Shown piece after piece: positions 1-64,000 of a stretch of DNA of 64,000 nt (positions within the stretch are counted from its first letter, which is position 1; each line of letters opens with the position of its first letter). Position numbers and translations under genes: made by a program. Under the pieces are notes generated by a model. It saw nothing but the letters and a program-made list of their open reading frames with translations, did no database searches and was not told the DNA's origin. The stretch comes from an uncultured Chloroflexia bacterium (GTDB taxonomy: Bacteria; Chloroflexota; Limnocylindria; QHBO01), in contig CAWGTN010000002.1 in NCBI GenBank assembly GCA_963825525.1, positions 416,001 to 480,000 of the forward strand. Direction: 5' to 3'.

Positions 1-569
1 TTGAGGCTGGCGTACCGCGGCTCGCCGACCTGGTCGGTCACCGTGGCGACCACCGGCAGCGGTGCGGCGATCCAGTCGAATCCGGCTGCCGACAGCCGAC
101 GCACGCGCGCCTCACCGTCGGACAGCGCGAGCTCGGACCCGTAGGAGAGCAGCGGGACGTCGCGCATCGCGGCCACCGCACCGGGCACCAGCGAGCCGCG
201 GGCGTCGTCCGAGGCCATGCCCATGAGCGCCACATCGGGCGCCAACTTGTCGAGCGCGGCCGCGAGCACTTTGGCGGTGGTCCACTCGTCCGCGCCGACC
301 AGCGCCGCATCGGTGATGAGCACCGCATCGTCACCGCCCATGGCGAGCGCGCGTCGAAGGGCCTCCGACGCCTGGTCGGGCCCCATCGAGAGGTAGGTCA
401 CGGACTCTACGGTGCCGGCATCCACGAGGCGCAGCGCCTGCTCGATGGCGTACTCGTCGAGAGGGTTGATGATGGCCTCGACACCGGTGCGGTCGAGGCG
501 CAGGTCATCGGTATAGCGCTTGTCGGCGCTGGTTGCCGGGACCTGCTTGATACAGACGACGATCTTCAC
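1..569 (-). CDS. etfB: Electron transfer flavoprotein beta subunit (3' end runs off window)
   Basis: Manual translation from GTG at 569: MKIVVCIKQVPATSADKRYTDDLRLDRTGVEAIINPLDEYAIEQAL...SMGP...ALAMGGD, the ETF-beta signature; not in the ORF track because it is truncated. Confidence 0.93.
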   Translation of the reverse strand, partial: MKIVVCIKQVPATSADKRYTDDLRLDRTGVEAIINPLDEYAIEQALRLVDAGTVESVTYLSMGPDQASEALRRALAMGGDDAVLITDAALVGADEWTTAKVLAAALDKLAPDVALMGMASDDARGSLVPGAVAAMRDVPLLSYGSELALSDGEARVRRLSAAGFDWIAAPLPVVATVTDQVGEPRYASL

Positions 570-591
570 GATCCGCTTGCACTGCTCCTGT

Positions 592-1761
592 CTACGAGCC
601 CCGCTTCGCCACGCCGGCCCGCTGGAGGAGCTGGCGCGCGATGATGAGGCGCTGGATCTGCTGGGTTCCCTCGTACAGCTGCGTGATCTTGGCGTCACGC
701 ATCATGCGCTCGACCGGATACTCGGTGATGTAGCCGTACCCGCCCAGAACCTGGACGGCGTCGGTGGTCACGCGCATGGCAGTGTCACCTGCCACCAGCT
801 TCGCGCTCGACGTCCAGTATGGGAGGTCGGGCGCATTCGCATCAACGCGAGCCGCGGCCGCGTAGGTGAGCTGCCGGGCCGCCTCGTTCTGGGATGTCAT
901 GTCGGCAAGCATCCACCCGATGCCCTGGAAGTCGGCCACGCGTTGGCCGAACTGCTGGCGGTCGGCTGCATAGGCCACCGCGGCGTCGATGGCTCCCTGC
1001 GCGATGCCCACGGCCTGCGCCGCGATCCCGAGCCGGCTGCGGTCCAGGGTCTCCATCGCGATCCTGAAACCCTCCCCCTCCTCGCCGAGGCGGTTGGCGA
1101 GCGGCACGCGGACGTCGTCGAATGTGAGCTCTGCCGTGGGCGAGCCTCGGATCCCCATCTTGTGCTCGACCCGCGGAGCCGCGAAGCCGGGCGTATCGGC
1201 CTCGACGATGAAGGCGCTCATGCCCTTGCGCCCGCCGGCCTCCGCATCGGTGATGGCGAATACGGTCAGAACGTTGGCCACGCTGCCGTGGGTGATGAAG
1301 CGCTTGCTGCCGTTCAGGACGTAGACATCGCCATCGCGCACCGCGCGCATGTGGTTGCTTGCCACGTCGCTGCCGGCCGCGGCCTCGGTCAGCCCGAAGG
1401 CGATCAGCCACTCGCCCGAGGCGAGCCGCGGGAAGTAGCGGTCTCTCTGCTCGTCGGACCCGGCCAGGATGATCGGCAGGGCGCCGAGCTTCTGGACGAT
1501 CGGGATGAGGCTGGTCGTCGCGTCCGCCCGGGCGATCTCCTCGACCAGGATGCTCTGCGCGACCGTGTCGAGGTTCGTGCCGCCGTGCCGCTCCTCGAAG
1601 CAGGTCCCGAGGAGGTCCTGCTGGGCGAGCAGCTGGCGGAGGTCCTCGGGGAACTCGGCCTTCGCGTCGATGTCGGCGGCGCGTGGCGCGATCTTCTCGT
1701 CGGCCAGCTCGCGCACCACGGCGCGCAGCTCATCGTGCTCTGCGGTCGGAAGGTAGGTCAC
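592..1761 (-). CDS. Acyl-CoA dehydrogenase
   Basis: FGLTEAAAGSD, LNGSKRFIT, KMGIRGSPT, R.QFG, GGYGY...ERMMRDAKITQLYEGT motifs; AGGAG RBS. Confidence 0.96.
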   Translation of the reverse strand: MTYLPTAEHDELRAVVRELADEKIAPRAADIDAKAEFPEDLRQLLAQQDLLGTCFEERHGGTNLDTVAQSILVEEIARADATTSLIPIVQKLGALPIILAGSDEQRDRYFPRLASGEWLIAFGLTEAAAGSDVASNHMRAVRDGDVYVLNGSKRFITHGSVANVLTVFAITDAEAGGRKGMSAFIVEADTPGFAAPRVEHKMGIRGSPTAELTFDDVRVPLANRLGEEGEGFRIAMETLDRSRLGIAAQAVGIAQGAIDAAVAYAADRQQFGQRVADFQGIGWMLADMTSQNEAARQLTYAAAARVDANAPDLPYWTSSAKLVAGDTAMRVTTDAVQVLGGYGYITEYPVERMMRDAKITQLYEGTQQIQRLIIARQLLQRAGVAKRGS

Positions 1762-1857
1762 TCGGCTCCTCGGGCGCGGAGTTCTGCGGCAGGGGCTCGG
1801 GCGATTGAGTGTAGCGGATCGACGGCGCAGATCAGCCGAGCGGCGGAGCCGCCACGT

Positions 1858-2724
1858 TCAGTCGTGTGGCCCCTGGAGCTCCACCTGTCCATCGTGCACC
1901 CGGGCACGGTAGGTCACCTGGCGAGTCGACGCCGGTCCGTGGACCACGGCACCGTCGCGGAGACGGAACACCGATCCGTGCCAAGGACAGCTGATCGTCC
2001 CGTCGCGCAGCTCACCTTCCGAGAGCGGGCCACCGGCGTGCGAGCAGGTGTCCTTGAGCGCATGGACCAGGTCGCCACGGCGGACGAGGACCACCTTGGT
2101 CGCGCCGAAGCTCACCTGGGTGGCCTCGCCATCGGGCACCTCGGCGACCGGAGCGACCGCGGTGAACTCCTTCGCGCGCTTGCCACGGCTGAATGCGTTG
2201 TGGTTGACCATGTAGCCGTACTTGAAGACGACATGGCCGCCGATGTAGGAGCCGACCGAGATGATCCCGTAGCCGATCAGCATCGGCCAGAACGCTCCGT
2301 CCACATTCCCGCCGAGCCGCAGCGCGAGCGAGATGCCGAATCCGGCCATCCCGACGAAGTTGATGATGCCGTGGAGCCCGACCACGTTGCGCTCGTTGCC
2401 CGATGCCGTGTCCTTGAAATCGGTCCAGCCCGACAGGATGGATCCGACGCCCGCGGCATAGGTCAGCGCAAGTACCCAGGTCGCCGCGTCCTCCGTGCCG
2501 GACGCTCCGAACACGACGCGCAGCACGTCCAGGAAGACGACGGCCGTCGCGCCGCCGATGACGACGTCGACGAGCACCGGGTGGAGCGAATGGCCGAGCC
2601 ACGAGCCGTTGAGGAGATCCTGGAGCAGCTTGCCGGGTCTCCCCAGGACGCGAAAGACCGCGTTGAGGAACCCGGCCAGCCAGTTCAACAGGCCGGCGAG
2701 TGGCTTGGCGGCACGCTCGATCAT
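1858..2724 (-). CDS. DUF2231-type membrane domain fused to Rieske [2Fe-2S] ferredoxin
   Basis: GSWLGHSLHPVLVDV plus TM helices, then CSHAGGPL...CPWHGS; start placed at the ATG overlapping the upstream stop (TGATG). Confidence 0.88.
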   Translation of the reverse strand: MIERAAKPLAGLLNWLAGFLNAVFRVLGRPGKLLQDLLNGSWLGHSLHPVLVDVVIGGATAVVFLDVLRVVFGASGTEDAATWVLALTYAAGVGSILSGWTDFKDTASGNERNVVGLHGIINFVGMAGFGISLALRLGGNVDGAFWPMLIGYGIISVGSYIGGHVVFKYGYMVNHNAFSRGKRAKEFTAVAPVAEVPDGEATQVSFGATKVVLVRRGDLVHALKDTCSHAGGPLSEGELRDGTISCPWHGSVFRLRDGAVVHGPASTRQVTYRARVHDGQVELQGPHD

Positions 2725-4175
2725 CAGCCCGTCAGCTCGGCCGCGAACTCGCCGAAGACCTCGATGTAGCGATCGATGTCGGCGTTGGTGTGCTGCACCG
2801 AGAGCGTCCACTGGTCGTCCGGACCGGGCGGAAGCAGGATCCCGCGGTTCGCCAGGTAAAAGAAGCTGGCTGCCCACAGGTCGGAGTCCAGGTCGACCAG
2901 GGTTCGGTAGTTGGTGACGCGCTCCGGGGTGAACATCACGCAGCCCTTGGGACCGACGTTGATCGCGTAGCCCGGCAGCCCATGGTCATCGATCACGGAC
3001 TGGCTGCCTGTCGTGAGCCGGTCGGCCATCGCGTTGAGCACCGGATAGGCGTCCTTGGTGAGGATCTGGGTGAGCGTCACGACGCCGGCGGTCATCGACA
3101 GCGGATTCCCGTTGAAGGTGCCCAGGTGTGCGACGCGGGTCGCACCGCTCGGAAGCGTCGAGCGCTCCATCCCCGAGCCGAGCGCCCCACTCATGCCGGC
3201 GAAGTGCTGGCTGCCCTCGAGCGTCTCGATGACGCGCATCACCTCGGCACGCCCGCCGAAGGCGCCGATCGGGATGCCGCCGCCGATGCTCTTTGCCAGG
3301 CAGAAGAGATCGGGCTTCACGCCGTAGTACTCGTAGGCCCCGCCCCAGGCGATCACAACGCCGGTCTTGACCTCGTCGAAGATGAGCACGACGCCGTGCT
3401 CGGTTGCCAGCTCGCGAACGCGCTGCAGGAATCCCGGCTCGGGCGGGACGACGCCGATGTTGAACTGGACGGGCTCCACGATGATCGCGGCGATCTCGCC
3501 CTCGTGGGCCTGGAGGATCGCCTCGAGCATGTCGGGCTCGTTGAACGGAGCGATGACGGTCTCCGCGATCCGGCTGCGCGGGATGCCGGCACTTGCCGGC
3601 ACGGTGGCCGGAGCGTCGATCGGTCCCATGGCCTCGCGCGGCGGCTGAATGCTGACCAGCACGTCGTCATGGTGGCCGTGATAGCCGCCTTCGAACTTGA
3701 TGATCTTCTCGCGTCCGGTGTAGCCGCGGGCCACGCGGATGGCGTCCATGGTGGACTCGGTGCCCGAGTTGCTGAAGCGCACGGAATCGGCGCCAAAGCG
3801 GGCTCGGATCTCCTCGGCCAGCGTCACGCCGTCCTCGACCGGGAAGGTGTAGCACGTGCCGTTCGCCACGCGCCGCTGAAGGGCCTCCGCCAGCAGCGGA
3901 TGCGAGTGACCGGCGGCCAGCACGCCGAACGCCATGTCGAAGTCGATGTACTCGTTGCCGTCCGCGTCCCAGATCCGGCTGCCCCGGGCGTCGCCCATGA
4001 ACAGCGGATATGGGTCGTAGGCCTGAAACGAGCTTGCGACGCCAAGCGGCATGGACTCGCGCGCGCGATCGAAGAGCGCCTTGCTCTTTGCGGTTCGCGC
4101 CCGATACGCCGCCTCTTCCCGCGCGCCGATCTCGTTGACGCGCGCCCGATCGATTTCGTGCCTGGTGACCGTCAC
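2724..4175 (-). CDS. Class III PLP aminotransferase, glutamate-1-semialdehyde aminomutase-like
   Basis: NSGTESTMDAIRVAR, KFEGGYHG, LIFDEVKTG, AKSIGGG, GTFNGNPL; GTG start after AGGAGGG. Confidence 0.9.
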   Translation of the reverse strand: MTVTRHEIDRARVNEIGAREEAAYRARTAKSKALFDRARESMPLGVASSFQAYDPYPLFMGDARGSRIWDADGNEYIDFDMAFGVLAAGHSHPLLAEALQRRVANGTCYTFPVEDGVTLAEEIRARFGADSVRFSNSGTESTMDAIRVARGYTGREKIIKFEGGYHGHHDDVLVSIQPPREAMGPIDAPATVPASAGIPRSRIAETVIAPFNEPDMLEAILQAHEGEIAAIIVEPVQFNIGVVPPEPGFLQRVRELATEHGVVLIFDEVKTGVVIAWGGAYEYYGVKPDLFCLAKSIGGGIPIGAFGGRAEVMRVIETLEGSQHFAGMSGALGSGMERSTLPSGATRVAHLGTFNGNPLSMTAGVVTLTQILTKDAYPVLNAMADRLTTGSQSVIDDHGLPGYAINVGPKGCVMFTPERVTNYRTLVDLDSDLWAASFFYLANRGILLPPGPDDQWTLSVQHTNADIDRYIEVFGEFAAELTG

Positions 4176-4185
4176 GGTCGCCCTC

Positions 4186-4671
4186 CTAGCGAGCTCCCCA
4201 TTGGTAACTTTCCTTGACAAAGCGCAGCTCGACGAGCGTCTCGGTCGAACGGATACCGTCGATCCCCGCGAGTCGTTCGGTCAGCACGCGCAACAGGTGA
4301 TCATTGTCCTCGCACACGATCTCGCACACGAGGTCATAGCGCCCGGCGGTGATGACGAGGTACGTCACCTCGTCCAGCTTCGCGATCTCGTCGGCAACCT
4401 CCGTCAGGCGCGCCGCCTCGACCTTGAGGCCGATGAGGGCCGGCTGCTGAAAGCCCATGGCCAAAGGATCGGTGACCCCCACGATCTGCACCACGCCTCG
4501 TCCGATCAGCCGCTCGGCGCGCTGCCGGACGGTGGCCTCGGGAACGTCAAGCTGACGTCCGATCTGAGCGTACGGCCGTCGACCATCCAGCTGAAGACAC
4601 TGGATGATGCGCTTGTCGAGGTCGTCGAGAATGGGCCGCCGCCCCGGTTGCTGGATCGATCGCACCGCCAT
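4186..4671 (-). CDS. Lrp/AsnC family transcriptional regulator
   Basis: LDDLDKRIIQCLQLDGRRPYAQIG HTH; C-terminal RAM domain (AGRYDLVCEI). Confidence 0.93.
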   Translation of the reverse strand: MAVRSIQQPGRRPILDDLDKRIIQCLQLDGRRPYAQIGRQLDVPEATVRQRAERLIGRGVVQIVGVTDPLAMGFQQPALIGLKVEAARLTEVADEIAKLDEVTYLVITAGRYDLVCEIVCEDNDHLLRVLTERLAGIDGIRSTETLVELRFVKESYQWGAR

Positions 4672-4678
4672 GGCGAGA

Positions 4679-4707
4679 AGAGTACTCAGCAGCTGGGAGA
4701 CGGTCAA
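4679..4707 (-). promoter_or_regulatory. Sigma70-like promoter TTGACC-N17-TACTCT, 7 nt before the Lrp ATG (leaderless)
   Basis: Plus-strand ggtcaa at 4702-4707 and agagta at 4679-4684, 17-nt spacer. Confidence 0.65.
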
Positions 4708-4735
4708 CATTCCGCAACATTCGAGGTCCGATTCT

Positions 4736-4765
4736 ACGGATTCCGCGAGGTTTGACGGAATCCGT
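4736..4765. promoter_or_regulatory. Inverted repeat ACGGATTCCG-N10-CGGAATCCGT, candidate operator
   Basis: Perfect 10-bp inverted repeat; each half is itself near-palindromic; just upstream of the Lrp promoter. Confidence 0.5.
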
Positions 4766-4859
4766 GGGGTTTCGAGGGTGCTGTTCAGTGGCGTTGGCTC
4801 AGGTGGGTGGGTTGGGGGCCGCGGACGGCGGCGGCGACGGCGGCAGCGACGCTTTGGGT

Positions 4860-5290
4860 GATCCGGTGCCGCTCGACTTGTCAACTGCACCCCACACGCG
4901 CATTAGCGGGGGCAGAGGCCGGCGGCGACCCGTGGCCACGCTCAGCAACGCCGCCCGAGACTCCTGATTACCCGCTAATGCGAACCAGGCGAGCAGTTGT
5001 CAGGGCGCGGCGCGGGGACCGGTGAGCTGCATCCGTGGTGCGCGCTACCCGGCCGCAGAGACCAGACGCGAGCCGGGCCAGACGACCCAGCGCCGCCCGA
5101 CTTGTCAACTGCACCCCCCACGCGCATTAGCGGGCGCCGAGGCCGGCGGCGAGCAGTGCCCACGCTCAGCAACGCCGCCCGAGACTCCTCACTACCCGCT
5201 AATGCGAACCAGGCGAGCAGTTGTCAGGGCGCGGCGCGGGGACCGGTCAACTGCACCTCACACGCGCATGAGCTGGCCGCGGAGACGCAA
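4860..5290. repeat. Tandem 224-bp-period intergenic repeat with internal bipartite inverted repeats (REP/MITE-like)
   Basis: cgacttgtcaactgc at 4874 and 5098; near-identical ~150-bp cores; partial third arm from ~5245. Confidence 0.88.
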
Positions 5291-5308
5291 CGCTCCAGCT
5301 CTCCAGCG

Positions 5309-7519
5309 TCAGTCCCCCCCGGTCTCCGCCGCACCCACCTCGCGCTTCCACGCCCCCGTCGCATCGGCGAGCAGCTCCGCGACATCGCGGACCGCGACAT
5401 CGGTGCGGTCGAGGTCCGTGGTGCCATCTCGCAGCATGATCAGGCAGAAGGGACACGCGGTCGCGATCTCGTCCGGTGTCTTCTCGAGCGCCTGCTCCAC
5501 GCGCTTGTGGTTGATGCGCGTGCCCTCGCGCTCCTCCATCCACATCCTCGCGCCGCCGGCGCCGCAGCACATCCCCTTGCGGTGGTGAAGGTCCATCTCG
5601 ACCACGCTCTGGCCCGGCACGGAATCCACCACGCGACGGCCCTCGTCGTAGACCTCGTTGTAGCGTCCCAGGTAGCACGCGTCGTGATACGCGATCACGG
5701 CGTCATGGTGCTCCTCGGGCACCAGCCGGCCATCAGCGACCAGCCGATCGAGCAGCTGGGTGTGGTGGATGACCTGGATCCCGGTGAGGCCGAACTGCGG
5801 GTACTCGTTCTTGATGGTGTTGAAGCAGTGCGGGCAGGTGGCCACGATGGTCGAGATGCCGTGCTCGGCGTGCGCGGCAGACAGGGTCGCGACGTTCTCC
5901 TCGGCGAGCATCTGGTAGAGGTACTCGTTGCCGGCCCGCCGCGCCGGATCGCCCGTGCAGGTCTCCTGGGCGCCGAGCACCGCGAACGGTATCTCGGCCT
6001 GGTTCAGGAGCTGCGCCATGGCACGCACCACCTTCCGATTGCGATCGTCGAATGCGCCGGCGCACCCGACCCAGAACAGGATGCGCCCGCCGAGCACGTC
6101 GCCCGTGGGATCGGACTCGTGAATCGTCCTCCATGGCGTGGTGCCGTCCGTGCTGCGCCGGGGCGGATCGGCATCGGCCAACAGGGGAACGTCCAGGCCC
6201 TTTGCCCAGTCCATGCGCGATGATTTCGGCTGGCCCCAGGGGTTGCCGGCGTTCTCCATGTTGCGAAATGCCGCATTGAGCTCCTTGGGGAATCGGCTCT
6301 CCTCGAGCACCGCGTTTCGGCGAATCTCGACGATCGTGTCAACGTGCTCGATGAGCACCGGGCAGCCCTCGACACACCAGCCGCAGGTCGTGCACTGCCA
6401 GACCGCCTCCTCCGGGATCACGTTGTCCATGAGGGGCAGGGTGAGCGCCTCCTCCGCGCGGCCCCGGGCCAGCGACAGCGCATCCTCCGAGGCCGATGCA
6501 CCACCGTTGGCTCCCCCCTTCCACGCACGCTGGGCCGATGCGGCCGCTGCCAGCGCCGTCTCGGCCGATGCGATCTGATCGCGCAGTCCTTCCATGAGGT
6601 GCTTGGGCGAGAGCGTCTTGCCCGTCATCGAGGCCGGACAGAACTCCATGCAGCGTCCGCACTCCGTGCACGCCAGGCCGTCGGAGAGGTGACGCCAGGT
6701 CAGGTCCTGCAGGCCCTTGGCACCGAAGACGGGAAGCTCCTCGCCTTCCTCGGGCTCCGCCTCGAGGTCCATCTTGCGGAGCGCGCCACGCGGCTCGAGG
6801 TTGCGGAAATAGACGTTGGGCTCGCTGCTGATGATGTGGAGGTGCTTGCTGTACGGCAGGTAGGCCCCGAATCCAAGGACCAGGATGATGTGCGACCACG
6901 CCATGACCCCGAAGCCGATGGTGGCGGCTTCCCGGCCGATCGGCTCGAGTGCCAGGCTCAGCGGGCCGGCCAGGGGCGCCCAGGCACGAGCCGGGTCCTC
7001 TGGCTCCAGCACGAATCCGAACGCGTCCCCCAGCCACTCGGTGAGCACGATGCTGAAGATGAGGCCCAGGATGATGAAGGCGTCACGCGTGAGGGCCAGC
7101 CGCGCCGGACGAATCACGGTGCGACGAATGACGAAGTACGCGACCGAGGCCAGTACCAACCCGACGAAGACGTTGGCGAACAGGACGATCACGCTCCAGA
7201 AGAAGCCGCCCAGCGGCCATCCGACGACGGTCTCCACCAGCCCGTTGGTCAGGTAGTTGCCGGTCGTGGCGAGGAGCACGATGAACCCCCAAAACACGAA
7301 GGCGTGCGTCAGCCCTGGACCGGGGTCCTGGAGCAGCCGGCGCTGACCGAACACGAACACGCCGAGGGCCTTGATCCGCTGCGGGACGCGGTCAAAGCGA
7401 TCGAGCGGCCGCCCGGCGCGCACCACGGCCAGGTGCCAACGGGCACGGCGCCAGAACAGAATGCCGGCCGCCACGATCGGGATGATGATCAGCGGATACG
7501 CCGGAATGGACGCTTCCAT
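5309..7519 (-). CDS. FadF/EtfD-like membrane Fe-S oxidoreductase (heterodisulfide-reductase-like)
   Basis: N-terminal TM domain with His residues; [12 protein letters not shown] and [12 protein letters not shown] [4Fe-4S] motifs; two CCG domains (CTGD, CPHC, CCGAGG, ACPFC). Confidence 0.9.
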
Positions 7520-7552
7520 GAGTCGCGCCATGGTAGCGGCGCGGGCAGGTGC

Positions 7553-8525
7553 CTAGTGGTCGCCCCCGGCCAGCTGGTCGAGCGCATGACGCAGGACGGG
7601 TGACAGGGCGTCGAACGACTCCAGTGGCACCCCGGGGCGAACCGGGCAGGTTGACGATGAGCGTGGCTCCACGCGAGCCGACAACGGATCGCGAGAGGGC
7701 GGCCATCGGCGTCGAGGCCACACCAACCGACCGCATGAGCTCAGCGAGCCCAGGAGCCTCGCGGTCGATCACCCGCCGCGTCGCCGCCGGCGTGACGTCG
7801 GTGGGCGACATTCCGGTGCCCCCGGTCGTGAGGATCAACCGATGGCCGGCATCGGCCAGGGAGATGAGCAGCGCCGCGATCTCCGACTCGTCATCGCGCA
7901 CCACGACGGCCTGCGGCGCGACATCGAATCCCGCGCCACGCGCACGAGTGACCAGCTCCGGACCGGAGAGGTCGTCCCGCTCCCCTGCCGCGGACCGATT
8001 CGAGCAGGTCACGACGATCGCCTCGTGATCCGCTCGCGGGACGGGGGCAACGTCAAGCCGATAGTCCCCCGAACGACCCCCGTACTTCTCCAGCAGGGTC
8101 ACGCCCCCAATGACGATGTCCCTCTGCAGCGCCTTCGCCATGTCGTACACGGTCAGTGCGGCCACGCTGACTGCGGTCAGCGCCTCCATCTCGACGCCGG
8201 TCCGTGCCGTCACGCTGACCTCGGCACGGATGACCACGGTGCCGGCGGCCGAGTCGGGCTCCAGCTCCACGCTTACCCTGTCGAGAGGGAGGGGATGGCA
8301 GAGGGGAATGAGCTCGCTCGTTCGCTTCGCCGCGCCGATGCCGGCCAGTCGCGCGGTGACGAGGGCGTCGCCCTTTGGCCCGCCACCGGCGAGGAGCGCT
8401 TCGAGCACATCGGGGCGCATGTGGACCGTCGCCTGGGCCACCGCGCGGCGCGCGGTGATCGGCTTGTCACCCACGTCGACCATCCGCGGCGCCCCGTCAT
8501 CGTCGAGATGGGTCGGGCGGGTCAT
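7553..8525 (-). CDS. moaCB: Bifunctional MoaC-MoaB/MogA molybdenum cofactor protein; +1 frameshift near 7624
   Basis: [25 protein letters not shown]; then TTGGTG..PTDVTP, NLPGSP; the expected tail [22 protein letters not shown] is in another frame. Confidence 0.88.
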
Positions 8526-9719
8526 GCCAGCGCACCGAGCAGGATCGCGTCGTACTCGCCGCCGATGCGCGTCGCCGGCTCACCCTCGGGCACCACCAGC
8601 AGCCCGTTCGCCGACGCGAGGGGCAACAGCTGCGAGGAGCCCTGGCCCCCGGCCGAGGTTGCCCGATAGCCGGTTGCATCGGCTTCGACCCTGACCCGCA
8701 GGTAGGCGCGACGACCGGGATCCTTGGCGATCTCCTCTTCGGTCCGCGCTCGCACACGAACGCGGTCGTCGACCGACAGGCCCAGCATGGCGCGGATCAT
8801 GGGGCGCACGAACACCTCAAAGGTGACGAGGGCACTCACCGGGTTCCCCGGCAGGCCGATGAACGGCAGCACGCCGATCTTCCCATACGCGAGTGGCTTG
8901 CCGGGCTGCACCGCGATCCGCCAGAAGTCCAGGTCTCCGAGGCGCTCGATCACGGCTCGCACGTGATCGTGCTGGCCCACGCTCACGCCCCCTGATGCAA
9001 CGAGCAGGTCCGAGCCACCGGTCGCGTCACGGATCCGCGCCTCGATGACCTCCGGATCATCGGGCGCCCGCTCAAGGATGTTCGGCATGCCGCCCGCCTC
9101 CTCGACCGCCGCGGCGAGCGCGAAGGCATTGGCATCGTAGATCTGGCCGTGGCCAAGGTGATCTCCGGGCGACCGCAGCTCGTCGCCGGTCGACAGGATC
9201 GCCACGGTGGGACGGCGGCGGACCGCGACGGTCGCGACACCCATGGCCGCCAGCAGCCCGATGGCCGACGCTGTCAGCGGCGTCGACCCGATGGGGACGC
9301 GCTGGCCACGGCCCACGTCCAACCCTGCAGGCCGAACGTGAGAGCCGGGCACCGGAGACAGCGAGAATTCCACGTGGCCGTCACGCTCGACGGCATCCTC
9401 GATCGGCACGATCGTGTCCGCACCGTCCGGGACGGGGGCCCCGGTCATGATGCGCACCGCCGTGCCCGGTGCGACGGCCGGTGCCGGTGGCCCACCCGCT
9501 CGCGACTCACCGATCACCGGACGGCTCCGTCGGTCATCCGAGGAACACACGGCGTACCCGTCCATCGCCGAGTTGTCGAATGTCGGAACGTCGGCACTCG
9601 CGACGATCTCGCGGCTCGGATGGCACCCGGCCACGGGCTTCCGACAGTGGCACCTTCTCAGAGTCCACGATGCTGACCGCACTGACGAGCCTGCGAAGCG
9701 CCTCGTCGACCGAGAGCAT
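8522..9719 (-). CDS. moeA: Molybdopterin molybdotransferase; +1 frameshift near 9615
   Basis: N-terminus MLSVDEAL...ARGRV in one frame; [32 protein letters not shown] in the other. Confidence 0.9.
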
Positions 9720-9723
9720 CGGC

Positions 9724-10848
9724 TCAGACGCCGAGCTTCATCCGCGCCTCGATGAGGCGCATGATCCCCCGTCGTGACACGAGCCCAACGGGGAGCCGCG
9801 CCTCGTCGCCGATGACCGGGAGCTGGCTCACCTCGTGCTCCTGGATGAGTCGCAGCGCCTCGACCAGGGGCTCATCCGGGCCGATGGTCGCCAGGTCGCC
9901 GTAGCGGGTCATGATGTCGGTCACGCGTGCCCCCTCCCACGACTCGCGGGGCAATCGCCGGACGTCGGAGAGGGTCACCACGCCGGCCAGTCCGCCGTCG
10001 TCGTGCCGAACCAGGAACGATCGGTCGTCACCGCGCATGAGGTGCTCCGAGACGAGCTCGGAGACCAGCTCATTGGGTGCCACCGTTGCCGGTTCCAGCT
10101 CCATGGCGTCGCGGACCCGGACGCCGCTCAACGAACGCTCGAGGCCAGCCTGCGCCTGTGACGACTCGGCGGCCGTCGCCAGGAACCAGCCGACCAGGGC
10201 CAGCCACAGTCCGCTGCCGATGTCACGCGAGCGAAGGGCCCAGAACACGCCACCGGCCACCATGAGGTAGCCGACAACGCGACCCACAATCGCCGCCTGG
10301 CGGGTGGCCGTGAGCTGGTCGCCACGGATCCGCCACAGGACGGCGCGCAGCACGCGGCCGCCGTCCATCGGGTATCCGGGAACGAGGTTGAAGACGCCGA
10401 GCACGATGTTGATGAATCCAAGCCAGCCGAGCAGGGTCTGCGCCTCCCGCTGCGGAATGAGCGCGCCGACACCGAGCAGCAATGCGCCCAGCAGGAGGCT
10501 GGAGATGGGACCGGCGAGGGCGATGGCCGCCTCGTCACGCGGCCGCTTGCTATCGGCCTCGATGCTCGTCGCGCCACCGAAGATGAACAGGGTGATGCCC
10601 GACACCTTCAGGCCCAGGCGCCGCGCCAGGATGGCGTGCGAGAACTCGTGGATCAGGACCGAGACGAAGAAGAGGATCGCGGTCCCGGCCCCCAGCAGCC
10701 AGTACTGGGTGGTCGTCAGTCCGGGGGTGGTACTCGGGAAGAACGCATCGGCCAACGTGTAGGTGAGGAGGCCGGCAATCACCAGCCAACTCGGATGCAC
10801 GGAGAGGTCGATTCCCGCCACGCGTGCGATCTTCCATCCGTTGCCCAT
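9724..10848 (-). CDS. Site-2 protease (M50) with CBS pair
   Basis: HEFSH, AGP, FNLVPGYPMDGG motifs; C-terminal CBS domains. Confidence 0.93.
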   Translation of the reverse strand: MGNGWKIARVAGIDLSVHPSWLVIAGLLTYTLADAFFPSTTPGLTTTQYWLLGAGTAILFFVSVLIHEFSHAILARRLGLKVSGITLFIFGGATSIEADSKRPRDEAAIALAGPISSLLLGALLLGVGALIPQREAQTLLGWLGFINIVLGVFNLVPGYPMDGGRVLRAVLWRIRGDQLTATRQAAIVGRVVGYLMVAGGVFWALRSRDIGSGLWLALVGWFLATAAESSQAQAGLERSLSGVRVRDAMELEPATVAPNELVSELVSEHLMRGDDRSFLVRHDDGGLAGVVTLSDVRRLPRESWEGARVTDIMTRYGDLATIGPDEPLVEALRLIQEHEVSQLPVIGDEARLPVGLVSRRGIMRLIEARMKLGV

Positions 10849-10857
10849 GGGCGGAGT

Positions 10858-11484
10858 CTAGATCAGGGCGGGCGGCGCGTCCCCGGAGGCGCCTCTCCAT
10901 CTCGCGTAGCCGATCAAGGTGACGATCAGGGCGGTCAGGATGACGGCCAACCCAGCAAGCAGCGTCGCGTCGAACCAGAACCCGTCGGGGAACAGGACGA
11001 TGAGCTGCGAGCCGGGCGCGAACAGGTAGGTGCCCGGTGGAAAGAAGATCGCGTGGAACGCTAGGAAGGCAGGCTCGAAGGCCACGCTGAACACGACCGC
11101 CAGGACGAGCGCGACGAGACCGACCGAACCCGATGCGATCAGCATCACGCGACCCTGGCGTCGCCGTTCGCGGCGCAGCCACGAGCCGGCGACCCCGACC
11201 AGCACGAGCCCCATGATCGCCACGGCCGCCAGGACCTGCACCAGGCGCGACACATCGGCCATGTGCGAACGCTCACGCTCGTCCAGGAGCGGCTCCTGGC
11301 CGTCCAGGGCGGCATCGAATGGTCCGTTGACGTAGATGTCAGCCAGGATCGCACCGGTCACACGATCGATCTCGGCCTGGGTCGTACCCAACTCGGCGGC
11401 GACCTGGTGGCGCTGCTGGAGCGCGGAGGTCAGCCACGGGTTGAACAGCAGCAACGGTCCGGCGAGCGTGATCGTGACCGCCAA
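10858..11484 (-). CDS. DUF1461/TIGR01906 membrane protein, Lit-like lipoprotein intramolecular transacylase (start uncertain)
   Basis: ERSHMADV and FHAIFF...LIVLFP..FW motifs; about 4 TM helices. Confidence 0.72.
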   Translation of the reverse strand: MAVTITLAGPLLLFNPWLTSALQQRHQVAAELGTTQAEIDRVTGAILADIYVNGPFDAALDGQEPLLDERERSHMADVSRLVQVLAAVAIMGLVLVGVAGSWLRRERRRQGRVMLIASGSVGLVALVLAVVFSVAFEPAFLAFHAIFFPPGTYLFAPGSQLIVLFPDGFWFDATLLAGLAVILTALIVTLIGYARWRGASGDAPPALI

Positions 11485-11549
11485 CCCGAGTCCGAAGAGG
11501 ATGCCGACCGCGCCCGGGGCGCGCGACGCCGGTCGGGGTTCGCCGACGG

Positions 11550-11927
11550 TCAGAGGACGCGACCAGCCATGCGGCTCGACCCGATGACCATGGAAAGCAC
11601 CATGCCGACGATGCTGATCACGATCGATCCCAGGAGGGCCGCGAAGAAATCGCCGACAACGAACCCGAGGGCCAGCTCAGACGAGATCGCGCTCGTGAGG
11701 AGCAGCAGCAGGGCGTTGATGACGAGGAGAAAGAGCCCCAGGGTCATGATCGTGATCGGCAGGGTGAAGATCCGAAGCACCGGTCGCAGGAACGTGTTGA
11801 CGGCCCCGAAGATGGCGGCGACCAGCAGCAGCTTCCACCACTCGCCGGTGAACTCGAGGTTCGGCACGATGAGGACCGCCACGTACAGCGCGGCGGCGTT
11901 GACCAGGATCTGAATGACTCGGTCCAT
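11550..11927 (-). CDS. YvlD/DUF360 4-TM membrane protein ('phage holin family')
   Basis: VNTFLRPVLRIFTLPITIMTLGLFLLVINA signature. Confidence 0.88.
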   Translation of the reverse strand: MDRVIQILVNAAALYVAVLIVPNLEFTGEWWKLLLVAAIFGAVNTFLRPVLRIFTLPITIMTLGLFLLVINALLLLLTSAISSELALGFVVGDFFAALLGSIVISIVGMVLSMVIGSSRMAGRVL

Positions 11928-11937
11928 GGCGCCTAGC

Positions 11938-13275
11938 CTAGCCGATGGTGTCCACGCCCGGCGGCCCGCCGAGCAACCGACCGCGTACCCAGGCGGCGCG
12001 GACCATGTTCGGGTGGGGCCGGAAGATGAGGCGGCTGGCAAGCTCGTCCGCGTCGGTGGGCGGCTCGTCCCCGGGAAGTGGCGTGGTCAGGCGCGGGTCG
12101 ATCGCGATCAGGTCCGCCTGCTTTCCGACCTCCAGTGATCCGATCTCGGACTCGAGCCCCAGGGCCGTGGCGCCACCCAGGCTCGCGACCCGGAGCCAGT
12201 CGAGGGGTCGGAATGCTCCCCCGCTCGATGCTCGGCCGGTGAGCTCAAGTACTCGTTGGGTCACCGCGCCGGCCCGCATGACGCTGAACATCGAGACCTC
12301 GGGTCCGCCCGCCACATCGCTCCCCAGCCCGAGCACCATCCCCGCCTCCCGGTAGGCGGCCAGCGGCATCATCCCGCTCGAGAGGAACAGGTTCGACGCC
12401 GGACAGTGAGCCACCCGCGAGTCGCTGTCCACCAGGCGCGCCACCTCGTCATCGGAAAGGTGGATGGCGTGCGCCAGGATGGCCCGGGGTCCGAGGCCGC
12501 CGGCACGCTCGTACACGTCGAGATAGTCGCGCGAGCCGGGAAACAGCCGAAGGACCTCTTGGATCTCACCGGCGTCCTCGGAGATGTGGGTCTGCCAGTA
12601 CGCACCGTGGCGGGTCGCCAGCTCCGCCGACTCGCGGAGCATCTCGGCGGAGCACGACACCGCAAATCGCGGCGTGAAGGCATAGCGCAGGCGTCCGTCG
12701 TCCCGACCGTGCCACCTTGTTGCGAGGTCGTCGGATTGACGCAGGCTGGTCTCGAGGATGTCGCCAGCCCCTATTTCGGCGTCGTAGGTCAGCCGATCCA
12801 TCATCACCTTGCCGATGACGGCGCGGATGCCGTGCTCCTCGGCGGCCTCGAACGCCGCGTCCGTCGAATCCGGCCAGAGGGCGGCATAGGCAACCACGGT
12901 GGTCGAGCCGGCGGCCGCGAAGGCGCGCCACGCTGCCGGGGCCTGCCGCTCGGCGACGGATCGGTCGTACGCTCGCTCGAGCGGGAAGATGTAGCGGTCG
13001 AGCCACGCCAGCAGATCCAGCCCGCTTCCCAGGCCGGCGTTGGGCAGCTGCGGCAGATGGGCATGGAGGTCGACGAGACCGGGCATGAGCACGAGTGGGC
13101 GCAGGTCGACCGCCTGCTCCGCGGCGCGTCCTGTCCAGGCACCAACGTGGGAGATCCGGCCGGCAGCATCGACCTCGATGAGGCCGTCCACCTCGTCGAG
13201 CAGACCGCCATCATCGCGCGGCGAGAGCAGCCGGGCGCGAAGCGCGAACGAGGGATTCGGCGGAAGTACCGTCAT
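11938..13275 (-). CDS. guaD: Guanine deaminase
   Basis: PGLVDLHAHLPQ, WLDRYIFPLE, TPRFAVSCS, QTHISE, HCPASN, LGSDVAGG. Confidence 0.9.
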   Translation of the reverse strand: MTVLPPNPSFALRARLLSPRDDGGLLDEVDGLIEVDAAGRISHVGAWTGRAAEQAVDLRPLVLMPGLVDLHAHLPQLPNAGLGSGLDLLAWLDRYIFPLERAYDRSVAERQAPAAWRAFAAAGSTTVVAYAALWPDSTDAAFEAAEEHGIRAVIGKVMMDRLTYDAEIGAGDILETSLRQSDDLATRWHGRDDGRLRYAFTPRFAVSCSAEMLRESAELATRHGAYWQTHISEDAGEIQEVLRLFPGSRDYLDVYERAGGLGPRAILAHAIHLSDDEVARLVDSDSRVAHCPASNLFLSSGMMPLAAYREAGMVLGLGSDVAGGPEVSMFSVMRAGAVTQRVLELTGRASSGGAFRPLDWLRVASLGGATALGLESEIGSLEVGKQADLIAIDPRLTTPLPGDEPPTDADELASRLIFRPHPNMVRAAWVRGRLLGGPPGVDTIG

Positions 13276-13337
13276 CGACGCCGATGCTACATGCCCGGAG
13301 CGAGTATCCTTCCGGTTCTACCGTTAGGAGGCCTCTC

Positions 13338-13544
13338 ATGGCCAGTGGCAGCATCAAGAAGATCGTGGCCGATCGCGGCTTCGGCTTCATCACCGGCGAG
13401 GATGGCAAGGATTATTTCTTCCACCGCGACGGGCTCAGTGAGACGATCGACTTTGATCGTCTCGTCGGCGGCGAGGCAGTAACCTTCGACGTCGAGTCCA
13501 ACCCGCGCGGTCCGCGCGCAGCGAACATCAAGGCCGCCGAGTAA
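13338..13544 (+). CDS. Cold-shock domain protein
   Basis: RGFGFI (RNP1), YFFH (RNP2), GPRAANI; TAGGAGG RBS. Confidence 0.93.
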   Translation: MASGSIKKIVADRGFGFITGEDGKDYFFHRDGLSETIDFDRLVGGEAVTFDVESNPRGPRAANIKAAE

Positions 13545-13568
13545 CTCACTCGACTTCCTTGCGACACG

Positions 13569-13604
13569 GCGGCTGACGACGTCCCTCGGGCGCTCGTCAG
13601 CCGC
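13569..13604. terminator. GC-rich hairpin between convergent csp and tRNA-Pro
   Basis: gcggctgacga ... tcgtcagccgc 11-bp stem plus inner pairing; no long U-tract. Confidence 0.5.
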
Positions 13605-13774
13605 TTCGTCATACATGCGGGCACGACAGACGCCCCATGCCGATCCGAATTCGTCTTGTGAGTGCGGATGGCGCGAACGTTGTGGTTCGTCAACCCGGGG
13701 TGGCCCGGAGCGCCGCGTCGGATGTCCGCCGTCTCCAGCGCGGCGCGACGGCCGACAGCTCGGGATCGAAGGAT

Positions 13775-13851
<77 letters not shown>

Positions 13852-13881
13852 ACCGACGGCGGTCAGTATAGCGGCCACCGC

Positions 13882-14895
13882 TCAGCCGCCGGCAATGCCC
13901 CCGAGCTCGTCCTTCGTGCTGCGCGCCATGAGCTCCGCGACGGCGGCCATCGGTGCGCGGCCCTCGAACACCACGGCACGCACCTGCTGGGCGATCGGCA
14001 TCTCCACGCCATGCTCGGCGGCGAGCTCCAGCGTGCCGGCGAGGGTCGCGACGCCCTCCGCCACTCCGGTGAGGTGCTCCCCCGCCTCGGGCCACGGGAT
14101 GCCGGACGCGATGAGCTCACCGGCCCTCCGGTTCCGTGACAGAGGCGACATGCAGGTCGCGATGAGGTCACCCACCCCGGCCAGCCCGGCAAACGTGAGG
14201 GGGTGCGCGCCGGCCGCGACGCCGAGACGGGTCATCTCAGCCAGGCCCCGGGTGATGATCCCCGCCTTGGCCGAGTCGCCGAACTCGAGTCCATCGACCA
14301 TGCCGGCGGCGAGGGCGACGACGTTCTTCAGCGCACCGCACAGCTCGACCCCCACCATGTCGGGGTTGGTGTAGATCCGGAACCGATCGGACGAGAGGAG
14401 CGCGGCCACGTCCGCGGCCAGCTCGGCATCATCGGAGGCAACCACCGAGCCCGCCGGCTTTCCGGCGCCGATCTCCCGCGCCAGGTTCGGGCCCGACAGT
14501 GCTGCCACTCGTCGACCCGGCAGCACCTGTTCGATGACCTGGGTCATCCGCAGATGCGTCCCCTCCTCGATGCCCTTGACCACCGAGACGATCGCGGCAT
14601 CGGGGTCCAACAGAGAGCCGATCGCCTCGAGAGTCGTGCGCACATGAGCTGATGGGACCGCGAGCACGTACAGGCGGTGCGGCTCCGACAGGAACGCATC
14701 GTCGGTCACGATCCGCACGTTCGGTGGAAACACGACACCCGGCAGATAGCGCTCGTTGGAGCGGGAGTGCGCGAGCCGTTCGGCAGCCTCCGTGGTGTGC
14801 GCCCGCAGGCTCACCGGCCGCTGGGCATCGGCCAGCAGGACGGCCAGGGTGGTGCCCCAGGCACCTGCGCCGATGATTCCGATCTGGTCACTCAT
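13882..14895 (-). CDS. gpsA: NAD(P)H-dependent glycerol-3-phosphate dehydrogenase
   Basis: [36 protein letters not shown]. Confidence 0.96.
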
Positions 14896-14905
14896 GGCTG
14901 CATCC

Positions 14906-16342
14906 TCACCGCCGCCGGTTCGTCGCTCGCTTTCGCGGTCGCACGGACTTCCGCGCCGCCTCCTCCGACTCCCGCTTGCGCAGGATGAGCCGGATCGGCG
15001 TGCCCAGGAAGCCGAACTTCTCGCGAACCTGGTTCTCGAGGTAGCGCTTGTAGCTGAAGTGGACGATCTCCGGGTCGTTGCAGAAGACCACGAAGGTCGG
15101 TGGCGCAACGCCCACCTGGGTCGCATAGAAGATCTTCGGCAGCCGATTCCGCACGTGCGACGGCGGATGCGCTCGGACAGCATCCATGATGAGCCGATTC
15201 AGCTCGCCCGTCGGAACGCGCCGATACCGCTCCTCGGCCACGCGCAGCGCCTCGCGGAGGATTCGCTCGAGTCGCTGTCCGGTCAGTGCCGAACCGAACA
15301 CGATGTCCGCCCAGGCCAGGTACGGCGCGTCGCGACGGAGTCGCTTCATCCAGCGGTCGGCGGTGTTCTCGTCCTTCTCCACCGCGTCCCACTTGTTGAG
15401 GACCAGGACGATCCCCTTGTGCGCCTCGAGGACGTAGCCGACCACGTGGGCGTCCTGCGCGGTGTACCCCTCGATCGCGTCGATCATGACCACGGCCACG
15501 TCCGCCGAGTCGATGGCCTTCATGCTGCGCAGCACGCTGTAGCGCTCGATCCCGCGGTCGATGGAGCCACGGCGTCGGATGCCGGCCGTATCCACCAGCA
15601 CGAGCGGCTGTCCGTCGAGCTCGATGGCCGTGTCGATCGGGTCGCGGGTGGTGCCCGGCGTATCCGAGACGATCATGCGCTCCGAGCCGAACACGCGGTT
15701 CACGAACGTCGACTTGCCCGTGTTCGGCCGTCCCACGATGGCGATCCGCGGCGCGCCGAGTTCCGTCTCGGCCAGCTCCGCCATCTCTTCCTCGGTCATG
15801 TCCTCCGGCTCGAGGATCACGGCATCCTCGGCTTCGGTCTTCGGCGGAAGGCCCTCGACGATGAGGTCGGCCAGGTCGCCGGTATTGCGCCCGTGCTGCG
15901 CGCTGACCGTGATGGCAGGATCGAATCCCAGGGCGTAGAACTCGACCGCATCGGCCTCGCGCGCCGGGTTGTCGCCCTTGTTGATGACCAGGATCACCGG
16001 CGCCTCGGCTCGGCGCAGGCGATCGGCCACGTCGTGGTCGAGAGGTGCAAGTCCGACATGGGCGTCGACCACGAAGAGGATGAGATCGGCTTCCTCGACC
16101 GCCACGCGCGCCTGGTCCTGCACCCGCTCCTCGATGTGCGTCCCGGGCTCGAGCTCCAGGCCCCCGGTGTCGACGACCGTGAAGGTCCGGCCATTCCATT
16201 CGGCCGTCCCGTAGACGCGGTCGCGAGTCGTGCCGGAGACGTCGGAGATGATCGCCACGCGCTCGCCGATCAGCCGGTTGAAGAGCGTGCTCTTGCCGAC
16301 GTTCGGGCGACCGACGATGGCGACCACGGGAAGGGAGGACAT
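14906..16342 (-). CDS. der: Ribosome biogenesis GTPase Der
   Basis: Tandem G domains GRPNVGKS and GRPNTGKS, DTGG/DTAG, KH-like tail (SYKRYLEN...GTPIRL). Confidence 0.97.
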   Translation of the reverse strand: MSSLPVVAIVGRPNVGKSTLFNRLIGERVAIISDVSGTTRDRVYGTAEWNGRTFTVVDTGGLELEPGTHIEERVQDQARVAVEEADLILFVVDAHVGLAPLDHDVADRLRRAEAPVILVINKGDNPAREADAVEFYALGFDPAITVSAQHGRNTGDLADLIVEGLPPKTEAEDAVILEPEDMTEEEMAELAETELGAPRIAIVGRPNTGKSTFVNRVFGSERMIVSDTPGTTRDPIDTAIELDGQPLVLVDTAGIRRRGSIDRGIERYSVLRSMKAIDSADVAVVMIDAIEGYTAQDAHVVGYVLEAHKGIVLVLNKWDAVEKDENTADRWMKRLRRDAPYLAWADIVFGSALTGQRLERILREALRVAEERYRRVPTGELNRLIMDAVRAHPPSHVRNRLPKIFYATQVGVAPPTFVVFCNDPEIVHFSYKRYLENQVREKFGFLGTPIRLILRKRESEEAARKSVRPRKRATNRRR

Positions 16343-16429
16343 CGACTGAGTGTAGCGGCGTGTCGCCATGGCATCGGACGATGGTCCCGGAGGCTACGAC
16401 GGGCGGACGCCGCGCATTAGGATCAGGCC

Positions 16430-17695
16430 ATGAGGATCGGGTTCGTCGCCACGAGACTGTTCGGCGTCGACGGGGTGACCTTCGAAGCCGCGAAGTGGGA
16501 GGCCGTGCTCGGGCGCATGGGCCACGAGATGCGCCTGCTGGCGGGCGAGGTGGACGCACTCCGGCCGAACGCCACGATGGTGCCCCCGATGCACTTTGCC
16601 TATCCACCCGCCGCTCGTGTCACCGCCGCCGCATTCGACCCGGCCAGCGATCCCGACGCGGTGCGTGCCGAGATCCAGCGGCTCGCCAACCAGCTCCTGC
16701 CGGTACTGCACAGCTGGGTTCAGGTCCAGCACATCGAGCTGCTGGTGATCGAGAACGCCTGGGCCATCCCGATGCACCTTCCACTCGGCGTTGCGCTGCG
16801 ACGGCTCGTCGAAGAGACGGGTCTTCCGGCGATCGGCCACCACCACGACTACTGGTGGGAGCGGGAACGGTTCGCAGGCTGCGTGGTTCCGGAGGTGCTC
16901 GAGGCGGCGTTTCCTCCGGCCATGCCCGGCGTCCGTCACGTCAGCATCAACAGCCTGGCGGCCGATCAACTGCGCCGGCGTCGAGGCATCGCGTCCTCGG
17001 TTGTGCCGAATGTCTTCGACTTCGCAATGGGCCGACCGCGCCCGCATCCCGCCGTCCGTCGTCAGTTGCGTGCCGAGCTCGGCATGGGCGAGCGAGGCGT
17101 GCTCGTCGTTCAGCCGACGCGGGTCGTGCCGCGCAAGGGCATCGAGCTTGCGATCGAGCTCGTCGGACGCCTGCGCGATCGGCACGCCGTGCTTCTGATC
17201 ACGAGTCCGGCCGGCGACGAGGGCCTCGACTACCTCGTTGAGCTCGAGCGCCGGGCCGATGGCGCGGGGGTGCGCCTGCGCTACGCGGCGGATCGGTTCA
17301 CGCCTGACTTCGAGGGTCAGCCACTCCGACCGGCCCATTCGCTCCACGACGCCTACCTGGCCGCGGATCTCATCACCTACCCGTCGCTGTACGAGGGGTA
17401 CGGCAATGCGCTGGTGGAGGCGATCTACTACGGGAAGCCGACCGTCGTGAATCGCTACAGCGTCTATGAGGCCGACATCCGGCCCCTCGGCTTTCGGCTC
17501 ATCGAGATCGATGGCGCAATCAGTGCCGACACCGTCAGCGAGGTCCGAGCCACGCTGGCGGACCCGCGCCGCCAGGCGAGGGTCGCCCGCAAGAACTTCG
17601 AGATCGGCAGGCGCCACCTCTCGTACGAGGTCCTTCGAAGCCGCCTGCGACGCTACATCGGCAAGCTGACCGAGACACGGGAGCAACCAGGATGA
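16430..17695 (+). CDS. GT4 glycosyltransferase, resembling the mannosylglucosylglycerate synthase group
   Basis: DGVTFEAAKW N-terminus, HHHDYWWER, QPTRVVPRKGIE, YPSLYEGYGNALVEA. Confidence 0.8.
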   Translation: MRIGFVATRLFGVDGVTFEAAKWEAVLGRMGHEMRLLAGEVDALRPNATMVPPMHFAYPPAARVTAAAFDPASDPDAVRAEIQRLANQLLPVLHSWVQVQHIELLVIENAWAIPMHLPLGVALRRLVEETGLPAIGHHHDYWWERERFAGCVVPEVLEAAFPPAMPGVRHVSINSLAADQLRRRRGIASSVVPNVFDFAMGRPRPHPAVRRQLRAELGMGERGVLVVQPTRVVPRKGIELAIELVGRLRDRHAVLLITSPAGDEGLDYLVELERRADGAGVRLRYAADRFTPDFEGQPLRPAHSLHDAYLAADLITYPSLYEGYGNALVEAIYYGKPTVVNRYSVYEADIRPLGFRLIEIDGAISADTVSEVRATLADPRRQARVARKNFEIGRRHLSYEVLRSRLRRYIGKLTETREQPG

Positions 17696-17707
17696 CCTGA
17701 GGCCCGC

Positions 17708-18580
17708 TCAGGCTGTCAGCGCGAAGACCCGTTCCCGGATTTCCTCGAGGTCAACCTCCGGCGTGGATGTGCCGCCGGTGATGCCGATGCGGGCCTTGCC
17801 CTGCAGCCAGCCGGCGTGCTCGGCGGCGAGCTCATCGGCATCGGCGACGTGAACCGTATCGGGCAGGATCTCGCGGCATTTCACGGCGAGCTCCTTGGTG
17901 TTCGAGCTGTTCTTGCCGCCGACCACGATCATGGCGTCGACCTCCTTGGCGAGCGCCACAGAGTCGTCCTGGCGCGTGAGCGTCACGGGGCAGACGGTAT
18001 TCACCACCCGCAGGTCGTGGGCGCGGCGCAGGCAGAACGCGGCGAACTCTTCGAGCTTCTGCGGCAGGATCGTCGACTGGCTCAGCACGCCGATCTTCTT
18101 GGTGCGTGGCACGCGCTCCCAGGTGGATCGGTCCATGTCATCCACGACGACGTGCTTCTCGCCGGCGTAGGAGCGGACGCCCTTGACCTCCGGATGATCC
18201 TCGTGGCCGATGATGCAGACCGTGTAGCCGGCCTCCGCAAGCTCCCGGGCCGCTTTCTGCGACTGGAGAACCCAGGTGCAGGTGGCATCGATGACCTCGA
18301 GGCTCCCCTTGCCCTTCACCGTCTCGAACTCGGACTTCGGCACGCCATGGGCACGGATGACGAGGGTGCCACCCTCGACCTGGTCGGCGAGGTCGGCGGT
18401 GCGGATGCCGCGGTCCGATAGATCGGCCTTGATACCGGGGTTGTGTACCAGCTGGCCGAGGGTGGTCACGTCCTTCCCCTCGCTTCGGGCGTGCTTGGCC
18501 TTGTCGATCGCCAGCCGCACGCCGTAGCAGAAGCCGGCGCGCTCGGCGATGCGAACGTCGGGTCGGGTGGCCGTGGTCAT
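17708..18580 (-). CDS. ispH: 4-hydroxy-3-methylbut-2-enyl diphosphate reductase
   Basis: AGFCYGV, LVHN, IRAHG, DATC, HPEV, NTVC, SSNT, GTSTP. Confidence 0.95.
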   Translation of the reverse strand: MTTATRPDVRIAERAGFCYGVRLAIDKAKHARSEGKDVTTLGQLVHNPGIKADLSDRGIRTADLADQVEGGTLVIRAHGVPKSEFETVKGKGSLEVIDATCTWVLQSQKAARELAEAGYTVCIIGHEDHPEVKGVRSYAGEKHVVVDDMDRSTWERVPRTKKIGVLSQSTILPQKLEEFAAFCLRRAHDLRVVNTVCPVTLTRQDDSVALAKEVDAMIVVGGKNSSNTKELAVKCREILPDTVHVADADELAAEHAGWLQGKARIGITGGTSTPEVDLEEIRERVFALTA

Positions 18581-18687
18581 GACATCCATTCTAGAAGGGA
18601 TACGACGCAGGTTCCGTACCGGCATCATGTGAATGACGGCGGCCCACCGTAGGATGGGTGTTACCCACCGTACTGGAGATGTTGCAA

Positions 18688-18888
18688 ATGTCCGGACACC
18701 ACAACGAATCACCCCTCGAAATGGCCGAGGATCTCCCGGCCGAGACGTTCATCGCCGCGACCGGCCTGTCCATCGCACTGTCGCTCGTGCTCTATGCCAC
18801 CGGCCGCAAGCAGGCGGCGCAGTTCGTCGGCCTCTGGGCACCGACGATCATCAACCTCGGCCTGTTCCTGAAGCTCATCCGCAGGTAG
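18688..18888 (+). CDS. Small two-TM hypothetical protein (FVGLWAPT family)
   Basis: GGAG RBS; hydrophobic segments SIALSLVLY and FVGLWAPTIINLGLFLK. Confidence 0.7.
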   Translation: MSGHHNESPLEMAEDLPAETFIAATGLSIALSLVLYATGRKQAAQFVGLWAPTIINLGLFLKLIRR

Positions 18889-18896
18889 CCGTCGGG

Positions 18897-19535
18897 CTAC
18901 TGCTGGGCCGGGGGGAGCAGCGCCCGCACTGCGGCGTGCATCCGGGCCGTTGCCTGCTCGAGGGCCTCGCGGTCGATACGTCCCGATGGCTGATGTGGAA
19001 GGGTGATCGGTTCCCCGATCCGCACGGTCAGGCGGGTCGCGTGAGGGATGCGGGAGCCGTCGGGGAAGAGCCGGTGTGATCCGGCGATCGCGACCGGCAG
19101 CACCGGAGCACCGGACCGGATGGCGAGGAACGCTGCCCCGGACTTGAACTCCTTCAGGTGGCCGTTTCTTGATCGCGTGCCCTCCGCGAAGATCGCGATC
19201 GGGCGGCCGGAGGCCAATGTCTCGAGGCTGAAGCGCTGCGCGTTTCGGTCGCCTTCCCCACGCCGCACGAAATACGTGCCTGACTGGGTCGCCAGCCAGC
19301 CGATGAAGAACCAGCTGCGCATCTCGATCTTGGCCATGAAGTGAATCACGCGCCCCACCTGGTGGCCGGTCGCCCAGCCGATGAAGGGCGGATCCAGGTT
19401 CGAGCAGTGGTTCGACACCAGGATGAACGACCCCGTGCGCGGCACGTGCTCGACTCCCTCTGCCCGCAGTCCCCACAGCAGGCGCGCCGCCCCAGCGATG
19501 AGTGCCGCACCGGGATGGAAGAACCAGCTACGCAT
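18897..19535 (-). CDS. plsC: 1-acyl-sn-glycerol-3-phosphate acyltransferase
   Basis: NHCSNLD, FVRR, FAEGTRS, VLPVAI. Confidence 0.9.
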   Translation of the reverse strand: MRSWFFHPGAALIAGAARLLWGLRAEGVEHVPRTGSFILVSNHCSNLDPPFIGWATGHQVGRVIHFMAKIEMRSWFFIGWLATQSGTYFVRRGEGDRNAQRFSLETLASGRPIAIFAEGTRSRNGHLKEFKSGAAFLAIRSGAPVLPVAIAGSHRLFPDGSRIPHATRLTVRIGEPITLPHQPSGRIDREALEQATARMHAAVRALLPPAQQ

Positions 19536-20203
19536 CGAGCTCCTCCAGGCGAGCCACCATGGCGTCGACGCATTGGGTGACGTCCAGCCGGCCCGTGTCA
19601 AGCACCAGGGCATTCGGAGGAACGCGAAGCGGGGCCACGGCTCGCTCCGAGTCCGCCGCGTCGCGGTCCCGAATCTCGGCCAGGTATGCGGCGACGCGAT
19701 CCGGACGCCCCATCTCGTTCGCACGACGCGCGGCGCGGACCTCGGCATCGGCTGTCAGGAACACCTTGAGCGTCGCTTCGGGCAGCACCACGGTGCCGAT
19801 GTCGCGCCCGACCATGACCACGTCGCCGCGCATGCGCCGTCGCTCGCTGGACGCCGAGCATCGCCTCGCGAACCTCCGCGTGCCGGCTCACCGCACTGAC
19901 GGCCCGGTCCACGGGTGGGGTGCGGACCTCGAGCGTCACGTCGCGCCCCTCCAGCCGCACCGTCTCGAGACGGTCCACCTGGTGGGCTGCGGGCTTCTCG
20001 ACCGCGATCGCGCAGTCATTGGCGAGCCGTCCGAGTGCCGCGCCGTCATGCAGGTCAACCCCGCGCTCGAGAGCGGCGAGCGTCAGGGCCCGGTACATGA
20101 GCCCGGTGTCGACGAACGTGGCGTCGATGCGGCGCGCGAGCGCATGGCCCACCGTGCTCTTGCCTGCACCCGACGGGCCGTCGACGGCGATCGCCCGGCT
20201 CAT
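19528..20203 (-). CDS. cmk: Cytidylate kinase; +1 frameshift near 19834
   Basis: AVDGPSGAGKST, DTGLMYRA in the first frame; VMVGRDIGTVV, KVFLTA, RD..DSERAVAPL in the second. Confidence 0.92.
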
Positions 20204-20946
20204 CGGCGCCGAGCGCCGGAGAGCGACGCCACCTCGTCCGGCCTGAGGTCACGCCACTGCCCTGACGAGAGGCCGCTGAGGCGCAGCGGACCGATCCCGA
20301 TGCGGACCAGCCGATCCACGCCGGCGTCGAGGGCGGCGAACAGGCGCCGGACCTCTCGCTTCCTGCCCTCGCCGATGCGGACCTGGAGCCAGGCTCCCGA
20401 TTCATCCCGCTCGCGCTCCACCTCCCGCGGCGGCAGAGCGTACTTCGCATCGAGCACGTGGGCAGGGCCGTCATCAAGCTCCACGCCGACGCGGAGACGC
20501 TGGAGGTCCTCGCGGCTCGGGGGCGGATGCACCAGGACCGCGTACTCGCGAATCGTGCCGTAGCGCGGATGGAGAATGCGATTCGCCCACTCCCCGTCAT
20601 TCGTCAGGATCATCAGGCCCTCCGAATCAACATCCAGCCGTCCGGCCGGCCACAGACGTTCCCCGCCGGTGTCGACGAGCGACACGACCGAGCGACGCCC
20701 GCGCTCGTCGAAGGCGGAGCTGAGGAAGCCTCGCGGCTTGTGAATGGCCAGGTGAACAGCCCGACCGGCCGTCGGCAGGCGCTGGCCGTCAACCTCGACG
20801 CTGTCGACTGCGGGATCCGCCGATTGGCCGATCTGCGCGACCGTCCCATTGACTCGAACGCGGCCGTCCACGATGAGCTGCTCAGCCCCACGCCGCGAGG
20901 CAAGCCCGGCGCGCGCGATGAGCTTCTGAAGGCGCTCAGTCGCCAT
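20200..20946 (-). CDS. rluB: 23S rRNA pseudouridine synthase, RluB/RsuA family
   Basis: S4 domain ERLQKLIARAGLASRR; GRLDVDSEGL; EGRKREVRR. Confidence 0.9.
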   Translation of the reverse strand: MATERLQKLIARAGLASRRGAEQLIVDGRVRVNGTVAQIGQSADPAVDSVEVDGQRLPTAGRAVHLAIHKPRGFLSSAFDERGRRSVVSLVDTGGERLWPAGRLDVDSEGLMILTNDGEWANRILHPRYGTIREYAVLVHPPPSREDLQRLRVGVELDDGPAHVLDAKYALPPREVERERDESGAWLQVRIGEGRKREVRRLFAALDAGVDRLVRIGIGPLRLSGLSSGQWRDLRPDEVASLSGARRR

Positions 20947-21508
20947 CGGCCGAGACGGGCACTTCGGTGAGGGCGGCGAGCTGCGCCGCGTCGGATGAGA
21001 GCGGCGGCAGGTCCTCGAGCGACGTGAGGCCGAACCGCTCGAGGAATGTGAACGTGGTGCCGAACAGCACGGGCCGGCCGGGCGTGTCGCGGCGACCCAC
21101 CTCGACCACCAGCCGCCGATGCATGAGCGAGCGAATCACGTAGTCCGAGTCGACACCGCGGACGCGCTCCACGTCGGCGCGGGTGCACGGCTGGCGGTAG
21201 GCGACGACGGCGAGCGCCTCGAGGGACGCCGGCGACAGACGAGCCTCCTCGCGCGCGGCGTAGGCGGCAAGCCGGGCGCCGACCTCCGGCGCGGTCACGA
21301 GCTGCCACGCATCGTCGTGATGCTGAAGCCGAATCCCCCGCTCGTCCTCGTCGAGGCGCTCGGCCAATGCGGCGAGCGCCGCCTCGGCCTGCAGCCGCGG
21401 GACCTCGGCCAGGTCGCCGAGCTCGGCAGAGCTCAGCGGTCGCTCGGCGATGAAGAGCAGCGCCTCGAGGAACACGCCGAGCTCGTGCGGCATTCCGTCG
21501 TCACTCAT
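20936..21508 (-). CDS. scpB: SMC-Scp complex subunit ScpB
   Basis: LEALLF, LEALAVVAYRQP.TR, RGV, PGRP..FGTT..FLERFGL. Confidence 0.95.
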   Translation of the reverse strand: MSDDGMPHELGVFLEALLFIAERPLSSAELGDLAEVPRLQAEAALAALAERLDEDERGIRLQHHDDAWQLVTAPEVGARLAAYAAREEARLSPASLEALAVVAYRQPCTRADVERVRGVDSDYVIRSLMHRRLVVEVGRRDTPGRPVLFGTTFTFLERFGLTSLEDLPPLSSDAAQLAALTEVPVSADGD

Positions 21509-22299
21509 CGGCTCACCTCGGGCGCCATCTCGATGAGGATCGTGCCGAAGATGTCGTCCTGGTGGGCGGTCACCTGCCTGCGCCGGACGAGCTCGAGGGT
21601 GGCGAGGAAGGTGACGGCCGCCTCGGTGCGCGAGTGGCAGCGAGAGAGGATCGACTGCAGGATGACGCGGCCCCCCCGTCGCAGGGCCGCCCGCAGGACC
21701 TCGATCTGCTGGCCGATGGTGACCTCGCGCGCAACGATCTCGGGTGGCGGTGCCACCGGCTCGGGGATTGCGGCCAGCGTCTCGAGTGCGGCAACCAGCA
21801 CGCCGACCGGAAGGGGCTCGGATGGGGCCTCGGGCAGATCGGACTCGCGCGGCTCGCGACGCATGACCGGCGCGACGCCGTCCCTCGCCCCGAGTGCGAC
21901 CGCCGCGTCACGAAGGGCCCGGTATTCCAGGATTCGGCGACGGAGCTCGTCCTCATCGGGCTCGTCGAGTCCCTCGGGGATGGCAGGAAGCGGCTCGGCC
22001 GGCAGCATCCGCTTCGATTTCAAGAGAATGAGCTGGGCCGCAATCGCCACGAACTCGGACAGGTTGGCCGCGTCCACCGGATGCCGCGTCAGGTGCTCCA
22101 CGTACGCGTCGGCGACGTCGGCCAGCGGGACGGAGAGGATGTCGAGCTGGCGCGATTCGATGAGATGCAGGAGGAGCTGCAGAGGTCCCTCGAAGACCGG
22201 CAGCGCGATCGAAAACTCGCCGTCGCCGACAGATACCGCCACCGGGACCTGCGGCTCGACCGGGATGGCGCGACGCGAGGTTCCGTCAGCTGGCGTCAT
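21505..22299 (-). CDS. scpA: Segregation and condensation protein ScpA (kleisin)
   Basis: FEGPLQLLLHLI, LILLKSKRMLP, TFLATLEL. Confidence 0.94.
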   Translation of the reverse strand: MTPADGTSRRAIPVEPQVPVAVSVGDGEFSIALPVFEGPLQLLLHLIESRQLDILSVPLADVADAYVEHLTRHPVDAANLSEFVAIAAQLILLKSKRMLPAEPLPAIPEGLDEPDEDELRRRILEYRALRDAAVALGARDGVAPVMRREPRESDLPEAPSEPLPVGVLVAALETLAAIPEPVAPPPEIVAREVTIGQQIEVLRAALRRGGRVILQSILSRCHSRTEAAVTFLATLELVRRRQVTAHQDDIFGTILIEMAPEVSR

Positions 22300-22771
22300 C
22301 GGCCAGGCGCAGTGCGCGTAGCAGGGGCTCGTCCACGTCGGACACGGTACCGCGGATGAACCCGGACGCGCGCGGCCCACAGCCCGCGCTGCTCGCCAGG
22401 TCAGCCGACAGGGCGTCGTGGTTGAGATACAGCTCGAATCCGTAACGCCAGGAGGCCGGATCGTCGTGCGCCAGCCGCCGGAGAAGCGAGGGCGCCGCAG
22501 CCTCGAGCAGCACCCCGACAACCCTGTGCCAGAGCCGCATGCGATGTCCCTTGGCGGCATCGTGGAGAAGAGCCGCGGCCAGCAGGTCCGGATCGTCGTG
22601 GCCGGCACGCCGCAGCCTGGCGGCGACGTCCAGTGCATGGCGCCGGTCTGCGACCGGCATCCCCTCGAAGATGGCGGCGGCCCGATCGGGCAGTGCGCGT
22701 CGCACGAGGAGCGACTCCTCCGGTTCCACCCGCGCCCGCACGTGGGCGATGAACTGCCCGACCCTATGCAC
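22286..22771 (-). CDS. HD-domain protein
   Basis: RRHALDV...AALLHDAAK...H...ADD. Confidence 0.8.
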   Translation of the reverse strand: MHRVGQFIAHVRARVEPEESLLVRRALPDRAAAIFEGMPVADRRHALDVAARLRRAGHDDPDLLAAALLHDAAKGHRMRLWHRVVGVLLEAAAPSLLRRLAHDDPASWRYGFELYLNHDALSADLASSAGCGPRASGFIRGTVSDVDEPLLRALRLADDAS

Positions 22772-23381
22772 CGATCAGGACCCGCGTGATGGGAGCGGAG
22801 AGGCCAAGGAGCGCGCGCAGGGGGCTGCCCGGCAGGAAGATGAGGAGCAGGAGCACGATCACGCCATACGGTGCGTACCGCGCGATGAGCATCGCCTGCG
22901 GCGCCGGCAGATAGGCGAGGGCCACGTTGTAGCCGTCCAGCGGCGGGATCGGGAGCAGGTTGAAGATCGCCAGCAGGATGTTCAGCTGGACGATCAGCGC
23001 GACGAGGTTCGGCCCGAAGCCACCTTCGGCGCCCGACAGCGTGATGACGCGGTAGATGACCGCGAAGACGATGGCGACCGCGACATTGGCGAGCGGCCCT
23101 GCGAACGCGACCGTGGCCATCGAGCGTCGGCCGCCGCGCAATGCGGCGGGGTTGACCATGACAGGCTTTGCCCAGCCGAAGCCCGCGAACACGAGCATCA
23201 GCGCCCCGATCGGGTCGACGTGGGCGATCGGATTGAGCGTCAGGCGGCCCATCGCACGCGGCCGATGGTCTCCCAGCTCATCGGCAACGAACGCGTGACT
23301 GAACTCGTGGAATGTCAGCCCCACCAACAGGGCCACCGCCCCGGCGATCAGCCGCTCGAGCGAGATGTCGCCGAACAGCAT
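22764..23381 (-). CDS. Site-2 protease (M50, YwhC-like)
   Basis: HEFSH, GRLTLNP..HVD, GWAKPV, FNLLPIPPLDG. Confidence 0.93.
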   Translation of the reverse strand: MLFGDISLERLIAGAVALLVGLTFHEFSHAFVADELGDHRPRAMGRLTLNPIAHVDPIGALMLVFAGFGWAKPVMVNPAALRGGRRSMATVAFAGPLANVAVAIVFAVIYRVITLSGAEGGFGPNLVALIVQLNILLAIFNLLPIPPLDGYNVALAYLPAPQAMLIARYAPYGVIVLLLLIFLPGSPLRALLGLSAPITRVLIGA

Positions 23382-24265
23382 CAGACCAGCCGCGGAAGCA
23401 GGTCGCCCAGCAGCGTTACGAGCCGACCGGCACCCAGGCGACCCATCTCGATCACCTCGGCGTGCGTTGCGCCTTCCACCACGTCGTCCGTCGCCTTGTT
23501 CGTGATGAGGCTGAAGCCCAGGACCGTGCGGTCGGCATGCCGCGCCACCTCCGTCTCATGTGCCGTGCTCATCCCGACGGCATCCGCCCCCAGCCCGCGC
23601 AGCATCCGCATCTCGGCCCTCGTCTCGTAGGCGGGTCCCGAGAGCATGACGTACACCCCCTGGCGCAGCGGCACCCCGGTTGCGTCCGCGGCGGCGAGGG
23701 CGGCGGACCGCAGCTCGGGATCGTATGCGTCCGTCATGGGTGGGAAGCGTGGCCCAAAGCGGTCGAGGTTCGGGCCGAGGAGCGGGTTCTCGCCCGACAG
23801 GTTGATGTGATCGGTGATCAGCATCACGTCCCCAGGCTCGAAATCGGGATCGAGACCGCCGGCGGCGTTGGTGAGCACCACGATGTCGGCGCCGAGCGCG
23901 ATCACGGCCCGCAGCAGGATGGTCGCCTCCCGATGGGAGTAGCCCTCGTACGGATGTGCTCGGCCCGAGAGCACCATGACCGGCATCTCTCCCACCGTAC
24001 CGGCGATCAGCTCACCGGCGTGGCCCTCGACGCCAGCGGGAGGGAGGTGCGGAATCTCACGGTACGGGATCCGCTGTCGTCCTTCGGGAGCGAGGAGCTC
24101 GGAAACGCCGCCGAGGCCCGAACCGAGGACCGCCACGACACGCGGGCGTGCCAGGGCCGGGGTTGCCGTGAGCCGCTCCTCGATCGCCTCGCTGGCCTCG
24201 CGGATCCGCCGATCGAGCTCGGGACCGTGGATCCCGTCGGGAAGCGCGCCGAGGTCCGTCACCAC
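23381..24265 (-). CDS. punA: Purine-nucleoside phosphorylase (trimeric type)
   Basis: VLGSGLG, GHAG, GR.H.YEG, TNAAGG, GPAYET.AE, GADAVGMST. Confidence 0.94.
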   Translation of the reverse strand: MVTDLGALPDGIHGPELDRRIREASEAIEERLTATPALARPRVVAVLGSGLGGVSELLAPEGRQRIPYREIPHLPPAGVEGHAGELIAGTVGEMPVMVLSGRAHPYEGYSHREATILLRAVIALGADIVVLTNAAGGLDPDFEPGDVMLITDHINLSGENPLLGPNLDRFGPRFPPMTDAYDPELRSAALAAADATGVPLRQGVYVMLSGPAYETRAEMRMLRGLGADAVGMSTAHETEVARHADRTVLGFSLITNKATDDVVEGATHAEVIEMGRLGAGRLVTLLGDLLPRLV

Positions 24266-24269
24266 CCGG

Positions 24270-25073
24270 CTACATCCGCTCCAGCAGATCGCGTTTCTTG
24301 GCCTCGTATTCGTCGGACGTGATGAGGCCCTTGTCGCGCAGGCCGGCCAGGCGTTCGAGCGTCACCGCGAGCTCATCCGCCGGGCTGCGCGGCTCTGCCG
24401 GCGCGGTGAGCGGGGCACTCGGATCGGCCGTGGGTGCAGCCTCGCTGTCGTGCACCGCCACGCGATCCGACCCCGCCCGCGGGGCCATCGGCTCGGCTCG
24501 CTGCATCTCGGCCACGGCAGCCGTGGACTGGTAGCGGGGGCGGGCGAGGTCCGGGCGCTCAAGCATTTCCTTCTGGTCGAGCATCGCCTTCTTGAACTCG
24601 ATCGGGTCGGCGATCATCGGGAAATCGGCGACGTTCGAGCCGCTCACGGCCTCCTCGGCAGCCGTCAGGATGTCGAGCGTGCCGAAGCCGAAGATGCGCC
24701 CGAAGACACTCTGGTCGAGCCGCGCGTCGTTGATCTTCTCGAGGCTGGAGTCGGACATGCTCTTGTTCAGGACGCCTTCGGCCCGGATGACGCGGCGAGT
24801 GGTGATCAGCCACTCCTGGTTGCGCCAGTCCCAGAACACGAAGGCCACCCAGGCCGCCGCTCCGATGAGTGTCGCGACCGCGATGATGGTCAGGATGCCG
24901 TCGACGGTTTCGTTGGCCACCACGCCGTTCGAGCCCATCCACAGGATGAGCGCCAGCGCCACGATGGCGAGCACGATCCACAGCCACGTCCGCGCGATGA
25001 CCGCAAACCAGTGCTGGCGGCTCTCGTGGACGACCTCTTCCCCGCGACTCAGGAGGTTCCGGGCGTAACTCAT
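24270..25073 (-). CDS. Membrane protein with bacterial PH (bPH_2) domain and C-terminal SHOCT
   Basis: 2 TM helices, ITTRRVI..GVL...GRIFGFGTL; LERLAGLRDKGLITSDEYEAKKRDLL. Confidence 0.85.
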   Translation of the reverse strand: MSYARNLLSRGEEVVHESRQHWFAVIARTWLWIVLAIVALALILWMGSNGVVANETVDGILTIIAVATLIGAAAWVAFVFWDWRNQEWLITTRRVIRAEGVLNKSMSDSSLEKINDARLDQSVFGRIFGFGTLDILTAAEEAVSGSNVADFPMIADPIEFKKAMLDQKEMLERPDLARPRYQSTAAVAEMQRAEPMAPRAGSDRVAVHDSEAAPTADPSAPLTAPAEPRSPADELAVTLERLAGLRDKGLITSDEYEAKKRDLLERM

Positions 25074-25093
25074 CGGCTTGGTGCGCTCCGCTT

Positions 25094-26017
25094 TCAGGCT
25101 CTCGGATGGGCCCGCGAGTAGACCTCGCGGACACGCTCGCCGGTCAGGTGGGTGTAGAGCTGGGTGGTGCTGATGCTAGCATGGCCGAGCAGCGCCTGGA
25201 CCACTCGCAGATCCGCTCCGCCTTCGAGCAGATGGGTCGCGAAACTGTGGCGAAACGTGTGCGGAGTCACGTGGCCGCCCACCCCCGCGGCCTCTGTCCA
25301 GCGCCGGACCAGCCGCCACACCGACTCACGACCCACCCGCGTGCCGCGCGGCCCCACGAAGACCGCCGGCGTCGGTCGCCCCGCCGTCCACTCGGTGCGC
25401 GGTCCTGACCGATAGCGGTGCAACCGCTCGCGCGCTTCGTCCCCCATCGGCACCCGCCGTTCCTTGTTGCCCTTGCCGATGACCCGCACCTGCTGGCTCG
25501 CGAGATCAACGCGATCGGTGTCCAGCCCCACGAGCTCGCTGACCCGCAGCCCGCACGCGTACAGCAGCTCCATGATCGCCCGGTCCCGGATGCCCATCGG
25601 ATCATCGGCCGGCGGGGCATCCAGGATGCGCACCACGTCGTCCGGTGCGAGGACATCCGGCAGGTAGCTGCCCGGGCGCGGCGCGTCGACGAGGGCGGGC
25701 ACGTCGCGGGTCGCCAGGCCCTCACGCAGGGCGAACCGATAGAAGCTGCGCACGGCGGCACTCTTGCGCGCCTGGGTGCTCCCACGCGCTCCCTGTTCCT
25801 GAAGCCTCCGCACGAACTCGACGAGCGGCCCGGAATCGTCGCGCCAGCGCGTCTCGGCTCGCTCGCCAAACTGCGCGAGATCGCGTCGATAGGCCGCGAT
25901 GGTCAATGGCGACAGGCCCCGCTCGACCCGCAGCTCCAGCAGGAATGCCTCGATCGCCGATTCAAGGGCCGGATCGAGGGCCGGGTCAACGGCCAGGTCG
26001 GGCGCCGAGTCAGGCAT
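25094..26017 (-). CDS. xerD: Tyrosine recombinase XerD
   Basis: RDRAIMELLYACGLRVSEL, GKGNKER, TPHTFRHSFATHLLEGGADLR.VQ.LLGH...TTQLYTH; follows recN. Confidence 0.88.
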   Translation of the reverse strand: MPDSAPDLAVDPALDPALESAIEAFLLELRVERGLSPLTIAAYRRDLAQFGERAETRWRDDSGPLVEFVRRLQEQGARGSTQARKSAAVRSFYRFALREGLATRDVPALVDAPRPGSYLPDVLAPDDVVRILDAPPADDPMGIRDRAIMELLYACGLRVSELVGLDTDRVDLASQQVRVIGKGNKERRVPMGDEARERLHRYRSGPRTEWTAGRPTPAVFVGPRGTRVGRESVWRLVRRWTEAAGVGGHVTPHTFRHSFATHLLEGGADLRVVQALLGHASISTTQLYTHLTGERVREVYSRAHPRA

Positions 26018-27683
26018 CGACGCCGGCTGTCGCCGCCGCCCGCAGCAGCGCATCGGCGGCGGCCCGCGCCTCGGTGCCCGGTTCAGCTCCCCCGAGCATG
26101 GCGGCGAGCTCCGCGGCGCGTGCCGGCCGGTCGAGAACCTCGGCATACGTCGTGGTGCGGTCGCCTCGAATTCGCTTTCCGACAACGATGTGTGTGTCTG
26201 CCAGTGCCGCGACCTGCGGCAGGTGGGTCACGCACAGCACCTGGTGATAGCGGCTCAGGGCGCGCAATCGCTCTCCCAGGGCCGCGGCATTTCGGCCACC
26301 AACACCAGCATCGACTTCGTCGAACACCAGCAGCGGCGTATCGTCCGCGGCGGCCAGCACGACCTCGAGAGCCAGTGACAGGCGGCTTGCCTCGCCTCCC
26401 GACGCGATCCGGGCCAGCGGACGAGGCGGCTCACCTCGATTCGGCGCGAAGGTGAACACGACTCGATCCGCGCCGTCGGGTCCGACGTCGGATGCTTCCC
26501 GATCGATCCCGAATGCCCCGCCTTCGATGCCCAGTGGAGGCAGCTCGGCATTGACGTGCGCGCTCAACCGGGTGGCCGCTTCGACTCGAGCGGCCGACAG
26601 CCCCTCGGCCGCGGCGGACAGCTCCGATCGACGCGCGGCCTCCTCGACGCGCAGGCGCTCGCGCGCCCCTTCCTGGTTCTCGAGTGCCTCGAGCTCGGCC
26701 GCCGCCGCGTCGCCGAACGCCACCACCGCCTCGAGCGACTCGCCGTACTTGCGGCGCAGCTCGTAGAGGAGCGCGAGCCGCTCCTCTGCCGCTGCCCGGC
26801 TCCCCGGGTCGAGATCCACCGCCTCTGCCAGGCCGCTGGCATCGCGCGCCAGCTCCGCTGCCTCGGCCACCAGCGCCGACGCGCGATCGACCAGGGGTAC
26901 GAAGCGCTCGTCGTGCTGCGCCGCGGTCGCCAGGTCGCGTTCGGCGGCGCCCAGGACATCGGTGGCGCCGGAATCCTCGCGCAGCGCCGCAGCGGCCGAG
27001 GTCGCCGAGCGGGCGATCGTTTCCGCATGCTCGGCAGCGCGCAGCTGCGCCTCGAGCTCCGCGTCCTCGCCGATCCGGGGGGCCGCCGCGCCTATCTCCT
27101 CGGCCTGGTGGCGCAGCAGCTCAACGCGGCGTGCCAGCTCGTGGGCATCGGTCAGCAGTTCGGCGGAGGCAGCCACGGTTGCCCGCCACGCCCGGAATCG
27201 ATCACTCACCACGGCCCGGGCGGCGTCGAGGCCGCCGAATCCGTCAAGCAGGGCCAGCTGGCGGGCCGGCTGCAGAAGGCGCTGCTGGTCGTGCTGGCCG
27301 TGGATCTCGCCGAGATGCGCCCCGATGGCGGCCAACCCCCCGACCGTGACGGTCCGGTCGTTGACCCTCACGATCGAGCGACCGTCCGCACCCACCTCGC
27401 GGCGAATGACGACGCTCCCCTCTCCCGCCGCGACCACATCATGCATGGCGTGGTCGTCGGGCATTGCCGGCGCGTCGAAGATCGCCTCGACCCGCGCCGC
27501 ATCCGTCCCGGAGCGCACCTGGTCGGTGGCAGCTCGGGCGCCGAGCACGAGTGCCACGGCATCGACCACCAACGACTTACCCGCGCCGGTCTCGCCGGTC
27601 AGGACCGTGAAGCCGTCGCGAAGTGGCAGCCGTACCGATTCCACGACCGCCAGGTTCTCTACGGTCAGCTCACGAAGTGCCAT
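26010..27683 (-). CDS. recN: DNA repair protein RecN
   Basis: TGETGAGKS, EIHGQHD, ASGGE.SR, FDEVDAG, VTHLPQVAA. Confidence 0.97.
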   Translation of the reverse strand: MALRELTVENLAVVESVRLPLRDGFTVLTGETGAGKSLVVDAVALVLGARAATDQVRSGTDAARVEAIFDAPAMPDDHAMHDVVAAGEGSVVIRREVGADGRSIVRVNDRTVTVGGLAAIGAHLGEIHGQHDQQRLLQPARQLALLDGFGGLDAARAVVSDRFRAWRATVAASAELLTDAHELARRVELLRHQAEEIGAAAPRIGEDAELEAQLRAAEHAETIARSATSAAAALREDSGATDVLGAAERDLATAAQHDERFVPLVDRASALVAEAAELARDASGLAEAVDLDPGSRAAAEERLALLYELRRKYGESLEAVVAFGDAAAAELEALENQEGARERLRVEEAARRSELSAAAEGLSAARVEAATRLSAHVNAELPPLGIEGGAFGIDREASDVGPDGADRVVFTFAPNRGEPPRPLARIASGGEASRLSLALEVVLAAADDTPLLVFDEVDAGVGGRNAAALGERLRALSRYHQVLCVTHLPQVAALADTHIVVGKRIRGDRTTTYAEVLDRPARAAELAAMLGGAEPGTEARAAADALLRAAATAGVDA

Positions 27684-28531
27684 CAGTACGGCAGCAACCC
27701 TGCCTTCGTGCGCAGCAGGTCGTAGAACGGAGTCGCACCGGTCGGCTCGAGCAACCTGAGGGGCTCGGCAAGGGCCCGAACGTCAACGCGATCCCCCGGA
27801 TGCAGCTCCTCGTCCCACTGCCCGTCGATGCTGACGATGGCGGGGTCCGCCGCCTCTCGCAGGGTCAGGGTCACGACCTGGTCCTCGCCCGCCACCACGC
27901 TGTGGAGTGGGGAGAGATAGCTCGCCACCGGCGTGATGATCATGTTGCGCAGCCGGGGGTCGAGAATCGATCCGCCGGCGCTGAAGCTGTAGGCGGTCGA
28001 GCCGGTTGGTGTGGCGACCACGACGGCATCGGCGACGTAGGTCGCCAGGTGGCTGCCCGAGACCTCCACCTCGAGCCGGATCATCCGAACGCGACGCCCC
28101 CTGGCCACGACGACCTCGTTCAGGCAGGCGTGGCTGGCGCCGGCCGATCCATCGGCGTGCACGATGGACGCCTCGATCCGAAACCGCTCCTCGATCGAGA
28201 AGTCGCCGCTGGCGACCTGGTCGAGCGCGCCCTCGAGACCCTCGGTCTCGACCTTGGCCAGGAAGCCAACACGGCCGAGGTTGATGCCCAGGGCCGGGAC
28301 GCCGGTCTCGCCGATCGCCCGGGCACCACGCAGGAACGTGCCGTCACCCCCCAGCACGCAGACGAGATCCGTCCCGGCGCCGCACCCCGCCTCGATCACG
28401 TCGCGGTCCTCCGCCCGGGCATCCCAGGCGTCGACGCCATGGGCGGCACACCACTGGTGGGCTCGTTCGAGAACGGCTCGAGCCTCCGCGTTGTACGGGT
28501 TGAAGACGAAGCCGATGCGCCGCAGGTCCAT
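27683..28531 (-). CDS. nadK: NAD kinase
   Basis: GGDGTFL, GINLGRVGFL, LNE, ATPTGSTAYSFSAGG. Confidence 0.96.
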   Translation of the reverse strand: MDLRRIGFVFNPYNAEARAVLERAHQWCAAHGVDAWDARAEDRDVIEAGCGAGTDLVCVLGGDGTFLRGARAIGETGVPALGINLGRVGFLAKVETEGLEGALDQVASGDFSIEERFRIEASIVHADGSAGASHACLNEVVVARGRRVRMIRLEVEVSGSHLATYVADAVVVATPTGSTAYSFSAGGSILDPRLRNMIITPVASYLSPLHSVVAGEDQVVTLTLREAADPAIVSIDGQWDEELHPGDRVDVRALAEPLRLLEPTGATPFYDLLRTKAGLLPY

Positions 28532-28887
28532 CAACCCTCCTGGCCCGCGTCGCTACCGCGCAGCAGACGAGCGAGAGCGTCGATCCGCTCGGTGAGCGCC
28601 GCGAGCTCGGTCGAGACCTCCCGCGGGCCAGCGCCCTCGCGAACCGCCGCGTACGAGCGGTCGAGCCCCGCGGCGATCAGGGCTCGCATCAGGCTGGATG
28701 GCGACACGCCGCGAATCCTGGCGGCCTCCTCGACCCGCTCGAGCAGGGCGTCGGGCATGCGGAGGCTGACGATCTGGCGCATCGTGTCAGGCGCGGGCTC
28801 GTGGACGGGCGGCTCCACGACCTCGATTCCCTCGAAGCCGATGCCGAGCTGCTCGATCGGCGGCGACGCCGCGGCTCTGCGCTTCAC
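28531..28887 (-). CDS. Ribbon-helix-helix (CopG-like) DNA-binding protein
   Basis: QIVSLRMPDALLERVEEAARIRGVSPSSLMRALI; C-terminal coiled coil; stop overlaps nadK ATG. Confidence 0.72.
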   Translation of the reverse strand: MKRRAAASPPIEQLGIGFEGIEVVEPPVHEPAPDTMRQIVSLRMPDALLERVEEAARIRGVSPSSLMRALIAAGLDRSYAAVREGAGPREVSTELAALTERIDALARLLRGSDAGQEG

Positions 28888-28924
28888 CCCGTGATCGTAG
28901 TACGCGCGTCGTACAGCCGTGGCC

Positions 28925-29704
28925 TCAGGTCGTCTCGACCATCTTGAGGATCCACTCCGCCCACTCGTCGTCATCGCCTGGCTGGGTCCGCAGCTCCACG
29001 AGAAACTCGACGTTGCCGTCCGCGCCGGTGATCGGCGAGCGGATCACGTTCCAGGGATGGAGATCAACGTCCTCGGCCGCAGACGCCACGTCGCGCAGGA
29101 CACGCTCCCAGACCGCCCGATCGCGGACCACGCCCCCGCGCGGGACGTCATCGCGGCCGGCTTCGAACTGGGGCTTGACCAGGGCCACGACGCGGGCCCG
29201 ATCGGCCATCAACGCTCGCACTGCCGGAAAGACGAGCGCCAGGCCGATGAAACTCAGATCCAGCGTCACCAGGTCGATCGGCTCAGGAAGCTGACGGAGC
29301 TCGCGAAGGTTCGTGCGCTCCATGCTCACGACCCGCGGGTCGTCGCGCAGGCGCTGGATGAGCTGGGCTCGGCCCACGTCCACGGCGTAGACCACCCGGG
29401 CGCCCCGGGCAAGCAGAACGTCGGTGAAGCCGCCGGTCGATGCGCCGGCATCCAGGGTTGCCAGCCCGGTCGGGTCGATGGCGAAGGCATCCAGCGCACG
29501 ATCGAGCTTCGCCCCCGCTCGACTGGCCCAGCGGGGCTTCTCGGCGATCGTCACCTCGGCATCGCTCGCCACGAGCTGTCCGGGCTTCAGGCGTCGTGTC
29601 CCGCCGAGCTCGACGTCCCCGGCATGGATGAGCGATTGCGCTTCAGCCCGCGAGCGCGCGAGGCCACGTTCGTGAAGCAGCTGGTCGAGGCGCAGACGAG
29701 GCAT
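28925..29704 (-). CDS. tlyA: TlyA rRNA 2'-O-methyltransferase
   Basis: S4 domain RLDQLL, SRAGAKL, DAGASTGGFTD, DLSFI, LVKPQFE, GNVEF. Confidence 0.95.
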   Translation of the reverse strand: MPRLRLDQLLHERGLARSRAEAQSLIHAGDVELGGTRRLKPGQLVASDAEVTIAEKPRWASRAGAKLDRALDAFAIDPTGLATLDAGASTGGFTDVLLARGARVVYAVDVGRAQLIQRLRDDPRVVSMERTNLRELRQLPEPIDLVTLDLSFIGLALVFPAVRALMADRARVVALVKPQFEAGRDDVPRGGVVRDRAVWERVLRDVASAAEDVDLHPWNVIRSPITGADGNVEFLVELRTQPGDDDEWAEWILKMVETT

Positions 29705-29710
29705 GCTGCG

Positions 29711-31666
29711 CTACGCGGCGGGAATCCTGGCGTTGCGCTTTGGCGGTGCATGCTCTGAGCCGAGCGCCTCGCGAACCTGCGCCAGGATGCCCGGCGCATC
29801 GATTCGCTGCTGGGCTCGCAGGTCCGTGACGGCGCCGTGGTGCACGAAGCCATCGGCCAGCGCGATCTTCCGGACCGGGACGCGGATGCCAGCCTGGTTG
29901 AGCGTGTCGAGCACCCCGTCACCGAACCCACCTGCCGCGGCCGATTCCTCTGCTGTGACGACAAGCCGCTTCCCGGCGGCGTGCTCGACGATCAGGGCCT
30001 CGTCGAGCGGCTTGGCCCAGCGCGCGTTGATGACGGCGGCCGCGACGCCGTCCTGCTCGAGCGCATCGGCCACCGCGAGAAGGCGCTGCACGATCGGGCC
30101 GAATCCCACGAGGAGGACATCGTCCCCGGAGCGAAGGAGCTCACCGCGTCCGATCTCGAGCTGGGTGCCCTCGCGATCGTCGAGGTCCTCGCCAGCGTCG
30201 CGGGGATAGAGCAGCGCCGCCGGACCGCCGTGGGCGTGTGCCGTCACCAGCAGATCCCGCAGCTCCTGTTCGTCCTTTGGTGACCCGATGACCAGGTTCG
30301 GCAACGAGCGCATTGCCGGCAGCATGAACATGCCCTGGTGACTTGTTCCGTCCTCGCCGACCAGCCCCGATCGGTCGAGCCCCAGGATCACCGGCAGGTC
30401 GTTCTGGCAGACGTCATGGACCAGCCCGTCATAGGCGCGCTGGCTGAACGTGGAGTACAGCGCAACCACGGGCCGCATTCCGGCAAGCGCCATTCCGGCG
30501 GCCATCGTCACCGCGTGCTGCTCAGCGATCCCGACGTCATGGAAGCGACGTGGATAGTTGTCCGCAAAACGTGAAAGGCCGGTGCCCGTTGGCATGCCGG
30601 CGGTGATCGCCAGGACGCGATCATCCGTTCCCCCGAGCCGGACGAGCTCCTCGACAAAGGTCTGCGTGTAGGACTTCGGCTTCCGCTTCCCGTTGCCCTC
30701 GGGCGGAAGTGGCTCCTCGGTGGGATCGATGAGGCACAGGTCGATCGGCGGCAGGCTGGCGCCATGGAAGCTCATCGAGTCTTCCTCCGCCGGTGCGTAT
30801 CCCTTGCCCTTGACGGTCTTGACGTGCACCAGAACGGGAGCGCGGAGGTGGAACGCGGCCTCGAAGGCGGCCTCGAGCTCCTCGCGATTGTGACCGTCCA
30901 GCACCCCGATATACGTGATGCCGATGTCCTCGAAGAACCCGACCTTGGCCCAGCTGCGCTTGAACCCCTCCTTGGCCCACGCGAGGAGATCGAACGCCGG
31001 CTTGCCGATGAGCGGGATGCGCGGAAGCGCCCGCTGCGTCACCGACTTCGTCTCCTGATAGGCACGGGACAGCCGCATCTTGTTCAGACGCGTCGAAAGG
31101 CCGCCGACTGACGGGCTGATGCTCATCTCGTTGTCATTCAGCACGATCAGCAGCGGATGGCGCGTGTGGCCGAGGTGGTTGAGCGCCTCCATGGTCAAGC
31201 CCGATCCGATGGCGGCATCGCCCACGCACACCGCGATCCGCTGGCGCGAGGCCGGTGCGGTTGCCGGGTGCAGGTCCCTGGCCGCCGCCAGCCCGACGCC
31301 GATGCTCACGCCGGTGCCGGCGTGGCCGCCGTCGAACACGTCGTGTTCGCTCTCGCTGCGCCTGGGGAAACCGCCGACTCCATCCAGCTGACGGAGCGTG
31401 TCGAATCGGTCCCAGCGGTTCGTCAGCAACTTGTGCGCGTACGCCTGGTGGCCGGTGTCCCACACGATTCGGTCACGCGGAGAATCCATGGTCCGATGCA
31501 GGGCCAGCGTGATCTCGACCACGCCCAGGGAGCTTGCGAGGTGCCCGCCGGTCTGATGCACGGTCCGGATCATCTTCTCGCGCAGCTCGTCAGCCAGCGT
31601 TTCCAGCTGCTCGGGCGTCATGCCGTGCAGCTGTGCCGGGTCGCGGATCGTCTCGAGCAGCGTCAT
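29711..31666 (-). CDS. dxs: 1-deoxy-D-xylulose-5-phosphate synthase
   Basis: GGHLASSLG, WDTGHQAY.HK, LNDNEMSI, DVGIAEQH, DR.GLVGEDG.SHQG. Confidence 0.97.
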   Translation of the reverse strand: MTLLETIRDPAQLHGMTPEQLETLADELREKMIRTVHQTGGHLASSLGVVEITLALHRTMDSPRDRIVWDTGHQAYAHKLLTNRWDRFDTLRQLDGVGGFPRRSESEHDVFDGGHAGTGVSIGVGLAAARDLHPATAPASRQRIAVCVGDAAIGSGLTMEALNHLGHTRHPLLIVLNDNEMSISPSVGGLSTRLNKMRLSRAYQETKSVTQRALPRIPLIGKPAFDLLAWAKEGFKRSWAKVGFFEDIGITYIGVLDGHNREELEAAFEAAFHLRAPVLVHVKTVKGKGYAPAEEDSMSFHGASLPPIDLCLIDPTEEPLPPEGNGKRKPKSYTQTFVEELVRLGGTDDRVLAITAGMPTGTGLSRFADNYPRRFHDVGIAEQHAVTMAAGMALAGMRPVVALYSTFSQRAYDGLVHDVCQNDLPVILGLDRSGLVGEDGTSHQGMFMLPAMRSLPNLVIGSPKDEQELRDLLVTAHAHGGPAALLYPRDAGEDLDDREGTQLEIGRGELLRSGDDVLLVGFGPIVQRLLAVADALEQDGVAAAVINARWAKPLDEALIVEHAAGKRLVVTAEESAAAGGFGDGVLDTLNQAGIRVPVRKIALADGFVHHGAVTDLRAQQRIDAPGILAQVREALGSEHAPPKRNARIPAA

Positions 31667-31740
31667 CGAAAACCCATGCCTCCAGGATCGAAAAAGTATA
31701 CGGGCGGTCGCACCGGCACGCCTGCGGACGGCCGATCCAC

Positions 31741-32178
31741 TCAGACGAGCGACTTCTCGAAGACGTGACTGCGCTTGGTCTCCACGAACCCCATACGTTC
31801 GTAAAAGCGATGCGCACGCGTCCGCGTGCTGCGCGAGCGGACGAGCATCGTGTCGAGGGCATGACCGCGCGCCCATGCCTCGCCGGCCGAGAGCAGCGCC
31901 GTCCCGGTGCCCACCGACCGTGCATCCTCGTCGACCACCAGGCCGGCGATGAGCGCGCGCTCGGGCTCCTCGAGGGTCGCGTGCCGAAGGACGTGGAGCC
32001 AGCCGATCGGGCGATCGGCCTCGTCAGTGGCCACGAGCAGCAGGTGATCGTCACGATCCATGATCGGCTGTGCGCGACGGAGCATCGCCACCGCGTCCAC
32101 CGGATACCCGAGCTGCGTGGTCAGCGCAGCGACCGCCGGGGCGTCATCGGCGCGCATGGGTCGGATCCGCGTCGTCAA
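31741..32178 (-). CDS. GNAT family N-acetyltransferase
   Basis: LVVDEDARSVGTGTALL, AHRFYERMGF. Confidence 0.88.
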   Translation of the reverse strand: MTTRIRPMRADDAPAVAALTTQLGYPVDAVAMLRRAQPIMDRDDHLLLVATDEADRPIGWLHVLRHATLEEPERALIAGLVVDEDARSVGTGTALLSAGEAWARGHALDTMLVRSRSTRTRAHRFYERMGFVETKRSHVFEKSLV

Positions 32179-32447
32179 GTGGTGGACGCTGGCTCCGCAT
32201 CGAGCTCCGCGCCGACCACGCCTCGCCGGCCGAGCTCGGTGATCGTGAGCTCGGCGTCACGCAGCCGGGTCTCGCATGCCGAGTGGAGCCGCAGCCCGCG
32301 CTGATAGAGCTCGATGCTCTCCTCGAGCCCGGCATCACCGCCCTCGAGCCGCTGGACGGTCGCCTGCAGAGCGACCACCAGCTCATCGAAGGGGCGCTTG
32401 GCGAGGTCCTCGTCGCTCAGTCCGTCGAGGGTTGCGTCATCGATCAT
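32175..32447 (-). CDS. xseB: Exodeoxyribonuclease VII small subunit
   Basis: FDELV..L...V.RLE.G...LEESIELYQRG..L...C...L..AE. Confidence 0.92.
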   Translation of the reverse strand: MIDDATLDGLSDEDLAKRPFDELVVALQATVQRLEGGDAGLEESIELYQRGLRLHSACETRLRDAELTITELGRRGVVGAELDAEPASTT

Positions 32448-33739
32448 GAGAGGAGCTCCTCGGTGCCGTCGGCGCGGGTCTCTTCCACGCGCGTGTCCAC
32501 GGTACCCCGCGCGACGATGACCTGCAGCGGGTCGCCGACCGCGACGCTCGTCGCGTCCCGCACGATTCGCCCGTCCGCGGCGCGGGCCACGGCATAGCCC
32601 CGCTCGAGCGTGGCCAGCGGCGAGAGAGTACGGAGCGTGGCGTGGGCCGTATCGACCAGCATGCGGCGTTGCATCGTTCGCTGGCTGACGGCGCGAAGTC
32701 CACGCTCGAGGAGGTCCGAGGTTCGCTGGCGTGCAGACCCGATGTCCGGTGCGAGCCCGGCCAGTGCCCGGCGCTCGGCATCGAGCCGGCGCCGCCGCTC
32801 GGCCGCTCGGCCGGTGAGGGCAGCCGTGGACCGATCGCGCATGCGGCCGATGACCGAGGCGAGCTGGGTCGCGTCGGGGGTGGCGAGCTCGGCGGCAGCG
32901 CTGGGAGTCGGAGCCCGCAGGTCCGCGGCAAAGTCTGCCAGCGTCACGTCGGACTCGTGGCCGACGCCCACGATGATCGGCACCGGTGACGCGGCGACAG
33001 ACCGCACGACCTTCTCATCGTTGAAGCACCACAGGTCCTCGAGCGAGCCGCCTCCGCGCGCCAGGATGATCGTGTCGAGATCCGGCTGGGCATACAGCCG
33101 CTCCAGCGCCCGCACCACGGCCGGGGCCGCCGTGACGCCCTGCACCACGGTCGGCGACAGGACCAGCTCGGCCAGCGGGTAGCGCCGCCGCAGAACGTTG
33201 GTGATATCACGCCAGACGGCTCCCACGGGCGATGTCACCACGCCGATGCGACGCGGCCAACGCGGGATCGGGCGCTTGCGCGATTCCTCGAACAGGCCGG
33301 CCGCGGCCAGCTCGACTCGCAGCGCCTCGTAGCGGGCGTGGAGATCGCCGGCGCCCGCGGCGGTGATGGTGTCGACGTACAGCTGGTAGACGCCCTGCGG
33401 CTCGTACGCGCGCACCCGACCGTGGATGATCACGTTCATGCCATGGACCGGACGCATCCCGGACCGGGTGAGCTCCTCGCGGAACAGGGCCGCGCGAAGC
33501 TGGCTGTTGGCGTCCTTCAGGGTGAAGAAGCAATGGCCGGAGGCGGGAAACGATGGCTGGCTGATCTCACCCTCGACCCACACGTCGGCGAGGACCGCAT
33601 CGCTGTCGAGCAGGCTTCGAACTCGACGATTGAGGTCCGTCACGCGAAGGATGCGCGGGGTCGCCCGGATCGGCGTCGACTCCGGCTCCGTCTCGGGTTT
33701 CGCCTGGTCCCAGATGCTCGGCTGGTCCGGAGAGCCCAT
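32444..33739 (-). CDS. xseA: Exodeoxyribonuclease VII large subunit
   Basis: VWVEGEIS, SGH..FTLKD, ARGGGSLEDLWCFNDE, GVGHESD, APTPSAAAE, LERGYA. Confidence 0.97.
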   Translation of the reverse strand: MGSPDQPSIWDQAKPETEPESTPIRATPRILRVTDLNRRVRSLLDSDAVLADVWVEGEISQPSFPASGHCFFTLKDANSQLRAALFREELTRSGMRPVHGMNVIIHGRVRAYEPQGVYQLYVDTITAAGAGDLHARYEALRVELAAAGLFEESRKRPIPRWPRRIGVVTSPVGAVWRDITNVLRRRYPLAELVLSPTVVQGVTAAPAVVRALERLYAQPDLDTIILARGGGSLEDLWCFNDEKVVRSVAASPVPIIVGVGHESDVTLADFAADLRAPTPSAAAELATPDATQLASVIGRMRDRSTAALTGRAAERRRRLDAERRALAGLAPDIGSARQRTSDLLERGLRAVSQRTMQRRMLVDTAHATLRTLSPLATLERGYAVARAADGRIVRDATSVAVGDPLQVIVARGTVDTRVEETRADGTEELLS

Positions 33740-33744
33740 CGGCC

Positions 33745-34305
33745 CTACTGGACCCGGGTGACGTACTCGCCGGTGCGGGTGTCGATCCGCAGGAGGTCGC
33801 CCTCGTTCACGAACAGCGGAACCTGGACCACGAGGCCGGTCTGCACGGTTGCGGCCTTCTTGGCGCCGGTCGCCGTGTCACCGGCAAAGCCCGGATCGGT
33901 CTGGGTCACGCGCAGATCGACGGTCACCGGGAGGTCGACGCCGAGGATCTCGTCCTCGTGCGAGCTCACGAACACCTCGGTGTTCTCCACCAGGTAGCGC
34001 GCGTCATCGCCCAGCATCGCCCCGCCGACCGCGAACTGGTCGTACGTCTCGCTGTCCATGAAGTGGTAGACGTCACCATCGGCGTACAGGTACTGGACCC
34101 GACGCTGCTCGACCCGCGCTCGGGGCCAGCGGGTGCCAGCCTGGAACGTGCGCTCGACGATGTCGCCCTTGCGCACGTTCTGGAGCTTCATACGGACCTG
34201 GGCCGATCCCCGTGCCATCTTGATGTGGCTCCAGTCGAGGACCTTCATCAGCTGCCCGTCAAGCTCGATGATGACGCCCTTCTTGACGTCGCCGGTGCTG
34301 ATCAA
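33745..34305 (-). CDS. efp: Elongation factor P
   Basis: QYLY.DG, FMD.ETYDQ, PG..GDTATG..K.A, VPLFVNEG..IDTRTGEY; TTG start after AGGAG. Confidence 0.96.
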   Translation of the reverse strand: MISTGDVKKGVIIELDGQLMKVLDWSHIKMARGSAQVRMKLQNVRKGDIVERTFQAGTRWPRARVEQRRVQYLYADGDVYHFMDSETYDQFAVGGAMLGDDARYLVENTEVFVSSHEDEILGVDLPVTVDLRVTQTDPGFAGDTATGAKKAATVQTGLVVQVPLFVNEGDLLRIDTRTGEYVTRVQ

Positions 34306-34354
34306 TCGTGACTCCTGTTGGTGGACCGATGTGGTGCGCGCTCAAGGATAGCGT

Positions 34355-35452
34355 TCAGCCGATCACCAGCGCCTCACGCGGCGAGGTCGTCAGCAGCCGT
34401 GGGCCTGACTCCTCCAGCGCCACGATGTCCTCGATCCGGATCCCGGTGACGCCCGGGAGGTAGATCCCGGGCTCGACGCTGAACACCATCCCCGCCTCCA
34501 GCCTCGAGGGCGCGCTGCGCCGCAGGCTCGGCGCCTCGTGAGTCTCCAGCCCGATGCCATGACCCAGGCCGTGCCCGTAAGGCTCAACCCCCTCCTGCTC
34601 GATGCGCTCCCGTGACAGGCGATCGAGTTCCTGGCCGTCCGCGCCGACAGTGATTCCCTCGATCGCGATCTGCTGTGCTTCCCGAACCGCATCGTGGTAT
34701 CGACGGACGTCGTCCGGCACATCGCCGACGAACAGGGTGCGCGTCATGTCCGAGCGGTAGCCATCCACCGCACAACCGAAGTCGATGAGGAGCACGTTGC
34801 CACGCTCGATCACGGCGTCCGATGGCCTGCCATGCGGCATCGCGGCCCTGGCGCCGGCCAGAACGATGGGCTCGAAGGCCAGGCCCTCCGCCCCGCTCGT
34901 CCGGAAGAATCGCTCGAGCTCAAGGGCGACCTGCCGTTCGGTCATGCCCGGTCGGATCCAACCGACCAGGTGGGCGAGACACGCGTCGGTCAACTCGCAG
35001 GCACGCTCGATGTCCGCGATCTCCTGCGCGGTCTTCAGGAGGCGCAGCGGGATGAGCTCGTCGTCGATCGCATGCAGCTCGACGCCGGGTGCGGCCTCCG
35101 CCAGCAGCGACCAGTCCGCGTGGCTCATCACCCGCGACTCCATGCCGAGCGCCGCGACACGGTGTCGGAGGAGCACCTCCGGCAACTCGCCGTGGATCGC
35201 GCCGGCGGTGGCCACGAGCTCCCAGCCCGGAGCCTGGTCCGCCGCCTGCTCCACGTAGCGGGAATCGGCGAAGATCAGCATCTCATCGGACGTCACCAGG
35301 AGGGTGCCTGACCAGCCGGAGGTCGGGCCCTCGGCGTCGCCCAGCTGGAAGCCGCTGAAGTAGCGGCGATTCGCGTTCCGGCTGATGAGCACGGCATCCA
35401 GGGACCGAGCCGCGAGCACGGCCCGAAGGCGTTCGATGCGAGCGGCCGTCAC
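34355..35452 (-). CDS. Xaa-Pro aminopeptidase (M24 family)
   Basis: PHG, DFG...GYRSDMTRT, HGLGHGIGLE.HE, VEPGIY, GIRIED. Confidence 0.93.
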   Translation of the reverse strand: MTAARIERLRAVLAARSLDAVLISRNANRRYFSGFQLGDAEGPTSGWSGTLLVTSDEMLIFADSRYVEQAADQAPGWELVATAGAIHGELPEVLLRHRVAALGMESRVMSHADWSLLAEAAPGVELHAIDDELIPLRLLKTAQEIADIERACELTDACLAHLVGWIRPGMTERQVALELERFFRTSGAEGLAFEPIVLAGARAAMPHGRPSDAVIERGNVLLIDFGCAVDGYRSDMTRTLFVGDVPDDVRRYHDAVREAQQIAIEGITVGADGQELDRLSRERIEQEGVEPYGHGLGHGIGLETHEAPSLRRSAPSRLEAGMVFSVEPGIYLPGVTGIRIEDIVALEESGPRLLTTSPREALVIG

Positions 35453-36831
35453 AGGCCGGCACACTCCTGGTTGGCGCGCGCGATGTTGGCGTTGTGCTCG
35501 TCGAGGGTCGTCGAGAAATAGTGCGAACCATCCCGCACCCCGTTCGGGCAACCGGCCACGAAGAACAGATAGCCCTCGTCGAGCGGCGCACTGGCCACCG
35601 CGGCGATGGACCCGATGCGCGGCGCGGCGATCGGCATCGGCGGCAGGCCGGGCCGCGTGTAGGTCTGGAAGCCGAGCAAGGTTTCGTCCAGGGCGACATC
35701 GCCACCGCTCACCTGCAGCTGCGGCCACCAGTTCACGGTGCCCCACTCGTCCACCGGAAGGTTTCCGCCGCCCTCGCCCAGCAACGGATGCCCGACCGGC
35801 CGCAGCTCGCCCGTGGTCAGGCCGTATTGGAGCGTGGGATCGGCATTGAGGAGGCCCACGGTCTGTTGGTTGTCCGGCTGCAGGAAGCGGTTGGTATAGA
35901 CCGCCGCGATGCGCGGGCGCTCCTCGTCGATCACGGCCTCGCGCTCGACGATGCTGGCGATGATCACCGCCTCGTCGATCGACAGGCCCTTGGCGGCGAT
36001 CCCGTCGCGAATCTCCTGGGTCAGCGCCTTGCCGAACTCGTCGAGGAGGCGCCGCACCACGGCTCGCGGCGTGGAGCTCTCGCCGCTGATCTGGTATTCG
36101 AGCGTCTCGGGCAGGATGTATCCCTCGAGTGATCGACCTGCCGGCAGATCGGCCAGGAAGTCGAACTCGTTGAGGAGTTCGGCCGGCGGCGCCTGCAGCA
36201 GCGAGGCGAACTCCTCCATGTTCATGGTCATCTTGCTCTCGGCGAAGGCCGCCACCACCTCCTCGATACGGAGGCCCTCGCGCAGGGTGACGCTGGTCAC
36301 CTCGCCGAACGGCTGACCCTGGAGCGCGGCGACGATCTCCGATGGGCGCAGGGTGGGTGACAGGTCGAACACGCCTGCCGCAAGCGTTCCCTCTCTCCCG
36401 GAAGAGATGACGGCGTACTGGAAGGCGATCTGGTTGCGGACCAGGCCCTGTTCGAGGAGCAGCTGGCCGATCGAGGTGTCGGTGGCCCCCTGCTCGACAG
36501 TGACCGTCACGCGACGCTGTTCGGCGCTGGCTGGCTCATCGGCCAGGACGTCGGGCTGGTACCAGCGCACGAAGTCCTCGACGAGGCCGTGCTCGATCGC
36601 CCCGGGGTTGTCCTCGACCCAGGCCATGACCCGCGGTGCGAAGAACGTGGTGAAGCCGAAGAAGATGAGAAAGCCGAGCAGCGCGATGGATCCGGCGATC
36701 CAGACGACCAGGAGCAGAGGCTCGATGCGGCGTCGCCGGCGAACGGGGCCCTCGCGCTGTTCGCGCAGGCGCCGGATGCGTGCGTTGCGTCGCTCCTCGT
36801 ACTCCCCCATGGGCGCCGGGCGTCGGCTCAT
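35449..36831 (-). CDS. mltG: Endolytic transglycosylase MltG
   Basis: N-terminal TM helix; LEGY..PETY-like segment, ASIVERE (catalytic Glu), L.ADPT, TY..PGLPP.PI. Confidence 0.92.
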   Translation of the reverse strand: MSRRPAPMGEYEERRNARIRRLREQREGPVRRRRRIEPLLLVVWIAGSIALLGFLIFFGFTTFFAPRVMAWVEDNPGAIEHGLVEDFVRWYQPDVLADEPASAEQRRVTVTVEQGATDTSIGQLLLEQGLVRNQIAFQYAVISSGREGTLAAGVFDLSPTLRPSEIVAALQGQPFGEVTSVTLREGLRIEEVVAAFAESKMTMNMEEFASLLQAPPAELLNEFDFLADLPAGRSLEGYILPETLEYQISGESSTPRAVVRRLLDEFGKALTQEIRDGIAAKGLSIDEAVIIASIVEREAVIDEERPRIAAVYTNRFLQPDNQQTVGLLNADPTLQYGLTTGELRPVGHPLLGEGGGNLPVDEWGTVNWWPQLQVSGGDVALDETLLGFQTYTRPGLPPMPIAAPRIGSIAAVASAPLDEGYLFFVAGCPNGVRDGSHYFSTTLDEHNANIARANQECAGL

Positions 36832-37253
36832 TCGGTCTCCTCAGGCGGTTGGGCGTCCAGGTATTGTTGCAGGATCACACGGGCCGCTGCCGAGTCGAGC
36901 TGCCCGCTGCGACGCGACGGCCGCGCCCCGGCGTCCGCCAGGCGCTCCCCCGCCTCCCATGAGCTGAGTCGCTCGTCCTGGTAGGCAATTCTCATGCCGA
37001 GAGCGGCCAACCGGTCTCCGAACGAGCGAGCGGCAGCGGCCTGCGAACCCTCGCTGCCGTCCATGTTCAGCGGGAGCCCGATCACGACCATGCTGGCATG
37101 CTCGGATGCGGCGAGAGCGCGGAGTGCGGCGAGGTCGGCATCCAGGTTGCTTCGGATGAGCGCGGGTCGTGCAAACGCCATCCGGGTTTCCGTGTCCCCC
37201 GCCGCCACGCCGATGCGACGACCTCCGTGATCGAGGCCGATGACGGTTGTCAC
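36828..37253 (-). CDS. ruvX: YqgF/RuvX RNase H-fold nuclease
   Basis: GLDHGGRRIGVA, IGLPLNMDG, DERLSS, DSAAA..ILQ.YLD. Confidence 0.95.
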   Translation of the reverse strand: MTTVIGLDHGGRRIGVAAGDTETRMAFARPALIRSNLDADLAALRALAASEHASMVVIGLPLNMDGSEGSQAAAARSFGDRLAALGMRIAYQDERLSSWEAGERLADAGARPSRRSGQLDSAAARVILQQYLDAQPPEETE

Positions 37254-38896
37254 GGAGCCGTCGACGGCACTGGTTCGCCCTCGACCGTGACGATGACGCG
37301 CCAATCCAGGGCGGGCACGTCTCCCACCCACCCCGGCCACAGCTCCACGGTCGCGTCGCCGAGCGGCTCCAGCGCGGCCTCCGCCTGTTCGGCCGACAGC
37401 CCGCGAACGAGGTCCACGATGGCCTGCCGATCCACCGCCTCGACGATGGTCCCCACGACCTCAACCCGGACGACGAGCTCGGAGCCATCACGGTTGGCAT
37501 CCACGATCTGCACCTGGTGACTGCCCGGGACGAGCTCCGTTCCCTCGGGCAGGAGTGACCGGTCGCCGTTCACCCTGGACTCGGCGAGTGCATCGACTTC
37601 GCTCCGCTCGACGGTCATCCGGTCGTACTCGATTGATCCCTGGATCTCGGCGGTCTCCTCGTCGCGCGTCCCGACGAGCCCCTCCAGGCCGTCGACCAGG
37701 GGATCGGCAGCCCCCGTGCCCGATTCGACGACCTGGCCATCGGTGCCCCCGAACCGCTCGCTCAAGGCATCTTCGAGATCGGAGATGAGCTGTCCGCGCG
37801 CGGCGTCCACGTCGGCCTGGAGGATCTCGGTGCCGACGTCGTCGATCCCTCCCGATGTCGGTTCGGGGTTGATGACCAGCCGCTGCGTGTTGTTCGGGAA
37901 TCCGCGGAGGCGCGCCGCCACGTTCTGGCTCAGAACGGTGTCGATTGCCTCCGCCGCCACGTTGCCATCCGGCCCGGCAGCGGCGGCCCGCACGTCGACG
38001 GCCTCCTCGCCGGCACGGATGGTTCCCTCGGCGGTGAGCGCGCCGGCGGGGACCACGATCTCCGCAACCGTCTCGTATGCCTGCTCTCCGGCCGCCACCA
38101 GCGCGCCGGCCCCGACGGATACCGCCACGGTGTTGAAGTTCCGGAACACCACGGTCCCGGTGGCCGGGGCCTGGATGGGATACGTGCCGGACGCCGTGAC
38201 GGTGGCGGTGGCCTCGACGCTCCCCTGCAGGCGTCCCGGATCGGCGATGCGCAGCGCGTACGACGCCGGCCCGATCTGCCGGCTGGCTGGGACCAGGCGG
38301 ATCGATGCAGCGGGGGCCACCGCGAGGACGCCGACCGTACCGCCGACCAGGAGCAGCGCGATGAGTGCCACCGGAATGACGACCGCCCGACCTGCGCGTC
38401 GTTTCCGGGCCGCACCAGCGGCGGGCGGTGAGGGGACCCTCGCACGGGGCACCGTGACCTCGCGCGTCTCCTCGGCGTCGGCGAGGAGTGCGGGGCCGGG
38501 CATGCCGGCCTGCGGGGCGCTGACGACGGCGGCCGCCAGCCCGGTCGTCTCCTCGGACATGTCACCGCGAACCACCCGGATGGGGGCGCGTGCGGAGGGG
38601 GCCTCGGCGTCAGTCATCGGCTCGGCCGTCCGCGCATCGGCGATGGTCGCCCACGCGTCCAGACCGGCCTCGGCAGCCAGCGAACGAGTCAGCGGATCCC
38701 CCACCACGGACAACCCGCGCCCGGTGGCATCGGCGACGCGTGCCAGCAGGCGGAGAGCAACGACGCTCGATGTCGCGCGCGAGCGGCCGGGCGCCACGAG
38801 CACGATCCGCTCGGCGTCCAGCGCGCGGATACGACGCACGACGCTCGTCACCTCGTCATCCGACTCGAGGTACAGGAGTGCGACTGCGTCGGTCAC
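37250..38896 (-). CDS. Single-pass membrane protein with STAS-like N-terminus and baseplate J/gp47-like external domain
   Basis: LYLESDDEVTSVVRRIR head, Ala/Pro linker, TM helix (AVVIPVALIALLLVGG), ATGTVVFRN...VPAG...A...G.DGNV...INPEPTSGG. Confidence 0.72.
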   Translation of the reverse strand: MTDAVALLYLESDDEVTSVVRRIRALDAERIVLVAPGRSRATSSVVALRLLARVADATGRGLSVVGDPLTRSLAAEAGLDAWATIADARTAEPMTDAEAPSARAPIRVVRGDMSEETTGLAAAVVSAPQAGMPGPALLADAEETREVTVPRARVPSPPAAGAARKRRAGRAVVIPVALIALLLVGGTVGVLAVAPAASIRLVPASRQIGPASYALRIADPGRLQGSVEATATVTASGTYPIQAPATGTVVFRNFNTVAVSVGAGALVAAGEQAYETVAEIVVPAGALTAEGTIRAGEEAVDVRAAAAGPDGNVAAEAIDTVLSQNVAARLRGFPNNTQRLVINPEPTSGGIDDVGTEILQADVDAARGQLISDLEDALSERFGGTDGQVVESGTGAADPLVDGLEGLVGTRDEETAEIQGSIEYDRMTVERSEVDALAESRVNGDRSLLPEGTELVPGSHQVQIVDANRDGSELVVRVEVVGTIVEAVDRQAIVDLVRGLSAEQAEAALEPLGDATVELWPGWVGDVPALDWRVIVTVEGEPVPSTAP

Positions 38897-40179
38897 AGCG
38901 CCATCTCCCGTACCACGCCACGCATCGCGCGGTCGACCGAGGAGGCTCCGGCGTCGAGGATGAGTGCCTGGTGGGCCAGTGCCAGCGGGGTCACGTCCTG
39001 CCGGCTGCCGAGGTGCCCGGTGGCGTCACGCAGTCCGACGACCTCGTCCGGCGACATGGCGCGGACTTTTGGCTGCCGAGCGAACGGCAGGGCGCCCCAC
39101 CAGCCGTCCTCGTCCAGGACGCTCCTGACCTGGGCAAGGTCGGCGCCGCCACCGCACAGCAGGATGCGGCCGGGCAGCAGCTCGCCGGCGGCGAGGTCGC
39201 CGATCATGAGCTCGATCCCGTCACGCCAGATCCGGGCGTCCTCCAGGAGCGCATCGGAGACGTCGGGCCGCGCGGCATCGGCCGACGCGAGCTTGAGCGT
39301 CTCGGCCTCGGCGAACGAGATCGCGAGTCGTTCCGCCACGCCCTTGGTGAACGCTCGTCCCCCGAGGGCCAACATCTTGGTACCGGCGATGCCTCCACCC
39401 CGGACCAGCGCAACGTCGGTCGTCCCGCCGCCGATATCGATGAACACGGCTCCCGCATCGCCCAGCTCACCCGGGTCCAGGCAGGTCGCGACAGCATACG
39501 GCTCGGCGATGACTCCCAGCAGCTCGAGGTCGAGGGCGGTGGCAACCGATTGCAGCGCCCCCAGGTGGACCATTGGCGCAAAGGCGTTGAACAGGTGCAG
39601 CTCGACCTGCGCCCCGGTGAAGCCGATGGGGTTGCTCACCGGATAGCCATCGATCTCCATCTCGACGATCGCGGCGTGAACGAGGCGCACGTCAAGGCGC
39701 TCCATCCCGGACTCCCAGCGGATGCGCTCCTCGGCCTCACGCAGCGCCGAGGTCTGGGCACGCGCCACGATCCGTTGCAGCTCATCCTCGTCGAGAGGCC
39801 TGCGCGGCGCGTCACGGCGCATGACGAGCGTGCTGGTGGCCCCCTTGACGAGCTCGCCCGCGATGCCGATGACGGCCGCCGTCGGACGGCGCCCGGCCAT
39901 GGCGCGTGCCTCGTTCATGGCCAGACGACAATTCTCGACCACGGCGTCGATGTCGCTCACCGTGCCCGATTGCATGTGCGCCAGGCCCTGCCGCTGACGG
40001 CCGCTGCCCAGCACGACGCCGGAGAGGTGGCCACTCGGATCTCGATCCACTGACAGGACGAGCGCCTTCGCGAACTCGGTGCCGATGTCGAGGGCCGCGA
40101 TGGCCGGGCTCGCGCCACCGCGCGCCATGCCGCGGATTCGATCCGCGACGCGGCCCCAGACCCCCTGCACGACCGTCAC
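38893..40179 (-). CDS. FtsA-like actin-family ATPase (paralogue not linked to ftsZ)
   Basis: ALDIGTE (phosphate 1), G..SDID, IDGY.V.NPIGFTG (FtsA 1C), AEPYA, IDIGGGTTD (phosphate 2), LGG..FT, AETLK, LCGGGA. Confidence 0.85.
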   Translation of the reverse strand: MTVVQGVWGRVADRIRGMARGGASPAIAALDIGTEFAKALVLSVDRDPSGHLSGVVLGSGRQRQGLAHMQSGTVSDIDAVVENCRLAMNEARAMAGRRPTAAVIGIAGELVKGATSTLVMRRDAPRRPLDEDELQRIVARAQTSALREAEERIRWESGMERLDVRLVHAAIVEMEIDGYPVSNPIGFTGAQVELHLFNAFAPMVHLGALQSVATALDLELLGVIAEPYAVATCLDPGELGDAGAVFIDIGGGTTDVALVRGGGIAGTKMLALGGRAFTKGVAERLAISFAEAETLKLASADAARPDVSDALLEDARIWRDGIELMIGDLAAGELLPGRILLCGGGADLAQVRSVLDEDGWWGALPFARQPKVRAMSPDEVVGLRDATGHLGSRQDVTPLALAHQALILDAGASSVDRAMRGVVREMAL

Positions 40180-40189
40180 CGCCGGCGTG

Positions 40190-42814
40190 TCAGGCCGTCT
40201 CGATCCGACGGAGCGCCTCGAGCGACAGGCGCGCCGCCTCACGCAGGGCATCATCGAGCCGTGCCGTGTCACGCCCGCCGGCCTGGGCCAGCTCGGGCCG
40301 GCCGCCGCCACCACCGCCGATGAGCGGTGCTGCCTCCCGAATGATCGCGCCGGCATCGAATCCCTCGGCTGCCAGGTCCCGGCTGGCCGCAACGAGCAGC
40401 GAGGGCTTGCCGTCCGCGCCGCCGGCCGCCACCAGGACGAATCGCCCGGTCATGCCGCGAAGGTCGTCGGCGAGCGCGCGGAGCGCGTTCGCATCGGCGT
40501 CGGGGAAGGTCTCGACGATCACGCGAGCGTCACCGGCCTGCTGGGCGCCATGCAGGGCCGCCGCGGCATCCAGCCGCGACTCGGCCGCCCGGGGGGCCTT
40601 CGCGGCGCGCTCCGCCTCGCGCAACCGGGCCAGGAGCGCCTCGACGCGCTGTGGCACCTGGTCCTCCCGCTCCCCCAGCAGCTGGGCCGTGGCCCGCAGT
40701 GCCTCGAGCCGCGACCCGACCAGCTCGTCGGCAGCCTCGCCGGTCACTGCCTCGATCCGCCGCAGGCCGGCGCCGATGCTCGACTCGCCGGTGATCACGA
40801 ACTGGCCGATCTGTCCGGTGCTCGCCACGTGGGTCCCGCCACACAGCTCCTTGCTGTAGCCGTCGACTGACACCACCCGCACGGACTCGGGAATGTACTT
40901 CTCGCCGAAGAACATGTCGGCACCGAGCTCGCGTGCTGCGTCCATGGCCATCCACTCGGTCAGGACGACCGCATCTCGACGGATTTGCGCATTCACGATG
41001 CGTTCGACCTGGCGCAGGCTCTCGCGCGGCGTCGCTCCCGAGCCGGGAAAGTCGAAGCGCAAACCTTCGGGGCCGACCCACGAGCCGGCCTGCTTCGCCT
41101 GGCCGCCGATCACGTCGCGCAGCGCCCGATGCAGGAGGTGGGTCGCGGTGTGGTTGCGAGCGGCCCCCCAGCGGCGTGACACGTCGACCTCGGCGCGGAT
41201 GGGATCGCCGACGGCCACGTCGCCGGTCAGGACCCCGAGGTGCGCGATGGCGTCACCCGATCGCTGGGTGTCGTCCACGCGGAGACGTCCGTTGGGCCCG
41301 ATCAGCTCACCGCGGTCGCCGATCTGCCCACCCCCTTCGGCATAGAACGGCGTTCGATCCAGGATGACGGCGGTCGGATCCCCGGGCACGAGCGCCTCGA
41401 CTCGCAGGTCATCGGCGGCCGTCTCGTTCGGATGGCCGATGAACTCGGTCGGAATGGACGACATCTCCGGGTCCAGCCGGAGTCCGCCACGTTTCTCGCC
41501 CCGGGACCGGTCGCGCTGCTCGGCCATGGCCGCCTCGAAGCCCGCGCGGTCGACGCTCGCGCCGCGCTCGGCCGCGATCTCGACCGTCAGGTCGATGGGA
41601 AAGCCGAACGTATCGTGCAGCCGGAAGGCGTCGGCACCCGAAATCGTGGGGCCGGCTGCCACCAGCTCGTCGAGCCGGGCACTTCCCGCCTCGAGCGTCC
41701 GCGCGAATTTCTCCTCCTCGGCCCCGATGGCATCGAGGATGGCCTCCCGTCCCTCACGGACGTACGGGTACGCGTCGCCCATGAGATCGATGACCACCGA
41801 CGCCGTCTCACGGAGAAATGGCGTCGTGATCCCGAGCAGACGCCCGTGGCGCACCGCGCGGCGCATGATTCGGCGCAGCACGTACCCCGGCCCGTCGTTC
41901 GACGGCTTCACCCCTTCGCCGAGCAGGAACGTCATGGCTCGCGAGTGGTCGGCAACCACCTGGTAGCTGAATCGCTCGCTCTCGACGGTCTCGGGATCGT
42001 GGCCGATGAACTGCGCCAGTCGCTCGATGATCGGCACGAAAAGGTCGGTCCGATAGTTCGAGTCCACATCCTGCACGACGGACGTCAGCCGCTCGAGGCC
42101 CGTCCCGGTGTCCACGCTGTTCATGGGCAGGGGGGTCAGCGTGCCATCCGCCGCCCGATCGAACTGCATGAAGACGAGATTCCCGACCTCGAGCCAGCGC
42201 GGGCACGTCTCCGAATGGTCCGGGATGCACTCCGGACCCTCGGAGAACTCGACGCCGCGGTCGTAATGAAGCTCGCTGCACGGGCCGGAAGGACCCGTGT
42301 CGCCCATCCGCCAGAAGTTCTTCTCGTCACCCTCCGCGATGTTGCCCCACCGCACGACCCGCTCCGGCGGCAGCCCGATCTCGCCCGTCCAGATCCGGTA
42401 GGCATCCTCGTCGTCGCTGTAGACGGTGGCCGCCAATCGGTCGGGCGCGATGCCGAACTCCTTCGTCAGCAGCTCCCAGTGCCAGTGGATGGCCTCTCGC
42501 TTGAAGTAATCGCCGAAGCTCCAGTTGCCCAACATCTCGAACAGCGTCTGGTGGCGAGGCGTACGCCCAACCTCCTCGAAGTCGTTGTGCTTTCCGGCCA
42601 CGCGCAGGCAGAGCTGCGAGTCCACTGCCCGGACGTAGTCGCGCTTCTCCTCGCCGGTCAGCACGCGCTTGAACGGCGCCATGCCCGAGTTCACGAACAG
42701 CAGGGTGGGGTCGTCCACGGCGAGCAGCGGCGCCGATGGCACACGGGTGTGGCCACGCTCCTCGAAGAAGCGCTGGAAGCGCTCGCGGACATCGGCCGCG
42801 CTCATCGGCTGCAT
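40190..42814 (-). CDS. alaS: Alanine--tRNA ligase
   Basis: DPTLLFVNSGM, FEMLGNWSFGDYFK, GPCSE, DTG.GLER, HTATHLL, ELCGGTH, GGGGG. Confidence 0.98.
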   Translation of the reverse strand: MQPMSAADVRERFQRFFEERGHTRVPSAPLLAVDDPTLLFVNSGMAPFKRVLTGEEKRDYVRAVDSQLCLRVAGKHNDFEEVGRTPRHQTLFEMLGNWSFGDYFKREAIHWHWELLTKEFGIAPDRLAATVYSDDEDAYRIWTGEIGLPPERVVRWGNIAEGDEKNFWRMGDTGPSGPCSELHYDRGVEFSEGPECIPDHSETCPRWLEVGNLVFMQFDRAADGTLTPLPMNSVDTGTGLERLTSVVQDVDSNYRTDLFVPIIERLAQFIGHDPETVESERFSYQVVADHSRAMTFLLGEGVKPSNDGPGYVLRRIMRRAVRHGRLLGITTPFLRETASVVIDLMGDAYPYVREGREAILDAIGAEEEKFARTLEAGSARLDELVAAGPTISGADAFRLHDTFGFPIDLTVEIAAERGASVDRAGFEAAMAEQRDRSRGEKRGGLRLDPEMSSIPTEFIGHPNETAADDLRVEALVPGDPTAVILDRTPFYAEGGGQIGDRGELIGPNGRLRVDDTQRSGDAIAHLGVLTGDVAVGDPIRAEVDVSRRWGAARNHTATHLLHRALRDVIGGQAKQAGSWVGPEGLRFDFPGSGATPRESLRQVERIVNAQIRRDAVVLTEWMAMDAARELGADMFFGEKYIPESVRVVSVDGYSKELCGGTHVASTGQIGQFVITGESSIGAGLRRIEAVTGEAADELVGSRLEALRATAQLLGEREDQVPQRVEALLARLREAERAAKAPRAAESRLDAAAALHGAQQAGDARVIVETFPDADANALRALADDLRGMTGRFVLVAAGGADGKPSLLVAASRDLAAEGFDAGAIIREAAPLIGGGGGGRPELAQAGGRDTARLDDALREAARLSLEALRRIETA

Positions 42815-42895
42815 CGGTTCACCTTCATTCCACGACGAGAGCCGGCGACCCACCGGCTCTCGTGCGCGTGACGCTGGTCGGAGGTGGGTCGCTGG

Positions 42896-43153
42896 TCAGG
42901 AGGCCGCACCCTCGGATGCCGCGTCGGCATGCGTGTCGTACTCGTTGACCATCTCGGCGCGCGCCTGTTCCGCGGCGGCCTTGCCCTCGCTCACCGCATC
43001 GCCGATCTCGGCGCGCTTGCTCTCAACGAAGTCGTTGACATGCTCGCGCAGCTCGTCTCCGGTCTGTGGTGCCAGGATCAGCCCGAGCGCCGCACCGACG
43101 AGCCCGCCGATCACGACGCCGGCGAAGAAGCTACCGAATCCGGAATCCTTCAT
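42896..43153 (-). CDS. YtxH-like protein
   Basis: F..G.VIGGLVGAALGLILAP.TG.ELR. Confidence 0.88.
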   Translation of the reverse strand: MKDSGFGSFFAGVVIGGLVGAALGLILAPQTGDELREHVNDFVESKRAEIGDAVSEGKAAAEQARAEMVNEYDTHADAASEGAAS

Positions 43154-43521
43154 GTGTTCCTGTCGTCCTCGCGTGTTTCCCACGATTCTACCGATCCGAC
43201 CTCCGACCGTCGCGGGCCAGCGGTGATCTGCACGGTCTCGAGGCTGTGCTGGAGCGAATTCATGAGGTCACTCAGTCGGTCGAGCTTGACCGCCGCGTCC
43301 TCGCTCAGCACCTCGACATTGCTCGTGAGCTCGCGGGCGTGCGTCAGGATGGGGCGAAGCTCGGCGTCGGTGGTCTGGGCGAGGCGTCTCAGGTCCGCCG
43401 CCAGCGCACGCGACTCTCGCACGAGTGGGGTGGTCTGCCAGGCGAGATAGGCGATGGCTCCGCCCGCGGCCAGGATGCCGAGGCCGGCGCCGACGTTGAA
43501 GATGGCGAGCGCGAGATCCAT
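43150..43521 (-). CDS. DUF948/YtxG-like membrane-anchored coiled-coil protein
   Basis: N-terminal TM helix then heptad helix; 4-bp overlap with the YtxH-like gene, the usual pairing. Confidence 0.65.
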   Translation of the reverse strand: MDLALAIFNVGAGLGILAAGGAIAYLAWQTTPLVRESRALAADLRRLAQTTDAELRPILTHARELTSNVEVLSEDAAVKLDRLSDLMNSLQHSLETVQITAGPRRSEVGSVESWETREDDRNT

Positions 43522-43554
43522 GCGCGGGACTCTACACCGCCCCCCGAAAGGTCA

Positions 43555-44253
43555 TCAGTCCGACTTGATGCATGACCCGTACAGCACGTAATGCCACCGT
43601 GGTGGCACCCAGGCGCAGACGAGGGCATCGAGCTTGGCCAAAGCATCGCGCTGGGCCTCCGTCCGACCGAGGGTGGCCAGCAGGCCAGTGGTGCGTGTGT
43701 CAACGCGCCCGAATGCGCCGAAGAGGGCAAGGTCGTCCGGGTACGTTAAATAGCGCCAGCCCGACGCCCACCGCACGTGCCGTCGGCGGAGCCAGCCGTG
43801 GACTGATGTTCCCCTCAGATTCTCCGCAAAGAGAAGCGCACCCCCGGGCCTGAGCACGCGGTGGATCTCGGCCACGGCACGGAGTTGGCGTTCGCGCGTG
43901 CCGAGGGCGCCGAGGACGCTCTTGAATATCACCAGGTCGAAGGAGGAATCGTCGAGACTCAGCTCGCTCACGTCCTCCGTCCGATACCGTATCCGCTGCG
44001 TGACGCCGTACCGCTCATGAAGCGCTCGAGTTGCCGGCCCGAACTCTTCGACGTCCGTGCATAGCACATCGATCGCTTGGTTGGCGAGCCAGAGGCTGAG
44101 ACCGCCTTGGCGCTCACCGACAGCCAATGCACGGTGCGGCGAGGATGCCTCGATGACCGACCGCCAGTGAGGCAGGACACGCTGCCACGTCTCGACGTCC
44201 CACTGGATGACATCGTGCAGCTCGCTGGGGCTGAGCGAGGCGCCTCCCTCCAC
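43555..44253 (-). CDS. Class I SAM-dependent methyltransferase
   Basis: ALAVGERQGG (motif I variant), D.SFDLV, EIHRVLRPGG.LLF. Confidence 0.82.
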   Translation of the reverse strand: MEGGASLSPSELHDVIQWDVETWQRVLPHWRSVIEASSPHRALAVGERQGGLSLWLANQAIDVLCTDVEEFGPATRALHERYGVTQRIRYRTEDVSELSLDDSSFDLVIFKSVLGALGTRERQLRAVAEIHRVLRPGGALLFAENLRGTSVHGWLRRRHVRWASGWRYLTYPDDLALFGAFGRVDTRTTGLLATLGRTEAQRDALAKLDALVCAWVPPRWHYVLYGSCIKSD

Positions 44254-44313
44254 CGTTGCACTCTACTCCGGACCCACCCCATGGGAAAGCCCGCACCACC
44301 GAGCAGCCCCGTG

Positions 44314-44586
44314 TCAGTCTTGGACCCGGATGGGCCCCAGTGCGGTCAGGAGCGACACCGCGAGCATGAGGAGCTGGGCACCCACCGAGGCCGCGACGAT
44401 GTGCATGTCGCCGACGTGCACGAGCTCGAGCCCGGTCCGGCCAGCCACCTGGTCACCGATCACGACCCCGATATTCGCGGCGACCGCGAGCACGCCCACC
44501 GATCGTCCCCACCGACCACGGATGGCAACGAAGACGAGCAGGTTGATCAGGGCCAGAAGCGGCACCCATACCATCCACGGTGGCAT
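44314..44586 (-). CDS. Small multi-pass membrane protein
   Basis: Three hydrophobic segments; directly downstream of mnmA. Confidence 0.65.
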   Translation of the reverse strand: MPPWMVWVPLLALINLLVFVAIRGRWGRSVGVLAVAANIGVVIGDQVAGRTGLELVHVGDMHIVAASVGAQLLMLAVSLLTALGPIRVQD

Positions 44587-44595
44587 CAGCCGCCC

Positions 44596-45681
44596 TCAGC
44601 CCTCGGTACGGGTGATTCGACCCCCGCCGAGGCACTCCTCGCCGTCATACAGCACGGCCGCCTGTCCGGGTGCCGGCGCCCACACCGGAACCGACGTCTC
44701 GACGGCGAACCGATCCCGCCCGATCATCGTCATCTCGGCTGGCACGTCGGGTGCGCGATGTCGAATGCGGACGGAGGCCTCGAAGCGCTCCCCGGGTGCG
44801 TGCCCTGCGGTGAAGCGAGCGCCGTCGACCGTGAACGTCTGCTGCGCGACCTCGTCGCGCCGTCCGATGACCACGGTGTTCGTTGAGGGCTGGACCTCGC
44901 GCACGTACACCGCCTCGCCGAGGGCCACCCCGAGCCCGTGGCGCTGCCCCACCGTGTAGTGCGCATAGCCGGTGTGCGTCCCGACCCGCGCCCCATCGGC
45001 GTCCACGATCGGTCCCGGATCGCCCGCGTACCCGCGCCGTTCCTCGAGCAAGGCTCGGTAGTCACCCAGCGGGACGAAGCAGATCTCCTGGCTCTCCGGC
45101 TTCTGGGCGGTCGGCAGCGTGAGGTCGGTGGCGATGGCCCGCACCTCGGGCTTGGTGAGATCCCCGAGCGGGAATCGCGTGCGCGCCAGCTGATCCTGGT
45201 CCAGAACCCAGAGAAAGTAGGTCTGGTCCTTGTCGGCATCGGCCGCGCGCATGAGTCGCCATCGTCCGTCGCGCTGCTCCAGGCGCGCGTAGTGACCGGT
45301 GGCCACGTGATCGGCCCCGTAGGCGGCGAGGCCACGCTTCAGCAGCTCGTCGAACTTGATGTACTGGTTGCAGGCCTGGCAGGGATTCGGCGTCGCACCG
45401 TCGAGGTAGGAATCGACGAAGGCATCGATCACGCGCTCACCGAACTCGCGCTCGACGTTCAGCGTGAAAAACGGGATGTCGATCAGCTGCGCGACCCGTC
45501 GGGCGTCGTCGGCCGCATCGGGCGAGCAGCACGATCTGCTCAGCTCGTACCCCTCCGGAAGATCTGCGTGGGTGCGCATCCAGACGCCGATCACCTCGTC
45601 CTCGCCACGATCGCGCGCCAGCAGCGCTGCGGCAACCGACGAATCCACGCCACCGCTCATGGCGGCCACGATGCGGCTCAT
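44596..45681 (-). CDS. mnmA: tRNA 2-thiouridine(34) synthase
   Basis: AMSGGVDSS, TPNPC..CN..IKF, ATGHY, KDQTYFL, ESQEICF, YTVGQR, APGQAAV. Confidence 0.97.
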   Translation of the reverse strand: MSRIVAAMSGGVDSSVAAALLARDRGEDEVIGVWMRTHADLPEGYELSRSCCSPDAADDARRVAQLIDIPFFTLNVEREFGERVIDAFVDSYLDGATPNPCQACNQYIKFDELLKRGLAAYGADHVATGHYARLEQRDGRWRLMRAADADKDQTYFLWVLDQDQLARTRFPLGDLTKPEVRAIATDLTLPTAQKPESQEICFVPLGDYRALLEERRGYAGDPGPIVDADGARVGTHTGYAHYTVGQRHGLGVALGEAVYVREVQPSTNTVVIGRRDEVAQQTFTVDGARFTAGHAPGERFEASVRIRHRAPDVPAEMTMIGRDRFAVETSVPVWAPAPGQAAVLYDGEECLGGGRITRTEG

Positions 45682-46856
45682 GCCGTCACCGCCGATTTCG
45701 GCTGAACGCCGGGCACCGACCGCAACCGTGGCAGAACGAGAGCCAGGACACCGATTGCGGCGTCGATATCGGCCTCCGCCGTCTCAGGACCGAGGGTCAG
45801 GCGCAGCGAGCCGTGCGCCAGCCGCGGCTCGAGGCCCATCGCCAGCAGGACGTGGCTGGGCTCGGTGCTGCCCGAGGTGCACGCGCTGCCGGTCGATGCC
45901 TCGATTCCCTCGAGGTCGAGCGCCGCGACCAGGTCGCCGCCCTCGACGCCTTCGATCACCACGCTCACGTTATTCGGCAGCCGGTCCACCGGATGGCCGG
46001 TGATGGACACGCCTTCGAACGCAAGCAGGCCGTCCGTGAGTCGCCGACCGAGCGCACGGAGCCGGTCCGCATCCGCGCCGCGAGCTTCGGGATCGGCGTG
46101 CACCTGCTGGAACGCCGCGCCAAAGCCGACGATGCCGGCCACGTTCTCGGTGCCCGCGCGTCGCTGTCGCTCCTGGGATCCGCCCTGGAGCTGCGGGAGG
46201 AGCTGCGTCCCGCGGCGCACGAACAGCGCACCGACACCCTGGGGCCCGCCGAGCTTATGGGCCGAGAGGCTGACCAGATCCGCCTGCCAGGCGTCGACGT
46301 CTACCGGCTCGTGGGCTGCCCACTGCACCGCGTCGACGTGGAACCGCGCGCCATGGCCTCGGACGATCTCACCGATCGCCGCAATGGGCTGGGTCGTCCC
46401 GACCTCGTTGTTCGCCGCCATGATGCTGACCAGGGTTGTCCGATCCGTCAGCGCCGCGGCAACGTCAACCGGATCGACCCGGCCGTACTCGTCCACGGGG
46501 AGCACCGTGACCTCGAAGTTGCTGCGCTCGATGACCGCGGTGGCATTCAGGACGGCCTTGTGCTCGATGGCAGTGGTGATGATGTGACGCCCCCGCGCCG
46601 TCGCGGCCCACGCGGCGCCCTTCACGGCGAGATTGTCGGCCTCCGTGCCGCCCCCGGTGAACACGACCTCCCGCGGCTGGGCGCCGATGAGAGCGGCAAT
46701 GGACTCGCGGGCCTCGTCAATGCCCTGGCGGGCACGCCTTCCCGACGCGTGCAGACTCGACGGATTGCCGCCGTAGGTCGTCAGGTACGGGTGCATCGCC
46801 TCCAGGACCGCCGGTCGAAGGGGTGATGTCGCCGCGTGATCGAGGTAGATCGCCAT
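45678..46856 (-). CDS. iscS: Cysteine desulfurase (IscS/NifS family)
   Basis: YLDHAATS, GNPSSLH, ANNEVGT, HVDAVQ, SAHK, RAGTEN, STGSAC. Confidence 0.93.
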   Translation of the reverse strand: MAIYLDHAATSPLRPAVLEAMHPYLTTYGGNPSSLHASGRRARQGIDEARESIAALIGAQPREVVFTGGGTEADNLAVKGAAWAATARGRHIITTAIEHKAVLNATAVIERSNFEVTVLPVDEYGRVDPVDVAAALTDRTTLVSIMAANNEVGTTQPIAAIGEIVRGHGARFHVDAVQWAAHEPVDVDAWQADLVSLSAHKLGGPQGVGALFVRRGTQLLPQLQGGSQERQRRAGTENVAGIVGFGAAFQQVHADPEARGADADRLRALGRRLTDGLLAFEGVSITGHPVDRLPNNVSVVIEGVEGGDLVAALDLEGIEASTGSACTSGSTEPSHVLLAMGLEPRLAHGSLRLTLGPETAEADIDAAIGVLALVLPRLRSVPGVQPKSAVTA

Positions 46857-46924
46857 CTGGACGATGATAGGCCGAGGTGGCGCCCGACGCCCGCGGCGCG
46901 CCCGACCGATATCAGGAGAGTGTG

Positions 46925-47305
46925 ATGATCATCCGAAGTCTTGACGAGATCGAAGGCACGGAACGGGACGTTCAGGGCGCCGGCTGGCGCGCCCAGCGCC
47001 TCATCCTGCGTGACGATGGGCTGGGCTTTTCGCTGTCGGAGACCACCGTCGACGCCGGAGTGGAGATGCAGCTGTGGTACAAGAACCACCTCGAGGCATG
47101 CTTCGTGATAGACGGCGAGGCCGAGATCACGGATCGTGAGACCGGGGCGGTCCATCGCATCGGACCCGGATCAGCCTATTCGCCCGAGCATGATCGGCAC
47201 ACGATCCGCGTCGTCTCACCGCTGCGCCTGGTGTGCGTCTTCAACCCGGCGCTCACCGGCCGCGAGGTGCACGACGCCGACGGCAGCTACCTGCCGGCGG
47301 AGTAG
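46925..47305 (+). CDS. ectC: Ectoine synthase-like cupin (orphan)
   Basis: MIIRSLDEI.GTERDV, DG.GFS, WYKNHLEAC, HDRH, CVFNP.LTGREVHD.DGSY; AGGAG RBS. Confidence 0.9.
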   Translation: MIIRSLDEIEGTERDVQGAGWRAQRLILRDDGLGFSLSETTVDAGVEMQLWYKNHLEACFVIDGEAEITDRETGAVHRIGPGSAYSPEHDRHTIRVVSPLRLVCVFNPALTGREVHDADGSYLPAE

Positions 47306-47504
47306 CGGAAGGGCTTCGAAGCCCGCGTCGTCAGATGCGCATCGTGGCGGCGCTAGGCGCATCACGCGGACCCTTGCGCTCCGTTTTCGACCATATTCAC
47401 GCTCATCGGACCCTGGGGAGGATCGTCGTTCGCCGCCCTTCGGTGGCTACGGTCGCCAGGACGAGCATGTGACGACTCGTCGCCGGAATGCGTCGGCGGG
47501 CGCA

Positions 47505-47966
47505 TCAGCCGCCGATACGGATCGGCGTGCAGATGTTCGGCGCGGCGTTCCCGGTGCAGATGCGGTACTCGCCCGGCTCGGCCGTCTCGGGGATCGGCAC
47601 GCGGTCGGGACCCGGTCCGCCGACGCCGATGTCCTCGACCGCCAGTGGCCCCTCGTCTGCTGGATGCCAGGCTCGCTCCCACCCTGGCCCTGGCCCGTCG
47701 GAGAGCAGGTTGTAGTGGTGGTCCCAGGTGTCGCCGGCGCGTCGCTCGAGAACGAACAGGACACCCCTCGTGGTTCCTTCCGGGAACCCCAGCCCGACGA
47801 CGCCACCCGGTGCAACGACTGCCGGGTCGGCAGTGATGACGTCCGGCGCCATCGCGGCCTCGGGATCCGCGGGTCCGCGGGCCGGCGGCTGGTCGAGAAG
47901 CGTCGAGCAGGCGGTGAGGACCACGAGCGCGGAGAGCACGAGAGCGGCGGAGCTGAGGCGGGCCAT
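47505..47966 (-). CDS. Putative lipoprotein (Ig-like beta fold suggested)
   Basis: Signal peptide with lipobox LTAC; PGEYRIC...NIC near the C-terminus. Confidence 0.7.
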   Translation of the reverse strand: MARLSSAALVLSALVVLTACSTLLDQPPARGPADPEAAMAPDVITADPAVVAPGGVVGLGFPEGTTRGVLFVLERRAGDTWDHHYNLLSDGPGPGWERAWHPADEGPLAVEDIGVGGPGPDRVPIPETAEPGEYRICTGNAAPNICTPIRIGG

Positions 47967-48003
47967 GGGGGCAGGACGCTCGCCGCTGGTCACGGGTTGC
48001 CGT

Positions 48004-49788
48004 TCAGCTGTCCGTCACCACCCGAAGGCTGAGCTCATCGAGCTGCTCGGGAGCGATCGGCGACGGGGCGTCCATCATGAGATCGGCGCCCGACTGGGTC
48101 TTCGGGAAGGCCATGACCTCGCGGATGTTCTCCTGGTTGGCGAACAGCGCGGCCCAGCGGTCGATGCCCAGGGCGATCCCGCCGTGCGGCGGCGCCCCAT
48201 ACTCCAGGGCGTCGAGCAGCGCGCCGAACTGGTCGCGCATGCCCTCGATCGAGTGGCCCATCAGCGAGAAGGCCTCCTCGAGCAGTGGTCGCTGGTGTAT
48301 GCGGACCGATCCGCCGCCCAGCTCCCAGCCGTTCAGGGCAAGGTCGTACTGCTGAGCGCGAACGCTCCCCGGATCGGAGGTCATGCGCTCAACGTCCTCG
48401 GGAATCGGCGCACTGAACGGGTTGTGGGTCGCGTCCCACCGGGATCCATCAGCATCCCAGGTGAACATCGGGAAGCGGTGGACCCAGACATACGCCAGGA
48501 CCGATGGATCCCGCAGGCCGAGCCGATCCCCCATCGCCAGCCGCACATGCCCGAGCGCCTCGGCGGCGGCCATCCGATCCGCATCTGCCACGACCAGGAC
48601 GAGGTCGCCGGGCGAGGCCCCGACGGCGGCGAGCACCTCGGCCTCGTGGCCCGCCAGGAACTTCGCGGCCGGACCGTGGAATGTCCCGTCGGCCTGGACG
48701 CCCAGGTGGACGAGCCCCTTCGCTCCGTGGCGCTTGGCGAGGTCGATCAGCTCGTCCAGCTGCTTGCGTGAATAGTCGCCGCACCCGGGGGCGGTGATGC
48801 CGAAGACGGCGCCGCGGGCCGCGATCGGATCGGCGAAGACGCGGAAGTCGACAGCGCGCACGGCGTCCGACAGCTCGACCAGCTCCATGCCGAACCGGAT
48901 GTCGGGCTTGTCCGAGCCGTATCGGTCCATGGCCTCCGCGTAGGTGAGACGCGGGAAGGGGTCATGCAGGATCGGTCGGTCGGGGGTGACGGCGGCACTG
49001 ACCGCGATGGCGGTGCGCTCCACAAGGTCCATCACGTCGGCCTCGGCGACGAAGCTCATCTCCAGGTCGAGCTGGGTGAACTCGGGCTGGCGGTCACCGC
49101 GCAGGTCCTCATCACGGTAGCAGCGCGCCAGCTGGTAGTAGCGGTCGTAGCCGGCCACCATGAGCAGCTGCTTGAGCTGCTGCGGCGACTGCGGGAGCGC
49201 GTAGAACTGTCCCGGCTGAAGGCGGCTGGGGACGACGAAGTCGCGCGCCCCCTCCGGCGTCGAACGAATGAGGGTCGGCGTCTCGATGTCGACAAAGCCC
49301 TCCTGCTCCAGCGTGCGGCGGATCGCCCCCGAGAGCCGCGCGCGGACGAGGATGCGCTCCTGCATCGGCGGCCGGCGCAGGTCCAGGTAGCGGTGCTTGA
49401 GTCGCAGGGACTCGTCGAGCCCGGGCTGGTCCTCGTTGACGTAGAACGGCGGCACCTTCGACGGGTTGAGGATCGTGACCCGATCCACCGCCACCTCGAT
49501 TGCGCCGGTGGCCAGGTCGGCGTTGATGGTGCCCTCGGGCCGCGCGCGCACGACGCCTTCGACCTGGATCACCCACTCGTTTCGAGCCGGTTCGGCGGCC
49601 GCGTGCGCCTCGGCGGCGTCGTCCGCGTTCGTCACCACCTGGGTCATGCCATGACGGTCTCGCAGGTCGAAGAAGGCGAGGTGGCCGTGGTCGCGGCGAC
49701 GATGTACCCACCCGGCCAGGGTCACACGTTCGCCGACGTGCTCGGCGCGCAGCTCGCCACAGGTGTGAGTTCGGAAGGACGTGCTCAT
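48004..49788 (-). CDS. aspS: Aspartate--tRNA(Asp/Asn) ligase, probably non-discriminating
   Basis: RTHTCGEL, RRRDHG, PEGARD, LPQSPQ, DRQPEFTQLD.E, YGSDKPD, PPHGG.A.G.DR. Confidence 0.97.
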   Translation of the reverse strand: MSTSFRTHTCGELRAEHVGERVTLAGWVHRRRDHGHLAFFDLRDRHGMTQVVTNADDAAEAHAAAEPARNEWVIQVEGVVRARPEGTINADLATGAIEVAVDRVTILNPSKVPPFYVNEDQPGLDESLRLKHRYLDLRRPPMQERILVRARLSGAIRRTLEQEGFVDIETPTLIRSTPEGARDFVVPSRLQPGQFYALPQSPQQLKQLLMVAGYDRYYQLARCYRDEDLRGDRQPEFTQLDLEMSFVAEADVMDLVERTAIAVSAAVTPDRPILHDPFPRLTYAEAMDRYGSDKPDIRFGMELVELSDAVRAVDFRVFADPIAARGAVFGITAPGCGDYSRKQLDELIDLAKRHGAKGLVHLGVQADGTFHGPAAKFLAGHEAEVLAAVGASPGDLVLVVADADRMAAAEALGHVRLAMGDRLGLRDPSVLAYVWVHRFPMFTWDADGSRWDATHNPFSAPIPEDVERMTSDPGSVRAQQYDLALNGWELGGGSVRIHQRPLLEEAFSLMGHSIEGMRDQFGALLDALEYGAPPHGGIALGIDRWAALFANQENIREVMAFPKTQSGADLMMDAPSPIAPEQLDELSLRVVTDS

Positions 49789-49835
49789 GGGAGCGGCCAT
49801 GGTAGCGGATGGCCGGGCGATATCATGCCTCGCCG

Positions 49836-50651
49836 ATGTTCCGTTCCCGACGTTCCCCGGCGTCCGAGCCGCACCCGCGCATGCGCGCGCTGCGGGATGC
49901 CCTTCAGCGCGCCGAGTCGGTCGGGCCGCTGCGCCCGGCGGTCATCGGGCTGGCGGCGGGGCTCATGGCCGCCTACGTCGCCGATGGGCTGCTGGCTCCG
50001 CTGCTCGTGACGCCGACACGTCAGCTGGCCGACGCGGCGGTGTTCAGTGCCGTCATGGCGCCTCTCTGGCTCCTGCTTCAACCCGCGGGTGTCCGGCGAG
50101 CGCATGACGTCATGACCTGGCTGAACGGCTGGGAGGCCGAGCGCTGGCAGGACGAGATCGGCCGCCGATTGACCGCGGTTCCGCGCGCGACGCCCGCGAT
50201 GATCGAGACGCTTCCCGACACGCTCGGGCTTCGGCCGCTGCGGGTCGAGCTGCTGGCCGTGACCGGCCGGCTCGACGAGGCACGCGAACGCCTGGATCTC
50301 CTCCCGCTCGACACGGATTGGCAGCGGTTCGAGCATGCGGCACTGGCCGAGTGGATCGCGTGGTGGGCGGATGAGCCGGGAGATCGCGACGCGATGCGCC
50401 GCCTGGTGGAGCCGATCCAGGACGAGGAGCGCCGCCTCGCCGCCCGGGCCATGGTCGCCGCGGCGGATGCGCGTCGGGCGGCCACCTCCGGCGGCGACGT
50501 GGTGACGCCGCTCGCCCAGCTGCGTGACGCGCTCGGCGATCGGCCGCGCCGCTACGCCTTCGGCTACACCGCCGGCGTGCTGCTGATGGTTGCGCTCATG
50601 GGCCTGGTGGCCGGCACCACGATCACGGTGGCCAGCGGCGTCATGCGCTGA
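49836..50651 (+). CDS. Hypothetical membrane protein (2 N-terminal TM, helical core, C-terminal TM)
   Basis: Fills the hisS-aspS gap on the opposite strand; clear hydrophobic segments. Confidence 0.72.
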   Translation: MFRSRRSPASEPHPRMRALRDALQRAESVGPLRPAVIGLAAGLMAAYVADGLLAPLLVTPTRQLADAAVFSAVMAPLWLLLQPAGVRRAHDVMTWLNGWEAERWQDEIGRRLTAVPRATPAMIETLPDTLGLRPLRVELLAVTGRLDEARERLDLLPLDTDWQRFEHAALAEWIAWWADEPGDRDAMRRLVEPIQDEERRLAARAMVAAADARRAATSGGDVVTPLAQLRDALGDRPRRYAFGYTAGVLLMVALMGLVAGTTITVASGVMR

Positions 50652-51897
50652 CGAGCGCCATGATCCCGTCGACGGTGATGCCGTCCTGCTGCTCACCCTT
50701 CTCGAGGTGGCGGGCCGCCAGCGACCCATCCTCGGCAACGATGAGCGCCCAGGTCGCGCCGGCCTTGGCTGCGGACTCGAGCTGCTTCCCGAGCTTGCGG
50801 GTCGATCCGTCCGGGCGCACCGCGATACCCCGGCCGCGCAGCTCGGTGGCGACGCGCAGGCGGGCGATCGGGTCAGCCGTTCCGACGACCCCGACCAGCA
50901 CGCCCCGATCCTCATCCGGCGCCCCGGCTTCCTGGAGCGCCAGCACCGTCCGGTCAAGGCCGATGCCGAAGCCGATCCCGGGAGTCGAACGACCCCCGAG
51001 CAATTCGATCAGCCCGTCGTAGCGGCCGCCACCGCCCAGCGCCTGCTGCTGGCCCTCGCGACCGGCCACGTAGAACTCGAACGCGGTGCGCGAGTAGTAG
51101 TCGAGTCCGCGCACCAGCCGATGGTCGATCTCGTAGCGCACCCCGAGCGCGTCCAGGCTCGACGTGAGCGTGTCGAAGTGCTCGCGGCACGCGCCGCACA
51201 GGTGGTCGATGCTGCGCGGCGCCCCCTCGGCCAGGTCGGCCGGAAGCTCCTTGTCATCCAGCACGCGGAGCGGGTTGACTCCCAGGCGTCGGCGCGAATC
51301 GGCGCTCAGCCGATCCGCGTGGGCCTCGAAATAGCCGACGAGCGCGTCGCGGTAGGCAGGCCGACACGCCGCGTCGCCGATCGAGTTGACGCGAGCCACG
51401 ACGTCGCGGATGCCGACCTCGGCGTAGAAGCGGTGCCCGAGCTCGATGAGCTCGGCGTCGACGGACGGCCCCGCATCGCCGATGACCTCGACGTCCCACT
51501 GCACGAACTGGCGGTAGCGGCCGGCCTGCGGTCGGTCGTAGCGAAACATCGGGCCGATCATGGTCAGCCGCAGCGGGCCGGGTCGCACGTGCATGCCGTG
51601 CTCGATGAATGCCCGCGCAACGCCGGCGGTCGGCTCCGGACGAAGTGCCCACGGGGCCGATTCCTCCTCGCTGCCCTTCGCGCCGGCGACTCGGAACATC
51701 TCCTTCTCGACGGCATCGCTGCTCTCACCGAGTCCCCGCGCGAACAGCTCCACCCGTTCGAACAGCGGGATCTCGATGCGCTCGAATGCGTAGCGCCGCG
51801 AGAGGTCACGGGCGATCGCCTCGATGCGGCTCCACGCGGGCGTCTCTTCGGGGAGCAGGTCGCGCGTCCCGCGCGGCGCGCCGATCTTGGTGGCCAT
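50641..51897 (-). CDS. hisS: Histidine--tRNA ligase
   Basis: PRGTRD, LRPE.TA, FRYDRPQAGRYRQF, LVRGLDYY, GGGRYD.L, GFGIGLDR. Confidence 0.97.
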   Translation of the reverse strand: MATKIGAPRGTRDLLPEETPAWSRIEAIARDLSRRYAFERIEIPLFERVELFARGLGESSDAVEKEMFRVAGAKGSEEESAPWALRPEPTAGVARAFIEHGMHVRPGPLRLTMIGPMFRYDRPQAGRYRQFVQWDVEVIGDAGPSVDAELIELGHRFYAEVGIRDVVARVNSIGDAACRPAYRDALVGYFEAHADRLSADSRRRLGVNPLRVLDDKELPADLAEGAPRSIDHLCGACREHFDTLTSSLDALGVRYEIDHRLVRGLDYYSRTAFEFYVAGREGQQQALGGGGRYDGLIELLGGRSTPGIGFGIGLDRTVLALQEAGAPDEDRGVLVGVVGTADPIARLRVATELRGRGIAVRPDGSTRKLGKQLESAAKAGATWALIVAEDGSLAARHLEKGEQQDGITVDGIMALVSA

Positions 51898-51944
51898 GGG
51901 CGGAGTCTATCGGCCCCGGTCGCTCCCGTGGCGGTCCTCGACCG

Positions 51945-54158
51945 CTACCGCGCTTCCCGGGCCACGCTGGTCACGTCGCGCAGCCGCTCGATCTTGGCGA
52001 GCACCCTGGCGAGCTGCTGGAGAGACTCGACCTTGAAGGTGGCGGTGATGACGGCCGTGCCGTCCGGGTCGGTTGCGACCGACGCCGCCACGATGTTGAC
52101 CTTGTACTCGGCGACGACATTCGTCACGTCGCTGAGCAGGCCCGGCCGGTCGACCGCGGTGATCCGAACCGTGATCGGGTAGGTCTGCTGCCCGGCCAGC
52201 TCCCACTCGACGTCGATGAGGCGCTCGATGTCCCGCTCGGAGAGCACGGACGGACATGACGCCCGATGCACCGTGACGCCCTTGCCCCGGGTGACGTAGC
52301 CGGTGATCTCATCCCCCGGAATCGGCGAGCAGCACTTGGCGAACCGCACCAGCAGGTCGCCCACGCCCTTGACCTTCACGCCAGTGGTGGACGGCGCGGC
52401 CGGCGGTGCCAGTTCGGGCAGCGTGATGGCAGCGTCGTCGTGGATCTCGAGCTTGCTCACCACGCTGGCCGAGCTCACCGCTCCGTAGCCGATGGCGGCG
52501 TAGAAGTCGTCGAGCTCCTTGTAGCGGTACCCGGTGGCGAGCTCCACGAGCTTCGTTGCGTCGATCGAGGCAAGCGTCTCGTGGGCAAGCCGACGCAGCT
52601 CACGGTCGAGCAGGTCCTTGCCCTGCGCGATGTTCTCGTCACGTTGCTGGTGCTTGAACCAGGCGCGGATCTTCTCGCGCGCGTGCGAGGTGCGGACGAT
52701 GTTCAGCCAGTCGCGGCTCGGTCCGTGCGCCGCCTTGGTCGTCACGATCTCGACGATGTCGCCGTTGCGGAGCCGGTAGTCGAGCGGCACGAGCCGGTTG
52801 TTGACCTTGGCGCCGATGGTGCGGTGACCAACATCGGTGTGGATGCGATACGCGAAGTCCAGGGGTGTCGCGTCGCGCGGCAGGTCCTTGACGTCTCCCT
52901 TGGGGGTGAATACGAACACCTGGTCCTGGAAAACGTCGAGCTTCAGGCCCTCGACGAACTCGGTGGCGTCACTGACCTCGCGCTGCCAGTCGATGAGCTG
53001 TCGAACCCACGCCAGCTTCTCGTCGTAGCGCCGATCGCCGCGGCTCCCTTCTTTGTAGCGCCAGTGCGCCGCGATCCCGGCCTCGGACACCTCGTGCATC
53101 TGGTAGGTCCGGATCTGCACCTCGAGGGGCTTCGCCTCCGGACCGATGACCGCCGTGTGCAGCGACTGGTACATGTTCGCCTTCGGCATGGCGATGTAGT
53201 CGTCGAACTGGCCCGGTACCGGGCGCCACAGCGAGTGGACCACGCCAAGGGCCGCGTAGCAGTCCTTCACCTCGGCCACCAGCACGCGGATGGCGTGCAG
53301 GTCGTAGATCTCGGTGAACTCGGCGCCCTTGCGCTCCATCTTCTTGGCGATCGAGTACAGGTGCTTGGGGCGGCCGTTGATCTCGGCCGTGATCCCCACC
53401 GCACCGAGCTCCTTGCGCAGGATGCCGATGCTCTTGTTGACGAAGCTCTCGCGCGCACGACGCCGATCGGTGAGCATCTCGACGAGCTGACGGTACTTGT
53501 CGGGCTCCAGGTACTTGAACGAGAGGTCCTCGAGCTCCCACTTGATCTGCCACATGCCGAGCCGATGGGCCAGCGGCGCGTAGATCTCCATGGTCTGGCG
53601 AGCGATCCGCTGCTGCTTGTCCGCGGGCAGGAACTCCAGCGTCCGCATGTTGTGGAGGCGGTCGGCGAGCTTGATGATCACGACGCGCACGTCCTCGGCC
53701 ATGGCCATGAACATCTTCCGGATGTTCTCGGCCTGCTGCTCCTCCATGGTCCGCGCACTGCCGAACTTGCTGAGCTTGGTCACCCCGTCGACCAGCCGGG
53801 CGACCTCGCGTCCGAAGCGCTTCTCGAGCTCGGCGAGCGTGTAGTCCGTGTCCTCCGGCACGTCGTGAAGGAGTGCGGCCGCGAGCGTCTCGGCATCCAT
53901 CTGGAGGGTTGCGAGGTAGTAGGTGACCTCCACCGGGTGGGTGACGTACGGCTCACCCGAGCTGCGCACCTGGGCCTCGTGGGCAGTCGCGGCCGTCTCG
54001 TAGGCGCGGCGGATCAGGCTCTCGTCGACGGAGGTGCGGTGCAGCTGAGCCTCGGCCACGATGTCGTCGATCGTGTGGTGGCGCTCGCCCACGGCGTCGC
54101 CGCCGCGCGTGATCCGTTGCACGACGGCGGCCGGAGAGAAGCGTGCCAGCTGCGCCAT
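51945..54158 (-). CDS. rel: Bifunctional (p)ppGpp synthetase/hydrolase (long RSH)
   Basis: R.SGEPY..HP, LLHDV.ED, KLADRLHN, GRPKH, YQSLHT, EVQIRT; TGS, CC and ACT domains. Confidence 0.97.
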   Translation of the reverse strand: MAQLARFSPAAVVQRITRGGDAVGERHHTIDDIVAEAQLHRTSVDESLIRRAYETAATAHEAQVRSSGEPYVTHPVEVTYYLATLQMDAETLAAALLHDVPEDTDYTLAELEKRFGREVARLVDGVTKLSKFGSARTMEEQQAENIRKMFMAMAEDVRVVIIKLADRLHNMRTLEFLPADKQQRIARQTMEIYAPLAHRLGMWQIKWELEDLSFKYLEPDKYRQLVEMLTDRRRARESFVNKSIGILRKELGAVGITAEINGRPKHLYSIAKKMERKGAEFTEIYDLHAIRVLVAEVKDCYAALGVVHSLWRPVPGQFDDYIAMPKANMYQSLHTAVIGPEAKPLEVQIRTYQMHEVSEAGIAAHWRYKEGSRGDRRYDEKLAWVRQLIDWQREVSDATEFVEGLKLDVFQDQVFVFTPKGDVKDLPRDATPLDFAYRIHTDVGHRTIGAKVNNRLVPLDYRLRNGDIVEIVTTKAAHGPSRDWLNIVRTSHAREKIRAWFKHQQRDENIAQGKDLLDRELRRLAHETLASIDATKLVELATGYRYKELDDFYAAIGYGAVSSASVVSKLEIHDDAAITLPELAPPAAPSTTGVKVKGVGDLLVRFAKCCSPIPGDEITGYVTRGKGVTVHRASCPSVLSERDIERLIDVEWELAGQQTYPITVRITAVDRPGLLSDVTNVVAEYKVNIVAASVATDPDGTAVITATFKVESLQQLARVLAKIERLRDVTSVAREAR

Positions 54159-54212
54159 AGGACTTCCGATGCTAGCACGGGGCGTCGGTCACCCCACCGG
54201 CCCGGCCCGCGT

Positions 54213-54707
54213 TCAGCGGGTGACGGCAAGACCCTCGATGACGCGGACCGCCGGGAGTCTCGTGAGCACGTCCGGGGTCACCTTGAGCTTCGAGGACCGG
54301 TTGCCTCCACCGAGGATGATCCAGTTCGGCCCCGTGACCCGCGCGTCGACCAGGACCGGCATCGTCGGCGGAAGCCCGAACGGCGTGACGCCACCGATCT
54401 CCATCCCGGTGAGAGCGCGCACCGGGTCGGCGGCGGCGAACGACGCCTTGCGGACCGCCATCTCGCGTCGGACGACCTTGTTGACGTCGAGCGAGGTCGA
54501 GGCCAGCAGGACACACGCGACGTAGATCGGCTCTGCACCCTTCGACACCACGAGGATCGTGTTCGCACTCTGATCGAGAGGGATGCCGTAGGCCTCGACG
54601 AACGCTGCGGTATCGGCCAGGGCCGGGTCGCAGGCCATCACCTCGTACTCCACGTCGAGCGCCTCGAGCGCCGCGCGTACGCGTGGATCGAGCAGGTCCG
54701 CGTTCAC
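54213..54707 (-). CDS. YbaK/EbsC (ProXp-type) aminoacyl-tRNA deacylase-like protein
   Basis: TGMEIGGVTPFG, LGGG.R..K. Confidence 0.85.
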   Translation of the reverse strand: MNADLLDPRVRAALEALDVEYEVMACDPALADTAAFVEAYGIPLDQSANTILVVSKGAEPIYVACVLLASTSLDVNKVVRREMAVRKASFAAADPVRALTGMEIGGVTPFGLPPTMPVLVDARVTGPNWIILGGGNRSSKLKVTPDVLTRLPAVRVIEGLAVTR

Positions 54708-55186
54708 GGACAATCTTCCGTGCTCGTGCCGCCTGAACCGGTGTTGACGCTCTCACCCGGCCCCGCGACGGAGACCTGGGTTCCAACCCAGAAAACGGCG
54801 GCCGTGGCCAGCAGCTCCTCGCCAGCGTCGAACACGTAGACCTCGCTGTCGTACGCGGACCCGTTCGCGTCGAGCCCGCAGAGGACGAAGAGCACGCCAC
54901 CCGAGCTCCACGCGTCGCCCGAACGCCGCGGCTCGTGGATCGAGTCGGCGCGGATCAACGGTGGCTCCAGCGGCGCCGCATCCTCGTTGTGCTGCAGCTC
55001 GGTCTCACAGGTGCCGCTCGCGTGCGCGCACAGCCGATCGAAGTCCCGGGCAATTCCCGCGTCGACGATCTCGTCGAGGAGGAGCCTCGCATCGGCCACG
55101 GACGGCGGTCCAGGGGGAGCGTCTGGTGCAAGTGCGCCACATCCGGCCAGCACCGCGGCAAGGCAGAGGCCCACGCTGATTCGCAT
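54704..55186 (-). CDS. Putative Cys-rich lipoprotein
   Basis: MRISVGLCLAAVLAGC lipobox; four further Cys in the mature part. Confidence 0.7.
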   Translation of the reverse strand: MRISVGLCLAAVLAGCGALAPDAPPGPPSVADARLLLDEIVDAGIARDFDRLCAHASGTCETELQHNEDAAPLEPPLIRADSIHEPRRSGDAWSSGGVLFVLCGLDANGSAYDSEVYVFDAGEELLATAAVFWVGTQVSVAGPGESVNTGSGGTSTEDCP

Positions 55187-55190
55187 CGTC

Positions 55191-56272
55191 CTAGGCCACG
55201 TCGGTCGGCGGATGGCGATCGCCACCCGCGACGAGGAGGCGTGCACGCTGGACCAGGCCGTAGGCCGGGATCGCCACACGGAGGGCCGCGTCGATCGGCG
55301 CGCGGAGAGGGAGGTCGCGCGCGCCCACGTATTCGATCTCTTCGCCGCCGAAGCCCTCCTTGAACTGACGGATCCCGCCGGTCGCCAGGCCCCACATGTC
55401 GTAGACGGCGAATCCCTCATCGGCGAAGTCGCTGATGGCGGCCCACTTCAGGAGATAGTTGGCGCGCGCGTCGGCACCGGCGTCGGTCATGCCGCCGTAG
55501 GACTCCACCGCGCGATCGCCGCAGGTGAAGTGGAACAGGACGGCAACGCGCTCGCCGTCGTTGAGCGCAAAGCTCAGGCGCACGCGGCCGGACGGGGCGA
55601 AGATCGACCACACCCGCTCGTAGTAGAACGCCTGGCGGGCGACGAACCCGGCGCGCCCCGCGGTGTACTGGTAGATCCGATTGAAGTCGGCCAGCGCTGG
55701 CCCGATGACGTCGGCCGGCGTGGACCCATCGAAACGCTCGATCGTGATCCCGGACCGCTCGGCCTTGTTCACGTACTGGCGGTGCTTGCGCTTGAGGTTC
55801 GCCTTCAGCGCCTCGGAACCCGGTGCCAGGTCGATGACCCGGGTGGTGGGCGGCTGGATTTTCGGCGCGGCGCGCCATGGCGCATCGAGAGGGCACTCCC
55901 GTAGTCGGAGTCGGGCTGCGCCTCGGGATCAGCGCGGACCGTCGCGATTCGTTCCGCTGCCCCCAGCGATCGAAGCGCGCCCAGCAGCGCGGAACGCACC
56001 GCCGAATCGTCGAGCTGGCCGATCGGCCCTCTGGGTGCATACGCCAGATGCCAGCCGATGAGCGGCACGGGCCGCAGGAGCAGCTGGGCGCCCGCCAGAG
56101 GCTCTTCGCGCGATCGGCCGACCAGGAGGCGAATCGGGCGCCAGCCGCCCATGGCACGCACCTCGCCCCACTCCCACAGCTGGGGGAACGCGTGGTACGG
56201 CGCCGATTCGACGAAGCGGTTCCAGGCCGACGGGTCCGTCTCGCGCCATGCGCGAAGCTCCATGTCGGTCAT
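55191..56272 (-). CDS. FemABX-family peptidoglycan bridge aminoacyltransferase; -1 frameshift near 55888
   Basis: Q.WEWGEV, YAPRGP in the first frame; IQP..TRVIDL, YLLKW..I, YDMWG, FKEGFGG in the second. Confidence 0.88.
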
Positions 56273-57759
56273 CGTCTCCATCCTGCGGCATGCAGGGCAT
56301 CGCGCGCCACGCCGACCTCGTCCCACGGGCGGGACTCCGTGCCGTAGATGATGCTGCGCTCGTGACCCTTGCCGGCAAGCAGCACGAGATCGCCGGCGCG
56401 GGCCATGCCGATGACACGGCCGATGGCCTCGGCGCGGTCGGCAACGACGAGCAGCGACTCGCCATCGATGGCGCCGGCCGCGCGGGCACCGTCGGCGATC
56501 TGCTGGTTGATGACCCATGGGTCCTCGAGACGTGGATCCTCGTCGGTCACCACGATCACGTCCGCGATCTCGGCCGCGACGCGGCCCATCGGCGCCCGCT
56601 TGGTGGCGTCCCGCTCACCCGCCGATCCGAAGACGGCGATGAGCCGGCCCTTGGTGATCGGCCGCAGGATGCCGAGCACCTTGCGCAGGGAGTCCTCGGT
56701 GTGGGCGTAGTCGACGATCACCGCGAACGGCTGGCCGGCATCGACCCCCTGCATGCGACCCGGCACGCCCGACGTCGACCCGAGGGCATGCGCCGCCTGG
56801 CCCAGGTCCAGCCCGAGGGCCTCCGCGACCGCCAAGGTGGCCAGTCCGTTCGACACGTTGAACCGACCGGGGAGCGGGACCCGGACCTTCCCCGACCACG
56901 ACGGCGCTCGGAGGCGGAACGTCGTGCCGCCCGCGTCGGCACGCAGGTCGGTCGCACGCAGATCGGCCTCGGCATCGATGCCGTAGGTGATCACGCGATC
57001 ACGAGCCGCCCGTCGGAACTGCTCGAACGAACCGTCATCCGCATTCAGGATGGCGATCGGCGCCTCCCGGACCAGCAGAGCCTTGGCCTCCCGATACGCC
57101 TCCACCGTTCCGTGGAACTCCAGGTGCTCGCTGGTGACCGTGGTCACGACGCCGATGTCGAACCGGCAATTGCGGGTGCGCTCGAGTGCCAGTCCGTGCG
57201 ACGTGGCCTCCATGACCACCGAGTCGTTGCCGGCGGCGACCATCTGCGCCATGAGCTCCTGGAGCTCGAGCGCCTCCGGCGTGGTCGTACGCCGCCCATT
57301 CACCTCGACGCCTGATCCCACGCCGGTGAACACCGTGCCGATCTGCCCGGGCCGCCGGCCGGCGGCCGACAGAACCTCGGCGGCAAGAGCCGTGACCGTC
57401 GACTTGCCGTCGGTCCCGGTCACCCCGATGACCGTCAGCTGCTCGGACGGTCGGCCGAACCACGCGTCGGCCGCATCGGCTAGGGCGCGGCGACTGCGAT
57501 CGACCACGAGTTGAGGAACAGAGAGATCGGCAAGCTCGCGCTCGACCACGACCCCGATGGCTCCGGCGGCGACCGCATCGGCGACGAAGTCGTGTCCGTC
57601 AACGTGGACGCCAGGGACAGCGAAGAAGAGCGTCCCCGGCTCGACTCGCCGCGAGTCGTAGGCAAGCGCCCTGACTTCGCCGACCGGGATGCCGACGACT
57701 CGCTCGGGCCCGATCGCATCGGTCAGCGCGCCGAGCCCCATCCGTATCGGCTCGCTCAC
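56269..57759 (-). CDS. murE: UDP-N-acetylmuramyl-tripeptide synthetase
   Basis: DSR, DGHDF, GVTGTDGKST, TTP, MEATSH, EHLEFHGT, VPGRM, VDYAHT, DEDPR, LAGKGHE. Confidence 0.95.
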   Translation of the reverse strand: MSEPIRMGLGALTDAIGPERVVGIPVGEVRALAYDSRRVEPGTLFFAVPGVHVDGHDFVADAVAAGAIGVVVERELADLSVPQLVVDRSRRALADAADAWFGRPSEQLTVIGVTGTDGKSTVTALAAEVLSAAGRRPGQIGTVFTGVGSGVEVNGRRTTTPEALELQELMAQMVAAGNDSVVMEATSHGLALERTRNCRFDIGVVTTVTSEHLEFHGTVEAYREAKALLVREAPIAILNADDGSFEQFRRAARDRVITYGIDAEADLRATDLRADAGGTTFRLRAPSWSGKVRVPLPGRFNVSNGLATLAVAEALGLDLGQAAHALGSTSGVPGRMQGVDAGQPFAVIVDYAHTEDSLRKVLGILRPITKGRLIAVFGSAGERDATKRAPMGRVAAEIADVIVVTDEDPRLEDPWVINQQIADGARAAGAIDGESLLVVADRAEAIGRVIGMARAGDLVLLAGKGHERSIIYGTESRPWDEVGVARDALHAAGWRR

Positions 57760-58817
57760 GATCGAACCCGCCTGAGCCAGCCGCGCATGCGGCCGGCGGC
57801 GTCGCGCAGCCGGTACATCGTCCGGTCGACGACCAGATCCCAGGTTCCGGCCCACACGACCTCGTCGCCGCCGAATCCCTTCTTGAAGAGACCGACGCCG
57901 TGCCAGGGGTGCTCCGGCCCCGCGTCCGGTGGCGCGATGCCCCACAGGTCGTGCTGTTGCACGCCGCGCTCCCGAGCGAAACGCATCATCTCCCATTGCA
58001 GCGCGTAGCTGGCGTATCGCTTCGGCTCTCCCCGCTCCTCGCGGCGCGAGCCGCTGAACAGGTAGTAGGACCGCGATCCCTCGATCACGACCATGCCCGA
58101 TGCCAGCAGCTCTCCCTCGCGCCGTGCCTCGAGGATGGCCGCCCGGCCGGCACCGGCCAGAGCAGCCCACGCGACCCGGTATCGCTCGAGCGGCGGCATC
58201 GGGAATCCCGCGCGCTGCTGCGTCTCGCCGACCAGGGCATGCAGCTCGTCGATGGCCCTGCGCTCGGTGGCGTCCTCCACGACCGAGACCTCGACACCCT
58301 CGCGCTCCGCCCGCCGCACGCCGTAGCGGGTGTCCTTGTCGAACTGGGCGATGAGCTGCTCGTCGTTGGCGAGCTCCACGATCCGCGTCTGCCCAACCTG
58401 GAGAGTGGCCGGCGAATGCCGCAGCCGTCGGTCGTGAAGCAGCCTCGCCTCCGGCGCGTCCATGCGCAGCCGAGGCTCGACCTTCACGGCAATCGCACGG
58501 TGCTGTCGCGCCGCCTCACGAAGGCCGATCAGCAGGGCACGAATCCGCGGCCCCGATTCGGGAGTCGACCAATCGAGGACCGGGCCGCGCGGGACGTACC
58601 AGATCGTGCGCCCGGCGATGAGCGTTCGTTCCTGCGCGGCGGCGATTGCCACGATGACATCCGCTTCGGTGAGGACGTAGCGGCGCTGCGGCTGGGAGTC
58701 GAAGGCTGCGACATCGGCCCATGCCCAGTCGTGGAGGAAGTCCCCGGACGGGGTCGCCTCCAGGAACGCCTGCCAGGCGGCTTGATCCGCATCGATGGCC
58801 GGGCGGAACTGGATCAT
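57756..58817 (-). CDS. FemABX-family peptidoglycan bridge aminoacyltransferase
   Basis: FLH.W.W, YVPRGP, TRY.VRRAER.GV, LQWEMM, DLWG, FKKGFGG. Confidence 0.9.
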   Translation of the reverse strand: MIQFRPAIDADQAAWQAFLEATPSGDFLHDWAWADVAAFDSQPQRRYVLTEADVIVAIAAAQERTLIAGRTIWYVPRGPVLDWSTPESGPRIRALLIGLREAARQHRAIAVKVEPRLRMDAPEARLLHDRRLRHSPATLQVGQTRIVELANDEQLIAQFDKDTRYGVRRAEREGVEVSVVEDATERRAIDELHALVGETQQRAGFPMPPLERYRVAWAALAGAGRAAILEARREGELLASGMVVIEGSRSYYLFSGSRREERGEPKRYASYALQWEMMRFARERGVQQHDLWGIAPPDAGPEHPWHGVGLFKKGFGGDEVVWAGTWDLVVDRTMYRLRDAAGRMRGWLRRVRS

Positions 58818-60415
58818 GCGCCCGTCCCCCGTCGGCGCTGGAGAACCCGCCGCAGCTGTCCGACCTCAGGGAGCCTCAGGGCGGCGGCCACGCCGAGGAA
58901 GGCCGCAATTCCGGCGGCCGACAGGAACAGGAGCACGAACAGTCGTCCCACGCCATCGTCGAGGATGCCACCCAGCGAACCACGGACGAGCGCCAGACCG
59001 GCGAACATGAGGACCGAGGCGACCAGCGCGGCCCCGGCGGAGCGGACAACCGTGCGGATGATCCCTGATTCATCGATCGACTCGATCTTGCGTCGGAGGA
59101 ACCAGAGCAGGCCGATGACCTCCAGGATCGAGCTGATCGAAAGCGCCAGTGCCAGGCCCGCGACGCCCATCGGTCCGACCAGGACCGACATGAGCGGAAC
59201 GTTGATGGCCACCGCGATGATCGCCCACGCCACTGGCGTCCGGGTGTCCTGCATGGCGTAGAAGGCGCGGGTCAGGACGTGGACCACGATGTGGCCAACC
59301 AGGCCGACGGCGAAGAACAGCAGCGCGCTGGCCGTCCGATCGGTGGCGGACTGGTCGAACAGCCCGTACTGGTAGAAGACCGAAGTCAGCGGCTCGCGGA
59401 GCACGATCATGATGGCGGTGAGTGGCGCGGCCACGAACACGAGGACCCGAACGGCGTTGGCGACCTGGCGCCGGATCTCCCCCATCCGCCCCATCGCCGC
59501 GTCCTGGCTGAGCGTCGGGAACAGGGCGACCGCGATGCTCACGCCGATGACGCCGACCGGGATCTGGCTCAGCTGGAACGCGTAGTTGTAGGCCGTCAGG
59601 CTGCCCTCCGGCAGCCCGGAGGCGAGGACCGTGCTCACCAGGAAGTTGATCTGACCCGCCGCCAGGCCCAGCGTGCGGGGCCCCATCAGCCAGGCCACGC
59701 GACGGACTCCGGGGTGCGAGAGGCCGATGGTCAGGTCATAGCGCTGCCCGACCCGCGCCAGGTTCGGAAGCTGAACGGCGAGGTGCGCCAGTGACCCGAC
59801 CGCCACGCCCACCGCCAGACCCTCCACGCCCATGATCGGGGCCAGGAAGATCGCGGCGAGGATGATCGCCACGTTGTACAGCAGCGGCGCGATGGCGGGC
59901 ACCGTGAACTGCTGGTAGCTGTTCAGGATGCCGGTGACCACCGCTCCCATGCCGATGAGCACAGGGCTGAGGAGCATCACGCGCGTCATGCGGATGGTGA
60001 GCTCGGTGGTCGGAGCATCGAAGCCGGGTGCCACGATCGGCACGAAGAATGGGGCAAAGATCGCCATGACCAGGCTGAACAGCGCGAGCGCGATCATCAC
60101 CAGGTTGATGACGCTGCTGGCCAGCTGCCAGGCCTCGGCGTCCTGTCCGCGAGCGCGATAGCCGGCAAACACCGGGATGAGCGCGGCGGAGAGCGCGCCG
60201 GCCACCACGAGCTGGAAGATGGCGTCGGGGATCCGGAATGCCGCGAAGTACGCGTCCAGCTCTCGGCTGACGCCGAACTGGGATCCGATGACGAGAAGCC
60301 TGATCCAGCCGAGGAGCCGGCTGGCAAGGGCCGCAACGGTGAGGATCAGGCTGGCGGTGAGCAGAACCCTGCCCGCCGATGGGCCACTGGCGGGGCTCCC
60401 CGTGGAGACCGTCAC
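58814..60415 (-). CDS. murJ: Lipid II flippase MurJ (MviN)
   Basis: SRLLG..R, DAY.AAFRIPD, GALSAALIPV, FYA.QDTRTP; many TM helices. Confidence 0.95.
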   Translation of the reverse strand: MTVSTGSPASGPSAGRVLLTASLILTVAALASRLLGWIRLLVIGSQFGVSRELDAYFAAFRIPDAIFQLVVAGALSAALIPVFAGYRARGQDAEAWQLASSVINLVMIALALFSLVMAIFAPFFVPIVAPGFDAPTTELTIRMTRVMLLSPVLIGMGAVVTGILNSYQQFTVPAIAPLLYNVAIILAAIFLAPIMGVEGLAVGVAVGSLAHLAVQLPNLARVGQRYDLTIGLSHPGVRRVAWLMGPRTLGLAAGQINFLVSTVLASGLPEGSLTAYNYAFQLSQIPVGVIGVSIAVALFPTLSQDAAMGRMGEIRRQVANAVRVLVFVAAPLTAIMIVLREPLTSVFYQYGLFDQSATDRTASALLFFAVGLVGHIVVHVLTRAFYAMQDTRTPVAWAIIAVAINVPLMSVLVGPMGVAGLALALSISSILEVIGLLWFLRRKIESIDESGIIRTVVRSAGAALVASVLMFAGLALVRGSLGGILDDGVGRLFVLLFLSAAGIAAFLGVAAALRLPEVGQLRRVLQRRRGTGA

Positions 60416-61386
60416 CTTGCCGGTCGCCGGCCGGGCGCCCGTCCGGCGCGCGGATGGGCGTCCTGGTAGGCGCTGCGCAGCGCGGAATCGGACAGGTGGG
60501 TGTAGATCTGGGTCGTCTGAAGGTTCGCGTGGCCCAGCAGCTCCTGGACGACGCGCAGGTCCGCACCGCCCTCGAGCAGGTGCGTGGCAAACGAGTGACG
60601 CAGGGTGTGTGGACTCGTCCGGTCCGGCGCACCGACAGCCTCGACCCAGCGCGCGATCACCATTCGCGCCCCGCGGACACTGAGCGGCCCGCCGTTGGCG
60701 TTGAGAAAGACCGTGCCTCCACTGCCTGCAGGGCCGCGGCGCGCGGCCAGCGCCGGTCGGGCATCGGCCAGGTAGGCTCGGACGGCCGCTGCCGCCGGCT
60801 CTCCGAACAGCAGCTCGCGCTCCTTATTTCCCTTTCCCACCACGCGCAGTCGCCGCCGTTGCAGATCCAGGCGATCCATGGCCAGGGACGCGAGCTCGCT
60901 GATGCGCATGCCGGTCGCGTACAGCAGCTCGAGCATCGCAGCATCTCGCCGACCAAGCGCCGCGTCGCGGCTTCCGACGCGGTGTGGGCCCGTGACCAGC
61001 GACTCCGCCTCGTCCACCGACAGCACGCGCGGCAGCCGGGAGGGACGGCGTGGGGCGCGGACGCCGGCAAGCGGGTCGACCTCGATCCGGCCCTGGCGCA
61101 CCGCATGTCGGTACATCGAGCGGACAGCAGCCAGGCGTCCCGCGACCGATGAGGGGGCGAGGCCCCGGTCGGCGAGCGATGCCAGGTACGAGCGAATGCT
61201 CGCTCGATCCGGGGTCCGCCAATCGATTCCACGTGCCGCGAGGAACTCGAGGAACTCGGTCGCGTGGCGCCGATACTCGGTGAGCGTTCCTCCGGATGCG
61301 TTGCGCCCTCGCAGCCCGTCGAGGAACGAGCTGAGGGCCTCGCCCGCATCCGCCGTCAGCGCCGACGCGGGCGCCGTGCTACCCAC
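60412..61386 (-). CDS. xerC: Tyrosine recombinase XerC
   Basis: RD.AMLELLYATGMRISEL, GKGNKER, SPHTLRHSFATHLL.GGADLR.VQELLGH, TTQIYTH; follows topA. Confidence 0.88.
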   Translation of the reverse strand: MGSTAPASALTADAGEALSSFLDGLRGRNASGGTLTEYRRHATEFLEFLAARGIDWRTPDRASIRSYLASLADRGLAPSSVAGRLAAVRSMYRHAVRQGRIEVDPLAGVRAPRRPSRLPRVLSVDEAESLVTGPHRVGSRDAALGRRDAAMLELLYATGMRISELASLAMDRLDLQRRRLRVVGKGNKERELLFGEPAAAAVRAYLADARPALAARRGPAGSGGTVFLNANGGPLSVRGARMVIARWVEAVGAPDRTSPHTLRHSFATHLLEGGADLRVVQELLGHANLQTTQIYTHLSDSALRSAYQDAHPRAGRAPGRRPAR

Positions 61387-61416
61387 GCGGGACCCCGGCC
61401 GGTACGGACCTGCGGC

Positions 61417-64000
61417 TCATGTCCGCCGCTTGCGAGCCGTTGCGCTCCGCGCGTTCCCGCCGCGCCCGGACGCGGCTCGTGCGCCGCTTCGCCGTGGCTT
61501 GCCCTTCGTGCTGTTCGCCTCGCGCTCACGAAGGAGGTCGATGGCACGCTCCAGCGTCAGTTCGTCGGTGACCATGTCCTTGGGGAGCGACGCGTTGGTC
61601 GCACCGTCGGTCACGTACGGCCCGTATCGTCCCTCGAGCAGCTGGAGGTTCGCGCCGGAGGTCGGATGCGGACCGAGCTCCCGAATCACCTTCGCCGCCC
61701 CGCGTCGGCGCGTGGGCTTCTCCTGGCTCAACAGGTCGAGGGCCTCGGTCAATGTCACGTCGAAGACCTGCGCATCACTGGTCAGCGAGCGGAAGTCGCT
61801 CCCCCGCTTGACGTAAGGACCGTAGCGCCCGAAGTTCGCCAGGATCTCCTCGCCCGTGGCCGGATCCGAACCCACCAGCCGGGGCAGCGAGAGCAGCTCG
61901 ATTGCGCGCTCGATGGTCATGGTCGCGGGGCTGTCGTCCTTCGTCAGCGAGGATCGACGCGGCTTATCGGTGCTCCCCTTTTCGGGGGATTCTCCGAGCT
62001 GGACGTAGGGCCCGAACCGACCGGTCATCAGGTAGATGGGCAGGCCCGATGCCGGATCGGCCCCGAGGCTCTCCGGGCCCTTCGCTCGCGACTCGACCAG
62101 CTCGATCGCCTGGTCGAGCGTGAAGTCGGCCGGGGGAATGTCATCGGGCACCGATGCGTTCGTGGCGGTTTCACCCTCGCCGACCTGCACGTACGGACCG
62201 AAGCGGCCGATGCGGACCACCACCGGCGCGCCGGTGGTGGGATGGTCCCCCAACCGCGTGACCGGGTACTCGATCTGGGTCATGTTCTCGACGAGCGTCC
62301 GTAGCCCGGGCCACTGCTGGCCGCCGTCCCCGTTGTAGAACGTGGCCAGGAAGCTGTCCCGATCTCGCTCGCCCTTCGCGATCTCGTCGAGGTTCTCCTC
62401 GATCTGGCCGGTGAATCCCAGCTCGACGAGCGCGGCGAAATGCTCCTTGAGCAGGTGGGTCACCGCGTAGGCGGTGAAGGTCGGCACGAGCGCCTTGCCC
62501 TGCCGCCAAACGTACCCGCGTCGTTCGATCGTCGAGATGATCGAGGCGTAGGTCGAGGGGCGGCCGATGCCGTCCTCCTCGAGGCGCTTGACGAGGGACG
62601 CATCGGTGTAGCGCGCAGGCGGGGATGTCTCGTGGCTTTTCGCATCGAGCGCTGCCAGCGCCAGCGGACCCTCGGCGGAGACCTCGTCCCCGATCGTGAG
62701 CCTGGGGAGCACGGTCTCCTGGTCGCCCAGCTCGGCCGACGGATCATCGGATCCCTCGACGTAGGCGCGCAGAAAGCCCGCGAACGTCACCGCCTTGCCC
62801 GACGCGGTGAAGACGTAGTCACCGTCCGCGGCGGTCGCCGTGATCTCCAGCGACGTCCGGGACAGCCGCGCATCGGCCATCTGTGAAGCGACGGCGCGCT
62901 TCCAGATCAGCTCGTAGAGGTTCGCCTCGTCACGACCGACGGCTGCGCCGAGCTGCTGGGGAGTCCTGCCGAAGTCGGTGGGTCGGACTGCCTCGTGGGC
63001 CTCCTGGGCGTTCTTGACCTTCGTCCGATACTGCCGCGTCCCGCCGTAGTAGTCCGCGCCGTACAGGCCGCGGATCGCATCGGCCGACTCTCGCAACGCT
63101 CGCTCGCTCAGCGTGGTGGAGTCGGTCCGGTGGTACGAGATGATTCCTTCCTGGAATAGTCGCTGTGCGGCGTTCATCGTCCGATCGGCCGAAAAGCCCA
63201 GCTTTCGATTGGCCTCCTGCTGGAGCGTCGAGGTCGTGAACGGCGGTGCCGGCGACTGCGTCGCCGGACGCTCGTCGAGCGTGGTGACCCTCCATGGCAG
63301 CTTGCCGGCCAGCGTGTCACGGAGCGCGATCGCTCCGTCCTCATCGAGCGTCTGCGTACTCGGATCCTTCAGCTGGCCGGTTGCCGAGTCGTAGTCCTTG
63401 CCAGTGGCGAGTCGACCGGCCGGCGTGCGGACCAGCGCGGCCGTGAACGTTGCATCCGCAGCCACCAGTCGCGCTTCGAGGTTCCAGTACTGGCTTCGCC
63501 GGAACGCACGACGTGCCTCCTCGCGCTCGACGACGAGCCGGACCGCCACGCTCTGGACGCGGCCCGCGCTCAGGCCGGTCTGCACCTTCTTCCAGAGCAC
63601 GGGCGACACCATGTATCCGTACAGGCGGTCGACGATGCGCCGGCTCTCCTGGGCGTCAACGAGCTGAAGATCGATATCGCGTGCGTCGGCCAGCGCTCGA
63701 CGGACCGCCTCCTCGGTGATCTCGTGGAACTCGATGCGGCGCACCGGCACCGTGGGCTTCAAGACCTCTTTGAGGTGCCAGCTGATCGACTCGCCCTCGC
63801 GGTCGGGGTCCGTCGCGAGGAGCACCTCGGGGACGTCCTTGAGCGCGGCGCGGAGGTCGCGGACCCTTCCAGCCTTGTCCCGAGGAACGACGTAGTACGG
63901 CCGAAAGGCGTTCTCGACGTCGACTCCCATGCGGCCCCAGCTCTTGTCCTTGATGGCGGCCGGGACCTCGCTCGCATTGTCCGGCAGATCGCGGATGTGA
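61417..64000 (-). CDS. topA: DNA topoisomerase I (5' end beyond window) with C-terminal GRF/YGPYV repeats
   Basis: HIRDLP, ATDPDREGE, SAGRVQS, ISYHRTDS (catalytic Tyr), AQEAHEA.RP, GIGRPSTY. Confidence 0.97.
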   Translation of the reverse strand, partial: HIRDLPDNASEVPAAIKDKSWGRMGVDVENAFRPYYVVPRDKAGRVRDLRAALKDVPEVLLATDPDREGESISWHLKEVLKPTVPVRRIEFHEITEEAVRRALADARDIDLQLVDAQESRRIVDRLYGYMVSPVLWKKVQTGLSAGRVQSVAVRLVVEREEARRAFRRSQYWNLEARLVAADATFTAALVRTPAGRLATGKDYDSATGQLKDPSTQTLDEDGAIALRDTLAGKLPWRVTTLDERPATQSPAPPFTTSTLQQEANRKLGFSADRTMNAAQRLFQEGIISYHRTDSTTLSERALRESADAIRGLYGADYYGGTRQYRTKVKNAQEAHEAVRPTDFGRTPQQLGAAVGRDEANLYELIWKRAVASQMADARLSRTSLEITATAADGDYVFTASGKAVTFAGFLRAYVEGSDDPSAELGDQETVLPRLTIGDEVSAEGPLALAALDAKSHETSPPARYTDASLVKRLEEDGIGRPSTYASIISTIERRGYVWRQGKALVPTFTAYAVTHLLKEHFAALVELGFTGQIEENLDEIAKGERDRDSFLATFYNGDGGQQWPGLRTLVENMTQIEYPVTRLGDHPTTGAPVVVRIGRFGPYVQVGEGETATNASVPDDIPPADFTLDQAIELVESRAKGPESLGADPASGLPIYLMTGRFGPYVQLGESPEKGSTDKPRRSSLTKDDSPATMTIERAIELLSLPRLVGSDPATGEEILANFGRYGPYVKRGSDFRSLTSDAQVFDVTLTEALDLLSQEKPTRRRGAAKVIRELGPHPTSGANLQLLEGRYGPYVTDGATNASLPKDMVTDELTLERAIDLLREREANSTKGKPRRSGARAASGRGGNARSATARKRRT

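Follow-up and report, generated by a model that had tools for sequence, protein, structure and literature searches.

Pairs made of an actin-like protein and a bitopic membrane partner organise division, elongation, and pilus assembly. In the type IV pilus system, PilN contacts PilM through a short N-terminal peptide; PilN and GspL (type II secretion) have a ferredoxin-like domain as their ectodomain, and in the MreB–RodZ pair the head of RodZ is a helix-turn-helix. To our knowledge, almost nothing is known experimentally about envelope building in monoderm Chloroflexota or in CPR bacteria, and one more such pair, if conserved widely, would help to explain it in the former and perhaps also in the latter. 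Here we describe such a pair, an FtsA-like ATPase and a membrane protein, X, for which a full-text search found no publications. The literature joining baseplate J with Chloroflexi, judged by titles and opening lines of abstracts, concerns Asgard viruses and phage-tail-like elements and not the pair, and the main text of a Southlakia Tn-seq paper (PMC10633639) does not mention FtsA, baseplate, MltG, PilM, or cell division. We propose, with about as much confidence as doubt, that X and the ATPase form a transmembrane coupling module of the envelope in wall-bearing Chloroflexota, with a role in the wall alongside MltG. Through the pair, the inside of the cell is probably connected to its wall.

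The window, which is the whole 64,000-nt stretch that was analysed, comes from a soil Chloroflexota bacterium (Limnocylindria). The pair is set among housekeeping genes, in a minus-strand block that runs head to tail from alaS to mltG:

40190..42853, minus strand: alaS (alanyl-tRNA synthetase), an 887-aa ORF and the first gene of the conserved block
38893..40179, minus strand: FtsA-like actin-fold ATPase, 428 aa, with a GTG start 10 nt past the alaS stop
37250..38896, minus strand: X, a bitopic membrane protein, 548 aa (whole gene including the stop)
36828..37253, minus strand: ruvX (YqgF-family nuclease; PF03652, E = 6.7e-35), starting at a GTG that overlaps the X stop
35449..36831, minus strand: mltG (YceG-family endolytic transglycosylase; PF02618, E = 5.9e-57)

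The mltG product also scores 114.6 bits against TIGR00247, above the cut-off of 103.4. A sequence-only reading of this DNA had claimed that the genes from the FtsA-like ORF to mltG overlap, and the junctions bear this out: the FtsA-like stop and the X start have GTGA in common (38896–38893), X runs into ruvX through another GTGA (37253–37250), and ruvX into mltG through ATGA (36831–36828), each a 4-bp overlap of stop and start. The second junction involves a corrected ruvX start; the longest ruvX ORF begins at 37340 and overlaps X by 91 bp, its RuvX Pfam match begins only at residue 32, and the in-frame GTG at 37253 is the alternative start that gives the 4-bp overlap. In related loci, tblastn places alaS directly upstream of the pair. 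A scan found no promoter-like sites and two terminator-like sites (2.2 expected), and is uninformative at 70% G+C; among 18 sequencing runs containing part of the stretch no RNA run is listed.

The FtsA-like protein matches PF14450 (E = 6.1e-14) and scores 108.5 bits (hmmscan) or 102.6 bits (six-frame search) against the FtsA equivalog model TIGR01174, below the cut-off of 175.85. A search elsewhere in the genome located a canonical ftsA (418.4 bits against the same model) beside ftsZ on another contig, C1, and the window gene is therefore a second copy; the claimed absence of an adjacent ftsZ or dcw cluster also stands. Canonical FtsA above cut-off occurs likewise in five of five other genomes checked. 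A quick tree groups the 29 FtsA-like rows together without exception (SH-aLRT 99) and sets them, on a long branch, apart from 10 rows of canonical FtsA. On scores and tree, then, the protein is neither the sole FtsA of its genome nor nested within canonical FtsA, in keeping with the paralogy proposed earlier, and in every locus inspected its gene lies between alaS and X and not beside ftsZ or the dcw cluster.

The AF2 model of the FtsA-like protein (pLDDT 87.3) has as its closest Foldseek match FtsA chain 7q6i_B (E = 5.8e-29, TMt 0.80, 419 columns), and FtsA structures overall match it at TMt 0.80 to 0.84. In the ATPase alignment (A2), its phosphate-1, phosphate-2, and adenosine motifs show little or no variation: D31/G33/T34, D248/G250–252/T253/D255, and G343/G344 are invariant, and G345 is nearly so; judged by these motifs and the modelled fold, the protein is an intact ATPase. 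The model has a cationic amphipathic helix at its C-terminus (residues 414–425); over the last 12 residues the hydrophobic moment averages 0.66 (background 0.27, with 1.3% of windows reaching 0.66) and the net charge is +1 to +4; the helix is predicted to attach the ATPase to the membrane. Fold, ATP motifs, and C-terminal amphipathic helix are thus those of FtsA in the FtsA–FtsN pair (Vibrio maritimus FtsA–FtsN(1–29), PDB 7q6i), from which the protein differs in its score below the family cut-off, its separate long-branch group besides canonical FtsA, and its place away from ftsZ.

The partner protein X was claimed to consist of a cytoplasmic head, an Ala/Pro-rich linker, one transmembrane helix, and a beta-rich outer region, and the AF2 model (mean pLDDT 86.9) has four corresponding segments:

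38612..38896, minus strand: X residues 1–95, cytoplasmic alpha/beta head, STAS-like (pLDDT 83–97)
38378..38611, minus strand: X residues 96–173, disordered linker rich in Ala and Pro, with a basic run at its end (pLDDT below 50 over 97–173)
38318..38377, minus strand: X residues 174–193, single transmembrane helix (a helix in the model)
37253..38317, minus strand: X residues 194–548, extracytoplasmic baseplate-J/gp47-type wedge fold (beta-rich over 195–545)
37835..38176, minus strand: X residues 241–354, beta-barrel that superposes rigidly on baseplate J (Z 13.4)

The linker columns are poorly conserved in the X alignment (A1), and the basic run ARKRRAGR lies just N-terminal of the transmembrane helix, so that by the positive-inside rule X would be oriented N-in, C-out.

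The assignment of the head to a STAS fold is borderline. STAS domains of SLC26 proteins and anti-sigma antagonists are the best fold matches of residues 1–97, at Z 8.3 to 7.3 (VIA-align), and sugar-binding and other alpha/beta folds come next, at Z ~7; STAS chains are absent from the listed Foldseek matches of X, and the head has no Pfam or NCBIfam match. At Z ~8, the head and STAS domains may share a common alpha/beta arrangement only. The nearly invariant Ser44 caps helix 45–57, at the site of the phosphorylated serine in SpoIIAA. The head resembles STAS domains (SpoIIAA, RsbS, the SLC26 C-terminal domain) in best fold match and in the position of Ser44, and differs from them in having no sequence-family match and no evident partner kinase or phosphatase.

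The baseplate-J/gp47-like ectodomain that had been read from the sequence is well matched in structure. The barrel aligns with 8kea_b at Z 13.4 (rmsd 1.9 over 95 residues, 26% identity) and with Mu gp47 (9ki1_H) at Z 11.6, and 18 baseplate chains score Z of at least 8.6. In a Foldseek search of the PDB, ranks 1–6 and 8–10 are baseplate wedge chains (8kea_d, E = 3.7e-8), with alignments of 121 to 373 columns (at least 345 in seven of the nine cases) on targets of 346 to 386 residues. There are 40 matches to X in BFVD at E ≤ 0.001, and those with names are nearly all baseplate J or wedge proteins. By hmmscan, X gives no match to Pfam or NCBIfam models at E ≤ 1, and its Baseplate_J (PF04865) score in a six-frame search, 18.7 bits, is below the cut-off of 21.1; of 62 relatives, 45 match PF04865 at E ≤ 0.01 (best 2.5e-12), and the match falls in the barrel region. 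We assign X to the baseplate group because its relatives match PF04865 and the fold agrees. Profile matches of X to PDB sequences are weak only (Mu gp47, E = 0.041; phi812, E = 0.049).

Such a fold raises the question of whether X is left over from a prophage or contractile injection system, or belongs to an anti-phage defence system. A weak match to the baseplate wedge subunit phrog_6 (E = 5.1e-4) points the same way as the fold, yet we consider this origin highly improbable. The sequence-only reading noted no other phage genes, and we found no further contractile-tail genes in the genome (91.84% complete), where sheath (PF04984) and gp25 (PF04965) have no match; PADLOC likewise gave none. 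X resembles the wedge proteins of contractile tails in its barrel (PF04865; Mu gp47 9ki1, cyanophage A-1(L) 8kea, diffocin 8v3w; Z 11.6–13.4), but it has a membrane anchor and a cytoplasmic head, for which the matched wedge chains, at 346 to 393 residues, have no room, and its overall domain arrangement differs: over the whole ectodomain, TM to wedge chains is at most 0.24, and rigid superposition is limited to the barrel. X is, moreover, a chromosomal gene whose place in the housekeeping block is fixed across many families, which points to vertical inheritance.

Relatives of X are numerous, with 503 found and 1514 cluster representatives at E ≤ 0.001. The order alaS, FtsA-like gene, X, ruvX, mltG is kept in 80 of 80 close-relative loci as far as the contigs reach, these being the best 80 of a contig scan and nearly all Limnocylindria-like. 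Of 30 loci, the one in the window included, 29 have the FtsA-like gene immediately upstream of X, and the remaining one is cut off by the end of its contig. Forty further loci, hand-picked from the match lists and including distant families, keep the slot, 19 with an FtsA-like gene and 21 without. Five of the best 80 loci are labelled as other phyla; their identities and gene order resemble Chloroflexota.

Co-occurrence counts for the ATPase, X, and mltG were read off the match lists of 301 sampled Chloroflexota genomes. The ATPase is present in 91, and 90 of these also have X; together with a gene order kept in distant Chloroflexota families, this shows the pair to be conserved. X is present in 208, however, and in at least 118 of the genomes X occurs while no ATPase paralogue was detected, X often standing alone in an alaS-X-ruvX-mltG slot. 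In five of five X-alone genomes there is only a weak, FtsA-level match (45–61 bits, 26–29% identity), and in at least one family (L144) X lacks the head and directly follows alaS. The earlier view of X as simply the partner of the ATPase is not supported: since X occurs without the ATPase and without the head, the pair is not the minimal unit, and X is the wider element, a result that is new here.

These same counts suit a different reading, in which X works as a surface or wall protein without any cytoskeletal partner, the FtsA-like protein regulates or chaperones X or something else in particular lineages, and the position next to ruvX and mltG reflects operon packing only. We regard it as possible, though clearly less probable than coupling by the pair. 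Against it, the ATPase is almost never found without X and is adjacent to it in all inspected loci reached by the contig; among close relatives it is also far better conserved than X (66–85% versus 35–57% identity), and the complex model described below passes its controls. Its identity is 66–85% across Limnocylindria and 37–46% in other families, and such very high conservation argues for an important function; among the matches listed for the ATPase, all relatives are at least 78% identical, with no distant ones.

The head of X is predicted to bind the FtsA-like ATPase, as the sequence-only reading had suspected. The modelled complex scores 0.67, against 0.15 for the best of three controls, the score being the model's own confidence from alignments built in this analysis; 58 of 80 solved complexes reach the mark for this score, as do 2 of 110 mismatched pairs. 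Three runs share at least 98% of contacts, with a partner pLDDT of at least 81. On the ATPase side the modelled interface is formed by helices of residues 268–328, with invariant R275/F277, and on the head side it includes invariant E15, T17, R49, and L50 and the nearly invariant S44. Compared with the Limnocylindria consensus, 17 distant heads with an ATPase gene have an identity of 0.35 at interface positions, and 15 heads without one have 0.22; at other positions the two values are 0.35 and 0.33. Interface residues are thus kept chiefly in genomes with an ATPase gene, a modest contrast among related sequences.

In the predicted complex the ligand is, as in FtsA–FtsN, the cytoplasmic N-terminus of a single-pass protein, but it is a folded 95-residue domain on helices 268–328 rather than a short peptide, and the outer domain of FtsN is unrelated to the X ectodomain. 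MreB–RodZ is alike in combining a membrane-bound actin homologue with a bitopic adaptor that has a folded head, and a link to wall growth would be a further likeness; the fold class here is that of FtsA/PilM and not of MreB, and the head is alpha/beta and STAS-like.

An actin-like cytoplasmic protein on the N-terminus of a bitopic partner is equally the logic of PilM–PilN and GspL, and the pair might be an assembly platform of that type, exporting or anchoring a surface structure rather than serving wall synthesis. The ATPase model does match PilM (5eou_B, TMt 0.69; 2ych_A, TMt 0.76). FtsA structures match it better, however, and the protein scores 26.7 bits against the pilM model TIGR01175, far below the cut-off of 133; pilN and pilO are not neighbours, pilus and secretion genes are absent among the inspected neighbours, the ectodomain is of the baseplate-J type, and the predicted contact on helices 268–328 is not made by a short N-terminal peptide, as it is in PilN. 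We consider an assembly platform improbable.

We return to coupling across the membrane, in which X would be a conserved single-pass envelope protein with a baseplate-J/gp47-type domain outside the cell. In Limnocylindria and many other lineages, X would have gained or kept a cytoplasmic STAS-like head, and the headed form would pair with a dedicated FtsA-family actin-like ATPase that binds the head and is held at the membrane by a cationic amphipathic helix at its C-terminus. The nucleotide or polymer state of the ATPase could thereby be coupled to a scaffold that oligomerises in the wall zone, and this scaffold would most likely act in wall growth or remodelling alongside MltG. That the ATPase polymerises, that the ectodomain oligomerises, and that the pair acts in the wall at all are conjectural steps in this scheme, as are the filament formation, FtsZ independence, and MltG positioning suggested earlier.

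The association with mltG can be read from the same 301 genomes. X is nearly confined to genomes that carry mltG, which speaks for a link to the wall: 205 of the 264 mltG-bearing genomes have X, against 3 of the 37 that lack mltG, these three being one contig end and two fragmented assemblies. The mltG-less genomes belong to a few related small-genome families, so the association does not represent independent events, and since 59 of the 264 genomes with mltG have no detected X, X is not required for a wall. We know of no functional tie among the members of the alaS-ruvX-mltG housekeeping block, and adjacency to mltG may for that reason mean nothing.

A broader version of the proposal, which we hold to be doubtful, is that the pair forms a third actin-family membrane system beside FtsA–FtsZ and MreB in wall-bearing Chloroflexota and perhaps in CPR bacteria. 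The STAS-like head and the single transmembrane helix would relay the polymer state to a ring or lattice outside the cell, built from a baseplate-wedge homologue; this homologue would share ancestry with the phage wedge, the cellular form possibly being the older. The coupling module itself, if borne out, would be a clear case of the phage baseplate fold in a cellular structural role outside injection machines. The genome itself has two MreB-like genes besides the FtsA-like gene and the canonical ftsA.

The gene for X, a bitopic membrane protein, lies in a run of eight minus-strand genes in the window extending from alaS through xseA. ORF calls and junction sequences agree with the coordinates and description of the run in the sequence-only reading:

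42853-40190, minus strand, alaS, first gene of the run
40179-38893, minus strand, FtsA-like ORF of 428 aa (the ATPase)
38896-37250, minus strand, X, ORF of 548 aa
after X, minus strand, ruvX, with a RuvX Pfam match; longest ORF from 37340, in-frame GTG at 37253
36831-35449, minus strand, mltG, fifth gene of the run
after mltG, minus strand, Xaa-Pro peptidase-like gene, named by eye
then, minus strand, efp followed by xseA, the last two genes of the run

The GTG start of the FtsA-like gene follows the alaS stop after 10 nt; the stop codon of the FtsA-like gene overlaps the start codon of X in GTGA, and that of ruvX overlaps the mltG start codon in ATGA. GTGA is also common to the X stop and the in-frame ruvX GTG, and because the RuvX Pfam match starts at residue 32 of the longest ruvX ORF, the X/ruvX junction is likely a 4-bp overlap. 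Just upstream of alaS (42896-43521, minus strand) are genes for two small membrane proteins, by eye YtxH-like and DUF948-like, and beyond them, further upstream, a methyltransferase-like ORF and mnmA.

The FtsA-like protein matches PF14450 (E 6.1e-14) and scores 108.5 bits with the FtsA equivalog TIGR01174 against a cut-off of 175.85; the PilM and MreB models give 27 and 23 bits. As the sequence-only reading had proposed, it is a paralogue, and the same genome has a canonical ftsA (418.4 bits) on a different contig, ~1.9 kb upstream of ftsZ; the three remaining actin-fold hits of this genome are weaker and, to judge by sequence, represent two MreB-like ORFs and DnaK. A canonical FtsA above the cut-off (389-449 bits) is likewise encoded in all five additional genomes, drawn from five families, whose FtsA-like copies score 95-116 bits. 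In a 41-row maximum-likelihood tree from a quick search (29 FtsA-like, 10 canonical FtsA, and 2 MreB, with PilM not included), the FtsA-like rows form one group (SH-aLRT 99), with long branches between the group and FtsA. An AlphaFold2 model (pLDDT 87.3, pTM 0.85) finds FtsA as its best fold match (7q6i_B, E 5.8e-29, TMt 0.80), followed by PilM (TMt 0.63-0.76), and across 29 sequences representing many families the nucleotide-binding motifs vary little or not at all. The C-terminal 12 residues make up a cationic amphipathic helix, with a mean hydrophobic moment of 0.66 versus 0.27 over all 12-residue windows of the same proteins, a value reached by only 1.3% of windows; the canonical FtsA copies in the same genomes also end in amphipathic tails of their own. 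In all lineages a basic, partly aromatic N-terminal stretch (residues 1-20, window 40120-40179) precedes the first ATP motif; it is modeled as a helix of low confidence and could be a second membrane-binding element.

X itself has no Pfam or NCBIfam match at E ≤ 1. One search gave 503 relatives among its scored candidates, and in 10 of the 120 relatives listed PF04865 is present, and two bear the name baseplate J in their sources; 1514 cluster representatives are related to X at E ≤ 0.001. Among the aligned full-length relatives in A1, our alignment and profile of X relatives, 45/62 match Baseplate_J at E ≤ 0.01 (best 2.5e-12). The AlphaFold2 model of X (pLDDT 86.9) has four parts:

residues 1-95, head, folded
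residues 97-173, linker, disordered
residues 174-193, single helix, with a basic run just before it
residues 195-545, beta-rich part

A Foldseek search of the PDB with this model placed baseplate wedge proteins of contractile systems (cyanophage A-1(L), phi812, diffocin, phiCD508, and Mu gp47) at ranks 1-6 and 8-10; seven of the nine alignments span 345-373 columns on targets of 346-386 residues (the shortest, 9gb2_A, spans 121), with TM values of only 0.14-0.24. Predicted viral structures yielded 40 Foldseek matches at E ≤ 0.001, also with low TM, and those that are named are nearly all baseplate J or wedge proteins. With an all-against-representatives aligner, X residues 241-354 superpose on the J barrel (Z 13.4, rmsd 1.9, 95 residues, 26% identity), and the best matches of residues 1-97 are STAS domains at Z 8.3-7.3, a range the aligner itself calls borderline. 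These fold searches therefore make the modeled barrel firmly J-like, the ectodomain flanking it probably J-like with a different domain arrangement, and the head STAS-like at best, such that the baseplate-J assignment made from sequence stands for the barrel and the STAS assignment is borderline. PHROG gave a weak baseplate wedge match for X and PADLOC none, and we found no sheath, gp25, or second Baseplate_J match in the genome.

The order alaS, FtsA-like gene, X, ruvX, mltG is seen in 80/80 within-class loci as far as the contigs reach, and all eight genes up to xseA are visible in 38 of them; among close relatives the ATPase shares 66-85% identity versus 35-57% for X. Of the first 30 loci from a search of the phylum, 29 have the FtsA-like gene immediately upstream of X and on its strand, the one exception being cut by a contig end. 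We also hand-picked 40 loci of other families from the match lists, which are not a random sample, and in nearly all of them X occupies the same slot ahead of ruvX-mltG; among these 40, no ruvX was detected in L131 or L148 and no mltG adjoining X in L149, and L157 and L159 stop at or shortly after X. The FtsA-like gene precedes X in 19 of the picked loci and is absent from 21, in most of which alaS abuts X. In one family (locus L125, 5736-7522), plsY-like and family-2 glycosyltransferase-like genes, recognized by eye from their translations, lie between alaS and X, in the place of the FtsA-like gene in other lineages.

We tallied both genes in one sample of 301 Chloroflexota genomes, including genomes marked unpublished (G038, G145, G173, G227, and G272). 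The ATPase is present in at least 91 (single-protein search, E ≤ 1e-40), a floor, with a divergent copy in locus L146 missed, and X in at least 208 (profile A1), likewise a floor, from a stricter first look; mltG (YceG) is matched in 264. The expectation that the pair is conserved together holds in one direction, with X present in 90/91 ATPase carriers when the lists are compared, but in at least 118 genomes X occurs without the ATPase. The pair is also present in families of the sample whose genomes are large. In each of five genomes with X alone, the ATPase has one weak match (45-61 bits, 26-29% identity), the level expected of canonical FtsA. X is found in 205/264 mltG carriers versus 3/37 genomes without an mltG match, the three being a contig end and two fragmented assemblies (one unpublished); because the genomes without mltG are small (1.1-2.4 Mb) and of few families, this association is not a set of independent events. 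At least one family has a headless X (locus L144 of genome G116, 6028-7440, directly after alaS), with only 33 residues ahead of the region aligning from profile position 123, and a single-protein search found the FtsA-like paralogue in 0/17 genomes of this family.

A single complex prediction, which paired the ATPase alignment with the X alignment over residues 1-100, scored 0.67, and the best of three controls 0.15. The score mark is reached by 58/80 solved complexes and 2/110 mismatched pairs, counts that hold only roughly because our own alignments were used. To our knowledge there is no solved FtsA-STAS complex, so the score is unlikely to reflect memorization by the model; the three runs share at least 98% of contacts, with partner pLDDT of at least 81. 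The predicted interface covers, on the ATPase, helices that lie between the phosphate-2 and adenosine motifs and by position belong to subdomain IIB (residues 268-283 and 313-328), as well as residues 66, 70-71, 109, and 155-158; R275 and F277, both invariant, are part of it. The head contributes residues 13, 15-18, 20-21, 40, 43-47, 49-50, 53-54, 69, 72-73, and 76, and most head positions that vary little or not at all are among these. We compared 17 distant heads with the ATPase gene and 15 heads without:

Identity of X heads to the Limnocylindria consensus
Interface positions: 0.35 with the ATPase gene, 0.22 without
Other head positions: 0.35 with, 0.33 without
E15: 0.59 with, 0.13 without
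R40: 0.71 with, 0.13 without
S44: 0.65 with, 0.13 without
L50: 0.88 with, 0.27 without

Core head positions such as V34, L51, and A55 are conserved in both sets. The difference is modest and the sequences are related, but its direction agrees with the complex model.

The pair is real and conserved and, as far as our literature searches reach, undescribed; its function we infer. We propose that the ancestral element is X, a bitopic protein in the envelope of wall-bearing Chloroflexota that carries a J-type ectodomain and whose gene immediately precedes ruvX-mltG, and that in many lineages a dedicated, membrane-sited FtsA-family ATPase would bind its STAS-like head. Together they would form a transmembrane coupling module in which the ATPase, through its nucleotide or polymer state, may organize an outer scaffold or signal to it, by analogy with the established actin-like and bitopic partner pairs FtsA-FtsN, PilM-PilN, and MreB-RodZ; the type of pairing is the same, and the ectodomain of X is unprecedented among them. 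J-type wedge proteins dimerize and form rings in baseplates, and the outer scaffold may therefore oligomerize. What suggests a role in wall growth or remodeling is the operon and the restriction to mltG carriers.

Protein-atlas near-neighbor clusters, which are leads without alignments, are from Chloroflexota and Saccharimonadota for X, and from Chloroflexota, Saccharimonadota, Peregrinibacteriota, and Bacillota for the ATPase. Genetic tools exist for Saccharibacteria. In one family with 5-7 Mb genomes (G075, G093, G102, G111, and G273), the X profile has up to four matches per genome, some of which are apart from alaS and fall within open reading frames of about 900-1100 aa, and the X of locus L161 has about 330 additional residues between the head and the membrane helix. 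Ser44 of X (window 38765-38767) caps the second head helix, shows almost no variation in lineages with the ATPase gene, and falls within the predicted ATPase interface; we take it to be in the same place as the phosphorylated serine in SpoIIAA-type STAS domains.
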